A stretch of 64,000 nucleotides of DNA from positions 22,382,001 to 22,446,000 of the forward strand of contig CM106586.1 of assembly GCA_048013815.1 (NCBI GenBank), given 5' to 3'. A program made the position numbers and the translations under genes. The notes under the pieces were generated by a model, which saw nothing but the letters and a program-made list of their open reading frames with translations, was not told the origin of the DNA and did no database searches. This DNA comes from Setoptus koraiensis (Eukaryota; Animalia; Arthropoda). Shown here in pieces: positions 1 to 64,000 of this stretch (position 1 is its first letter; every line of letters starts with the position of its first letter).

Positions 1-61
1 TTTCATAGAGTGTTTGTCAGTGGCGGCCCTCTAAACACCTTCTCAGGTAGTCCTAGCTCAA

Positions 62-310
62 GTGTCATTGATAGCCAATTGGAAGGAGTTGATTGTGGTA
101 ACTTCGAATAGATTGATTGGCTTGCAGCAACAACAACAGCGACAACCCACTTCCGGGTTCGTCATACGCGCCGAATTGGGCCCCAATCAGGCCGCTGTGG
201 AACAAAGTCTCGAGATGATCAAAAGCAACATCTATTGGCGAAGTCACATTGAGTCCCGATTCACCAAGTGGCTCGGTCAGTGCGAGGCCATGAACAGAAT
301 CTCCAGGTGA
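62..310 (+). CDS. Probable last coding exon of an M1-family aminopeptidase (aminopeptidase N/ERAP-like C-terminus); gene starts upstream of the window
   Basis: ELGPNQAAVEQSLEMIKSNIYWRSHIESRFTKWL resembles the terminal helices of M1 aminopeptidases (A-V-x-Q-x-L-E-x-I-x-x-N-I-x-W ... W-L). The exon 5' boundary is unresolved. Confidence 0.5.
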   Translation: MSLIANWKELIVVTSNRLIGLQQQQQRQPTSGFVIRAELGPNQAAVEQSLEMIKSNIYWRSHIESRFTKWLGQCEAMNRISR

Positions 311-1334
311 CGCTATCACGAAAAATTGAAGGCAAAACTGAATGGACGAGACAAAATTATCATCGGCAATCGACTGTATGGGTGATTGCTGATGATAGTG
401 TGCCCATGTACAGTTTGCATTCACTACAATAACCGTCAATGTTGGAATTGATAAAGTTACCATGTAAATAGGTGGCAGTGTTAGGCCATGTCAGCATCTG
501 TTACTTGATATTCTCGAGTGGTCCCGCCAGGGTAACTAGCAGCTGAACAAAACATTTTTCTCATGTGAGAAAGCACCTTTGTTTCTGAAATATAGAGATG
601 TGAAACAAGAGATATTTGGTTTTTAGCGCCCAATTCCAATTGAGTAGCGATAGGGTTAGTGATGGTTCATACGTTTATTCGTGTGACTAGTACAATCAAG
701 CTTTTTTTAGGCAAATATAGAACATAGGATGAACGTTATCTCTAAATTCCTCAGCTATCACACATACAATCAACACAGCCAAGGTCGCATGACTCAGTGT
801 CAGATATCAGCTACGTGGGGCGAGACCCATCAGTTGCGCACAGTGACAGGTTATCTTCTGGTACAGGTACTCTTCTGAACGTATCGACCATTCATTTCCA
901 CACAGAAAATAATAAGCGCTCGTGATACTGCTATAATAAGCAAAACTTGTGATATCTTGTTTTGGCGACATCTAGAAACTATCTGCAACAGGCGCTCAGC
1001 ACGTGGGATTCACATTGCAAAGTTTACACAACTATCTATAGATATAACTTGCCATATTCGGCATTTAAACGAAGTCTGAAAAGTGGATCGGCTGTTACAT
1101 GGTCTATATCCAAGAGGTAACATTTGGCTGTTCGCTATATTCATAGAAACAATTGTCCGCAAATAAAAATTTCTTCCTGGATCATTGGAACGAGAAAAAG
1201 GGTTTACAGTGTAAATAGTGGGACTATTCGAATGACCTACTGTCGCTTCTTATTCTGGCACATTCACAAAGGTTCAGAAATATTGAAGCTCAAGATATAA
1301 TTCACCGGAAGGGGACAACAAAACAAGCGCAATA

Positions 1335-1892
1335 ATGATTTATACACTGATTGCCGCGGCTATCTTAATGACAATCATTGTTTACACCAGTCATGAACCA
1401 AAACTTGAACTTCCTGAATGTGATATGTACTCACAAAACTTGGCTCGTAATCGCAGTGAATATGATCCCCTATTTTTGTTCATCAAAGAAAATTGTCCAT
1501 CGAAGGACTTGTTGGCACATATTCTATGGGTTAAGGTTGCGAACTCGCTAACACCCCGATATACGTCTATCATAAACCCCGATCTAAAACGGTACAGACT
1601 TATGAATGAGCAGAAAATGGAACAAATCAGATGGTTGAGTGAGGCAGAGAGTAAAGTATCCGAGTATTACTCTACGGTGGCAGACATGGCTACTCGGCCA
1701 TCAACTGAACCAGAGAGTCTCGTGATTGTTACTGAAATCACCAGATACCCCAGCTCAAGCGCCATCGATGACCTGTTGAAAGAAGTTGATGATGACAATC
1801 TAGAGTCAATTGATCGACTCGCAATGGATTACTTCTGGACGCATCACGAAGATGAGAATATTTTGAAGTTCCTGCGGGTTGCAGTGAATTAA
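1335..1892 (+). CDS. Intronless orphan protein, 185 aa, with an N-terminal signal peptide or signal anchor
   Basis: Clean ATG-to-TAA ORF with protein-like composition. Hydrophobic N-terminus MIYTLIAAAILMTIIVYTS. AATAAA motifs follow at about 1925 and 1945. No family recognised. Confidence 0.6.
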   Translation: MIYTLIAAAILMTIIVYTSHEPKLELPECDMYSQNLARNRSEYDPLFLFIKENCPSKDLLAHILWVKVANSLTPRYTSIINPDLKRYRLMNEQKMEQIRWLSEAESKVSEYYSTVADMATRPSTEPESLVIVTEITRYPSSSAIDDLLKEVDDDNLESIDRLAMDYFWTHHEDENILKFLRVAVN

Positions 1893-2198
1893 AAAGTTTA
1901 TAAATTAGCTTGACACACTTACTTAATAAACTTACAAAACAGATAAATAAAACAGAGAGTGAGACAGGTTGCGAGTTCTTCTGTGATTTGAAGAGAGCGA
2001 CCCCTGGTGCGATATCATCCCGAACAAAAAACGGTTCAAACTTGGCGCGCTCACATTAAATATAAAGAAGAGTTGCAATGAAAATTGACAAGGAACTTGC
2101 TGTGTGATTTATATCAAAACAATTAATATTCACGATGATTATTCTCTCCGCATTGAATCAAGTTTATCTGATTCCCTTTATATTGTGACCGCCATCCT

Positions 2199-3542
2199 AT
2201 GCTAGATCAGTCTGCATTCTTTGCTGTAGCTTCCATGGTGATAATTCTAGTGACAATTTTCAAATTACTATCCTGTGCCTCTTGCCTCAGTAAAAACAAG
2301 AATAAACATACTAGGAAAAATGATCCCGCCGTGGCCGCCACCGAGTGTGACGTCCAACATTTGGCCACCCCAATATTAATTTATCCGAGGCCTTTCTCCG
2401 AGCCTGCCGATCGATCTTATGACACAGTAGATGCTATACAAGAGAGCTCCAGTATTAATCACAATAATAATCATATTAATAATAATAATGATGGTGAAAA
2501 TGACCAACAAATAGCTGCTCGAACAGGATTAACGCCCATACCGGCCAGCATATCCCCGGTGCCCTCCTCATTGATTCAACACCATCCACAACAACAACAA
2601 CAATTACAACAATTACAATCACAGCAACTACTACCACCACATGCAACCAGCAGCGGTAATAATAATATCAATACTATTTCTGTAAATAATAATATTAATT
2701 CATCTGAACAAATTATCCAATCTCAGCAATCAGACACTCGTCAACCCGCTGGACACTCCTACGATATCATCTCAGTTAGGGAGCCCTTGGCTAACGTTCT
2801 GGCAGGTAGATTGAATACTCAAGACGCCACACAAGGAACATCTCGATCAACAAAAAGCACACAAAAGCAAACGTCGGGAGATCATGAATATATCGAAGTA
2901 GATAGTGAGAGGACATCATGTTTCTATGAAGAAATTGCCCTGACTAACAATAATACGACCGGTCCAGTCTATTCTGTAATTGACAAATCAACAAAAAAAT
3001 CAACCATTCCAATCACATTGCCCAGCTCATCGTCACAACGTTCGAGTTCTAGTCCAATTAATGAGCAAAACATTGATCTTCTATATGCAAAGATCGACAA
3101 AGGTGGTGAATCATCTAGGAATGCAATGAAGATGATGGATAGTGATCATCCCACCACCTCTTCTCCTCAACCCCAATTGCCACCTAGGCCGTCTTCCTCA
3201 TCCGTCATGATACCATTATCAAGTAATTCTCAATCAAATGTCACAAGGCAACAGAATAAGCCGCCAGGATATGATCAAATTTATGGTTTAGATGATGACG
3301 AGTCGGAGTGTGATGTAGGTTACGAATTCGTCAGATCAAACACATACCAAGAAATTATCGATGCTGGTTACGAAAAAATTAAAGAACCTGCCAATGCAAA
3401 TAGTTCAACCATGGCTGATTATGGAGGCTATGAAATTGTTCAGCCTGTTTATTCCTCACCCTCTGGAACCCTAGCGGAGCCAAATTACGAAGTTATTAGG
3501 TCTTGCCAACTTGCACCTTCAAATGATGAATCTAATCGGTAG
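2199..3542 (+). CDS. Single-pass transmembrane adaptor-like protein, 447 aa, with PAG1/LAT-type architecture
   Basis: About 5-aa ectodomain, TM helix (approx. aa 6-25), juxtamembrane CASC, basic KNKNKHTRK, then a disordered tail with 12 YxxI/V motifs and a PQLPPRP proline-rich motif. Intronless. Confidence 0.7.
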   Translation: MLDQSAFFAVASMVIILVTIFKLLSCASCLSKNKNKHTRKNDPAVAATECDVQHLATPILIYPRPFSEPADRSYDTVDAIQESSSINHNNNHINNNNDGENDQQIAARTGLTPIPASISPVPSSLIQHHPQQQQQLQQLQSQQLLPPHATSSGNNNINTISVNNNINSSEQIIQSQQSDTRQPAGHSYDIISVREPLANVLAGRLNTQDATQGTSRSTKSTQKQTSGDHEYIEVDSERTSCFYEEIALTNNNTTGPVYSVIDKSTKKSTIPITLPSSSSQRSSSSPINEQNIDLLYAKIDKGGESSRNAMKMMDSDHPTTSSPQPQLPPRPSSSSVMIPLSSNSQSNVTRQQNKPPGYDQIYGLDDDESECDVGYEFVRSNTYQEIIDAGYEKIKEPANANSSTMADYGGYEIVQPVYSSPSGTLAEPNYEVIRSCQLAPSNDESNR

Positions 3543-3867
3543 AAATAACCAAATACAAAACTTGTGTTGAGATACGTCACAATGACATGAAGCCTTCGAC
3601 AAGCAACTATGATATGGTCGCCCTAGAGTTTCGTTATCATGGCTATGAGTAAAAGTTCATCATTAATGTCTGTTTGACCTTAGCTATTATGTAAATGTAT
3701 GCATTAGGTAAAAAGAATAATTCATATGGACACTAGATGAGGAGGGAACTCTTCAATGATAGCGAGCTTTGCTTCAAACTTTTATAAGTCACGCTTATAA
3801 TGAACGGTGATATACTGGTATTCTACAGTTTATTAATCACAGTCAATAAACAAAATCAGATATTGGA

Positions 3868-4671
3868 TCAAGTATCTAGTTCTCTTTTGGCAATTTCTAA
3901 GACTGGTTTCGTAAAATCATTGAACTCATGATGTTCCTCTTGTAAGAATGTCTCATGTAGCTCTCTCCAGGTCATGGCTAACCTGCGGGATTTAATATCG
4001 TGCGGTAAAATGCCGTGCATCCAGTCGTGTCTTGCCTCACCATTGATTATTACTAATGATCGTTCTGGCATTGGTATTATTATCTCATAAGGCGGTTCGC
4101 TAAACTCTTTAGTTAATCTAAGTACAGTAGGAGATAAAAGATTGATAGTTATCAAGCGATCGCCCCAGACCCACTTATCATCGTAATGAGGACGTATGTA
4201 AGAGCTCCTTGTTGGAAGATACTCTAGGTTACATAATTCTACGGGTATAAAGGTACCTAATTGAGAGGGGTATTTTTTCTTCAAAGAGTTGAATAGTTCT
4301 ATGGCGTATTTGGGGAACCCACAAAATTCTCCAACTCTCACTCTTTGTTTCTTGAAGTTTATCTTGGGTCCAAAGTCCTGTTTTATTCTACCCTCCTGTG
4401 ACTCCGACCAACATTTGTAACTATCTATGTTATCGACAAGCTCTATCTCTTGTGATTCAGTTATTACATCTGGTTCTACAAAAACGCCTTGGATGGGCAC
4501 AAACTCGGCCTTCATGTCATCATCATCTGCCATGAAATGGTCCTTGTGATCACTTGATATCCACGCTTTGTCGCCGCATAGTCTACAGAAAATATACCCA
4601 GGCTTGATTGTCTTCTCTATAGCTGATATAGGAACAAGATTGGCACATTCACACATATCTAAATCCGTCAT
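3868..4671 (-). CDS. ALKBH4: Alpha-ketoglutarate-dependent dioxygenase AlkB homolog 4
   Basis: SQEGRIKQDFGPKINFKKQ, PVELCNLEY, HYDDKWVWGDRLITINLLSPTVL and ARHDWMHGI match ALKBH4. The HxD...H triad is intact. Intronless, 267 aa. Confidence 0.95.
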   Translation of the reverse strand: MTDLDMCECANLVPISAIEKTIKPGYIFCRLCGDKAWISSDHKDHFMADDDDMKAEFVPIQGVFVEPDVITESQEIELVDNIDSYKCWSESQEGRIKQDFGPKINFKKQRVRVGEFCGFPKYAIELFNSLKKKYPSQLGTFIPVELCNLEYLPTRSSYIRPHYDDKWVWGDRLITINLLSPTVLRLTKEFSEPPYEIIIPMPERSLVIINGEARHDWMHGILPHDIKSRRLAMTWRELHETFLQEEHHEFNDFTKPVLEIAKRELDT

Positions 4672-4697
4672 GATTGAAGAGAAGTTTGCGCCAACCT

Positions 4698-4871
4698 CTA
4701 AGGTTCTTTTTTTGGAGATTGTCTTTGTTCCAGTTTTATCTTCAACCTTTCTTGATCGCGATAAATTCCTTCCCTCATGGATTTTCTCTCATTTTCTTGT
4801 TGTAAGTGTACTCCAATAATGATGCCAGAGGACACCAGACATATAACTCCTATAAGAATTTTGTTGGACAT
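4698..4871 (-). CDS. PET117: Cytochrome c oxidase assembly factor PET117 homolog, 57 aa
   Basis: MSNKILIGVICLVSSGIIIGVHLQQENERKSMREGIYRDQERL matches the PET117 pattern (S-K-x-x-L ... GVH-x-x-Q ... R-x-G-V/I-x-RD-x-ER). ATG at 4871 is preferred over the TTG start in the ORF track. Confidence 0.85.
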   Translation of the reverse strand: MSNKILIGVICLVSSGIIIGVHLQQENERKSMREGIYRDQERLKIKLEQRQSPKKEP

Positions 4872-5730
4872 TATTTGATCAATGTAGCGTGTCAAGTAGT
4901 AAGTTTAGACAGAAGTCTGAAAGATTCCATTGGGAGATTTGTTTCTTTCGTGACTAAGTGCTTCGCCAAACGGGCGTGAGAGGCACTCGCAACGTTACAA
5001 CACAAGTGTATCGCCGAATGCTTCAATTGTTGTGTTGATCGTAAAACTTCAACACCAACTGTGCCAGAACAGCTCACTCGAATCTGTTGTGCACATCGCG
5101 CTTACACTAGAATCTGATCAGCGCCTCTCTCGAGTAATTATTGAACTGCAAGAAAAAACTCACACAGTACGAATTGTATAACTGAAACGTGGATATCCAC
5201 ATTAGTCAGACCATCTGACTCAGATGTTTCCTATACAAACTTCAATCATTGGAGATCAATGATTGTTTTTTCAAAGTATCTAGAATAGAATTTTCTCTGC
5301 TGCTTGCCCAAACACGCCCCCTCTCTACAATCTAAACGTGACAAGAGCCCTGCTACCCGGGGTATTTAAATAATGCCTACTGGGCACGACAAGCCAGATA
5401 TGCAATTGTTCTCATGTGTGTATTTTCCTGCTTATGATCGCATAAATCACGTTTCCACCATCAGACAATCTTTCGACATAGACTTTGATTGGGTTGCAAT
5501 AATTCTATTATTTAATCTATAGTTCACAATTGAATTCAGGATATGAGGACTATTTTCTCAATCACATCGTTTTCGTCCTCAACTATTTGTAATCCAATAG
5601 ATTCTGACATTTAGATTAGTCATTAGCATCCGTTAATAATTCTATATAAGAGTTTGAAATTCCTGTACCAATATCAAAAAAATATATTTGTTTGTTCAGC
5701 AACCTAGGAGAAATTCATAATTAAGAGACA

Positions 5731-7473
5731 ATGGCTTTAAACTGGCACGAGTTACTAAGATCAGCGCCACACGAGCTTAGAATATCTGGACCCAAGCATT
5801 CAAGCCAAATTGAAGAAGAGAAAGGACTCAATGATATTGTCTACAGAATGTACTCACTCAATTTTATGGAGGTCAGTAAGACAACATTGTACACCATTTC
5901 GGATAGAATCAAAGAATTGGAAAATTTAACGGCTCTCATGCTGTACGACAATAAATTGACATCGATACCCAGAGAGATTGGTCGTTTGAAGAAACTCAAG
6001 ACATTGGATATATCCAACAATCAGATAAAAGTTTTGCCATCGGAGCTGGGCCAATTGTCTGAGTTGCAATCTTTTAACATGATCAACAATCAAATATCGC
6101 AATTGCCCAAAGACCTGTCTAAATGGTCCAATCTTATAGTTATAAAGTTCAGTCACAATCATTTTGACCAATTCCCAGCTTCTTTGTGCAATCCAGCTCT
6201 CAAGCAACACCTATTGGAGATACATGGGACAGACAACAAAATAGCTGATATACCAGATGAGATCGGTCAATTGTCGGCACTGAAAGTATTTGATCTCTCC
6301 AACAACAAAATATCGATGGTGCCTGGTGAGCTGGCCGATTGCTCCAAGATAAAAACTTTGTCTCTCCAAGGTAATCCAATCAAAGATAATCGCTTGTTGA
6401 AACTGATCGAAAGAAACCCTGCTAAACAGATTATGCAATATATCGCCAAAAATAATGCTCGTGGCGCTGGTGCAGCTAAAAAACAAAGTTCGGACAACAC
6501 TAATTCAGCGGAGAGCGGTGGCGATGATGCGGTGGAGTTAACAGCTACTAAACAAACTGAATCCGCAGCTGTGGCTGCTCCCCCTCCACCGAGGCGCAAA
6601 AACGAGCCAGCACTTATCGGAACGATAGAGATACTAGCGGTCGCTCCAGATAACTGGTTCATAATCAATGCAGAGAGTGCCATACTAGAGGATCGTAAAA
6701 TCGTAGCTTGTATTGTGAGAAATTTGAATCTCCTCGACGAGAAAGTTTTGAAAAAATTCATATCTTTACAAACTACTATTCACGATACTGTATGTGGTCG
6801 GCGAGAACTTTCAACAATAGCCACTCATGACCTATCTAAAATTGCTCCAAGAATTAAGTTGACCAAAATGTTGCCGCATCGAATAAAAATTGAACCTCTG
6901 AATCGCGGAGGAAAAATCATGACCGGCTCAGAGCTTTATAAGACTCTGAACCAAGAAGCTGAAGCTTACAGGAAGGAAAAGAAGAGAAGTAATTACAGCG
7001 GAATACATAGATATTTATACTTGTTGAAGGATAAGACCCACTATCCAGTAGTCGTAGATGCAAACAACGTAGTTATAACCTTACCACCTTTAACGAATGG
7101 GGAATCTACAAAGGTATAGTTGAAATTTTTATTGATTTCTAATTGATTTTTGCTATCGACTTATAGTAATCAACCTTTTCTCACTCATTCATAATATTTA
7201 CAGATCACCTCTGCTACACGAGATGTACTCATCGAAGTTACTGGTTCAAAAACCCCTAACTGTAAGAAGGCTTTGGATACCCTTTTACACGATATGTTGA
7301 AGATGGAGTTCGATGCCTCCGGTCCAGACCCACAGACGGGGCTCCCTTCACTGAAAGTTGAACCTGTTAGGGTTGTCAGGAGTGATGAGGAGGATAAATT
7401 GTTCTGTGTATATCCGTCAAAAGTTGATCTAATTTTAGACGACATCAATATAGTAAGACACTTCAATGGATAA
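5731..7473 (+). CDS. LRRC47: Leucine-rich repeat protein 47 (LRRs plus PheRS-beta B3/4-like domain), 550 aa; exons 5731-7113 and 7204-7473
   Basis: N-terminal LRR array, then FISLQTTIHDTVCGRRELSTIATHDL and VITLPPLTNGESTK. A 90-bp phase-0 GT-AG intron (7114-7203) joins in frame to ITSATRDVLIEVTGS...VYPSKVDL. Confidence 0.92.
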
Positions 7474-8181
7474 TGAAGCCATCATGCAGGAAACATTAAA
7501 GATTCTAGATCGATTGATTCCGATTCTCTTTTGTTTTCTACTTCGGATTACCACAAAAAAGTTATGAGTATTCTAAATGTATCTCTGTCTGTTCCTAATA
7601 GACAGGACTATATACCGACTAGAAATTCAATAATAAATATTATACGATAACAGTTATTCCTTCATCATAGGCCAAATTAACTAAACGATGCTCCGTCGTG
7701 ATCGCATTTATTTCGACTGCAATTCTTGTGGAATTTTGACATTTCTCATTGATTTGATTCTCAGAAATGGCATCTGACAATATCAGAGTGTGGTTTACAT
7801 TTAGCTCATGGCGAAATTCACAACCTTGCACCTGACATAAAGGCCGTACTATGTAAGTTATTGTCTGCTAAACTCTGTTTCTCCGTGCTTGGACAGGTAA
7901 CAATGAGCTATGTTGAGAATCCTTCGTTTTTGCATCATTCTGGTTATTTTCTGGTTGTTTTGAAAGTTCGAAAAGTTGAAAAATATTCAATTCGAATTTT
8001 GGCGCCCGATCTATTCTAGGGAAATCAGTTGTTCTTTCCCCCGTGTTTTTATTCAAAGTAGCGACCGTATGTGTTTTGCTGATTAAACCATTCTCCCACA
8101 TTGTGGATGGTATACTTTCATATCATATCGTCATCCTACCGACCTATTAGACACATCGGGTATCAAAACTATATCACAAAC

Positions 8182-8799
8182 ATGTCTCAATACGAGGAAA
8201 TTAAACTATTCAGGTTGCCCAGCGAAAGGGAAAATTATGACAATTTAGCGGATTGTTACTCAGTATTAAACACCATACAACACTTGGAGAAGGCCTACAT
8301 TAAGGACGCCATCACATCAACGGAGTACACCGCCGCTTGTTCAAAATTATTGTGTCAATACAGAGCTGCATTCAAACAAATCGATAAACAATTTTCGTCA
8401 TGCGAACAATTTCTGAGAAAATATCGTTTCGAGTGTCCAGCCGCCTTGGAGAGAATACGCGACGATCGTCCAATCACTATCAAAGATGACAAAGGTAACA
8501 CTCACGCTTGTATTGCCGATATTGTTGCAGGCTTTATTACCGTACTAGACAAATTGAGATTAGGCATCAAGTCTATGGATGACCTGCTACCAGATCTACG
8601 CGAATTGCACGAACTTATGGGCCGCCTAACTCTTATACCCACCTCCTATGAGGGTACCAAGCGTGTTAATAATTGGATTGCGACTATGTCGACAATGAGC
8701 GCCAGTGATGATCTGGATGAGACACAAGTGAGACAGATGACATTCGATTTGGATACATCATTTCAAGAATTTAGCAAAATGTTGAAGCAAGACAGTTAA
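8182..8799 (+). CDS. VPS28: ESCRT-I subunit VPS28
   Basis: ERENYDNLADCYSVLNTIQHLEKAYIKD, EYTAACSKLLCQY and QVRQMTFDLDTSF. ATG at 8182 fits the family length. Intronless. Confidence 0.95.
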   Translation: MSQYEEIKLFRLPSERENYDNLADCYSVLNTIQHLEKAYIKDAITSTEYTAACSKLLCQYRAAFKQIDKQFSSCEQFLRKYRFECPAALERIRDDRPITIKDDKGNTHACIADIVAGFITVLDKLRLGIKSMDDLLPDLRELHELMGRLTLIPTSYEGTKRVNNWIATMSTMSASDDLDETQVRQMTFDLDTSFQEFSKMLKQDS

Positions 8800-8859
8800 T
8801 AAATAAACAATCTTTTTACATGTCAGATCTTCGATAACATCTATAGCTATCATTTTTCA

Positions 8860-9300
8860 TTTGCTGATTGACATGTCCAGTTGCTTCGTCGAGAATATTG
8901 CGATTGTTGCGTTTCTTTTCCATATTCTTTTTTGAAGTTTCATACGATTTTGAATAAATATTGATGGGGCAGTTCGCATCCACCAGTACCATTGTGGAGG
9001 AAGAGCCAAAAATTGTCGAACATATTATTAGAATGTGAGCTGTTGTGAGCAATTCTCTGCTGAGAACTCCTTTTCTAAAAATCTGAAAAATTGGGGGCTC
9101 TTTCAAGGAAAAGGCCCATCGTCTAATACATCTACAATCAACATCTTTGGTATGCCTCTCAGAGTCCCAAAGCTTAGTTGAATCAGTCACCCAAGGATTG
9201 GACGGAATGGGTGTGGTGATAAAAGGGTCATATTCCATCAGCCCATTGTTGGAAATAACTCAGATAGGATTGCGTTACTTTGGACATTTTTACGCCACCT
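8860..9300 (-). mobile_element. Possible decayed Ty3/Gypsy-type integrase relic (frameshifted)
   Basis: Minus-strand motifs occur in integrase order across frames: GGVKMSKVTQSY (cf. GIVKMKxLARSY), PIPSNPW (cf. PxPxxPW), MLIVD (cf. LIVVD), IFQIFRKG (cf. IFARHG), RNILDEATG (cf. RNTPHSTTG). Recognised by eye only. Confidence 0.4.
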
Positions 9301-9431
9301 ACAATGTTTTGGTCACTTTGTCTATTCCTGAGGCTATCACAACTTTCATACGTTTTCAGAGTATATTGACGATTAAATTTTGTTTCGTAACTCACATCCA
9401 TCTCATAAATCAATACTGCATTAATTTAAAC

Positions 9432-9558
9432 TCATTGTCTAGATCTTTGCGTGACTTTGCTAAATCAATGTGCTCACGTGTTGATCCGTTCCATGGCAAG
9501 TCGGAAATCAACTCTTAATAACTTTGCATCATAGCGTATTCAGGCATATGACTGGCAT
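9432..9558 (-). pseudogene. About 127-bp copy of an internal LONP2 coding segment (source 19359-19486)
   Basis: Direct comparison shows 4 substitutions and a 1-bp deletion. One substitution turns a Leu codon of SYLELISDLPW into TAA. Confidence 0.92.
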
Positions 9559-10464
9559 CACTCCAATGGTTTCAACTTCAGAGTTAAGCTCGCTTGCACA
9601 ATTGTGACACAACGATGACAATCAATACAAATCGCATGCTTTTCCACATGTACGATTGATGACCTGTTAACATGTTAGAGTGTTGTTATTAAGAATATTC
9701 TTAGATTATCCTGAAGAAAACTAGTTGATATTCTAGCGAAACGAACAACTGTAGCTAACTACAAGCTAGACGGGCTTGTAGTTAGCTATTAGTTGAAATG
9801 TGAGAAAAAGTTGGAACGAGTAACAAAATCAAATGAATACTCACTTTTCATTATCAAAAGGAGACGCAACCTTTTGCGCTCTGAAATCACTAAAAGCGAA
9901 TTGTTTCAACTACAATAAATTGTGCAAATGTGGATGCACTTGTCTGATATCAATTATCATATGACACAGTAAACAGCAAATTGTGCTCTTTACGACTCAT
10001 TGAATCGTGATACAAGCCAATCTAAGAAAGTGCTTTCGCGATTCTGCTCTGCTGATGTTGCATAACTCATAGAACAAGTCTGAGATTGATAAATAGTATT
10101 CAAGTATATCTGATAGAAACATTTTGCGGAGACGTCTCGTGACAATTCATTCTCTTGGCTCTTTCATTCGTCGAATAACATCTCGTGTGGCCCGATATTA
10201 CTCTTCAAACTTGACTTACGTATGATGGACAGTTGGAATCTATTCTCGCTGTCAAGAACTTCATCGTCCTGCTGATAGAAAATCATACAACAACTGGTAA
10301 GTGGTAGCGTTAAAGTTTTTTTTGCGCCATGAAATCAAGTTTTCGGGTTAACTTATGAGTAATTATCGAAGCGATGACAGTGCAAATCATGTTGATGATG
10401 TAACAAGTGCATCTATAGTGAGAAAGTATCACCAACGACTCATTAGAACTAGCGAACGGTGAAT

Positions 10465-10485
10465 ATCTGGCGCGCCAGATGGCAG
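10465..10485. promoter_or_regulatory. Perfect 16-bp palindrome overlapping a CTCF-like motif
   Basis: ATCTGGCGCGCCAGAT (10465-10480) is self-complementary. GCGCCAGATGGCAG fits the CTCF core AGRKGGCR. It lies where the gene-dense block gives way to the microsatellite-rich tract. Confidence 0.35.
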
Positions 10486-13400
10486 CGCATACCCCTCAAA
10501 AGTTTCATCTGACGGAGTTTTCTCATCACAAGTTTGTGTCACGCCTAATAATCACTTTGAGTAAATACATGTAGTTTATTTTTTTTTTTTTATATACTAC
10601 AGTATGCGATGCGAGTTTAGAAAAATTTATCGAGAGAGTGAGAGAGAGAGAGAGAGAGAAAGAATGTATTGTTGCGTAATCAGCTCCAACAACAACTTCA
10701 ATGTGCTCGCACTCGAGCTTACCTGGCTTAGGAATGCCGACTTGTTAGAGTATAAGTGGTTTTGATTAACAACAAGAGGCTACAACTTTCAATGAAAGAG
10801 TGTATATAGCTAACAATCGTACATTCTGGATTGTTGTTGTGTGGCCATGTCATATCTAGATATACATACACTATGTAGGTATTATTATTAATAATATCTA
10901 TACTCATTACTCTACGGCGTGTATGACCATATAAGACCATAAGGGGTGTGCACAATGGGACCGCTAGTCACTGTAATCGAGCTAGAAATGAAATTCATGC
11001 GCCACTTCTCAGCCGTATCAACCGAATTGTGCTGTTGAACAACTTTGTCGTCTCACATTGCCATCGACTCGCTCTTTTTCCGGCAAAGTGTCTAAGAGGA
11101 CCCCGCCTCGGCACTTGATAGCTGAGCTACTCGTTTTCTCTCTTTTGCCTTTGAAACTTATGCCTCAACAACAGTGGTTAGTTTTGTGTAAGTTTCTGCA
11201 TTGTTTCTGCAATGGCCGCCATTGATCGTTATCACAGTGGTGTAGCTTTGAGTATGACACCAGACCGGCCCCCTCAAACGGAGGCGATTGAGGCCTCAGC
11301 AGATCGCCGCTAGCGACCACTGTTACGCAACACACCAGCACACTGCGCATAACTAATGTTTAACATAGTTAACAGAGCCAACATGGTCATCATGCTGTAA
11401 TAATGAATTATCGCGAAAGTTTTATTTGTTAGATAGTTTGTACACTAGGTTGACTAACAAAACAATTGTAAGTATAGAAAACTCGCCCACCTACCACTGA
11501 TCACGCCACCAACAATCGAGAGGCGGTTGATAGGCGAAACAGGCACAGATCGTGCCCATGCACGAACCGTCCCGATACAGTGCAAGTAATTGATCGCGCA
11601 CATACGCCCCACAAAACATACTTGGCGCGAGCAGCACACGCAAATCTCGTGAACCTTCTGTGAATTTCTACGGCACAGTGAGTGAATTGCCGAGACACCC
11701 TATGTATCCGAGGCTAACAAGCTTGTAAATATCCGCGGTTGCATGCCGTATTTAGTTTGTATAAAACGAAGGCATAACAAATTCGTGAATGAATAAGCCA
11801 GCGGACCAGACAACTGCAGCATCACGGTGAGTTATCAGTGAGTGTGCTAACAGCAACAGCAACAACAACAACAATTATGCCACTAGCATTACCATTATCA
11901 GTCCCCTGCTAAACTCGTCAGGCCGTATTATACACAAGCACACCTTGGCAAAAAATATACACATTTACATTTATAGAGACACAGCCACACCCAGCTGAAG
12001 CAAGACCGACCGGGGTGCATGTGTATACAATTGTCGTTGTCCGTTTGTGTGGTTCGTGGCACGCAGCGAAAACGGCATCACAGCCATGGCTGTTCCTCGC
12101 CCATTAGACCAATGGCATTGGTGACTGCCTGCCCCCACTGCTTTATGTACAGCCTGTACCCCTGTATAGGGTGGTCCGCGAGAGACCAGCGCGGTGACGT
12201 CTATTAGGCGCACAGTGTGCATTGAACACGCCGACGCATGCTCTATGTTGGCCAATGTGTGCTGATTCGTTCGCGATCACGCAGCACACTTTTATGGACA
12301 CTGTGTACTTTTCGTTGAGCTTTCATTTCCATCGCGACGCTCGCATATGGTAAAAGGTGCACCAGACAAGCCGGGCTAGCGTCATCACCAGAAACATTCT
12401 AGCTTGTTTGTGTTCACCTTTGCGCAATACTGGCCAAGCTGTCCAAACAATCGTGTTAACAAACTACTGTACTCACGTTGCTAACCGACACACACACACA
12501 CACACACACACTGCCAAACGATCCGATCGTTACGATCTAATCGATTGTGCATGTGTAAATCGTTCGTTGAACCGTCTGTCAGTAGCAGCCGCCCTCTGGC
12601 CGTGTGTGTCTCATGTTTATTGAGTGCTGCTGCTAAAGGGTGTCTCCGGCAACAGTACCACCAGACAGAGAAATGTTCTACAGGCTGCCCTTTGCGTTAC
12701 ATTAGCCCCAGCACAGAATATCCCACAATGGCACAGTCGTTGGTTCTTTGTCGCGCGCAAACTCGTCGACTAGAGAGATTTCCGCCTACATACTCCATGG
12801 AGAAATCATATCGTAGACCCTGAACGAAAAGTCGCAACGTGATCCACAGGCATACTCTTGGTGGCTGATAGTTCGGGCTGACAACATTTGTGAGGCCTTG
12901 ACGGGTTTTCATGACTCACTAGAAATATGGCGCCCTTTTCGTTGGGGCTGCACAATTTTGCGCATTTCGCACAGTTTCTCTCAATTGTTCGATGCTGCCC
13001 TATACGCTGTACATTTCACAGCGCACAAACCTGGCGATTGTGCAGTGTAGAACATTCCAGTATCTAGTGGAACATTTGTCTGAGACACACCAGTCTAACG
13101 TGTGTGAGACTCAGCTTTCACTGTTGAGTGCTTTTGTGCCTTCGGTGTGTGCATGTGTGCACTGGTCAAAACAACTCGCCCCAATTCTCAACCGTGCGTG
13201 CGTGTGTGTGTGTGTGCGTTCAGTTGTGTTAGCACACACACACACACACAAACACTCAGGTCAGCAACAGCAGCAGTTGTACGCATAGAGAAAAGAGTAG
13301 CATCATTAGACATTAGCCACTGGCAATAGGTAGAAGCATCAATTTGCATTCGCCAATATCATCTCCTATACGTTTCTTGGCATATTATTATTATATTATT

Positions 13401-13518
13401 ATTGTATTATCTGTCTCTATATGTGTATTGTAACACCCAAATTTTATACTCTCGACCAACTATTAACTTTTTTAAATATAATATAACACTAACATATATA
13501 CATATATACATATAATAA

Positions 13519-14874
<1,356 letters not shown>

Positions 14875-15324
14875 TAACCTACACTTTTGCACGCTTAACA
14901 TGAATTGACTTTCGATCGTGACAATTTCTAGGACGTGAAAATGAAAAACTCTGATAGCCCCAACAACTTCTATCACAGAAAGATGGGTCTGCACGTACAG
15001 CCCCGTAAAGCTTACACTCTTACTTACAATGACTAATATGACAAATAATTCATTATCCGAACTTGAACAATTTGAAAATATTTATGTTTACGTTCTAACT
15101 GACACTTCTCAACGTGTCTTGCTAACAAATATAATTTGTCTCGAGTTCACTTTGACAATGCACCAACAAAGAGAAACACATTACATGGGCAATGAATAAG
15201 ACCCTACATTTGTTTGAAATTTTTTAATTCTTGAACGTTTCTGTTGTCGTTATAACAGTGCTTCTTTTCCACTTATGTAAGCAGCCTTCCCATGAGCGGC
15301 AAATGGTAGCTGCTTAGTAGCCTC

Positions 15325-15339
15325 GTTGTCCATGGCAAC
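15325..15339. promoter_or_regulatory. X-box (RFX-binding site) in the TTC8/BBS8 promoter
   Basis: GTTGTCCATGGCAAC has one perfect GGCAAC half-site and ends 88 bp upstream of the ATG of a ciliary gene, the typical position for RFX targets. Confidence 0.7.
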
Positions 15340-15426
15340 CGTTTCAAATTTTTCATCGTCGGTGACTGCATGAATGAATTACACTCGAGAGTGGCCCCAT
15401 CTCTCTAGGCGTTTTTTACGGCACTC

Positions 15427-17337
15427 ATGATGGACAGTGAACCCGAAAGTGTTACAATTTCTATAAAATGTGATCTCATAAGATCAGCAAGATTGTGGAG
15501 GTGTCACGACACTGCGAGAGCTCTGTCTATAATAGATGGAACTTCGAATCGATTGCGCCTCATCATTTCCAAGCTCAAAGAGGGGACACAACTACATGCA
15601 GCTTATCAGTTGCCTAAACAATCTCAGAGAAAATCTCAGGACAGTCTATCACTAGGGCTACAATTGTTGAGTCAACTATGGTTCATCCGGATGAAATGCC
15701 TGACTGATTATAACTACATTGATGAGAGTTTTATATTGAACGAAGATGAGTTTGAGAGTGATACAGAACATATCATGAGTGTCGCCTCTGTGAGTAGGCG
15801 TACAATGGGTCTTGGCACCACGGATGCCAAAGGGATGTCAACATCTCGCCAAACTGCGACTAATCAGGTTTCTCAAGGTAGAAGCACAACAACAAACACT
15901 GGAATGTTGACAGGCAAGAGAGCCTCACATAATTCACGTCAATCTAGCTCGTATCGGCCACTAACAACGGGACTTACGGCGACTCAAACAGCATTCAGTA
16001 GGTCCACGGAGTCATTGATCAAGTACGCTTGTCAAGGTATAATGGCCAAACCTATATTTGATTATTTGTATAGCGTTCAAAAATCCTCAAATAAGTATCC
16101 GGATTTTAGACAATGCTTAGATTACATAACATCCACAGCGACTGCGATAGCTCCAACTAACTCTTTTTCAATGAATGAAGAAGTTCCTGCCTTCGGTAGA
16201 TCCAACATCTCTTCGACAGTTGATGTAAAACAGATGACACCGTTTTGGTTAATGGCCAGTGGTAAATGTTACTACAATCTCAATATGGCTCGTGTGGCTG
16301 AAAGTTACTTCGACATAGCTATCAATACAAACCCGTGGCTCATAGATGCCTACTTGTGGGAGATAAAAGTTTTTCTAAAACTTGGACAGCCTTTAAAGGT
16401 TATTCGTTTGTGCGAAGAAGGATTGAAGTATCATCAAAGCTCGTCGTCAATTCTCATGATATGGCTTGCAAGAACATATTCGTTTATGAACAAACTTTAT
16501 CTCGCCAACGTTACTACTTGGAGCATCCTCAAAAGTAATCCCGTCGATCTAGAGGCTTTAGCGAATGCTGGATACTTTGCTTTTTACAATGATCAAATTG
16601 AGGTTGCCATGAATTGTTTCGAACGAATTCATCAATTATCCATTGTGCATAGTACCTGTTACGAAGAATCCTCGGATAGCAATGTAAACAAAGATGATCA
16701 ATTGATGAGCGGCCATCGACTAAGTGTAATGTCCCCACAACTATTGAACAATCTGGCTCTTTGTTATTTTTATTCAGGATACTTGAATAGATCGATACCA
16801 TTATTTTTGCAGGCTTTTACACACAGTGATAGCAGCGAGACCACGAGTGATATTTGGTACAATGTAAGCTTTGTTTGTTTGCATTCTGGGTTTGAGAAAC
16901 TTGCCACCATTTGTTTGCAACTTTCACTCAAATGTAATCCACAAAATGCACAAGCAAACAATAATTTGGGCGTCCTCAAGTATCGAGATTTTGTTGATTC
17001 CAACATACATTTCAAGTCCGTGATCGAGACTCATGAAAAAAATTATAGATCACCGTCAGATAAAAACGGGAGCCCAATTGATAGCAGCAATCCTAAATCA
17101 ATTAATATCTCGCTCGATAAGGCCGAATCTCATTTCTCACCTGTTTGTGCAGACGATTTCATATTTTATTTGACGCACCCGGAATCCTTGTTTAATCTGG
17201 CTGTAGTGAAAGAGAAAGGAGGCAAATTGTTGGAGGCCAGTAAACTATTGAAGTTGTATCTTCAACAGAATCCTGACAATGAAATAGCAACAAAAATGTT
17301 GAGCAACATCCAATCCATGGTTATGTTTGATGAATAG
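15427..17337 (+). CDS. TTC8: Tetratricopeptide repeat protein 8 (BBSome subunit BBS8), 636 aa, intronless
   Basis: GKCYYNLNM, QLLNNLALCYFYSG, SDIWYNVSFV, AQANNNLGVL and ESLFNLAVV align in order with the TTC8 TPR array. Confidence 0.88.
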   Translation: MMDSEPESVTISIKCDLIRSARLWRCHDTARALSIIDGTSNRLRLIISKLKEGTQLHAAYQLPKQSQRKSQDSLSLGLQLLSQLWFIRMKCLTDYNYIDESFILNEDEFESDTEHIMSVASVSRRTMGLGTTDAKGMSTSRQTATNQVSQGRSTTTNTGMLTGKRASHNSRQSSSYRPLTTGLTATQTAFSRSTESLIKYACQGIMAKPIFDYLYSVQKSSNKYPDFRQCLDYITSTATAIAPTNSFSMNEEVPAFGRSNISSTVDVKQMTPFWLMASGKCYYNLNMARVAESYFDIAINTNPWLIDAYLWEIKVFLKLGQPLKVIRLCEEGLKYHQSSSSILMIWLARTYSFMNKLYLANVTTWSILKSNPVDLEALANAGYFAFYNDQIEVAMNCFERIHQLSIVHSTCYEESSDSNVNKDDQLMSGHRLSVMSPQLLNNLALCYFYSGYLNRSIPLFLQAFTHSDSSETTSDIWYNVSFVCLHSGFEKLATICLQLSLKCNPQNAQANNNLGVLKYRDFVDSNIHFKSVIETHEKNYRSPSDKNGSPIDSSNPKSINISLDKAESHFSPVCADDFIFYLTHPESLFNLAVVKEKGGKLLEASKLLKLYLQQNPDNEIATKMLSNIQSMVMFDE

Positions 17338-17701
17338 CTGTCGTTGATGTCACTAAAAAAATTAAAATCTTCATCTCGCCTCTAAATTGCCTGCAGTAAG
17401 TTTTAAAAGATTAAGCCTGAACACTCTACATTGGTTGCTCATGACTTGCTAACACCCCAGCTTCCGTTATTTATTGCTCTTCTAGTTTATCTGGGACAGA
17501 AGTTTGAAAGGGGTTGTAAAATGCAATGCTTGGAGATTGTTTATTGCACAAATCGCCGTAGTCACATACCCCATACATATGTCTTGACACATTCATGGTA
17601 ATCAGAAAGTTTAATCAACATTGAAACTGTGCCAATCAAACAGGTATGAAAATCAATGATATAGAAATTTTGTTCGTATTATCCATGCCAATTTTGAATA
17701 A

Positions 17702-20700
17702 TCATAATTTGCTTGTAATCCTTGGTGCTTGTGTCGTTGTTTGGCCGTGGCTTGTGGTTTTATTTATTTTTGTTAGGCGATTGTCAAATGCTAATTGGAT
17801 CACCTCATCCAAATTGCTTACGAAACTAAATTTGATACTATTCCTAATCTCTAAAGGCAATTCGTCCAGATCAGATTCATTCTTCTTAGGTAATAGAATC
17901 TTCTTGATGCCAGCTCGATGTGCGGCTAAAACTTTGGATTTGACTCCTCCGACTTTTAGAACAAGACCTCGTAACGTTATTTCGCCTGTCATCGCTAGGT
18001 CGGGTGATACGCTAATGTTGGAGAACAAAGACATCAGCGCCACAACGATTGCAACACCCGCTGAGGGCCCGTCTTTTCCAACGGCGCCCGCAGGAAAATG
18101 TATATGAACTGTATTGTTAACTAGATCTTTACCCAAAGTATTTGGCAATTGTTGAGGATAATTTTGGAAGTTGGCCCTGATCCAATTTAGTGCTAGTTTA
18201 GCACTTTCGCGCATAACTGAACCCAACTGCCCAGTGAGCACTAGGCTTTCTTTTGAGGAGCCTTCCATTATCTCGGTTTCAACATACATTATCTCACCAC
18301 CAGCTGATGTCCATGCCATACCGACAGCCACGCCAGGAACTCCTTTACGTGCGCTGCTCTCGTTGTCGTAGACAGGAGGCCCAATGAGTTCTATCAAAGT
18401 TTTAGAATCAACTACAACAGGCAGACCTGTCAAGCTAGCTATCAATTGATTGCGACTAGCAACATTATCACGCTGTTGGAGAGCATCTTTGTTGCTCGGT
18501 GTTGGTTGGACCACAGTCAATTCATTTGCTGAGTTATCAGTTGTTGAAGCTGACATTCCTTGGATTGAATTCATTTGTTGATCTAGCTGCCTAAATTGTT
18601 GAGCAAGGGCGAGATCAGTGGTACTAGCCATCATTTCTAAAACTTTTACTGCCACAACACGACAGACTGAGGCTATTTTGCGCTCAAGATTGCGAACTCC
18701 AGCCTCGCGCGCATATTGGCTGATCAAGGTGTGAATGGCGTCCTCGCGAAACTGAATCATAGCCTCTGTGAGACCATTTTCTCCGACTTGTTTAGGTATT
18801 AAATGTTTTATAGCAATCTGATACTTTTCGTCATGTGTATATCCTGGCACTTGAATTATTTCCATTCTATCAAGAAGAGCGGGCGAGATGTCAGCTAGTG
18901 AATTCGCTGTAGCAATAAACATCACATTGGATAAATTAAAAGGTACGTTGAGATAATGGTCAATAAATGAATGATTTTGTTCTGGATCCAACACCTCCAG
19001 GAGGGCTGCAGCAGGATCCCCATGAACACCTCTGTTCATTTTGTCCACTTCGTCAAGTAAAAAAACGGGGTTGTTGCTTCCGGCTCTATTGAGACCTTGA
19101 ATTATGCGACCCGGCATCGACCCGATATAAGTGCGTCGATGGCCTCGTATGCTTGATTGATCTGATACACCTCCGAGAGATATTCTTTGGAATTTTCTAC
19201 CCAATGATTTGGAAATTGACCGAGCTATAGATGTTTTTCCTGTACCTGGTGGTCCAACAAAAAACAGTATAGGTTGCGTTGAAGTTGAACTGTTTTTGAG
19301 TTTTCGCACTGCTAAATATTGTAATACACGCTCTTTGAGTTTTTCCAAACCATAATGATCATTGTCTAGATCTTTGCGTGACTTTGCTAAATCAATGTGC
19401 TCACGTGTCGATCTGTTCCATGGCAAGTCGGAAATCAACTCTAAATAACTTCGCATCATAGCGTATTCAGGCATATGACTGGGCATACGGCGCAACTTCA
19501 ACAATTCCTGGTTAGTTATTTTACTGACATTTTCAGGTAAATTCGCCAATTTCAAACGTTTCTCCAAAGTGACGTTTTCGTCTATATCAGCATTGTCTAA
19601 AAAGGGATCGGAATCGGGATCGTTCAATCTGTTATTATTGATCGACCGATTGTGAAAATCCGACTGTGATCTATTTACATCTTTCCATAGGCTATCGTCG
19701 GCGTCCTCCTCTAAATCGTCCTCGGAGCTGCCTCTTATACTCTTCCTATGATTTTTGAGCACTTTGAGATTCTCGATTTGTCTCGCTAGTAACGTCATCG
19801 TTTTCTTTATTCTATCCTTGATATTATCTGCGTCTAGAACTGCTAGCCGCTCAGCATGGCTAGCCTGCACTATTGATGCGCAAATATCGCTAAGGTTCTC
19901 TGCTGGAATAGATTGAATGAGTATACGGATATCATTTAGGGTAGCGGACTCCGGACAGATTATTTCCATCAGTTGCCATGCAAGCTCTTTCAAGTCAGTT
20001 AGATGTTCATCGATCTCTTTTTCGGGGCCCTCTTTGCCCATATTCGTCAGACCAAATAGAGTTAACTTTTGACTTTTCTTCGATGCCTGATCACGAGTAG
20101 GACCGAAACGTAAATTCATGGTGTAAACCTCTGCCATTAGGTACGGATGTTCCTGGGTGATTCGCCCTAATTTAATGCGACATACACCGGTGACTGTGAT
20201 GGTGTAGTATGGGGCGCCACTCTGGGTCTCGTTGGGTGAATGTAACTGGACTACAATGCCGGCGGTTCCAATAGGGTGTATGCCATTTGTGTCATGAGTA
20301 GTTTTGATCACATTATCAGACTTGGAAGAAGATTCTGGTACGGTTGTTAGTTGCGTTTTATTGTTGTTGGTATTCGTTAGAACCGAGGGATCTTCGCGAG
20401 GGAAAATACCAATCAACATGTCGTTGTTGGCTGGATTCAAGTGCCTATAGTGGTGTTTGACAATACTGATACTAATTAACAAGGGGGAAAACAGTCGAGA
20501 GACAAGTTAGTTGACATTTTAAAACGAGCAAAGTTTGTCTAGAGGATATATAGAGCATATCAGCGGACCTGAATGAATACTACAAAGCGACTAAGTGCGT
20601 TGAATCGGAGATCGAAACTTACTTTCTGGCTGAGGTAAGAGGTATCTTGATGGTTGCGCCTGGAAAGAGAACCCCGTCCAGCACGAGAATTGGCATATTG

Positions 20701-20759
20701 CTGGGTATGCTCATGTTGAATGGCGGCGGCGGCATTGATTTTGGTGGCTGAATAGTCAT
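17702..20759 (-). CDS. LONP2: Peroxisomal Lon protease, 968 aa; exons 20759-20623 and 20471-17702
   Basis: LON N-domain, Walker A GPPGTGKT, LLDEVDK, KDGPSAG catalytic Ser, and C-terminal SKL (PTS1). A 151-bp phase-2 intron restores SARN-ISIV, as in LONP2. Confidence 0.96.
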
Positions 20760-23725
20760 GTCGACCACAGTTTTTGACGAAGATTGGTCAGAAATTGTTG
20801 TTCAAAATATCCTCTTGATAAAATTATCTGGAGAAAGAGTATTGTTGACCACGAAATAATAAGTTCGAGCTGAGGTTGAGATATCTGGGAGCCGTTCTTA
20901 TCGGATTTAACAGTTCTACTAGTGAACTAAAACAAAAAGGCAATTCCTGTATTCCTATATTTGAGCTTTTACACTCTTACCAAGTCGTGAGAGCGATGTC
21001 ATGAACCAGATGTTTATTAGTTAGTTGAACCTTAATTGGAATTGTCCTGAGAAACCACCTGTTATAGTATGGTAGCTGTGTGATTGTTGTGACTAATTTG
21101 TCCTCAGAATAATGAAGATATTGCACAATATCGTCAAGATTTATTAGGACAACAGACTAACTGTCTGCTAATTAGGTAATAGGCATCCGTTGTAGGCAAT
21201 TACATTTATATAATAGGCGAATGCGCCGCGGTTGTAGAATTCTGGATTTTTCGAACAGCTGAAGTTGTTTTTTTTTTCATTCATTTACTAGTCTCGCAAA
21301 TAATGAACGCAGGTATATCAGTTGTATATCGGCCGGTTATGAATATTGATACCTGGTCCAAGAAGGCTATGGTGTATTTTACAGCATCTAGCATAGATTA
21401 CTACTATCACAGGGACTAACAATATTGTTATAAAATAAACACACAAACACTAAAATATATTTTTATATATATTTGTCAAATTTTTCTTGTTAGGAAAAGT
21501 TGAAGAAAAACACAGTTGATCGGTTTGGTTGGTTCGGGTCATTCCATCAATCTACGTGTATATCTAAACATAGATTGTAATAACTGGCTGTTGCGTCGTT
21601 GTTGTGCTCTGGTGATAAACTTGCTTTAAAAGAACTTGTTAAAAATCAACCTGTGTCTCCATTCTAGTATGGCTTGGTAATTGCCTATGCTTCTCTCTCT
21701 CTCTCTTTCTCTCTCACTCACACTGAATGCCATTGAAGTTGATAATTATAGCTTGGATATTTTCAGCAGAAATCACTTGTTGGACGAATAACAAAAGCAA
21801 GAGTTGGACTCGTTGTTAGAGTAGGTCTGCAAGATAACCACAATCACTTACTAACGCTCGTCAGTTACCAAGAATTCGCTCTTAATGGCCACTCGCTAGA
21901 TTAGACAGAGCATTACATGAAAACAACAATGTAATCATGGCCATCCGGCCGAACGTTTGTGTCGTCGTTATTATCAATTCAGCTACCTCTACGCTTCGGC
22001 AAGACAAAGTTGAACTTGTTATGAGCTACGGTCAATATTCTCTGTGTTTTCGCCTCTGTCGTCGTTGTTGTTTGTTTTCTACATTAAACATTTCTATCGG
22101 ATCTATCTATCATGGATTTAAAATAGTAAGCAAGTAAGCTGAGAATATGCGCTGTAGATGACGATATTGGCAAACAGAAACATCATGTATTCTTGTGCTC
22201 CGAGAAGCAGTAACTTCACTGCATTCCCTGTCGCCATCTCACTCTTTTCGACACTCTTGTAAGTCTTTGAAGCTTCTCATTGAAGTTCAAGCTATTTTTG
22301 ATGGTATATTACGACACAAACTTTAGCTATTGAAATCAACTTTACTTGGAGAGTACGCTAACTAAGTTTGTGATTACCGGCGAGATTGTGGAAGGAGAAT
22401 GTATGTTTTTGTCAGAAGATCAAGGAAGTAACTGAATGTAAATACTGATGAGAGTACCTGACTTTATCTAGAGGCACTAGATTCACACAAGATCACCATC
22501 CTTTTGCGGCTACATACACGGAAGATCACGGCATCATGATTATGTTATCTGATGAGACCTGTTTTGCATGCTTGGAGTTGTTATTGCTGCAAGTATCTAT
22601 TTAATGGATACTATTCGTCAGTTTCAAACCTGATTTATCTGAACGAATCCTAAGCTTTTTGTTCGCTAGTTTAGTCCGTTAATTATGATGATGTTGCTTC
22701 CACAATACTTGAAACTGCACTTGGGCCACGTCCTAAGATGAATGTCAGATTTTATTGCAGTTTTGTAGCAGTATCCCAATAGAAGAAACATACGGTGTAA
22801 TGAGGTAGCTAAATTCAGGAACTTACTAGTTTTTTGTAGTAAAAACACAACCTGCAGAAACACATCATTTTAGATTTAGATGATGGAAAAAGGTGAACGC
22901 AACTTTTCACTGACAACCAAGAAGCAGTTCAGGATGAATAGCTTTTGTTCATATTATAATTTGGTTTTCTAAAGATAGCTATAGATTACTCTGAATTACT
23001 CTCTAGAAACGTCCACTCGCACCACAAGTCTCATGGATCAAACACTGGAGGGTGTATCCTCACCCTTCAATTGTTGTCAAACAGTTGCCTATAAACCACG
23101 AAGAGTATATTACTAGTTGATTAAAACTAAAGTAATCAGAAAGTAGACACTACGTAACCTGCCCGTGGATTTTATCGTCTAATTAGCGATTGTCCAACAA
23201 CTTGTTGATTGTCTATCTGGACAATAGATCGACCTGACCGGTTAGTTGATATTGGCTCATCAGAGTAGATTTCGCACTTACTTTTCTTCATAGAAATACC
23301 AATTAGTTGACCAACCATTAATGCCATGCACCACACACCAGTGTTTGGTTTTGTGACAGACATGTCTGCTAAACATGTTTATCTATCGTGTCCTAAATGA
23401 ACCGCCGATACTAACGAGTCATGACAGAGTTCTATCTCAATGGATAATAGCAGAGCTGCGAATGTCCTTCAAGGTCGCACAAAAAGTGACCATTGATCAC
23501 GTCCGTAGCATCTGCAGCAAATGCACATCTATTCCAATAGGTGTGTAACAGGTGAGAGAAGTTTGTGTGGATCATATGATTCTTATTGTGCTAACTTGAA
23601 TCTGTAAAAATACAGTTTTGCAGGATTGCTAGTGCAAAGTGCCATCAAAGATCAAACATCATCATATCACAATCGAACGACTTTCTATATATGAGTTGCG
23701 TATTTCTTTTATTTAGGTGTTGATC

Positions 23726-24538
23726 ATGACATCATCTAGTGGTAGTGATTCTAAAATTGACATTCAAACAACAAATAAGTTATTGTATGCATTCAAAAAA
23801 TTTGCCTCCAGAGCCAACCCAGTACAGCAAGCTGAAAGTTTCCTGGACAACATTATAAATGGTAATAATAATTGTAGCAATGAACAATTATCGTTTAATC
23901 TCAAGATAGGTCAATTTGAAAAAAAGATTACCGCAGATCCGTCAGATTTATCTCTAGGAGACATCAGATCATTGGCAAGTGATTTCATCAAAGAGCTCTA
24001 TCCGGGGCGTAATTTTCCAAACATTGAGAGTAAACTCTTTTTTAGCATAGATAAACCAAATGATAGATGTTTGAAACAATTTAATGCCATCAGTGATATA
24101 ACACAAGACTCGTATCTTATAATTGACCTAAGCAAGTTAGGTCTGCCGGATGTCAATGACCCTTTCCATTCTAAACACGATCTCGATTGGAACACATATT
24201 CATCTCCGACAAACTGTGACTTATGCTCAAAATTATTAATAGGTTACGTAATATGTAGACAAGGAAAACAGTGCAAAAGATGCAAAAGAAATTATCATGA
24301 AGATTGCTCAACTAAATTATCAAACGATTGGTGCGTTCCTCCCCACTTACTTCAGATAGGAGATCAGACGAAAACCTCCTCGAGCGATAACACACCCAAT
24401 TTCATGGATATAGTCAAAAAAGGTATCGTGAACACCTCAAAATTTCTTGGCGGAATCTCGGATGAGTCAGACGAAGACTCTGAGGAAGTGGACACTCATA
24501 TAACAGGCCGTCTGACAAGCTTATCTAACAAGCCATAA
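23726..24538 (+). CDS. Kinase-less protein kinase D-like N-terminal module (ubiquitin-like dimerisation domain plus one C1 domain), 270 aa
   Basis: FNLKIG...LSLGDIRSLASDFI...LFFS...AISDITQDSYLIIDLS resembles the PKD ubiquitin-like domain. It is followed by H-x12-C-x2-C-x15-C-x2-C-x4-H-x2-C-x8-C. The stop at 24538 is 138 bp from the convergent PKN stop. Confidence 0.75.
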   Translation: MTSSSGSDSKIDIQTTNKLLYAFKKFASRANPVQQAESFLDNIINGNNNCSNEQLSFNLKIGQFEKKITADPSDLSLGDIRSLASDFIKELYPGRNFPNIESKLFFSIDKPNDRCLKQFNAISDITQDSYLIIDLSKLGLPDVNDPFHSKHDLDWNTYSSPTNCDLCSKLLIGYVICRQGKQCKRCKRNYHEDCSTKLSNDWCVPPHLLQIGDQTKTSSSDNTPNFMDIVKKGIVNTSKFLGGISDESDEDSEEVDTHITGRLTSLSNKP

Positions 24539-24676
24539 AAATTTCGGATCGACCAATGTCAAACAAATCACTATTTTTCTGTAGTGAATTGAAGTAAAAT
24601 TGAGAAACAATATTTGCAGTCTAGTAGATTTAAGATATATATCGAACATGTATAATTGCTCACAAATGTCTACTAT

Positions 24677-27276
<2,600 letters not shown>

Positions 27277-27327
27277 TTATCTATAGAAAAAAAATCAAAC
27301 AATAACCCCTCACTGATTGAAGTCAGG

Positions 27328-27335
27328 TGACGTCA
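27328..27335. promoter_or_regulatory. CRE palindrome next to a CCAAT/ATTGG motif in the PKN-pelota divergent promoter region
   Basis: TGACGTCA followed by CCCAATTGG. Short motif, could be chance. Confidence 0.3.
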
Positions 27336-27997
27336 TTCCCAATTGGTCCTTATGGGCCTCCTTTATCTGCGATGAGGTTTTCTTCACCGCGATCTTACTA
27401 CCGGTGACGGCAGGACAGATAACTGCAAAGTTATGCTCACTAGTACATAGAAAGCGGCATTATGCAGTTTGCTCACATTCCACTTGCGCAAGTGAGCTTT
27501 TGTGCGTGTGCACAGGCTCTCGCCAAGAAGTCAGATTACACCCAGTATAAACTCCGAGAGTCCATTGCAAAGATCCATCAACAACAACAACAACAATAAT
27601 AGCAGCTTATCATGTGCCTGTGCTCCATTTTAAAAGATACATGTGATCAAGGCAAAGCCCTTGGGTGTTCAATATTGAATGGTTCGTCTATATATACTGC
27701 TGTCAACGCTAATCCAACCTGTTTGCGTGTCTCCGGAAAGATGCTCGCGCATGAGCAATGCAGCCTATTCACACGGCGCGAATATCAAAAACAAAAAACA
27801 AAAAAAAATAAATGAAAACAGCTGACGTTCCGGGCCACAGATATTGTCCGGAAAGGCTACTTCCACGTATTCTCTATTTCCTCATACCAATTCGAAAAAA
27901 AAAATCGACATAATAAATCTATTACAAAAATGGTCCGATGTAGCAGGAGTACATCTTTCTATCTTTATCAACAGTGATTCAGAGAGAAAGATTAGGA

Positions 27998-30484
27998 ATG
28001 AAAATCGTACATAGAGCTATCCAAAAGGATGGCGAAGGGTGAGCATCGTACCAATTTAATCACCGGTTGTCTACATTACAGCCAATCACTACTATTATAA
28101 CTATTCTATTCTAAATACCATGAATATAAACAGAAAACTTGGCATCATTCCGGAGGAACCTGACGACTTGTGGTTCATTTATAATCTCATACAAAAAGGC
28201 GATCAAATAACTGCACCAACTTTGCGTAAAGTCGTGAATGAGAGCAGTACAGGCTCAACAGGTTCACACAAAGTCAAGGTAACATTGACTATATCAGCCG
28301 AAAAAATTGACTATGACGCAGAAGGAGATATTGTCAAGGTGAATGGGAAGAACATAGTGGAAAATAAACACGTTAAACTTGGCCAATATCACACACTAGA
28401 TTTAGAATTGAACAAAAGGTTTTTTGTTGTGAAACCTGTCTGGGACAGTATGGCTCTCAGACAACTATCCAATGCCTGTGAACAATCTAAACATTCAGAT
28501 TTGGCTGTTGTTATAATGCAAGAAGGTCTTGCATTTGTTTGTTATATCACTAAGAGCATGACCGTCCAGAGAGCAAAAGTAGAGGTCAACATACCAAGGA
28601 AGAGAAAGAACATGTGCTCACAATATCAGAAGGGTCTGACAAATTTTTTTGAACAGATTACACAGGCAATCTTGAAGCACATTAATTTTGAGATTGTTAA
28701 GTGCATTGTTGTGGCCAGTCCTGGTTTCACTAAGGACCAATTTTTGGAATATTTTTGGCAACAAGCTACTAAAACTGAGAATCGACTACTACTAGAGAAC
28801 CGACAGAAGTTTCTACCAGCTCACTCATCTACTGGCTTTAAGCACTCAATAAGAGAAATATTGAGTGATCCATTGATACAACCAAAATTGGAGGACACAA
28901 AATGTGTTGAAGAGGTTAGAGTTTGGAATAAATTTCAAGAACTATTAGCCAATGACCCTGATAGAGCGGTTTACGGTATGCACGACGTAGAGTTCGCGCA
29001 CCGTTATGAGGCCGTAGAGACAATGATAATATCAGACAAGTTGTTTCGTTCAACAGATCTAGTCATGCGAAGAAAATATAACAAACTCATACAAGATGTG
29101 ATTGCAAGTGGAAGTCAGGTGCACATATTCTCGAGTTTACACCCTTGCGGAGAACGTAAGTACAATTGGCGGCCCAAGTGAGCCATATCACAAGTTGGCA
29201 TCTATGAAGGCTCCAGCAACAGTACAGACTCCATCAATATTGATTTGATACCAAGAGTGGAGCGAGAAAGGGAGAGAAGGGAGTGGGGAGTGGTGAGGGG
29301 GAGAGAGAGAGAGAGAGAGAGAAAGAAAGCGGGGTCTAGTCACTACAATCACTTACGATGATACTTTAGTCAAAACAATAGTTTGAGTCTCACGTCCACC
29401 AAATGGAGATAACTGTGCGTGTTTGTATTTAAATATAAATAGTGATTCTGCGGAACACACAAAGTATATAGCGAATCGGTCATCAGCGCTACGTCGCGTC
29501 GTTTCTGTTTTGTTAAATTTAGCACCAGAACGACTAATGACGGCTTCCATCAAACGATATAAGCAAGTACGGCGGCCGACGAAGCCGCCGTGTTGCTGGA
29601 CACACCATAACATCGTCAAGAATAGAATGGCCTCCCCAACTGGTTAATGATCATAGCTGGACACTATGACGTAGCAGTCGTGAGCTTGTTGGCCATCGTC
29701 GATTGATACTGCGCCGGCTGTCAGCACCACTGTCGGATCCATCAATTTGTCGTCTTGGTGACATTGGCGGTAGAGTTAGAACGAATGGTAGACGAGCGCC
29801 GAGAGGACAAGCGCGAATGCAGTGCGGCCAATGGCGGTCGGCAAAATCAATGTCCACAAAATTAAGCATGTGCCCGGCGCGTCTATAAAAGGACTTATCG
29901 TTCTTTGTATATATGTTTGCGTCGGCAATCAACAAACAAACAATCATTTGTATCTTGTTTGTCTCGTGGTTGCTGTCAAACTCGCATTCGCATAAACACA
30001 CGAGCCTCCTAATAGCCGACAGGCAGGTTGCTCAGTCAGTGAAACAAAAGAGACTGTGATTAGTGCCCTACAGAGAGCGGCAGATTGTATGCGAGGACAA
30101 GTGTGTATCTGTGTTTGTGTGATATATTTGTATTCCTTTGCATGCAGATTAAACATATAGCTCAATGTGGAAGGCTTGATTAGTGGCAATCGTGTTGCTG
30201 CCATGTTGCGATCATGAATAACGCTATATAGGCTAGACACTAATATTGGACTGTTCTTATCTCTTTCAGCCGCCGTACGCGGCTCCATGTGATAGCATAT
30301 GCTCTTATCTAATCATCAACTGTTTCATTTGCTCTATTTCTACTGCTTCAATTATATAGAGTTGGCCCAATTAACAGGTTTAGCGGCCATACTGAAGTTT
30401 GTTGTGCCCGATCTTGTTCATCAGAACGACGACAGTGACAGTGATAGTGATACAACATCGAGCTCGGACGCAGAAGATACGTAA
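27998..30484 (+). CDS. pelo: Pelota (Dom34) ribosome rescue factor, 395 aa; exons 27998-28038, 28134-29155 and 30360-30484
   Basis: MKIVHRAIQKDGEG/KLGIIPEEPDDLW, VASPGFTKDQF, IFSSLHPCGE/QLAQLTGLAAILKF. GT-AG introns of 95 bp and 1204 bp keep the frame. AATAAA at about 30516. Confidence 0.96.
29165..30062 (+). repeat. Copy 1 of an approximately 900-bp non-coding direct duplication (inside pelota intron 2)
   Basis: Aligns colinearly with 30906-31822 and includes an 89-bp identical block (29623-29711 = 31394-31482). Confidence 0.92.
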
Positions 30485-30905
30485 AGGATATCATTTGTAG
30501 TTTTGTTCCCCAATAGAATAAATATAGCGGTGATGACTACTATTATTGTCCGTTAATATCAATTGGCGAAATTTGCTAAATTGGCCTCAAACGCGTGTGG
30601 TGTATTTGTCTTATGTGACACTTATAATGGTTATTCCGAGTGATTTAGATCGTGATTGTGATTCAACAACCGCGGCAGCCAAATCATTCGCTCATGTGCA
30701 TGCAAACAACAATTATCCGACCGTTCTGGTCGGCGTGTGTGTGTGTGTGTGTGACCCCTATGACACCCATAGGCCGAATTTGGGCTCGTCCTAGGCGACA
30801 TCTACAAGGACAAGGATTGACGAGCGGCGATCATTTGCGGACAGTGTCCGCGAGGAAATAACAACGTTAAAATACGAGTCGTGTACTAATTTGCAAGTTA
30901 ATGCC

Positions 30906-31822
30906 AACTGGCGGCCAATGTAAGCCGTGTTCCATATCACTAGTTGGCATCGATGAAGGCTCCAGCAACAGCGCACACCAACTACCGACACTCAGGCAGC
31001 ATTGATTTGATGAAACCATCAGCATGATAATCATGACGAGACACACGGCAAACAAGCGAGCGCCAGCGAGAAAGAGCTGGATCTAGTCACTAGCGGCTAG
31101 TGATCACTTACGCTGATACCTCAGTCAAAACAATGGTCTGAACCTCAAGTCCACCAAGTAGAGATAACTGTGATTGTTTGTGTATACACGTATATATATA
31201 TATATATATATAAATAGTGAATCTGTGGTGGACACAAAGCATACAGAGAATCGGTCATCGTCGTCCGCCTCGTATCGTCATTGTTTTGCTAAATTTAGCA
31301 CCAGAACCAGAACGACCAATGACGGCTTCCATCAAACGATTATAAGCATGTACGGCGTCCGCGTTGCTGGACACACCATAACATCGCCCCGAGTAGAATG
31401 GCCTCCCCAACTGGTTAATGATCATAGCTGGACACTATGACGTAGCAGTCGTGAGCTTGTTGGCCATCGTCGATTGATACTGAGCCGGCTGTCAGCATCA
31501 CTGTCGGATCCATCAATTTGTCGTCTTGGTGACACTGGCGATAGAGTTAGAACGAATGGTAGACGAGCGCCAAGAAGACAGCCTCAGATGCAGTGCGGCC
31601 AATGGCGGTCGGCAAAATCAATGTCCACAAAATTAAGCATGTGCCCGGCGCGTCTATAAAGGGACTTATCGTTCTTTGTATATATGTTTGCGTCGGCAAT
31701 CAACAAACAAACAATCATTTGTATCTTGTTTGTCTCGTGGCTGCTGTCAAAGTAGCGCTGCTCGCATATACACAAGCATGCTAATAGCCAACAGTCAGTG
31801 AAACAATTGAGACTGTCATTAG
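30906..31822 (+). repeat. Copy 2 of the approximately 900-bp direct duplication (downstream of pelota)
   Basis: Near-identical core with more diverged flanks. It carries a (TA)n expansion and lacks the (GA)n run of copy 1. Confidence 0.92.
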
Positions 31823-32412
31823 ATCGCCGGGGCCCGGCAAACATGACTCGACAACAACATTGTGTATTGGCGTGTGTTATATCAGCATCATGCCAATACC
31901 GACCCACCGACCCACCGACTGACTGAGTGAGTAATCCGGCAAGACCCTGCTGCTGTCGACTTTTGCACAAACAACTGCCACACAACTACAAATAACAGCA
32001 CCAATCAGCTATATACGAGCGGATTGCTAAGCTATTCTTTATCTTTGCCATCATCGCTAAGCTTTAATATGAACGTACATTGCCAATTGAAGCGCTACAC
32101 ATATATAGGTTGGCGCAAGTAAGTGCGCACAGGTAAACAAAGATATCACGCTTTGAAGCGGAATGTGCCGCACATTGGCACAGAACGTTTCGACAGAGCT
32201 GTGTGTACCGATTAAAATGGCGTCGTTGTGTGCCATCAATTTGTTCGTGTTTATTCTATGCGGCGAGCACTTAGGAACGATCTGTGCTTAGCCGAATGCA
32301 TTGTGTATTACGAAAGATGTCCATTGGAAAAGACAGTTTGTACATGAGAAACAGTGCGCTTTGAAAATTAGGTACTCAGACCAAACTTGCTTGCACTAGC
32401 CTATATCAGTGC

Positions 32413-32442
32413 CAACGACAACAACAACAACAGCAACAACAA

Positions 32443-32489
<47 letters not shown>

Positions 32490-32511
32490 ACAACAACAGC
32501 AACAACAACAG
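32413..32511 (+). repeat. (CAA/CAG)n trinucleotide microsatellite
   Basis: Directly visible tandem CAA/CAG run. Confidence 0.95.
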
Positions 32512-32961
32512 AGTCAGCCGACACAACAGTCGGTGTATTATCTGTACAAAAGGCAAGAGGGAGAGAGAGAGAGAGAGAGAGATTAGAATAAAAACACAAA
32601 CAAACACATATTGTGTTAGATAGTCTTGAATTAAATCAAGTCTGCCAGTTGTTAGGTAACACGCCAGCATGTTGCATAATAGAGAGACAGACAGACAGAC
32701 AACATGTTGGCACATCGTATTCATACGCGATCATTCATATGATCGGATGCTCCCTGTTCTTTATCACAAGTGACGAAATGGCAAGCTCGACAAATAGTTA
32801 AAGTAGCATAATAGGCGAGAGGGGATCTTGCCAGTGTTTGGCAGCACTTTTCAGCACTTGTCAGCAGAGTACGAGCTGCCAGCTAACAAGCTGTCTGTCG
32901 TCTGTCAATGGCGACTTGCTGTTGACGAATCGTTGCATGGTCGTCGCTTTTGTAGTTGCAC

Positions 32962-33085
32962 TTGTTGTTATCGTTGTCGTTGTTGTTGTTGTCGTCGCTG
33001 TTGTTGATGTTGATGTTGATGTTGTTGTCGTTGCTGTTGTTGCTGTTGTTGCTTTTGTGGCTGTTGTTGCTGTTGTTGTTGTTGT
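32962..33085 (-). repeat. (GTT/GCT/GAT)n microsatellite, opposite orientation to 32413-32511
   Basis: Directly visible. Confidence 0.95.
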
Positions 33086-33687
33086 GCGGAACTGCACACA
33101 ATGTCGCTGCTATCGAAAGAACATCATGCTCGCCACGGCAACCATTGTTTGTCCTGGGTAGACAAATGTCGCTGTCAGTTTGCCTAGTTAGTTAGCTGGC
33201 ATGCGTGTCACTAGCAGGCAGCCGCATTGATATAGATGAGTCAGCCTATAATGGCGATATCATGTTCGTCGTCAGTCGTCTAGATTTGCTTGTTCGCTTG
33301 CTCATTTTGGGTAACTCCAGCGCCAATTATAACAACTGCCGCTGTTGCTGCTGCTGCTTTGTGTGACGTAAACGATTCAATCTGATTAATGAGTCAAATC
33401 GAGAATTGATTCGTCTGATTTGTTGTTGTTTGTTAGCGAGCCTAAAGCGAGCGTGTGTGTTTGCGCCGATTAGCGAGCTGATAAGCTGATTAGCGATGTG
33501 CGATTTGATTGCGCTAACCGACTACGATGTTCGCTTTACTTGTCCACTTGCCTGCCTAGGCTTGCAAGCTATTGCGTAAACGGTGCTGCTGCTGTTGCTG
33601 TTGCTGTTGTCGTTGTTGTTGTTGTTTGTTTGTTGGCGCGCAATTTACTGGCATATGGCGAAACAAAAGCAGCAGCAACAGCGGATA

Positions 33688-33735
33688 ACTATCAGACTAT
33701 TAGACTGCTAGACTATTAGACTATTAGACTATTGG
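33688..33735 (+). repeat. Octamer tandem repeat (ACTATTAG) x6
   Basis: actatcag actattag actgctag actattag actattag actattgg. Confidence 0.9.
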
Positions 33736-34804
33736 AATAGGCAACCGCAAGACGACAACAGCCAGCACAAAATTTGATAGGCGACACAAGTGCAATTAAC
33801 AGCAACCGCAGGCTTCAAATTGATTTGATGAGTTCACAATGGAATGGCTCAGGTGCGCGCACTGTGGTTGCTCACTGTGTTTGCTACATCGTTGCCAATG
33901 TGCGTTATTGTCGTCGATTTGCATTTCAACTGCACACCGGTGATACTTGCCGATACATTTGTCGATACATTGGCCGCTCGTTGCACTGGCGACCAGTATC
34001 GCACACAAACAGCGCGGTGTACAAATACAACAACATGTCACATGTACACACATATGGCTGTGACCCAGCTCGCTGGCTTCAATGTCACCGGCGACTCGGT
34101 TTGTATGCATTGGCGTCGCGATTGGCCAATATAGGCGACACAAGCAGCTGATTGTAATAGTGTAATGTCACAGCAACAACAGCGACAACAACAATCGCCA
34201 GGCAACCGATATGCGCCAATCAACAGCGCCAATGTGTATCGCATGCCACACAATATAGAGCGCCGCCGCGACGCTTTATTGGCGGCCTATAAAGTGTTCG
34301 ATCTGCATATGCACATTCTGATTGTTGTTGTTAATGTTGTTGCTGTTGTCGCTGTTGTCGCTGTTGTCGCTGTTGTTGTTGTTGTTGTTGTTGCAAGCCG
34401 ACACTTGTCACATTGTGACATACTGTCAGTGATGGCATACCTGGCGCTCGTCGGCAGAGCCCGAATAGCTGGTCTAATTAGTGTAGTGTGCACCTGCTTT
34501 CAATTAGCGCCGCGCTATTCGAGGAACGCGCGCTGCAATGTGCACACAAGCGAACCAGACACAAGCATTGCGAACCAGACGAAGCGGTCAGGTGATCGGA
34601 TGCTGCTCAGTTGTTGTGCCCGAGCCTCAATTATCAGCCAGTGGATGTGCGCAAAATAAATAATTGCAGCACTTTGAGCGGCTAATTTGCACACAAAATT
34701 GGCCGTCGCGATCGGCCCTCGATGGCCAATGGTCGCTCTGTGTGTCCAGGTGAGATGACGTGAGGGCAACATGTTGCCGCTCGCTGTCGCCTCGGTGCGA
34801 CGCC

Positions 34805-34864
34805 AACACCGACCAAGGTGAGCGTTCGAAGCGCCGAGAACACCGACCAAGGTGAGCGTTCGAA
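34805..34864 (+). repeat. Exact 26-bp direct repeat upstream of caudal
   Basis: AACACCGACCAAGGTGAGCGTTCGAA at 34805-34830 and 34839-34864. Confidence 0.9.
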
Positions 34865-34932
34865 CTGCGAACTGTTGTTGGCTCTCGCATCTTCTCGTGG
34901 CGCTTCTTTTCTCTTCATCAATCACACAAGCC

Positions 34933-34933
<1 letters not shown>

Positions 34934-34981
<48 letters not shown>
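34934..34981 (+). repeat. (AC)24 microsatellite
   Basis: Directly visible. Confidence 0.97.
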
Positions 34982-34984
<3 letters not shown>

Positions 34985-35402
34985 TGGTATATTATAATGC
35001 AAACGCACACACACACACACACGCCAGTGCTGTAAAATTGAAAGCTCAGACGACGCCAGTTGAAATGCGCGAAAAACATGCGCACTGGCACAGCCAGTTT
35101 GGTGAGCCGCCGCGGTAGCCGCCAATTGTGCACACTCTCTTTGCCCATCTCTCTCATCGGCCCGTTTAAATTGCAAACAATCTCATCGGCGTTTATAGAT
35201 TGTTTGTCTGACTCTCTGACAGATTGATTATTCAAACTAATCAAAACGAGTCTCGACGCCCGAAGCCAGCAGCCACATCGCAAAGCAGCCCTAAGTCATC
35301 GCTTACTCAACACATTGAACCAATTAATCAATCATCCATTAGACTACTAATCAATCAATTAAGATTTATACATAGAAACAATTACCATATTGATTGATAC
35401 AC

Positions 35403-36518
35403 ATGTCGAATAAAACGCGCACAAAAGACAAGTATCGCGTTGTGTATACGGATACGCAACGAATAGAGCTAGAAAATGAATTTAGAACGGGCAACTACAT
35501 CACTATAGTGCGCAAGCAAGATTTAGCAAAACAATTGAGCCTATCGGAGCGCCAGGTAAGTCGAAGTAAAATCATCTTTCATCTCAATACGACAAATCTG
35601 GCCGCCATTGATCGATGGTCATTATCAGCATCGTTATTATAATTATCATAATTACCTCGTTATTTGTGTGTATTTGCCATTATCAAATTATAGATTAAGA
35701 TCTGGTTTCAGAACAGGAGAGCCAAGGAACGAAAACAAGAGAAAAGAAGGGCCCACCATATCTATTCACCAGTTGCTACCCAACAACAACAACAACAACA
35801 GCAACAACAACAACAACCGCTGCAACATCAACAACAACCTATACAACACCAACATCAGACACTGCAACATCATCAGCAACAGCAAACACTGCAACATCAA
35901 CAACAATCACTACTGCAACAGCAACAACCACCACAACCTATACAACATCAACCTTTGCAACACCAACAACCACAAACACTACAACATCATCAACAAACGC
36001 TAATGCAACAGCAACAACAACAGCAACAACAACAACAACATCCACACCTCCATCATCGCCAGCAACCACTCACTAATGTAGCTCTAAAAACAGAATCCGA
36101 TGCTTACCATGTGGCCACTGCGACCTCGAGATCTATGATATCACAGCAACAACAGCAGCAGCAACAGCAACAACCATTGCAACACCTACAACAACCGCTA
36201 CAACATCATCAACAGCAACAACGACTGACTGAACAACAACTAAATGATCTAGATGTCGGCGATCATGTTGTACCCTACATTGAACACCCGTATCTAGACC
36301 AGAAGCCACCCACGCCGCCAACATCATCAGTGACGATGTCATATACGTTTCTTGGTGGGACACCTCTACATCACCCATATAATCATGAGCATCATTTAAC
36401 GACGCAACAACACTTTGATGGTGCTCACCATCAACAACACCAACAGTATCTACAATCGCATCATTGTTACAACAATTATCAACAAAGTCATGACTATCCC
36501 CTGCATCAATACAATTGA
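35403..36518 (+). CDS. cad: Caudal/Cdx homeobox protein, about 325 aa; exons 35403-35555 and 35694-36518, with a long Q/H-rich C-terminal tail
   Basis: [14 protein letters not shown] is diagnostic of Cdx. A 138-bp phase-0 intron at [19 protein letters not shown] joins in frame with the polyQ ORF ending at 36518. Confidence 0.92.
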
Positions 36519-38724
36519 ATGATATATGTATTATATTGAATGTATTTTATTAAACGATATATATATATATATATATATATAAATATATATTAAGCAAACA
36601 AAAAATGAGGCACAAAGAGCGAACAGCGGGCGCATGCTGGACTCATTTCTTCGAACAGCACCGTTATAGGTTATAGATTTTTTTGAGCCCTTGAACGCCC
36701 TTCATGCCGACCGCTATGTCTTACGATTCTGGCTAAATTTAGATTAGAATTCGCACGAATTTGTCAGAACGATCAACAGAATAATCAGAATAATTGGTTT
36801 GACGACACAGGCGGCTGCCTTTTCGCCTTGGGTGTGGCAGCCAATTTTGCTCTAATTGTTTTGCTTGTTGTTATTTGTCAGTGAGGCGGCCAGGCAGCCG
36901 AGCAACAGGCAATGGTCATGGTTCAATCAGTGTGTGTCATGTATTATGTGTGTTATTTTTAGTAGTGCTGGTGGTGGTGATAATCTTGTCTTGTTGATGA
37001 CAAACAATGATTGGCCGCTCGTTTCCAGAGAACCTCTTCGGCGCTGTTCTTGTGTTTGTTATGCTCGTTATAGTTTCGTCTAAAAGTTGTGTGTGTTTGG
37101 CACTTCTCAGGCATCGGCCAATCTATTCTCGTCATGTATTTGGCGAAAAAAAGAAAGAGAGAGAGAAAAGAAAAACGCAGTAAAAAACAACAAGCAACAT
37201 CAAAGGGAAACTATCACCAATGGTGCAGTTTGATCAATCAATTGAGCGCTGCCGCTGTCTGTCGCGGATATACCCATCGAAGATTGTGTAACAACAATCA
37301 TTTGTGTGCAGCTACATGTCCCCGTGTCTAGCTATTTCTTCCTCCAACTATACGCTTGTACACCTAACAACAATCGCGCTAGACTCGACAGAACTAACTA
37401 GGACTAAAACTTGATTTAATCCAAGACCTAACAATGTGTTTGTACACTCTAATCTCTCTCTCTCTCTCTCTCTACATAAGGTTGTGTTGTCGGTCTGGTA
37501 GCATGGTATTAGCAGTAGTACAAACACAACAACTTATTAAAAGTTTTGATGCGAACAAGCGCTGTGCAAACTTGACGAAGAAATCCAATAAAAAGTCCAA
37601 AGTAGAATGCGCTCTGGTGATATCTTCACTTGCAAGTGAAATTCCATTCTCTCTCTGTCTCTCTCTGTGTCTCTCCCTCTGTCTGTCTCCGTGTCTCTCT
37701 CCCTCGCTCGCTCGCTCGCTCCTTCTTTCTTTCTTTCTTTCTTCTTCTTCGACTTGCTGCTTTCTTCGCTTGACTTCGGATGATGTTCGTAATTTGAATA
37801 AACGTTAGGAAAGAAGTAGCGACTTCGTTTAGGAATTATTATAGATTAAATACTTGATATCCTATTAAAAATACAAAGTGGACGCCGAGAGACAGACAAA
37901 GAACAAATCGTGTTTCGTTGCTGTCATGTTGATTAGTGCTCTTTCTCTATTTCAACTGTATCTCGCTAGACTACACTACTGCCGCTTGTAATACATACAA
38001 AACAAAATGATGCACTGATGAATAGTTTTCAACTTATGACAGATAGATGAGCTTTTAATTGCATCAATAGCAGCGGGAAGAAACACATACAGATATATAG
38101 GGTGTCCAGATTAAATGTTAGAGCTATAAAAAACTGTGTGCAGCACAAACAAAGCGTCTCTCCATGAAAAAGAGAGAAAACGCTGACTCGACTGGGGCAT
38201 CGGCTCGTAATCAGTACAAGTCACAGCCTTGATTCGACTACTCTATATAACGCAGCCGATCTACTGTTAGAAAAGAATCAAGTGGAAATATCAAAATACC
38301 TCCTATTGGATGTTTCTTATAAATTCTTCGTCGCTGTTGACGCTGCATGAGTCGAGCCAGCATGTCATTCATTAAAAATCTTTTTCATTTTATGTGACGA
38401 AATGAATAAATTGGAGATAAAACATATACACGACAGATGAATTCATTCACAACTTTTTTATGCCCATTGAGCCTTAAGATTGTTTACATTCTTTATCTAT
38501 CAATAGTAAATAGTTGTTGCTCAATTCTGTGTCGAAACATCAAAAGCAAGACCGGTTGCGAATCGTGTGCTTACATTAAATCATTTGATTGTCAACTTGT
38601 CATCAAGATATCAATCAGATAACAAGCTAAATCAAGAAAGAAAAAGAGAGAGAAAGAGATTTCCACTACTAGCCAAAGTTTGAACTTTGAAGCAAATATA
38701 GGAACTAAGTCAACCTAATGGGTA

Positions 38725-40425
38725 TTAATGACTGTTGTCGCGACCCTCACCAGGTTCAAGCGGGCAATCCGTTTTAGCAGTGTCATCTTGAGCATCATCA
38801 GTAACAGTAACAGTGACAGAAGCTGTAGCGGTGGTGGTGGTGTCAGTGGTGGCATTGGCGGAGCTCGCTGTTGTTGGTGTTGATGCTGTCGTAGCTGACG
38901 CTGATGAGCTAGTTTGGGCTTGGACAATTGGCTGATTTGTTGGCTGATTTGACCTAATAATGCTTTGTTTCAAAGAAGTTTTTGTCATTAAATCTTTAGT
39001 CTTTTGGGTAAGCTCATCCAATATCGATTTTAGACTGGCTCTCTCTTTTTCTTCTGTGGAACTTTCAATCTTTTTTATTAGTATCTTTTGTTGATGGATT
39101 AAATTAGTCAAGAGGTCGCTCTGCTTCCTTTGAATCTCAACTCCTTGTTTTTGCACCTTCTTTTTGTTGTTACTGGCATTATTGATGTCCTGCTGTTGCT
39201 TGTTATGCAGATTCAGCTCCCTCCTGGACTTTATAGGCGGTTTGTTGGCAGCAAAGGTGGATGCTAAATTAAGACCATCAGGGTCGTTGGGCGCTTGTTT
39301 TGCGGGTGGTTCATCATTTAGGTTGTCGTCATCGTCATCGTCATCTAACTTGCTATTGTCATCATTGGCATCATTATTTGTTGTTTGATTATTGTTCGAT
39401 TTTGTTGATGAGGTATTCTTGCCTGTACTCGCTGACTTGGCTCCTAATCTCATCAAAACAGATCTCTTTTTACCAGCTCTATTGATTTGTTGCTGCTGTT
39501 GGTGCTGCTGTTGTATGGACTGATGATGCGCCTTCTTATTGGTGGTGTGTTCAATAGTGGACTTACTATTATTTTTGATAGTCTCATCTTCGTTAATATC
39601 TGTATTAAAGGACCTCTTAGAGCTATTGTTGTCATGCATGTGTTCATGATTTGCGTTTGAGAGATCCGATTTGAAGTGCCAATGGACACGAATAAAACGA
39701 TTATTAAATACAGCCTCTGGTGACCTGTAAGCGGCTATAGCTTCATGAGGACTAGAATATTGTATCAGCGCTCCTTCTGGATCACCTTCATAATTTACTT
39801 GTATATTAACAACAGTGCCAAATTTTGAGAAATGTTCATTCAAATCTTTGATAGTGTTCTGGTGTTGGGGTATACGTTTAACCTCTAATTTACATTTGTC
39901 AGTATTTTGTTGGGTTGAATTGTTATTATTATTATTGGAATGTCTATGATGTGTGTTAGAGCCCGAATGTCTATAATTGATTCCACTACTATTGTGATTA
40001 TGATTACTATTGTTATTATGATTATGGTTATGATTTTGATGTTGTTGATGATTATTGTTGTTAGTATTATTACTACTCCCACTGTTACTATTGTTATGGT
40101 GACGATTGTTATTATGATGATTCTGAGAAAGGCCACCATCACTATTGTTTCTGTGTTGTCCCGACGACGAGAATCCCGATGAACCGAGGCGCTTTTTCAT
40201 CCCAGATCTCGTGTTCATGCCTTTGTTGCTCCGAGATTGATGAGTTGTTGATATGGTGGTAGTTGAGCCCGTTGTTGCAGTTGTGGAAACCGTTGATGTT
40301 AGTATGAGGCCCGCATTCACTCCGTCTAAAACAACTGGATTTGTTCCATGACTATATTGGCACGTCTCACCATAGACACAAAATCCTTGCTCCTCATAAT
40401 CTCTACACGGCTTATTTTTCTCCAT
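38725..40425 (-). CDS. RBM26: RNA-binding protein 26/27-like (CCCH zinc finger plus RRM), 566 aa
   Basis: CRDYEEQGFCVYGETCQYSHGTNPVVL and the RRM LNEHFSKFGTVVNIQVNYEGDPEGALIQY...EAVFNNRFIRVHWH match RBM26/27. Confidence 0.88.
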   Translation of the reverse strand: MEKNKPCRDYEEQGFCVYGETCQYSHGTNPVVLDGVNAGLILTSTVSTTATTGSTTTISTTHQSRSNKGMNTRSGMKKRLGSSGFSSSGQHRNNSDGGLSQNHHNNNRHHNNSNSGSSNNTNNNNHQQHQNHNHNHNNNSNHNHNSSGINYRHSGSNTHHRHSNNNNNNSTQQNTDKCKLEVKRIPQHQNTIKDLNEHFSKFGTVVNIQVNYEGDPEGALIQYSSPHEAIAAYRSPEAVFNNRFIRVHWHFKSDLSNANHEHMHDNNSSKRSFNTDINEDETIKNNSKSTIEHTTNKKAHHQSIQQQHQQQQQINRAGKKRSVLMRLGAKSASTGKNTSSTKSNNNQTTNNDANDDNSKLDDDDDDDNLNDEPPAKQAPNDPDGLNLASTFAANKPPIKSRRELNLHNKQQQDINNASNNKKKVQKQGVEIQRKQSDLLTNLIHQQKILIKKIESSTEEKERASLKSILDELTQKTKDLMTKTSLKQSIIRSNQPTNQPIVQAQTSSSASATTASTPTTASSANATTDTTTTATASVTVTVTDDAQDDTAKTDCPLEPGEGRDNSH

Positions 40426-40691
40426 TAATTAACCTTGGTGGTTTGTGGTTGGCAATTAAATGAGGATGTTTTAATAACGTAACTATATTGATATCTTTGT
40501 GTCTGTTTGTAGGTGTGTTTGTTTTATTGTTTGTTTGGTTGCTTGTTTGTGTGTGCAAACTAGCAACAATTTTATAATAAGAATTTATTTATAAGAGCCA
40601 ATTTGTTCCTGAATTATCCTTTTATTATTTCTAATAGTAATATTATTGTTAATATTGTATTGGAAATGTGGTAATCCGATATGAACCAGAG

Positions 40692-40699
40692 TGACGTCA
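40692..40699. promoter_or_regulatory. CRE palindrome upstream of RBM26
   Basis: TGACGTCA about 270 bp upstream of the ATG. Short motif. Confidence 0.25.
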
Positions 40700-41291
40700 A
40701 CGTCGGCATGAATTATTGAGATAAGAGACGAAATAGTTTTTATTCTTATTATTATTGCATTATAATTGAATGTTAATTCATTTTACATGCGATATAGTAT
40801 AGATGTTTGATGGTATGATTTGTTACAGAAGCTGTCGTCAGAATGTGCCATTATTGTTATTTTTCGCCTCAAATAAAATGTGCGTTTGAGCGTCTTGCCC
40901 AGATAGATATGACGCTAACAGATGGCGCAATTCAGACTGGGGCGCGTAATTCAAAGTAACAAAAAAGTTTTCCGTTGTTTCATTTATTGATATACATGTA
41001 TTTTTTTTACGTTTTCGCAATCTTGATCAGGGATCGCAATTGTATTTCGAAAGAATAATAAAATTTATTTTTGATCAATAAATACATATTGTATTTTTGA
41101 GTGGCTTTAACGTTGTATCACAACTCTGTCAACACGATGATAATCTGAAAAGAATCATGTTGTAAGCGCTTGATTCTTCAAATAAGAAAAACTTAATAAT
41201 CCGCGAGGAAAAGGTGCCAAGGGAGGCACTAAATCTCATGTTCTCTCAACTTTTGTTTCTTGTTAACGATTGCGATCAAATCCCATTGAAT

Positions 41292-42515
41292 CTAGATAAG
41301 CTCAATTTGTCTGTCAAATTTATCACACAGATCCGAGTTTGACTTGTATAATTTCATCACTGCTTCCAGATATTGAGCATGTAATTCATCAATCTGCTCT
41401 TGGGTTGGTTTTTCACACTTAATCACATGAAGAGGGTCACCCATAGCCACTGTGATGGTTCGCTTGTAAGGGATAAGGCCTGTCCATTTGGAATTGAACA
41501 AACTTCTACCATAATAGCATGGGTGCTTGAAACCGAATATTTTGTAGAAATTGTCCCTCAATTTTCTCAGAAAAGAATTCTTTTCAAGTTCGATTGTATG
41601 GAAAACGCTATTCTCACCAAAAGCGATACAAGGTACAATATGTGCGCCATGTTGGAGAGCCTTTTTAGCGAAACCTTTCCTACTCGCGACGACTATTTTC
41701 AATATCTCGCTATCTGATAGATCCATTTCATGGAGGCCTCCAACAACCAACGCCAACAACTGTCCTTTTTTACCACTACCGGAAAGTAGATAGTCTATGC
41801 TCTTTGAGTTGACGGAACAATCACCACGAGCCGTAAATATCTCTTTCATTACAGGCATCAAGAATGAGGTTTCGTGCACCAAAAATTTGCTTGTGATACC
41901 TGGAAATCGTTCACTAATATGAAGTGCGTCAGTTGCAAAGCCACCAACACACCCAAATGCTGATACGGCGTGTGGATGATAAATCAATAAATAATTTTCA
42001 TTTTTGTCCAAATGAAAGTTTTTCGAATATCTCATTTTCATAGGAAAGTAATTGGCTATTCGTTTATAGAATCTGGATTCATAAACGAATTTCCATCGTC
42101 TGCCACCTCGATTGCAAGTGTTTCTATCGTAGAAGAGCCAACTAGCATAGATGATAGTCAAATAGTAGTACTTGGTGAATAATAATACAATTAGCGTAAG
42201 CATAGTAACAGCCACAGCAGGTAACAAGTAAGAATAGATGGACGTGCATATGAAGTCCAGCACCTTGTTCTCTTTCAGAGGCGACTTTGGCTTGAAGTTT
42301 TCAGCCTCAGAATATAGCGAAGCTCCAGACTGAAATTGTCTCTCTTCCTCTGATGTGGTTGCTGCTGCAGCTATGCTGTTGTCCATCGTTTGATTATTAT
42401 TTTCAGCTATATTGTTATGATTTTTGTAACCTTTCCAATTGTTGTTTGAAACACTAGCGCTGGTGGAGCTTTTGTCAGACTTGGATGCAGTTAGTTGATT
42501 TTGCGCGTTAGCCAT
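41292..42515 (-). CDS. MOGAT/DGAT2-family acyltransferase, 407 aa, single coding exon
   Basis: RGGRRW, YFP, YHPH, LVVGGLHE, RKGFAKKALQHGAHIVPCIAFGEN and QIDELHAQY motifs, plus an N-terminal hydrophobic segment. Confidence 0.92.
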   Translation of the reverse strand: MANAQNQLTASKSDKSSTSASVSNNNWKGYKNHNNIAENNNQTMDNSIAAAATTSEEERQFQSGASLYSEAENFKPKSPLKENKVLDFICTSIYSYLLPAVAVTMLTLIVLLFTKYYYLTIIYASWLFYDRNTCNRGGRRWKFVYESRFYKRIANYFPMKMRYSKNFHLDKNENYLLIYHPHAVSAFGCVGGFATDALHISERFPGITSKFLVHETSFLMPVMKEIFTARGDCSVNSKSIDYLLSGSGKKGQLLALVVGGLHEMDLSDSEILKIVVASRKGFAKKALQHGAHIVPCIAFGENSVFHTIELEKNSFLRKLRDNFYKIFGFKHPCYYGRSLFNSKWTGLIPYKRTITVAMGDPLHVIKCEKPTQEQIDELHAQYLEAVMKLYKSNSDLCDKFDRQIELI

Positions 42516-44333
42516 TTTGAGTTCGACCGTGAATAATCCTGTGATCCTATTTCTGGTGGGATAATTGTAGTTTTAGATGAACGAATTAGATAATTGGTTC
42601 TAGATTGGTTATTGAGTGCAATTGTAGTTTGAGTGCAATTGTCATATGAGCAAGCTGGAAGCTAAATGCAGGTGTCAATAGATATGCATTGATCGGATGG
42701 CCAAAACGCTACTGCTGGGATGGTTGCAGCTTCCACGATCATCCAACTATATCCGAGTATCTGACATTTAATGTGCCCTGACTGAACTAGCTATTTCGAC
42801 TAGCTATCATTCACTAGCTAAACACTTTCACTGGTACTGTCACAGGTGTGCAAAACAGGTTAGTTGCGCAATATGAGATAGAGCGATTTTTTCAAAATTC
42901 ACGGAGCCTCATAAATAATGACAGTAGGGCGTCAGAGCGTTGGCTTACGTAATAGTCGTTTGGATATTTAGGCGCACATACGCTGTAGTACAGTTACAAC
43001 TCGTTAGTTAGCGGCAACTGCTGGGACTAGAAGGATTGTGCGTGTGTGTGTGTGTGTGTGCCTAGCTAACAGTGCTGCTGCTGCCGCTGCTGCTGTCATA
43101 GTGGAATGTTGCGTCGTGCTGAACGCTAAGCTACTACTACTACTACTTCTACTACTGCGACTGCCTGAAAGTTTGGCTCGATTGTCTAGCCTGATACCTA
43201 GATAGAATCAATAACTAAAACATTGAGCCAGCGTAGAGCTGGAATTTAAACTTGCGGCGTTCACTGCGTGGTTCAGAGCGATCAAGTGAGACAAAACTTC
43301 TTACTTTATCTTTGGCCTGCCAGTGTTACGCAATGCTATGGCAGAGAATATCACGCGGATGATTACTAGCGATGATCACTTTGGAGCCTGTGTATCGCTG
43401 CGAGAGACTCTCAGAGCGAACTACTAACTAGAGAGAGAACTACCTACTAACTATTATTGTTTGGCAATCCACTGAAATCCAATATCTCCTCCCAAATGAT
43501 ATCTGTCGGCTGCTAGTGGTTGGTGCTGCTGCTGCTGTTGTTTAAAGTTTTGCCTCCATTTTGTCGATATTATATTCACCTTGGCCAATCTAATCTCTTG
43601 ATGTCTTCTCCTGTTGTGCGTCTCGTAGTAGATGTTTGCTAAAATCTCTCTAATCATCTTATCAACAATAAAACGAGGAAATAATGATGATTATTTGTCA
43701 CAATTCATCACAGTCTTGAATTGTAACACACAACAATTGATCCTCTTTGTGAGTGCGGGTGTGCGTGAATGCCAGCGCGAATAAGCGAACAAGCGAAAGA
43801 GTTACTATGCAATATACAGTACAGTCAACTACGCCAGACTACGTAAAGTGCAAGCGAACAACAAGCTGTGGAAGAAGAAGAATAGGAGAAACTATTGCCA
43901 GCCATTTCAGCGGCAAACTGTCCGTCTGTTTGCGCATATTGTGCATTGTGTGTGCACCGAGTGCAGTCCGGCACACACACCAACCAAGCCGAGCTGCGAC
44001 TTACACAATGCAAAGCGGCTTGTGCAGGCGCAACTTGCCAGCTCCCCCCCCCCTCTCTGTCCTAGTTTCGTCCGACCAATGCGAATACTATTCGCCGCCG
44101 AAAAGTTCTCTCTTCTACAGTACTAGTATCGAGTGCATGTACAATAATGTATAATTGTTCCACTTTCACCCCGCTGCCCGCTACCGCACTTGCACTGGTT
44201 GCTGAACTCGTTGCTGGTGGCCTATAGTACCGGCATGCCGCCCCCCCACTCCACCGGCACCCCCGACGGCGCTCGAGCAGCTTGTTGACGATTGCGAGTC
44301 GCCCCACACCAACTCCACTTCCTGCACCGTACA

Positions 44334-44358
44334 CTGGACCAGCGAACCGCTGGTCCAG
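44334..44358. other. Perfect 11-bp inverted repeat (hairpin) in a GC-rich island
   Basis: CTGGACCAGCG-AAC-CGCTGGTCCAG. Confidence 0.85.
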
Positions 44359-44984
44359 CGCGCCTGATGCGCACTCAACAGTTCTCCGTGCAATCGCACT
44401 GGCAGCCCCTTTAGCAGCCGCCCCATAACGACTGCATCAGCCAATTAGCAGGCCATTTGTGTCGAATTGTTGCAATCAAGCCGTCGGGCAGATGGGCACA
44501 GCCATCGAACAACCAGCGCATTATATCACCAGCATTATATCACACTCAGGCATGCATCTCCAGTTGCCAACGGCCGCTCGCCCAACAGTGTGTCAGTGTG
44601 CTGTGGACAAGAGTGCGTCGTTACTCTGCCAAGCTGTAGCTCTACCAAAGGGCACAAGTTCGATTAGCGAATTTCTGCGCGCCGACACAACAAAAGCTGC
44701 GCTGTTGCCACTACCGCCCCCACCAACTACACAACCAGCGCAATCTAGCCTTCACGTCTGGACATTAAACTGGACAGGCTGCGCCGTCTAACTATTCAAA
44801 ATGTCCGACTTCTCGGGCGAGTAAAAGTGAAATCAAAAATGCAAGCGAACCTGTTCCCAATACCTGAGTGCATGATTATCTGTTTATTGTTGTACAACCA
44901 CCAGTTGTACGGCACTAATGAATAATGTTGAAGTTCCCAGCTTGCCGTTCATTATCTCGCCGGCTCTCTGACGACTCAATGACT

Positions 44985-45018
<34 letters not shown>

Positions 45019-45687
45019 TGAACCCAACCTGGCGGCCGCACACTCTAGTGCCAATTAAACCAACGAGCTAACGAAACCAGCTTGCGTTGTTTGCAAATAG
45101 AACCGTTAATTAGCTACAAACAGCAAAACAAGTCTAATGAACAATTGTAAGTCAACCTGTATCGTGAGTGCAAGAAATACGTTAGCAATCGTATCATCAA
45201 ATGAAACTATCATTCATTGAAAACTAAATGGAGATAAGCGTTTGAGATTCTTTCGCAAACGATATTCTTCGAATCAAACGAATTTTAACAAGTGCGCTCA
45301 CGCAGTATCTAAATGAAGGTCGCTTTGTCACTCACTGTCACGTTCTGTCGCAACCAAATGCATATGCAAACAAAGATTTATAGCTTGGTTTATAACCATA
45401 GGACGTGTGCAGCATAAAGTTTATTTACAGATTTATGACAGCCTCCTTCTCTCGCTTTTTTTATCTTTCCCTTTGTAGAGACGCTGTCAATAGTGATTTT
45501 AGCGTTGCTGATGACAGCAAGAGAGATGTCATCGTATGCATGCGGCGCCCTCGAATTCTCCTTCGATCAATTTGAATCTTGATTATCCTAATCTCTTTGT
45601 TTCTTGTTATGCTCAATATCATCTTACAGACAGAATGGAAAATAGGCTTGTTGATTAATAGCCTCACATAAGATTTGTGTGTGTTGA

Positions 45688-47196
45688 TTACAATTTGATT
45701 GTCTGGTCTCGGACCAACCTAACTTTTCCAACCCAAGATTTCTAATTAAGTACAAAAGGTGTATTTTTATATCATGACACATTGAAGGAAGAACGAGAGG
45801 ATATTATTAGTTTTTTTGTGTTTGAACTTACAAGCTAGAGGTTAGATTAGTGTGTGCAGATAGAATGAAAATTGTCACCACTGTAAAATATTAAGCCACA
45901 ATTGCGCAATGACCTCGCTCGATGAAGTCACATCAAGGAAATTCTCTATTGTAAAAATGTTTCAAGTTTTCATTCTTTTGACAATCAGGTTTTCCTAATT
46001 ATATTACTTACATAGTCAGCCGGGTTCTTGTCACCAAATTCCGTCAGGCCAACTGGTATGGGCAAAAATCTGTGATCTATCAGGTCTCTAGATGGTTCAT
46101 AGTCTATGTATTTGCAATCGCCAGCAGCATAGTATGACACTACAGCCAGATAGTTCTTCCTTGAATTGACTAAATCATTGCTATAACCGTGTATCAAACC
46201 TGGACTATAGAATAGTGTTTGACCGGGTTTCAGATTGATATATTTTGATTGTTTCGCAGATTCTACCATAGCTTTCATGTCGACGGGGGCAGACTCAAAC
46301 ATTTCATTCATTTTGTCATTGCTGCCACTTGATGTTGTCGTACTAATGGTGCACTGACCAACACGATGTGTGCCTGGCACCACTAATAGAACTTGTTCAA
46401 TTGGCTCTAATGCTGTTATTGCACATACTATTTTGTCGATTGGTCTAAATGGAAGATACATCCAATCTCGATATAAGAATTGGTAGCCACTGTTTTCAAA
46501 AGTGGCCGCTTTTGCTTGTTTGCTCGTTGCCAATTCACTTTGATTTGTTTGATCATTTATTGAGGCTGCCAATAGTGTTGCGGATGGTTGTTGCTGCTGG
46601 TTATTATTGCTACTCCAATAATTGTCATAGGCATCGACAGTTTTCTTATTGCTCTCTCTAGAGTCTTTGTTGTTTCCTGTTGCTTGTATTCTATTGGTTG
46701 TTTGGGTCTGGTAATCACGATTTGAATCGGCTTGTTGCACTTTGAATGTATCGACAAGACTTGTGGTCATTAATAGGATTTGTTCGTCTGTGAAACATCC
46801 TACATAATTTAATAGACTGGATGATGCAACAAATTTATTTAGTAATTTCGTATCAATTAAATTTGTGGTCAATTCTGACGGTTGCGCATTGTCCCGCCAA
46901 TATTCATTGTATTGATCTCGAACTGCTTGAACAAGTTTCGGCGACACTGCTTTATCAATCACAATGTAACCATGTGATTCATATAAATTTCTTTGACTAG
47001 TTGTTAAAGGATTCAATTGACCAGGTATGCTCTCTCGTGTGAATCGATATTTTTTAGGCCAAAATTTTCTTGGGTCAAGTCCGATAACTTTGAGATAGTC
47101 CGGTACTTGAGTGCTGTCTTCTTTTCTGATTTCCTTCCCTGTTAATTGAACATCTTCTTTCGACTCGTTGCCACCATTATCTATCACTGTATCCAT
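45688..47196 (-). CDS. PHYH: Phytanoyl-CoA dioxygenase (PHYH)-like protein, 412 aa; exons 47196-46012 and 45741-45688
   Basis: LTTSQRNLYESHGY, YLPFRPIDKIVCAITALE, VVPGTH, LIHG and AGDCKYID. GTAAGT donor at 46011. The 54-bp terminal exon KSWVGKVRLVRDQTIKL aligns with the PHYH end (IWMFRARLVKGERTNL). Confidence 0.85.
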
Positions 47197-48719
47197 TGTT
47201 TATTGCTGATCTCCTATGTTATACTATACGAATATTATTGTGTTTGTTTGTTATGTAACTTGTTTATTCTGTTCCTATTAAATTCTACTTGTTGACATAT
47301 GTTATGTTATACTGGTATAATTACGCATACATCACAGATATGACAATGTCTTCTTCTTTTTCTTCGCTGTAAAATTTCAATCTTGCTTTTTCTTTCTCCT
47401 AGGCAATTCTTTTCACTCTTTCCTCAAAGAATCAACAAACTTTGTGTGACAAACATTTCTCTGAAGAGCAGTGGTCTAGTCTCCAAAAAACTTGGCTGAA
47501 GGCTTGCAACACGCTAGTTAGCGCTCTAAGACCATCTTGATAAATATGTTCAGAGTAAAAGTTATGTCTAGTGGCTTGTTTTCGCTGATAGACTCAGAGA
47601 CTAACTGATAGTACATTAGAATTGATATGCGTTAGGTAAGGTAAGGCAAGACAAGGTGAAGTGAGGGAAAACAAGTTTGAGAGAGACGAAACCTCCAGCA
47701 AACCAGCAAGCAAACTATATTATTTTAGCCATTATTATTGTATACTGTTGTGTTTCCATTTGGTGGTAGATAGGAAAAGGATGATACATATGCAATTGAT
47801 CATGACTTGATTAACGTTAGGTAGCTTCCACTTCGTAGATTAGTCCTTAAGTAGGCAGGCAGTCAGCCAACCAGTAAGTATTACGCGAAGATTGTTACAA
47901 CAACTCCCTTGTGGTTTGCTTGACTGACTTCACATTAGTGAGAGAAAAAACGAGTTTAGGAGGCTAGTAACTAACGCCGACGAAAGTAACAACAATAATG
48001 ACAACAGCAACAATTTAAAACTCCTCTCAGGTAAGTCTGTTGCTGTTGTAAACAAAACAAGGTGTAGCTTCGAATAGAAAGAGGTGACGAGCCTTCGGCC
48101 GATACTACACAGCTTATAGATTCCAGCCATAATGTATAGCGCTGATATAATATCCATTATAGACGGCTCTACCCAAAACCAAGTATTAATAGTTGGTATT
48201 GTTATACTGAGCACGAGCTAATGTAATGGCTAAGCTAAATTAGCATACAGTAGAATAGAGAGTTCTCGTCTAATGTTTGTTGAAACGATATTACGAAGGA
48301 CCGCCATTGAGCTGAAAAAGATGGTGATACAACTAGTATAGACGACCATGTAACTGAGATTGGCAGAATCGATGCCAGTACATAGTGAGTGCGAACAAAA
48401 AACGTTCATGATACGACTTTCTAAGACTAGCCGAGCTATCTGTTATACTAGCCTTAGGATGAAGGCCACATAGAGATAGTCAGCTACATTTATATGAAAG
48501 TGTACGTGTGTTGCGAATGAGGCGGAGATACTATCATATGCTTGTTGTTCTTGAGCAACTACTAAGATTGTTCGAAATTTATTATTGTTTGGAAGTACAG
48601 ATGTTGTTCGGAACATCAACCAATCCGGGTATAATAGCACAAAGCCTACAATATGTGCGCATTCGTGAATCAGAAATTTAATTATTCTATCTAATTTATC
48701 TAAGTCCTGATTAGCTTGA

Positions 48720-50595
48720 TTAGTTCGACTGCTTCTGTTGTTGACTTGTTGAAACATATCGAGTAAATGGACTTGTGAATTGTGACTGGAAAGATTCAAA
48801 CTTACGACTGTCGTTGTGCGTTTGATTTCCTGATGATCGCTCGAAGCGTTGATTGTTTGCAGGGCGTGAATTTCCGCGCTGTTGATGCCGTGGATAACCT
48901 CTGCCACGATTTGAATCACTAGGTGTTTGAGGGCGTGAACTGCCTATCCAAGATCCATTATAATGATCGGAGCCTCTATTCAAACGCCGCGATTCCTGGT
49001 CTGTGTAAGATTGACCGAGAAAATTGTAGAGCGTACTTTCAGGATTTTGCTCAAGGTTGTGGCAATGTTCGATCTTGGTCGATGCATTCGACTGTCCAAT
49101 ATTTGAAGTTGGAGTAGACTCATCACTACAATTGTTTATTGATGCTGATTGGAACATCGCGCCTAATAAAGGCGGAACAGAACTGTTGTGAATACCAGCT
49201 GAATGAGCTATATCATGACGGTGACCAATGGCATCTAAGTCTAGAAATTTGAGAGAAGTTTCTGGAGTATACTCGACGCCTTCGGTGATAACTTTTACCT
49301 AGAATGATAAATTTTGTCGCAAGAAAATAAGGCCCATGTTAGAAAAGGGTATTTGTTGAATTATTTAGAATGTCCAGATAATTATGACAAAAATTTGCTT
49401 ACCTCATCTAATGGTATTTCTCTCGCCTTCAATATCAGCTGATGTATATCATTAACAAATCTTTTGACCAATGGAGGAATTGGGTTACACAAAGCAAGTA
49501 TGCCTTGTGGTTCTCTTGGTAGATATTCAGCAATCCGAATCATCAAATTGTTTGGTAATACATAACCTAAACTCTCGTCTAGCTCTCGACTAATAGAATC
49601 TCGCCAGGCAAATAATTCCTTGAACGCGTACATTTGTTTTGCATTAAACGTCGATCGACATTTTTTCAGGACAGACAAATGACTGGTTTCGGAAAATGAT
49701 GGCTTCTCGTATTTTTTCAAACATATTTCTCTTCCTCGCTCATAGACTGCTTGTAATAGATGAGATTGTGTTTTGCTTTGAGCTCCTTTAAGAAGTAGAT
49801 CGTTCCTAAGTTTATCGTAAATGTACAATAAGTAATGTGTATCTGTTCTTGCATAGTTTATCATAGGCAATGGTAGGGGACGTTCACGCCAATCAGCTAA
49901 CTGATAATATTTATCAGCCTCTACTCCACAATAATGTTTCGTTAAGAAAGCCAACGATAGATGAGCAAACTTCATCAATTTAGCTGCTCGGCAAGTGTCG
50001 AATAGATTTACAACGTATACTCCAAAGTCTCTTTGTAGCCATATGATGTCACAATCTGCCCCATGGAACACTTTAACAATATTAGGATTTGTGAAACATT
50101 CATTGAGCAGATATAGTTCACTCCTTAATTTAATAGCATCGATTACGAAATCCCTAGTTCTTGATGATATTTGTATTAAACAAGAAATTCCCTGGAAGCT
50201 ACGATAGGAGTGATGCTCAACATCGACAGCAATCTCTGGTAGAGCCTCTATATGTTGGCACATCTCTTTGAGTTGATCTAAATCCTCTACCAATGTCAAG
50301 GGTGTATCCTCGAGATTGGGCGGTGATTGTGGTTCACATGGTAGAAGAAGTTCGGGTTTTAATTGAAAATTTTCTATCTCATATTCATATGGATGAGAGA
50401 AGGACTCTACGCCAGACTCATCAATTTCTGATAAACAACTTAATGGTACTAGAGCGTTGGGTTTTGTTTTGATGGGAGGTTCGAATGGTCTGGTGCTATT
50501 GTCTATTTTATCTTTAAAAAGAGCCTGTGGCCTCTGTATGTTCTTATTTTCCAATATAACATGACGATGATAAAGACTTTGTTTACTTTGCATGA
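48720..50595 (-). CDS. EXOSC10: Exosome component 10 (Rrp6) DEDD exonuclease plus HRDC domain; exons 50595-49403 and 49298-48720; 5' exon(s) unresolved
   Basis: IAVDVEHHSYRSFQGISCLIQIS, KVFHGADCDIIWLQRDFG, ADWRERPL, YARTDTHYLL and an HRDC domain. A 104-bp phase-0 intron leads to GHRHD...SPFTRY. An acceptor (TTGCAG) lies immediately before 50595. Confidence 0.93.
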
Positions 50596-53500
50596 CTGCA
50601 ATTATAAATGTGAGTGGTGGTTTGTTATGGGTACAATGTGAAGATAATAGTGCTAATGTTATTTTCTCTATGCGTTTTATAATAATATATATATTTGTGT
50701 TGTGAATTAATTGAATTAGTATGTATATATTTATGTAATAATATATAATCTATATCTATTTGTGTGTGTAAATATGTGTAAGGTGCGGTGTCTATATGTG
50801 TACTAAATATATATTAAATTAATAATAATATTCCTAAATCAATGTAGATATTTGTTGTCATTATATTAATAATGATCTCTGTATCAGATTAGTTATCATA
50901 AATTTTGATTGTTGTTGTTTAAATATATATATCGTTGATAATAGTATTAATATAAAAGTCCTCATATCATCTCCTATGTAGCATATCTCAGGCTGTGCGG
51001 GTGTGAATAGTATTATTGTTGATGTTGTTGTGTCTGAAGAAACAGCTATAGAATGTCAACGTTGAATGCAATAAATAATAATATTCATATCCATATAGAC
51101 ACACGAGAATAGATATAGACATAGATATAACTATATATCTATATCTATATATTCATATATATAAATATAAATATGATCGCCAGCGGCAATTTAATCATTC
51201 ATTCTTTTGATTGACGCTGTTGTGTGTGATGGTGATTTTGTGATTTTTACAATTATATAATATTATTTTGTTTTGGTTCCTCATTGTTGTTGTGTTTCAA
51301 TAGAATATGGTGATAATAGTATAGTATAAAATATAATAGTAATAATAATAATAATAGTGTGTTCGAGGTCGTCGTCGACGTCGTTGTTGTTGTTCGTGCT
51401 AATGTTCGCTAGCAAATCATTGACTTTGAGAGCCGATCTTCTATAGTAGTCGTCGTCTAACAATGTTGCACGGCGATCATACATACTGGGTGTGAGCCTC
51501 AAAGTTGCCACCCAACATTAAAATGTTCTACGCAGCGTTCCACAGTGCACTTTGTGGCGCACACAAGCAAGCAGGAGGCACAGAAAGCATAATTCGTAGC
51601 AGCGACGTGGTTAGCCAATATAAACAAGTGGCACAGTTTACATAAACGGATAATTATCACTTGCGCTGGCAATACACACACTTACATTGACGTTTTATAC
51701 GTTGCCATCACCATCATGCCTATCGGAGATGGACACAAATTCGTGTACAATTGTTATAATGTGTCTGGCAATATGCACACCGGCTAACGGAGGCGCCCCG
51801 AGCCCCAGCTAACGGCGGCCCCAGGGCACTACACACATAAATAGCGTACTGCTGCATAAATGTTACATAAATGTTCCTGCACACGAGACACTTTTCGCAC
51901 AGTTTTAAACTTCTTTGTACATGGGCGAGCTCTGCTGACTGCGGACAGTGCGTACCGCTGCTGCAGCCTGCAGCATGCAAGCAGATGAGATGCACTGCAC
52001 AATGCCTGCGTACAACATTTGCGCCTATTGACGCGTTCTGACGTAAACACCCTTACTTCGCATCAGCGAGTGCAAGCATGCATTTGTGTGTGCGACTTGG
52101 CTCAATTGAGCACACAAACAAAAACACTTTGTATGCCTGCAAATTGTTCGACGCACACACTGGCTATAGCTGCAGCACTGGTGTAAAAAATCCAAAAAAA
52201 AAATTGTTCACAACCTCTCTATACCAGCCCACACTAGACACACACAGAGATAGCCCAGGAAGAGTGTGTGCACGGGGTACATAAGTCCCAACCACACACA
52301 CCACTGCGGGAGCGGACAGCAACAAAGGCACGACAGTAACACACACCTACAAACTAAAACACAACACCCTGTGTGATCAATACCACTTTCAAAAAATCCA
52401 AATTTTAATTAAAAACACACAACACACACACACTATGCGGCGAGTAGTGAGAGTGCACATCTAACCGACGTACATGGACCTATAACTCTACCCCCTGTCA
52501 CCCAAACCCAAAACAACCAACAGACCTCCGTCCGAATACGATCCCCACTACAGGCCCCACACGACCATCCAGACATCCACGCAGACGCTATCTCTACTAA
52601 ATCTTAGCTTTCTATATTTTTGTATTAGATGTTAGGTCAAAATAAGAGTGAGAGGTGGCCGGGCTAGATCTTGCTGGTGGGGGGTGAGCGAGCGAGAGTG
52701 AGCGGCTATGCTATGAGTGAGAGAGTGAGATGAGAGAGCCAATTTAGATTATATCAGAGATATGAGTGCGGCGAGAGCGATACATACACACAGCGATTAC
52801 TGCAGCGTAAGTGTAGGATATTAGAGGGGGAGAATTATCTAAAGCTAAGCGTAAAATTAACATATACTATAAAACTGAGTGCTAGAATTTGAGTTGGGGG
52901 TATAAGTATAGGGAGAGGAAGATTAGGATGAGAGATTAGGGGTAAATATTTAGGTGGGGAATAATAGAAGATTTGGGATAGGGATTAGAATTATGAGATA
53001 ATATTTGAGGGGAGAGTAAATGCGTATTTAGATATAATATTGGTGGGGAGAAAAGTATATAGATATTGGGAGGAGTAGGAGAAGAGATTTGAAGATAGAT
53101 AGTAGAAGAGTTGATGTATTGATGTTGTTGGTAGTGTGAGAGAGTGAGTGGGGAAATGAGAGATGGATGAATATGGAAATGAGTAATTAGAAGGAAATAG
53201 AGTGAGAGTATGAGAGAACGTAGAATATTAGGTTGATGATGAGTATAGATGTTGATTAGTAAACGCGGCCATGTAGATTGTTGCACGATAGTTCGCTGAA
53301 ATTATCGATTGCATAAAGTGCATCAGTGCACGAAGCAAACAATGATGAGGCAAACAATAGCCGATCGCGCAACTAACAACCGCACGAACAACGCAAACCA
53401 TTTGAACTTTGTTGTTGTTTTGCAATGGCAGCTTAGGTGGTCAAGTTCGTTGTAGGCACACTCACTTATGATGTGTGTGTGTGTGTGTGTGCTCATTGCG

Positions 53501-55506
53501 TCCAATCCAACTTTGTTCGCAAAGTTGAATACAAAGTTGTAAGCTGCGAACAAAGAACCATTCATTGTTTCCCGAAATAAATAAAATGTTTATCCGCAAA
53601 GTGAATCGCTCTTCATTGTTTACAATCATCACTCCCTGTCGTCCGAATTATGCAATCATAATCAAAAGTAGTGCCAAACCCGCTACCAGTAATGCACGCC
53701 ACTGACCATTTCATAGTCATAGAGAACGCTGTTCGTTAGTTACGTTATAGATGATCGCATAGCGGTCAATCAACGAACTATAATCCATTATAATGCTGAC
53801 TCACAACCTAATGTACTGCCGCCTAACCTCAGCAAAGTGGCCCTCTGAAACTACAGCTTGCATAAGCATATCCGTCATGCGATATGCGACCCTTTTTAGT
53901 TACACAAACATAGATCAGTTTTACTCTGGCAAATGCATGTGCAGTCCACCGGATACCACTTCGTTAGATGTGCTATTTGAATCATAATAATCTAGAAATG
54001 TTCGTAATAATGTAACAACCATTACACTGCACGGGTTCGTTCAGACTTTCAACTTGCTATGATAATTTACGCCACTATATTGTAATCATCGAATTGTGTG
54101 TTCAATAGATTCCCCATGTAAGTCAGTCCAAGTCTATGAATGGCTCGCATGACATGTCGGTCGCTACGTGTATGAGGTCTGGGAGTATATATAGGTCTAT
54201 GAATAAACTAACCATAGAATAGTGATACTTGACTTGGTGTGTAGCGAGACCCTCATTGAATTTAGCAACCAGGAGGATTGATTATAATCTTTGAGTTGTC
54301 AGTAGTAGATTCAGAAAAGTTATTAACGTCAAAGATGAACCAGATATCAGTAGCCGCATTATTGAAATTCATCTTGGGACTCAAATATTAATTCAATCCC
54401 TAGAAATACAGACACCGCTATCTCCGACAACAGTCATACAGGCTCCCCTGATATTCTGCCGCCGCCGCAGTTTGGATCCTGAGATGGCCAGTGTGCAGTG
54501 GACAGTTTCAATCTAGTTTCGCTCAAATGATTTCGATAGAATAGAGTCGTTCGGAAAATAGAAGAAAATAGTGCGTGAAAACTTTCAAATTTCATTTAGA
54601 ACTGACTTTTATTCTGTTTGGTTCCTCACTTTTATCACGACAATTCATAGTTGGATATCTATCCTTTGTCGCAACACTAACAATAGATTATTCTTAGTTT
54701 TCATTTGAGCATCTGCTCACTGGATTGACTTACATTGTGTGCATTGTAAATTAGGAGTTTCTAAACTCTTCAATGTCTATTGAAACAAAGAACAGAAAGT
54801 TGATGGATAGACTGCGACAAAATTATGAATAGTAACAAAGATTATCAATACAAAGGACAAATATAAGCTTCTATTCTAGTCTAATATTGTCGGGGTGATA
54901 GTAAATTCGATAATATGTATGAGTAGAATTTCGATAGGTCCGATGAATAAGGTTTTTAGGTAGCTTGTTTGGATAGCTTGTTTGTTCTCTGGAGGCTCGA
55001 ACAATAGTGACTCTATCAATTGATTATTCATTCATCATATAAGTAATCTTTCGAGTAATTATGGATGCTAGAATTAAGCAGTTACAAAAGAAGCTGCAAA
55101 CTATCTTGTCAAAAACAAACTACATTGAATCTAGAGTTTAAAAAAAGTTGGATATTCATTCACAAGGTTGAAGCTTTACTTGTTTTATTGTTCATAATTT
55201 ACTTAGATATTTCGCTTGTTATTTTTGTTGTCGAATATTATATTCTTTTAGTCGACATTTTTTTGAGTTTTCATCTGTGTTCGCGCTTCCACTTATCATA
55301 TCTTGCTTTCTACATTGGACATAGAATTAATTAAGTTCCTGACTACGCAAGATTAAGTTATGAAAGTCGGAAGTTGTGAATTCATCCGATTTATCTTCTA
55401 TGAAAGTGTGTAATTCACGAGATTTTTCTTATACTTTCTGCTTTCATCATGATGATCCTGATTTGTATCTGTTTGCAATCATTATTTTGTCAATTGTAAA
55501 ACATTA

Positions 55507-57624
55507 CTATCTGGTGTTCTTGTACTTCATTCCAAAATCATCAGTGTCATCAAAAAGGTTATCATGGATATCTACACTCAAGTCCACTAGCTGCATCGAT
55601 AAACTTGAATTGGTATCCATAGTTAATTGACTTATATTATAATTTGTTTCGTGTAATAGCTTCTTGTGCTCTCGCAAGTGCGTTAAACGCGAAAATGAAC
55701 GTTCACACATGTCGCACTGATGAGGTCTGATTCCCGAGTGTGTCATAATGTGAGCCTTCAGCTTATCTGGTCTGTTGAATTCCTTTGGGCAACCAGTGAG
55801 GGGTTTAAATGGGCATTTGTATTTCTTGAAAGGTTCGTGCGTCAATTTGTGACGATTAAGTTTGTCACGGCGATTGAACGCAGCATCACATAGATTACAT
55901 TGAAATGGTTTTTCGCCGGTATGTACAATTTTATGCATTTTGAGGTAAGCGGCTGTCTTAAATTGTTTATCACAATAGGTGCACACATGTAATATTGTAG
56001 CATGAGTGTTGAGATGTCTCCTCAGGTATCTTTCACATGGAAACACCTTGTCGCATTCGGTGCATGGATAATGATGCGATGATATGGAAGTATGATGCTC
56101 CAGGGCTGCGAGAGTGGTATATCTGTTCATACATTTAGGGCAACGATAATACTTTTGGGCACCATTACGAGTCTGCTTTTGATAGAGTTGTTGTTTCGTT
56201 TGTACATTTTGATCGGAATTTGTCGCTGTATATAACGATGTTTGCTGTAGCGATTGATGATGGAGGTCCTGCTCTTGTTGTAACTGATGAGTATTTGTTT
56301 GAGTTAGCATATTGTGCTCATGCTGGTGATAGCCAAGCTCATTGAGAGAATCAAATTGACTGCTACATAAGTGACAACGATAAACAAGCTCATTTTTATG
56401 ATTGGACACATGGTCGAGGAAAGTCTTGAGATCGTGGCCCGCAAAGGTTTTTCCGCAAGTGCTAACTATGCACTTGAAAACCTTTTCTCGTTTGTGGACT
56501 GTTAAGTGACTTTTCAACTCGAAATATGTTCGACCTTGAAAGTTGCAGTACGAGCATGAGTACCTATTGTCATGGGTCGTTGCGGAATCAACTTCAATGG
56601 GTGAATCGTTGTTGTGATTGCAAAAGCCAAATGGTATGAGTGCTTCGCCTAGACTTGTGTTAGTATTATCAGAGAGCGTTCTGGCCGCATCTTTAGAATT
56701 ATCATCCGTATTATAGGGGTTGGGTGTGTTGTGAGTTGAATTAGCTGCATGCGATAGACAAGATGCAGAATTGCTGCGACTTCGCATCATGTGCCCTTCC
56801 ATATTGTGAACATTGTCAACGACATTTGAAGATGACACACCATTCTTGTTGTTGTTGTTGCTTGTCACCTGGGCATTGCTATTGTGATTGCTAGAGATTG
56901 GATTGATTGTCATGCCGTCTGGCCAGACTTTGTGTGCTTGCATGTGTTTCTTAACATTGCTCTTTTGTGCAAATCCCCTTCCGCAAACAATACACTGGAA
57001 AGGTTTCTCACCTGTATGACATCGCATATGTTGTTGGAGATCAAAATTTTTGCAAAAGGTCCTCTGACAAAAAGAACATTCTAAACGAGTGGGTCGTTCT
57101 TTGGTGGTTGATTTAATAAATTGGTGATTTGAGATTTGTGCGACCGGGTTGGTTTGTTGTTTGTTTTGTTTGGTGGTGGTGGTTATGCTGACCGTTGTAT
57201 TAGTGATGCTCTTAGCTATAGACAAGTCGGCTGGCGCTTGAGAATCATCATTGTTATTGATAATGGTGTTGTTGTTGAGGTTATTAGAGGGCAAGCCAGC
57301 AACAGGATTTGCCCGGTCAATTGAATTAATAATACCGTCAACATTGTGAGCTGAGCCAGCAGCTTGTACTGTGGTTGTTATGTCAACGCTGTTGCTGTCG
57401 ATGTGTTGCTGTTGTTGTTGCTGCTGCTGGCTGATATGACTGGCGCCGTTATTGTTGTAATTATTACTAATACGTGCATTAGGTGACGACGACAGCACCT
57501 GATCCATCTCGAAGAATGTTTGCTGCCATTCGTCCTCCAAAGACAACTGGTCCGTTAAAAGGCCAGTTGCATGGACAGCCTGAAGCTCCTTGAAAATATA
57601 CTCTGATGGAGTGACGTCCGCCAT
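55507..57624 (-). CDS. ZNF341: ZNF341-like C2H2 zinc-finger protein, 705 aa, 11 fingers, intronless
   Basis: KNFDLQQHMRCHTGEKPFQCIVCGRGFAQKSNVKKHMQAHKVWP and CPFKPLTGCPKEFNRPDKLKAHIMTHSG are characteristic of ZNF341. Confidence 0.88.
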   Translation of the reverse strand: MADVTPSEYIFKELQAVHATGLLTDQLSLEDEWQQTFFEMDQVLSSSPNARISNNYNNNGASHISQQQQQQQQHIDSNSVDITTTVQAAGSAHNVDGIINSIDRANPVAGLPSNNLNNNTIINNNDDSQAPADLSIAKSITNTTVSITTTTKQNKQQTNPVAQISNHQFIKSTTKERPTRLECSFCQRTFCKNFDLQQHMRCHTGEKPFQCIVCGRGFAQKSNVKKHMQAHKVWPDGMTINPISSNHNSNAQVTSNNNNKNGVSSSNVVDNVHNMEGHMMRSRSNSASCLSHAANSTHNTPNPYNTDDNSKDAARTLSDNTNTSLGEALIPFGFCNHNNDSPIEVDSATTHDNRYSCSYCNFQGRTYFELKSHLTVHKREKVFKCIVSTCGKTFAGHDLKTFLDHVSNHKNELVYRCHLCSSQFDSLNELGYHQHEHNMLTQTNTHQLQQEQDLHHQSLQQTSLYTATNSDQNVQTKQQLYQKQTRNGAQKYYRCPKCMNRYTTLAALEHHTSISSHHYPCTECDKVFPCERYLRRHLNTHATILHVCTYCDKQFKTAAYLKMHKIVHTGEKPFQCNLCDAAFNRRDKLNRHKLTHEPFKKYKCPFKPLTGCPKEFNRPDKLKAHIMTHSGIRPHQCDMCERSFSRLTHLREHKKLLHETNYNISQLTMDTNSSLSMQLVDLSVDIHDNLFDDTDDFGMKYKNTR

Positions 57625-58399
57625 TCTACCATATTTGTTCGGTATCTTGTGATATTTTGTGTAACTGTCAATTGATAAATTTTTGTATGGTTAATTTTGT
57701 TCAATCAACAGAATGGTTATTTATTACAATAAACATGGAAATATGGTTGTTATTGTTGTTTTTGTTGTTTATTTTTATTTTTCATTTCATCGTAAGATTA
57801 TCTTATTTATTTTGCGTGTGCGTGTGTACGTGTGCGTGAGTTAGTGCGTGTGCCTGTCTGTTTCAGTTTTTACAATATACTGTTGGTCCGTTTGTCCGTT
57901 CTACTGTACAACGATGTTTTTGAACGTTGAGCAATAATTGCTGAGCAATTCTTATGCATGTGCCTAATATAGTGCCCGCGTTCTTTACGAAACTGCTGCC
58001 CACAGTTCCATCCAAGTTCGTTAGAGGCGCTAAGAGCGCATTGTAAGTGCCCAGTCGAGCCTAAAACTGCAAACAGACATTTCTTTCTTTTTCTTTTTTA
58101 TTGATTCCTACGAATACGTGCACGCTATTTTCGATGCTTCGGGCGCACTGTGTGGCCACACGCGCTATATCCAACATATGCCAACTAGCTAACAATTCAA
58201 GGAGTAAGCAATGTAGCGCCGCCCTTGCGTACATTTCAGAAGCTCGTTGTTTGGTATTGAAAAAAGCGCACACATAACTTGATCATCAACAGTGATGCTG
58301 AGGGCACAGCGCTACCCGCGCTGGGCACTAGTTTGGCTGCAGACACGCCCATCACGCGGCCAATGTGTGGAATCGAACTGATTCAGGCTGAAATAGAAA

Positions 58400-58570
58400 A
58401 AGAGTTGTATTCTTGCTCACTCAAATATCCGGGGTCCATTGGATTCGTTTACGACAAATACTTTGAAGACATTTTATAGCGCGTTTGTGGATAGAGCTTG
58501 ACCCGGCGATTCCCGTAGCATCTGTACCAGTTGTATTTGGAGATTTCACAGGGCACACTGGGCATCGAAA
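58400..58570 (+). mobile_element. Possible remnant of a non-LTR retrotransposon APE endonuclease
   Basis: VVFGDFTGHTG (58530-58562) resembles the LGDFNAHVG motif and is preceded in another frame by FVYDKYFEDIL. Weak, single-motif evidence. Confidence 0.2.
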
Positions 58571-59266
58571 CTGCTCCATGGGGGGTAACTAGTAGAAGTT
58601 TAACTTCATCCCCATGTTATCGTTTTGGCGCCAAATACAAACTACTTTTTTTTTCTGTGTTCGAAGAAAACTTGTTATCCCCTCAATCGTTAGACTGACT
58701 ATGTGAGGCGGACAGATCGCAGGACTGTAAGCTGCCGATCTGTCGGTTATCTGCTCCAAACCCCTTCCCCAGTTCTTGCAAATTTCTCGAAATACGAATG
58801 AAAAAAAGTCCCAGCCGACAGAGAAAAAAGTATGACCGATTTCGTGACCGCAAATTCGGAGTGCAACTAACTAAATGTACTCTAGGGACATGTTTGGGCT
58901 CATCTGTTTTCGCCTGACAAGGGAAGTTCCGGACCTTACCTTGTCAGGGCTGCTCTCGTTTCAGCTGTTAAGTGCGGTTGAAGTGAATATTGGTATTTCA
59001 TATGTGAATGCGCTCGTTGCGATCTATCATCGTCAGAACAAACCAAAAAGAGATTTATTGCTCAAGTCGTAGTGTAACAAACAGTATCGAGATCACAGAA
59101 TCTGGTATTCCAACCAGTATAATCGAGCCTTCTAAGAACTCTGATGGACGCCATGATCTCATCACGGTTAGTCTGGTTGTGATTGGACACGCGATTGCGT
59201 CGTAAGCTAAAGACTCACCGAGACGGATATATTTTCGATAGCAAGATTTTGAGATTTTGTACCCGT

Positions 59267-59869
59267 ATCATTCGCGATCGTTATGTGAGAGTCTCATAAG
59301 ATCGCACAAATGACTGAAAATGCCTAATAACTCATGCAAGCTAGAAAATATGTGCACAATCTCAGAGCGGAAGTTATATCTTCCACTCACAGGCTCTCTA
59401 ATGTTGTCATCAGAGACAATAAAGCTGTCTTGGCTCATCAAAAGGTTCGTCAATAGTAGTGATCAATATTGCAACCGGATAGTCGGTGTAGCTGACAATA
59501 TGATTGAATATATTGCAAACAATTTGCATTGTTTAGAGAAAGAGATAAGCAGCAGTGTCATAAATAGCGTACATACTAAATCAATTAATTATATTTGATT
59601 GTGATAATTATAATAATAATTATGATAATAATAATGATAAATTCATATTGATGAGCGACGGAAGAAACTTCAGTGGTAACACTTGCATGAACAATTTCGG
59701 CCTACATGTCCGATTACAGGACTCAATATGGTATGATAATGTGGCTTGAGGTAATAATTGTTGTATCATGGGACTCGTTTCTGCAATAAACTGAGATAAT
59801 TGATGAGTCTCAAATGAATAAATTGATTGCCTCTCTGCTAACGAATTACTTAATTTGTATGATGTCCAA
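59267..59869 (+). repeat. Arm A of a long inverted duplication: pseudogenised copy of the TANC-like 3' coding end and downstream sequence
   Basis: Reverse complement of 60190-60298 plus 60748-61217, with scattered substitutions and indels. The coding part has a stop (MTENA-stop). Confidence 0.92.
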
Positions 59870-60189
59870 AGTGAAAAGCAAAAGTTGCAATCTAATGATA
59901 GTCCGTGTTCAAATCGATCGATGAAACTCAATATCAGCTAGTCTGTAACTGTAGAAAAAAATGACGGACGCACAGTATTCATCAACTGTTATTGTGAAAT
60001 ACTATCAAATCAAATCTAATCAGTACTAACAGCTACGAGCAATCAATATTTTTAGCAACTCCCAATTGGATGTGATATCGTACCTGGTTCACAGAGCTCA
60101 AGATTCCAGGTAGCGTCAAGAAGAGACAACTCAACAAATACGGATTGTATAGTTAGACAGTGATGGCAAGGTGCAAGTAGGGAATCAAG

Positions 60190-61217
60190 TTGGACATCAT
60201 ACAAATTAAGTAATTCGTTAGCAGCGAGGCAATCAATTTATTCATTTGAGACTCATCAATTATCTCAGTTTATTGCAGAAACGAGTCCCATGATACAAGA
60301 ATATCTGTATATGCCTGAATAAGCAAATTCAGTTATATTATACTTTTGTTCGCGAATCAATAGAAAGATGAGCCAACAATTGATACGCGCAACAATTTTT
60401 ATAACCGCTCTCCTAATGATGACGGTTTTATCTGCAAAGCCAATCGATGCCAATCATAGACGAGGCAAAACTGGGATGGAAGACTGGTCGTCTTATTGTG
60501 TTAGATGTTGGCGACCTCTATGTGAAGCTTACGACGTATGCGGTCGTCATGAATTCTCAACTCATGATGCTAAGCCAGCGCGTTGCAAATCAGTAAATAC
60601 CCATTTTGTAAAAAGTCAGCTCCAAAAAGAAGCCAGACAATCGGATGGAATTCACTGCCCACCTAAAAGTAATTTCAAATTCTAACCATATATTTTCCGG
60701 TAACGAGCTGGCATGGAAAGAATTTCAATTCAATATTTCACACTCAATACCTCATATCATACATTATCACACCGCATTCAGCCCTGTAATCGGACATGTA
60801 GGCCGAAATGGTTCATGCAAGTGCTACCATCGAAGCTTCTTTCGTCGCTTATCAATATGAATTTATTATTATTATCATCATTACTATTATAATTATCACA
60901 ATCGAATATAATTAATTGATTTAGTATGTACGCTATTTATGATACTGCTGCTTATCTCTTTCTCTGTACAATGCAAATTGTTTGCAATATATTCAATCAT
61001 ATTGTCTGTTACACCTTTTATTCGGTAGCGACTATTTGGTTGCACTATTGAACCTTTTGATGAGCCAAGCCAGCTTTATTGTCTCTGATGACAACATTAG
61101 AGGACCTGCGAGTGGAAGATATAATTTCCGCCTTGAGATTGTGCACATATTTTCTAGCTTGCATGAGATATTCGGCATTTTCAGTCATTTGTGTCTCACA
61201 TAGAGATCGCGAATGAT
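60190..61217 (-). repeat. Arm B of the inverted duplication (source locus), containing 449 bp (60299-60747) absent from arm A
   Basis: Junction comparison: arm A has TGAGGTA-ataattg-TTGTATCATGG where arm B has TGAGGTA-[449 bp]-TTGTATCATGG. Confidence 0.9.
60368..60685 (+). CDS. Orphan secreted cysteine-rich peptide, 105 aa, 6 Cys
   Basis: ATG-to-TAA ORF. Signal peptide MSQQLIRATIFITALLMMTVLSA, basic HRRGK site, CxxC plus four more Cys. Confidence 0.65.
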   Translation: MSQQLIRATIFITALLMMTVLSAKPIDANHRRGKTGMEDWSSYCVRCWRPLCEAYDVCGRHEFSTHDAKPARCKSVNTHFVKSQLQKEARQSDGIHCPPKSNFKF

Positions 61218-64000
61218 TGCCATTATGCCCTGCATTGTAACCGGGAATATTCTGATTCAATTCATTCATTATTTCATTGATAGTCTTGTCTATCAGATTG
61301 GAAGCCTGTTCGATGGCCACCAGAGCCTCATGGTATTCCCTGTGTTGTTGTTGTTGTGAAAGATTGGGTTTGAGACGAATTAATCGATTAATTAATTGGT
61401 TGATTGATTATTGCATTTCGCAAAGCACGGAAATATACATAATACCGATGTAATGTGACCGAAAATTATATATTTTCGCGAGCAAACTCACCCCAGATCC
61501 TTGAGAATTTGGGCCTTGGAGAAGTAGCCCTCGTAAGAGGACGACTCTATAAGAATGGTCATATGTGCGTCCTCGAGAGCTTTCATGTAATTCTGGCGAA
61601 ATAAAAACAACAAAACAAACAAAAAATGTCACGTACGAATAGATGAGTGACAGATCGGAAGAATTGCAGCTAATTGCATAGCGGTTATATGACATAATCG
61701 GTTTATACCTTTCGTTTGCGTTCGCATCTCGATAGACCAAGATACAATTGATATTTTGTTTGTTGCATGGACTCCAGAATGGTGTCATCAAACACTTGTT
61801 GCTGATAGTCGTTTGAGTAATGTGTCCTCATCATGTTTCGCTCATTGAAGGGCCGACAAAATGGGGGCTGTCCGTGTTCAATCAGTGCCAGACGCTTCAG
61901 GGCATACTCAAACCTGTAGACGGCCGCGTCCAATTGCAGCTTCTGCAAATCAACAAATAAATGAAAGCGATTGATCAAATTAATTAGCAGTTAATTAATA
62001 ACGGTGCATCGATTCAATGATCCCCGACGGACACCGATGATAGGCTCACCTTGTACAGGTAGTAACCGTCTTGGCAGAGTTTCTTGAGAAGGGCGTCCAG
62101 TATGACCAGCTTGCCGTTGGCGCACTCCCATGTCTTGGAGCCCAGTTTGGCCCCGTTCTGCAGCAGATATTCTATGAGTATCATGTTGTCCTGTGACGCG
62201 GCACAATATTGAGCTGCAGCGTTGCGTTGTTGCGATGTGGGGGGGGGGCGAAAAGAATTGTGCGGACAGGTGAGCCGAAAAGAATTGCGCGGACAGGTGA
62301 GGCGAAAGTTGCGACTTTGGGCGCCATCTCGATGTGCTCACTGCGGTCCTCATACTCACCGATTACCCGATCCAGCAGTCGCAATCCGTTCTTGTCTTTG
62401 TGCTCGAAGTTGGCCCCACTGTCCACCAGCATCTTGAGCTGTCGTTTCGCGATGGGGGCGCGCATTTGCGACAGATTGGGATAGAGTGCATACGATGCGA
62501 TGATGGGGGATATAGAGAGATATTCAAATTAGCCAAAGCAATGTGATATTCAAATTGGCCAAAAAAGCGAAATATTCAAATTAGCCGAAACAGCGACATA
62601 TTCAAATTAGCCAAATCGCATTCGGCGAGTCGGCGGAGCTCACCATTTTCAGTCGCGAGCCGCGCAAACAGGCGTAATCGAGGGCAGACATGTCGAGCTC
62701 GTTGCGCACATTGAGTTCCGCGTCGCGGCTGTCCAAAATATACTGGACACTCTTGTAATTATCACATTGAATGGCGTGCATCAGCGCACTGGAACCCTGT
62801 ATGTCCGTCGTGTTGACATTGGCCCCATGACCGATGAGGATCTTGGTCACCTTCGAGCTCAGATTGTCCCTGTCCTGGCCGTTGCCGTTTGTTGTCCGCA
62901 TTTGGTCCGTTTCGTCGCTCGAATCGTCCTCGGTCGAGGTGGAGCCGGCCGATAGTTGCTTGCTGTCCGCGTGCAAATGTTTGCCGCAATTGTCGGCCGC
63001 ATTGTCGCCGCTTGCGCTCTTGTTCGGATCGCCACTGGTGGCCGGCAATACCCGAGCGGCGTGTATGAGAGCACTAAAACCAAACGGTTTGTCCTGATTG
63101 TTGATCAGCATGGGAATGTTGGAATCGTTGGTCGCATGGTCGGTTTGTTGTTGCGCGTGCTTGCCGGAAGTGCCCGTGCTCGAGCCGCTGCTTGCGCTGC
63201 TGGCGCCCTTGAGCAGTAGTTGCACCGTGTCCAACAGGTCCGATTCGTGGGCCAATTTGTCGTGTGAGCCAGCCGGCAAATGTAAGCTGGCCAAAAAGCA
63301 ACTGAGCGCGGTTTGATTGAACGCATTCAGCACGTGATGGCTGGCGTGAAAGTCCTCAATTAGCGATCGGCATATATCCAGATTGTTGTTGGTGGCGGCC
63401 GAGGCGGCCCCAGTCAGCGGCGTGTGCCCAGTGAATCGCCTGTCGCATCTATTGATGACGCTCATCAGATCCGGTTTGGTGGCGCTGCTGCTCTGCTTTA
63501 TGAAATATCTCAAGAATCGCATGAGGGCGTCGTATATCTGATAGTGGCCCCTGATGCAAGCGATCACCATAGACTGGTGCAACAAATCCACGAAAAACTC
63601 CTCCTGGTGGCCGCTGTTGATACTGACACAATACACGTAATACAGGTGATCGGTGAGATACTCGACTATTTTCAGCCGGTTGAAGCAGCTCGCCACCAGC
63701 AGCGGATGATAGTGCTCGATGAGCTTGTCGTCCAGGGGCGAACAGCACTGGCGCAGCATTTTTATCTGGCGCGGCGTGATGCGATCCGAGGCCCCGTGCT
63801 CCACAAGCAGCTTCAGTATTTCGGTGTGGCCCTCGTGGGCTGCTATCACCGACGGACTGGACAGGAGCAAATGACGGTGTTGCGCGTCTTCGCGCAACTC
63901 CAGCGCGGGCTTGCCGGCGCCGCTCTTCGCTGCGGTCCGCGCGGTCTGTTGAGCGGCCGCCGAGCCCGACTGGTCGGCGCTCGACAGGTACGGGCTCACG
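61045..64000 (-). CDS. TANC: 3' part of a TANC/rolling-pebbles-like ankyrin plus TPR scaffold; exons >64000-62644, 62438-62360, 62213-62050, 61942-61709, 61592-61492 and 61339-61045
   Basis: Ankyrin repeats (AAHEGHTEILKLLVEHGA, GHTPLTGAA, GSSALMHA), then GAKLGSKTWECA...LLKKLCQDG...AVYRFEYALKR...LYLGLSRCERK...SYEGYFSKA...EYHEALVAIEQA, matching the TANC ankyrin-TPR junction. All five introns are GT-AG and phase-consistent. Confidence 0.85.
62249..62302 (+). repeat. 27-bp tandem minisatellite (2 copies plus a partial third) in a TANC intron
   Basis: CGAAAAGAATTGYGCGGACAGGTGAGS repeated. Confidence 0.85.
62520..62615 (+). repeat. 26-bp-period minisatellite (4 copies) in a TANC intron
   Basis: Core ATATTCAAATTRGCCRAA starts at 62520, 62546, 62572 and 62598, with variable linkers. 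Confidence 0.88.

Follow-up and report, generated by a model that had tools for sequence, protein, structure and literature searches.

In a 64,000-nucleotide stretch of the Setoptus koraiensis genome (contig CM106586.1, positions 22,382,001 to 22,446,000; hereafter the window), we found a predicted gene for a candidate membrane adaptor, whose features are collected in Table 1. The original prediction had described at this place an open reading frame, a transmembrane (TM) helix, a CASC motif and twelve tyrosine motifs; all of these are found, and the observation as a whole is confirmed. No antisense ORF of at least 60 aa runs across the gene, tblastn detected no paralogue inside the 64-kb window, and a scan of bacterial and archaeal genomes gave no match to the gene. 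Four RNA-seq runs under a matching species label yielded zero reads over positions 1-5800 of the window, the organism being apparently absent from them.

Table 1. Predicted features of the candidate adaptor gene, in nucleotide positions of the window
Feature	Position	Strand	Basis
Complete single-exon CDS (predicted), 447 aa plus stop	2199..3542	+	Uninterrupted 447-codon ORF; protein-level relatives at E 1e-15 to 1e-16 (phmmer)
Five-residue N-terminal (exoplasmic) stub MLDQS, net negative	2199..2213	+	Translation; topology inferred from the positive-inside rule
Predicted TM helix, residues 6-24 (AFFAVASMVIILVTIFKLL)	2214..2270	+	Kyte-Doolittle 19-residue maximum 2.52, at residues 6-24; single AlphaFold2 helix at residues 4-28, pLDDT >90
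Juxtamembrane C26-A-S-C29, candidate S-acylation site	2274..2285	+	C29 identical in every aligned full-length relative
Basic patch K32-K40 (KNKNKHTRK)	2292..2318	+	Translation; same feature in PAG (PMC2213442)
DVQHLATP block, conserved, without assigned partner	2349..2372	+	Alignments of relatives
S187-R204, SYDIISVREPLANVLAGR: Y188 plus near-invariant 17-residue block	2757..2810	+	Alignments of relatives
ITAM-like tandem Y231-IEV-x8-Y243-EEI	2889..2936	+	YEEI invariant in 27/27 sequences
Y258-SVI (PVYSVIDK), pY-[S/A/T]-x-[I/V] type, candidate Csk SH2 site	2970..2981	+	Cf. Cbp YSSV (PMC3492796)
LLYAKI (Y296), ITIM-like	3078..3095	+	Counterparts only in TM-type relatives (EMYAKV, NLYTKV)
PQLPPR, residues 325-330, class II PxxPxR SH3-ligand motif	3171..3188	+	PPR invariant in alignment A1; pLDDT about 70
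C-terminal Tyr cluster: Y375 (GYEFV), Y383, Y391 (GYEKI), Y411 (GYEIV), Y418 (YSSP), Y430 (EPNYEVI)	3321..3497	+	Alignments

The anchor and tail of the window protein

The N-terminus bears out the claims of a tiny ectodomain followed by a TM helix, and of a juxtamembrane CASC, which occupies residues 26-29 and is followed by the basic patch. The helix contains no charged residue, and its flanks are negative on the N side and strongly basic on the C side, a distribution of charge that suggests an N-out/C-in orientation.

The remainder of the protein is an acidic tail (pI of the whole protein 4.99), for which AlphaFold2 gives a pLDDT below 50-55 nearly throughout, consistent with the disorder originally proposed, rising to about 70 only at residues 321-330. 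The translation contains all twelve of the listed tyrosine motifs: YDTV (Y74), YDII (Y188), YIEV (Y231), YEEI (Y243), YSVI (Y258), YAKI (Y296), YDQI (Y358), YEFV (Y375), YQEI (Y383), YEKI (Y391), YEIV (Y411) and YEVI (Y430). The pattern Yxx[ILV] thus holds 12 of the 16 tyrosines, against a mean of 2.6 in shuffled tails, with none of 20,000 shuffles reaching 12. A motif scan of the window protein found no YxN, YxxM or NPxY. Several of the conserved tyrosine sites carry Gly at -1 (GYE), which is not known as the classical preference of Src kinases.

The SH3 ligand proposed as PQLPPRP is likewise present, as a PxxPxR motif whose PPR is invariant in alignment A1. As for the ITIM-like LLYAKI, it exists in the window protein, where it and VGYEFV match the pattern [ILVS]xYxx[ILV], but it is not kept in most relatives. 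We considered and rejected an ITIM-bearing inhibitory receptor: there is no ectodomain, and counterparts of LLYAKI occur only in the relatives P0034 and L014.

Relatives and their two kinds of N-terminus

We identified about 35 relatives of the window protein, all unnamed and without a Pfam match: 29 proteins came from one search and 20 from an exhaustive search of 1.84 billion representatives, to which P0034 and the L014 ORF were added. The mite adaptor family as used here comprises the window protein, P0001-P0036 and the L014 ORF; its shared blocks are seen in alignments A1 and A2. BLASTP against P0034 recovered two blocks, at E 2e-10 and 6e-5. Searches of Pfam, NCBIfam and PDB sequences with the window protein, the A1 profile and two conserved pieces of P0004 returned noise or low-complexity matches only. 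Profile libraries miss the mite adaptor because only short linear motifs are strongly conserved.

These motifs follow one another in a common order: the Cys motif, YDIISVREPLA, HEYIEV-x8-9-FYEEIA, VYSVI[ND]K, PxxPxR, GYE[LF][LV], D.GYEKI, GGYE.V and EP.YE.I. Eight of the 16 tyrosines of the window protein are identical in 26/26 aligned relatives, as compared with 48 of 401 other tail residues conserved at 90% or above (Fisher p 3.6e-4), and no other type of residue is conserved as well as tyrosine, with Glu and Pro also prominent, while the linkers are unalignable. SCFYEEIA is invariant in 27/27 sequences, and PVY258SVI[DN]K, of the same pY-S-x-[VI] type as the Cbp site, is kept among relatives. 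The check that had been proposed, conservation of the tyrosine motifs and of the cysteine, therefore came out in favour of the prediction, C29 being invariant. Two further blocks, DVxHLATP and YDIISVREPLAxVLAxR, exceed the length of an SH2 site and point to partners beyond those of the model given below. Concerning genomic context, the relatives lie beside other genes than the window gene does (GCD14, NDK, syntaxin and ribosomal protein genes). L001 has a 252-aa neighbour, which shows no relation to the 2OG-oxygenase gene of the window.

The family also extends the initial description, in that most relatives have no TM helix altogether. P0034 and the L014 ORF, both distant relatives, resemble the window protein in having a stub, a TM helix, a CVC or CCVC motif and a basic patch, whereas about 29 relatives lack the helix and start with MGR..C-x-x-C. 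We could not find any TM-grade segment in the 33 other relatives, nor in the 1.5 kb that precede their starts. In the TM-less proteins the start MGR[IVLM][KR][GVS] is conserved, with upstream stops; one or two cysteines follow, at residues 9 and 12, separated by basic residues. Such a start suggests a lipid anchor, presumably N-myristoyl and/or S-acyl, though Arg after Gly2 is disfavoured under the classical N-myristoylation rule. Since the TM helix is replaced by MGR..CxxC in most relatives, membrane tethering seems to be all that is required of the N-terminus. The family tree is unrooted (no outgroup, saturated branches in the divergent rows), and the direction of the exchange between TM helix and lipid anchor is one that we would only infer.

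Likeness to PAG/Cbp and to other adaptors

PAG has a short extracellular stub of 16 aa, a TM helix with CSSC directly after it and then a basic stretch, followed by an acidic tail (about 400 aa, pI 4.4) in which 9 of 10 tyrosines lie in Yxx[VLI] and which holds a proline-rich SH3-type site and ITAM-like pairs (PMC2213442); the Csk site of Cbp is YSSV (PMC3492796). Compared feature by feature with these published descriptions, the window protein shares the type III topology with a tiny stub (5 aa), the dicysteine after the TM helix (CASC) preceding a basic stretch, and the acidic tail of some 400 aa (pI 5.0), with 12 of 16 tyrosines in the same pattern. Both have Src SH2 sites of the YEEI/V type, a single YS-x-V/I site and SH3 sites rich in proline. 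The PAG1 motifs YSSVNK, EPDYEAI and NDYESI may also resemble sites of the mite family, a likeness that we treat as a lead only.

There are differences as well. The PAG C-terminus is a PDZ-binding end, which the window protein lacks; the mite family has the extra blocks DVxHLATP and SVREPLAxVLAxR; and most of its members, which are from mites and not vertebrates, have no TM helix. Moreover, hmmscan against Pfam-A gave no match to the PAG profile PF15347, either for the window protein (E up to 1) or for 21 family members (19 aligned members, P0034 and the L014 ORF; E up to 10). The label 'PAG/LAT-type' of the original prediction is thus right as to the PAG architecture, which is matched point by point; with no sequence homology to PAG, LAT, LIME1 or SCIMP detected, it stands for an analogy and not for family membership. 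In our best reading of this analogy, the window protein would work like PAG/Cbp, yet outside that family.

A short stub, a TM helix, juxtamembrane Cys and a disordered tail of Tyr motifs are also common to LIME1, SCIMP, SIT, LAT and NTAL. PF15234, used for LAT/NTAL, gave no match, and homology to LIME1, SCIMP and SIT was likewise not detected. LAT and NTAL act via YxN sites for Grb2/Gads, a type of site missing from the window protein, as are YxxM and NPxY; the lack of LAT/NTAL-type YxN sites makes it PAG/LIME-like rather than LAT-like. A comparison by language-model features placed nearest, among named clusters, LIME1/PAG, PAG, LIME1, SCIMP, HCMV UL135, poxvirus A36R and LAT, membrane-anchored phosphotyrosine adaptors throughout; recognition was low, and these clusters are a lead only. 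Three unnamed arthropod clusters, 703-759 aa in length, also came up in that comparison. The TM-less P0004, run as a control, had no usable named match, so these neighbours mirror the overall architecture and say nothing of the tail alone.

The TM-less relatives recall a different kind of anchor. Src-family kinases carry myristoyl-plus-palmitoyl anchors at their N-termini (PMC3492796), and the Met-Gly start of about 29 relatives, in which one or two Cys at 9 and 12 flank basic residues, is similar to such SH4 domains and to FRS2. In contrast to these, however, the mite family has no PTB, SH2 or kinase domain, Arg follows Gly2, and the window protein itself is anchored by a TM helix. Poxvirus A36R, HCMV UL135 and EPIYA effectors are membrane-tethered disordered proteins with Src-phosphorylated Tyr sites, as is predicted for the mite protein, and we take the family site EP[NG]YE[AV]I to resemble the EPIYA-type Csk/SHP2 sites. 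Unlike these viral and bacterial mimics of Src substrates, the mite gene is a host gene in a compact genome with conserved relatives, and the likeness is at the level of motifs only.

A candidate phosphotyrosine docking scaffold

Our preferred reading of the gene, to which we give a probability of about 0.6, is that its product is a phosphotyrosine docking scaffold, intrinsically disordered, tethered to the membrane and functionally of the PAG/Cbp-LIME type. The protein would be inserted N-out/C-in with its five-residue exoplasmic stub, and the tail would be held at the inner leaflet by S-acylation of Cys26 and Cys29 and by binding of K32-K40 to acidic lipids. A Src-family kinase could then dock through its SH3 domain on PQLPPR and phosphorylate the conserved tyrosines, of which pYEEI, pYEKI, pYEIV and pYEVI would hold Src-type SH2 domains, while pY258-SVI, similar to the YSSV of Cbp, may recruit Csk. 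A kinase with tandem SH2 domains (Shark/Syk, for example) might bind the ITAM-like Y231/Y243 pair, at whose YIEV site SHP2/Csw is an alternative candidate, and pY418-SSP might take Crk. The outcome would be a membrane platform that concentrates Src-family signalling and feeds back on it. Csk, Src, Shark and SHP2 are putative partners of the mite adaptor. Against the scaffold model we count the GYE sites, the unexplained long blocks, the low recognition of the language-model match and the lack of detectable homology to characterised adaptors.

An alternative that overlaps with this scaffold model, and differs from it solely in the principal partner, is that of an ITAM-type signalling subunit (compare DAP12/FcR-gamma and the Draper tail), which would act mainly through Shark at Y231xxV-x8-Y243xxI and not through Csk. 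The window protein, P0034 and L014 do share the pair Yxx[VIM]-x6-12-YEEI, as do 29 of the 31 long relatives, an acidic residue precedes the first tyrosine (DHEY), and ITAM-like pairs have been noted for PAG too (PMC2213442). We nevertheless consider it unlikely, in view of six or seven more tyrosines and an SH3 ligand that are conserved equally, of a tail of about 400 aa that far exceeds those of ITAM subunits, and of a TM helix without a charged residue for receptor pairing, which most relatives do not even possess. Less probable again is that the tyrosines act unphosphorylated, as YxxPhi sorting or endocytosis signals or as contacts for other domains, in a trafficking or cytoskeletal scaffold. 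The sorting consensus of AP complexes does include Yxx[ILV], and further partners are evident from the non-SH2-like blocks DVxHLATP and SVREPLAxVLAxR, but sorting needs far fewer sites than the eight or nine that are conserved separately. Glu/Asp at +1 and the invariant YEEI match SH2 specificity, and such sites, when combined with PxxPxR in an acidic protein tail, characterise processive Src substrates.

The ORF could also be the last exon of a receptor with an upstream signal peptide and ectodomain, or code for a cleaved signal peptide and a secreted protein, both of which we regard as highly improbable. An AG at 2204-2205 might serve in principle as a splice acceptor; however, an in-frame stop (2169-2171) lies ten codons 5' of the predicted ATG, and the one short intron that can be drawn (44 nt, 2162-2205, from an ATG at 2135) breaks the frame and runs into a stop, so that this upstream exon was rejected. 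Further upstream, the ORF at 1335-1892 closes with a stop, and AATAAA signals come after it. The relatives all begin a few residues from the Cys motif, with in-frame stops 1-18 codons upstream of each start examined, and none has an ectodomain. As most of them have no hydrophobic segment, the tail must be cytosolic. An upstream exon adding a large ectodomain, which the original prediction had envisaged as counting against it, is therefore made improbable both by the stop and by the relatives.

Both Csk and Src are conserved throughout the animal kingdom. Csk itself lacks a membrane anchor, and vertebrates rely on phosphorylated scaffolds, Cbp/PAG1 among them, to bring it to Src-family kinases (PMC3492796). 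In the literature searched, we could not find any description of a PAG-type transmembrane adaptor in an invertebrate, for which a conserved mite family of PAG-like design is a concrete candidate. A bolder proposal, which we put forward as tentative and doubtful, is that the mite family is the working counterpart of Cbp/PAG in invertebrates, palmitoylated, phosphorylated by Src and recruiting Csk via VYSVI[ND]K, and that its anchor changed once within mites, from TM helix to SH4-like lipid anchor or the reverse, leaving the docking sites untouched. Were this true, arthropods would have the Src-Csk feedback platform that has been regarded as a vertebrate innovation, whether inherited from a very ancient common ancestor or acquired convergently. 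The family is also a natural experiment: depending on the lineage, one and the same docking tail is attached to a TM helix or to a lipid-type N-terminus, which isolates the role of the anchor.

The window gene and its surroundings

An in-frame stop at 2169-2171, ten codons 5' of the ATG, precedes the reading frame of the window protein (see table), and the opposite strand holds no ORF of at least 60 aa across the gene. The sole short intron that can be drawn (2162-2205), which would add an upstream exon, was rejected because it breaks the reading frame; an ectodomain could come only from a splice into codons 1-5. Four RNA-seq runs contributed no reads at 1-5800 of the window; apparently they do not contain this organism, so they do not bear on the 5' end. 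The likely 5' leader contains two short ORFs, the longer stopping 10 nt short of the main ATG, which itself lies in a weak context (C at -3).

The upstream neighbour belongs to no Pfam family and has only a weak match to KIAA2026_hel (E 0.089). As AATAAA-like signals follow its stop codon, it is a gene separate from the window gene. On the downstream side, the stop codons of the window gene and the oxygenase gene are just ~325 bp apart.

Features of the window gene, its protein and its neighbours, with the conserved blocks of the family in N- to C-terminal order
Feature	Position	Strand	Remarks
Upstream neighbour ORF, 185 aa	1335-1892	+	own TM-grade segment at start, IMIYTLIAAAILMTIIVYT, KD19 up to 2.44
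Short leader ORF, 9 codons	2078-2107	+	
Short leader ORF, 17 codons	2135-2188	+	
Window gene, single ORF, 447 codons	2199-3542	+	
N-terminal stub, MLDQS			5 residues, start of window protein
Hydrophobic stretch, AFFAVASMVIILVTIFKLL			directly after stub
S-C26-A-S-C29			after hydrophobic stretch
Basic run, KNKNKHTRK			after S-C26-A-S-C29
Tail, ~405 residues			C-terminal remainder; S/N/Q/P/T-rich, pI 4.99
Block 1			Cys motif
Block 2	2349-2372	+	DVxHLATP (DVQHLATP in window protein)
Block 3			[KR]LSYDIISVREPLAxVLAxR
Near-invariant segment of block 3, SYDIISVREPLANVLAGR	2757-2810	+	
Block 4			DHEYIEV, 8-9 residues, SCFYEEIA
Block 5			IPVYSVI[ND]K
Block 6			PxxPx[RK], one to three sites
Block 7			NGYE[LF][LV]
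Block 8			D[VA]GYEKI
Block 9			GGYE[SI]V
Block 10			PIYSSPS
Block 11			EP[NGK]YE[AV]I
Downstream convergent neighbour, 267 aa	3868-4671	-	2OG-Fe(II) oxygenase superfamily; PF13532, E 6.9e-5, under gathering score

The best Kyte-Doolittle score of the window protein over a 19-residue window (KD19) is 2.52, at residues 6-24. AlphaFold2, supplied with the family alignment, gives a single helix at residues 4-28 (pLDDT > 90) and no secondary structure beyond it; in the tail, pLDDT is nearly everywhere below 50-55, rising to ~70 at the proline-rich site 321-330. All twelve tyrosine motifs listed in the original prediction, as well as CASC, LLYAKI and PQLPPRP, are found in the protein. Yxx[ILV] accounts for 12 of its 16 tyrosines, compared with an average of 2.6 in 20,000 shuffles of the tail, none of which attained 12; this density is no chance pattern.

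A conserved tyrosine-rich family in mite-like genomes

Among 5.8 billion proteins, a word-indexed search retrieved 18 relatives (E 1e-15 to 1e-5), a profile built from these brought the total to 29, and an exhaustive phmmer search of 1.84 billion cluster representatives returned 20 matches, all from the same family. The window ORF is a real gene. No names or Pfam domains exist among the relatives, whose contigs are gene-dense and carry adjoining eukaryotic housekeeping genes (ribosomal proteins, NDK, syntaxin, GCD14); all genomes in which the family turned up are mite-like and compact. The exact sequence of the window protein was not found in the searched collection, and no relative is more than ~55% identical to it, over short blocks, making it a divergent family member. 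Two TM-type relatives were recovered: P0034 (693 aa; E 4.6e-5 in a search using only the central block of P0004, a TM-less relative), and a 637-aa ORF (1852-3765) at locus L014, from a metagenome scan. BLASTP aligns the window protein with P0034 over a central (E 2e-10) and a C-terminal block (E 6e-5).

Across the family, short blocks are kept in fixed order, separated by unalignable linkers. The original prediction had been made to depend beforehand on conservation of the tyrosine motifs and the CxxC, and such conservation was found: once 26 relatives are aligned to the window protein, eight of its 16 tyrosines (Y188, 231, 243, 258, 375, 391, 411, 430) are identical in 26/26, although Y74, Y296, Y358 and Y383 are not family-wide. 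Y418 is identical in 88% of aligned relatives. By comparison, conservation of at least 90% is reached by just 48 of 401 non-tyrosine tail residues (Fisher p 3.6e-4), and among residue types tyrosine ranks first, with glutamate and proline next. SCFYEEIA is identical in 27/27 sequences, and an ITAM-like pair (Y231xxV-x8-Y243xxI) occurs in the window protein, 29 of 31 long relatives, P0034 and L014. Look-alikes of LLYAKI and TYQEI are present in both distant TM-type relatives.

DVQHLATP is common to the window protein and the TM-less relatives only, and the segment at 2757-2810, near-invariant in all relatives, is far longer than an SH2 site. The DVxHLATP and SVREPLAxVLAxR blocks fall outside what the proposed adaptor model explains. 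The TM-less relatives P0001-P0028 have an Ala-rich helix-like end, ASELAAAATARLxAAAxVI (e.g. P0004 residues 575-599), which the window protein, P0034 and L014 lack. The short relatives P0030 and P0033 carry tandem repeats with YAVVNRPN-type or DGYESVQP-type units, which suggests that tyrosine motifs have multiplied locally as repeats, or that the assemblies are at fault.

A TM helix or a putative lipid anchor

No TM-grade segment exists among P0001-P0033, whose top KD19 (1.62) lies in a C-terminal Ala-rich helix. Nearly all full-length members of this set begin with MGR[IVLM][KR]..[FL][CRK]xFC; in P0010, called from MKILFC, an in-frame MGR precedes the called start. At the four TM-less loci inspected, in-frame stops lie 4-18 codons 5' of the start, and the coding strand is free of hydrophobic segments for 1.5 kb upstream, indicating that the MGR starts are the true N-termini. 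With Gly2 and, at positions 9 and 12, one cysteine or two, their layout recalls the way in which Src-family kinases are anchored by myristoyl and palmitoyl groups (PMC3492796). In these proteins Gly2 is followed by an arginine, which is disfavoured for N-myristoylation, so a lipid anchor is putative.

P0034 and L014 share the design of the window protein: a 9-17-residue stub precedes a TM helix (KD19 2.65-2.87), after which come CVC or CCVC, a basic patch and an extended acidic tail holding 13-17 Yxx[ILV]. The central and C-terminal blocks of the window protein recur in both as well; stops lie 1-3 codons 5' of their ATG. In a maximum-likelihood tree these two group together (support 100/96) and the window protein is placed with the lipid-type proteins, which lie on one side of a branch (70/71), so that a single anchor change is sufficient. 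Under a midpoint root of this unrooted tree, whose divergent branches are saturated, the TM form would be ancestral and the lipid form derived. Whichever the direction, the sequences indicate a constant docking tail on an exchangeable tether, as expected if the N-terminus is merely a membrane tether and the tail is cytosolic. For the family, a receptor with a hidden ectodomain and a secreted protein are both ruled out by the presence of the same tail on exchangeable TM and lipid-type tethers.

Likeness to PAG/Cbp and a proposed mechanism

In PAG, an extracellular stub of 16 aa leads into a TM helix of 20 aa, directly followed by CSSC and then by a basic stretch; its 397-aa tail (pI 4.4) bears Yxx[VLI] at 9 of 10 tyrosines and two SH3-type sites rich in proline. 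The protein carries palmitate, and both Src-family kinases and Csk bind to it through their SH2 domains (PMC2213442). In Cbp, the Src SH2 sites are four YEEI/V motifs, with one Csk site, YSSV (PMC3492796). This anatomy is matched by the window protein in its stub, TM helix, dicysteine, basic run, acidic Yxx[ILV] tail and SH3-type site. The original assignment to a PAG/LAT-type adaptor thus holds for architecture but fails for sequence membership, as 21 family members gave no Pfam match to PAG, LAT, LIME1 or SCIMP at E up to 10. NCBIfam and PDB sequences gave no match either.

In a language-model feature search, three unnamed arthropod clusters (scores 0.90-0.91) were followed, with low recognition, by LIME1/PAG, PAG, LIME1, SCIMP, HCMV UL135, poxvirus A36R and LAT. 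These named neighbours are a strikingly coherent set of membrane-anchored phosphotyrosine adaptors, which we treat as a lead only: given the low recognition, and as a TM-less relative had no usable named match, the search bears on architecture only. YxN, YxxM and NPxY are all absent from the window protein, and nothing therefore points to LAT/NTAL/FRS2-like recruitment of Grb2/Drk, PI3K or PTB proteins. Most likely, by analogy, it works like a PAG/LIME-type adaptor, but we do not assign it to those families; its likeness to PAG1 could reflect common descent or convergence.

We infer all functional roles of the family. By analogy with PAG/Cbp, C26 and C29 would be S-acylated, PQLPPR would dock Src-family SH3 domains, the conserved tyrosines would be phosphorylated processively, Src-type SH2 domains would bind YEEI, YEKI, YEIV and YEVI, and Csk would be recruited at Y258-SVI. 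Alternative partners may be SHP2/Csw at YIEV, Crk at YSSP, or a tandem-SH2 kinase (Shark/Syk) on the ITAM-like pair. The SH2 preferences behind these assignments are established knowledge.

The literature searched describes no Cbp/PAG-type adaptor from any non-vertebrate, which is not proof of absence. New here are an unannotated mite family with transmembrane-adaptor design and, within it, a natural exchange of the anchor, which is a TM helix in some members and lipid-type in others.
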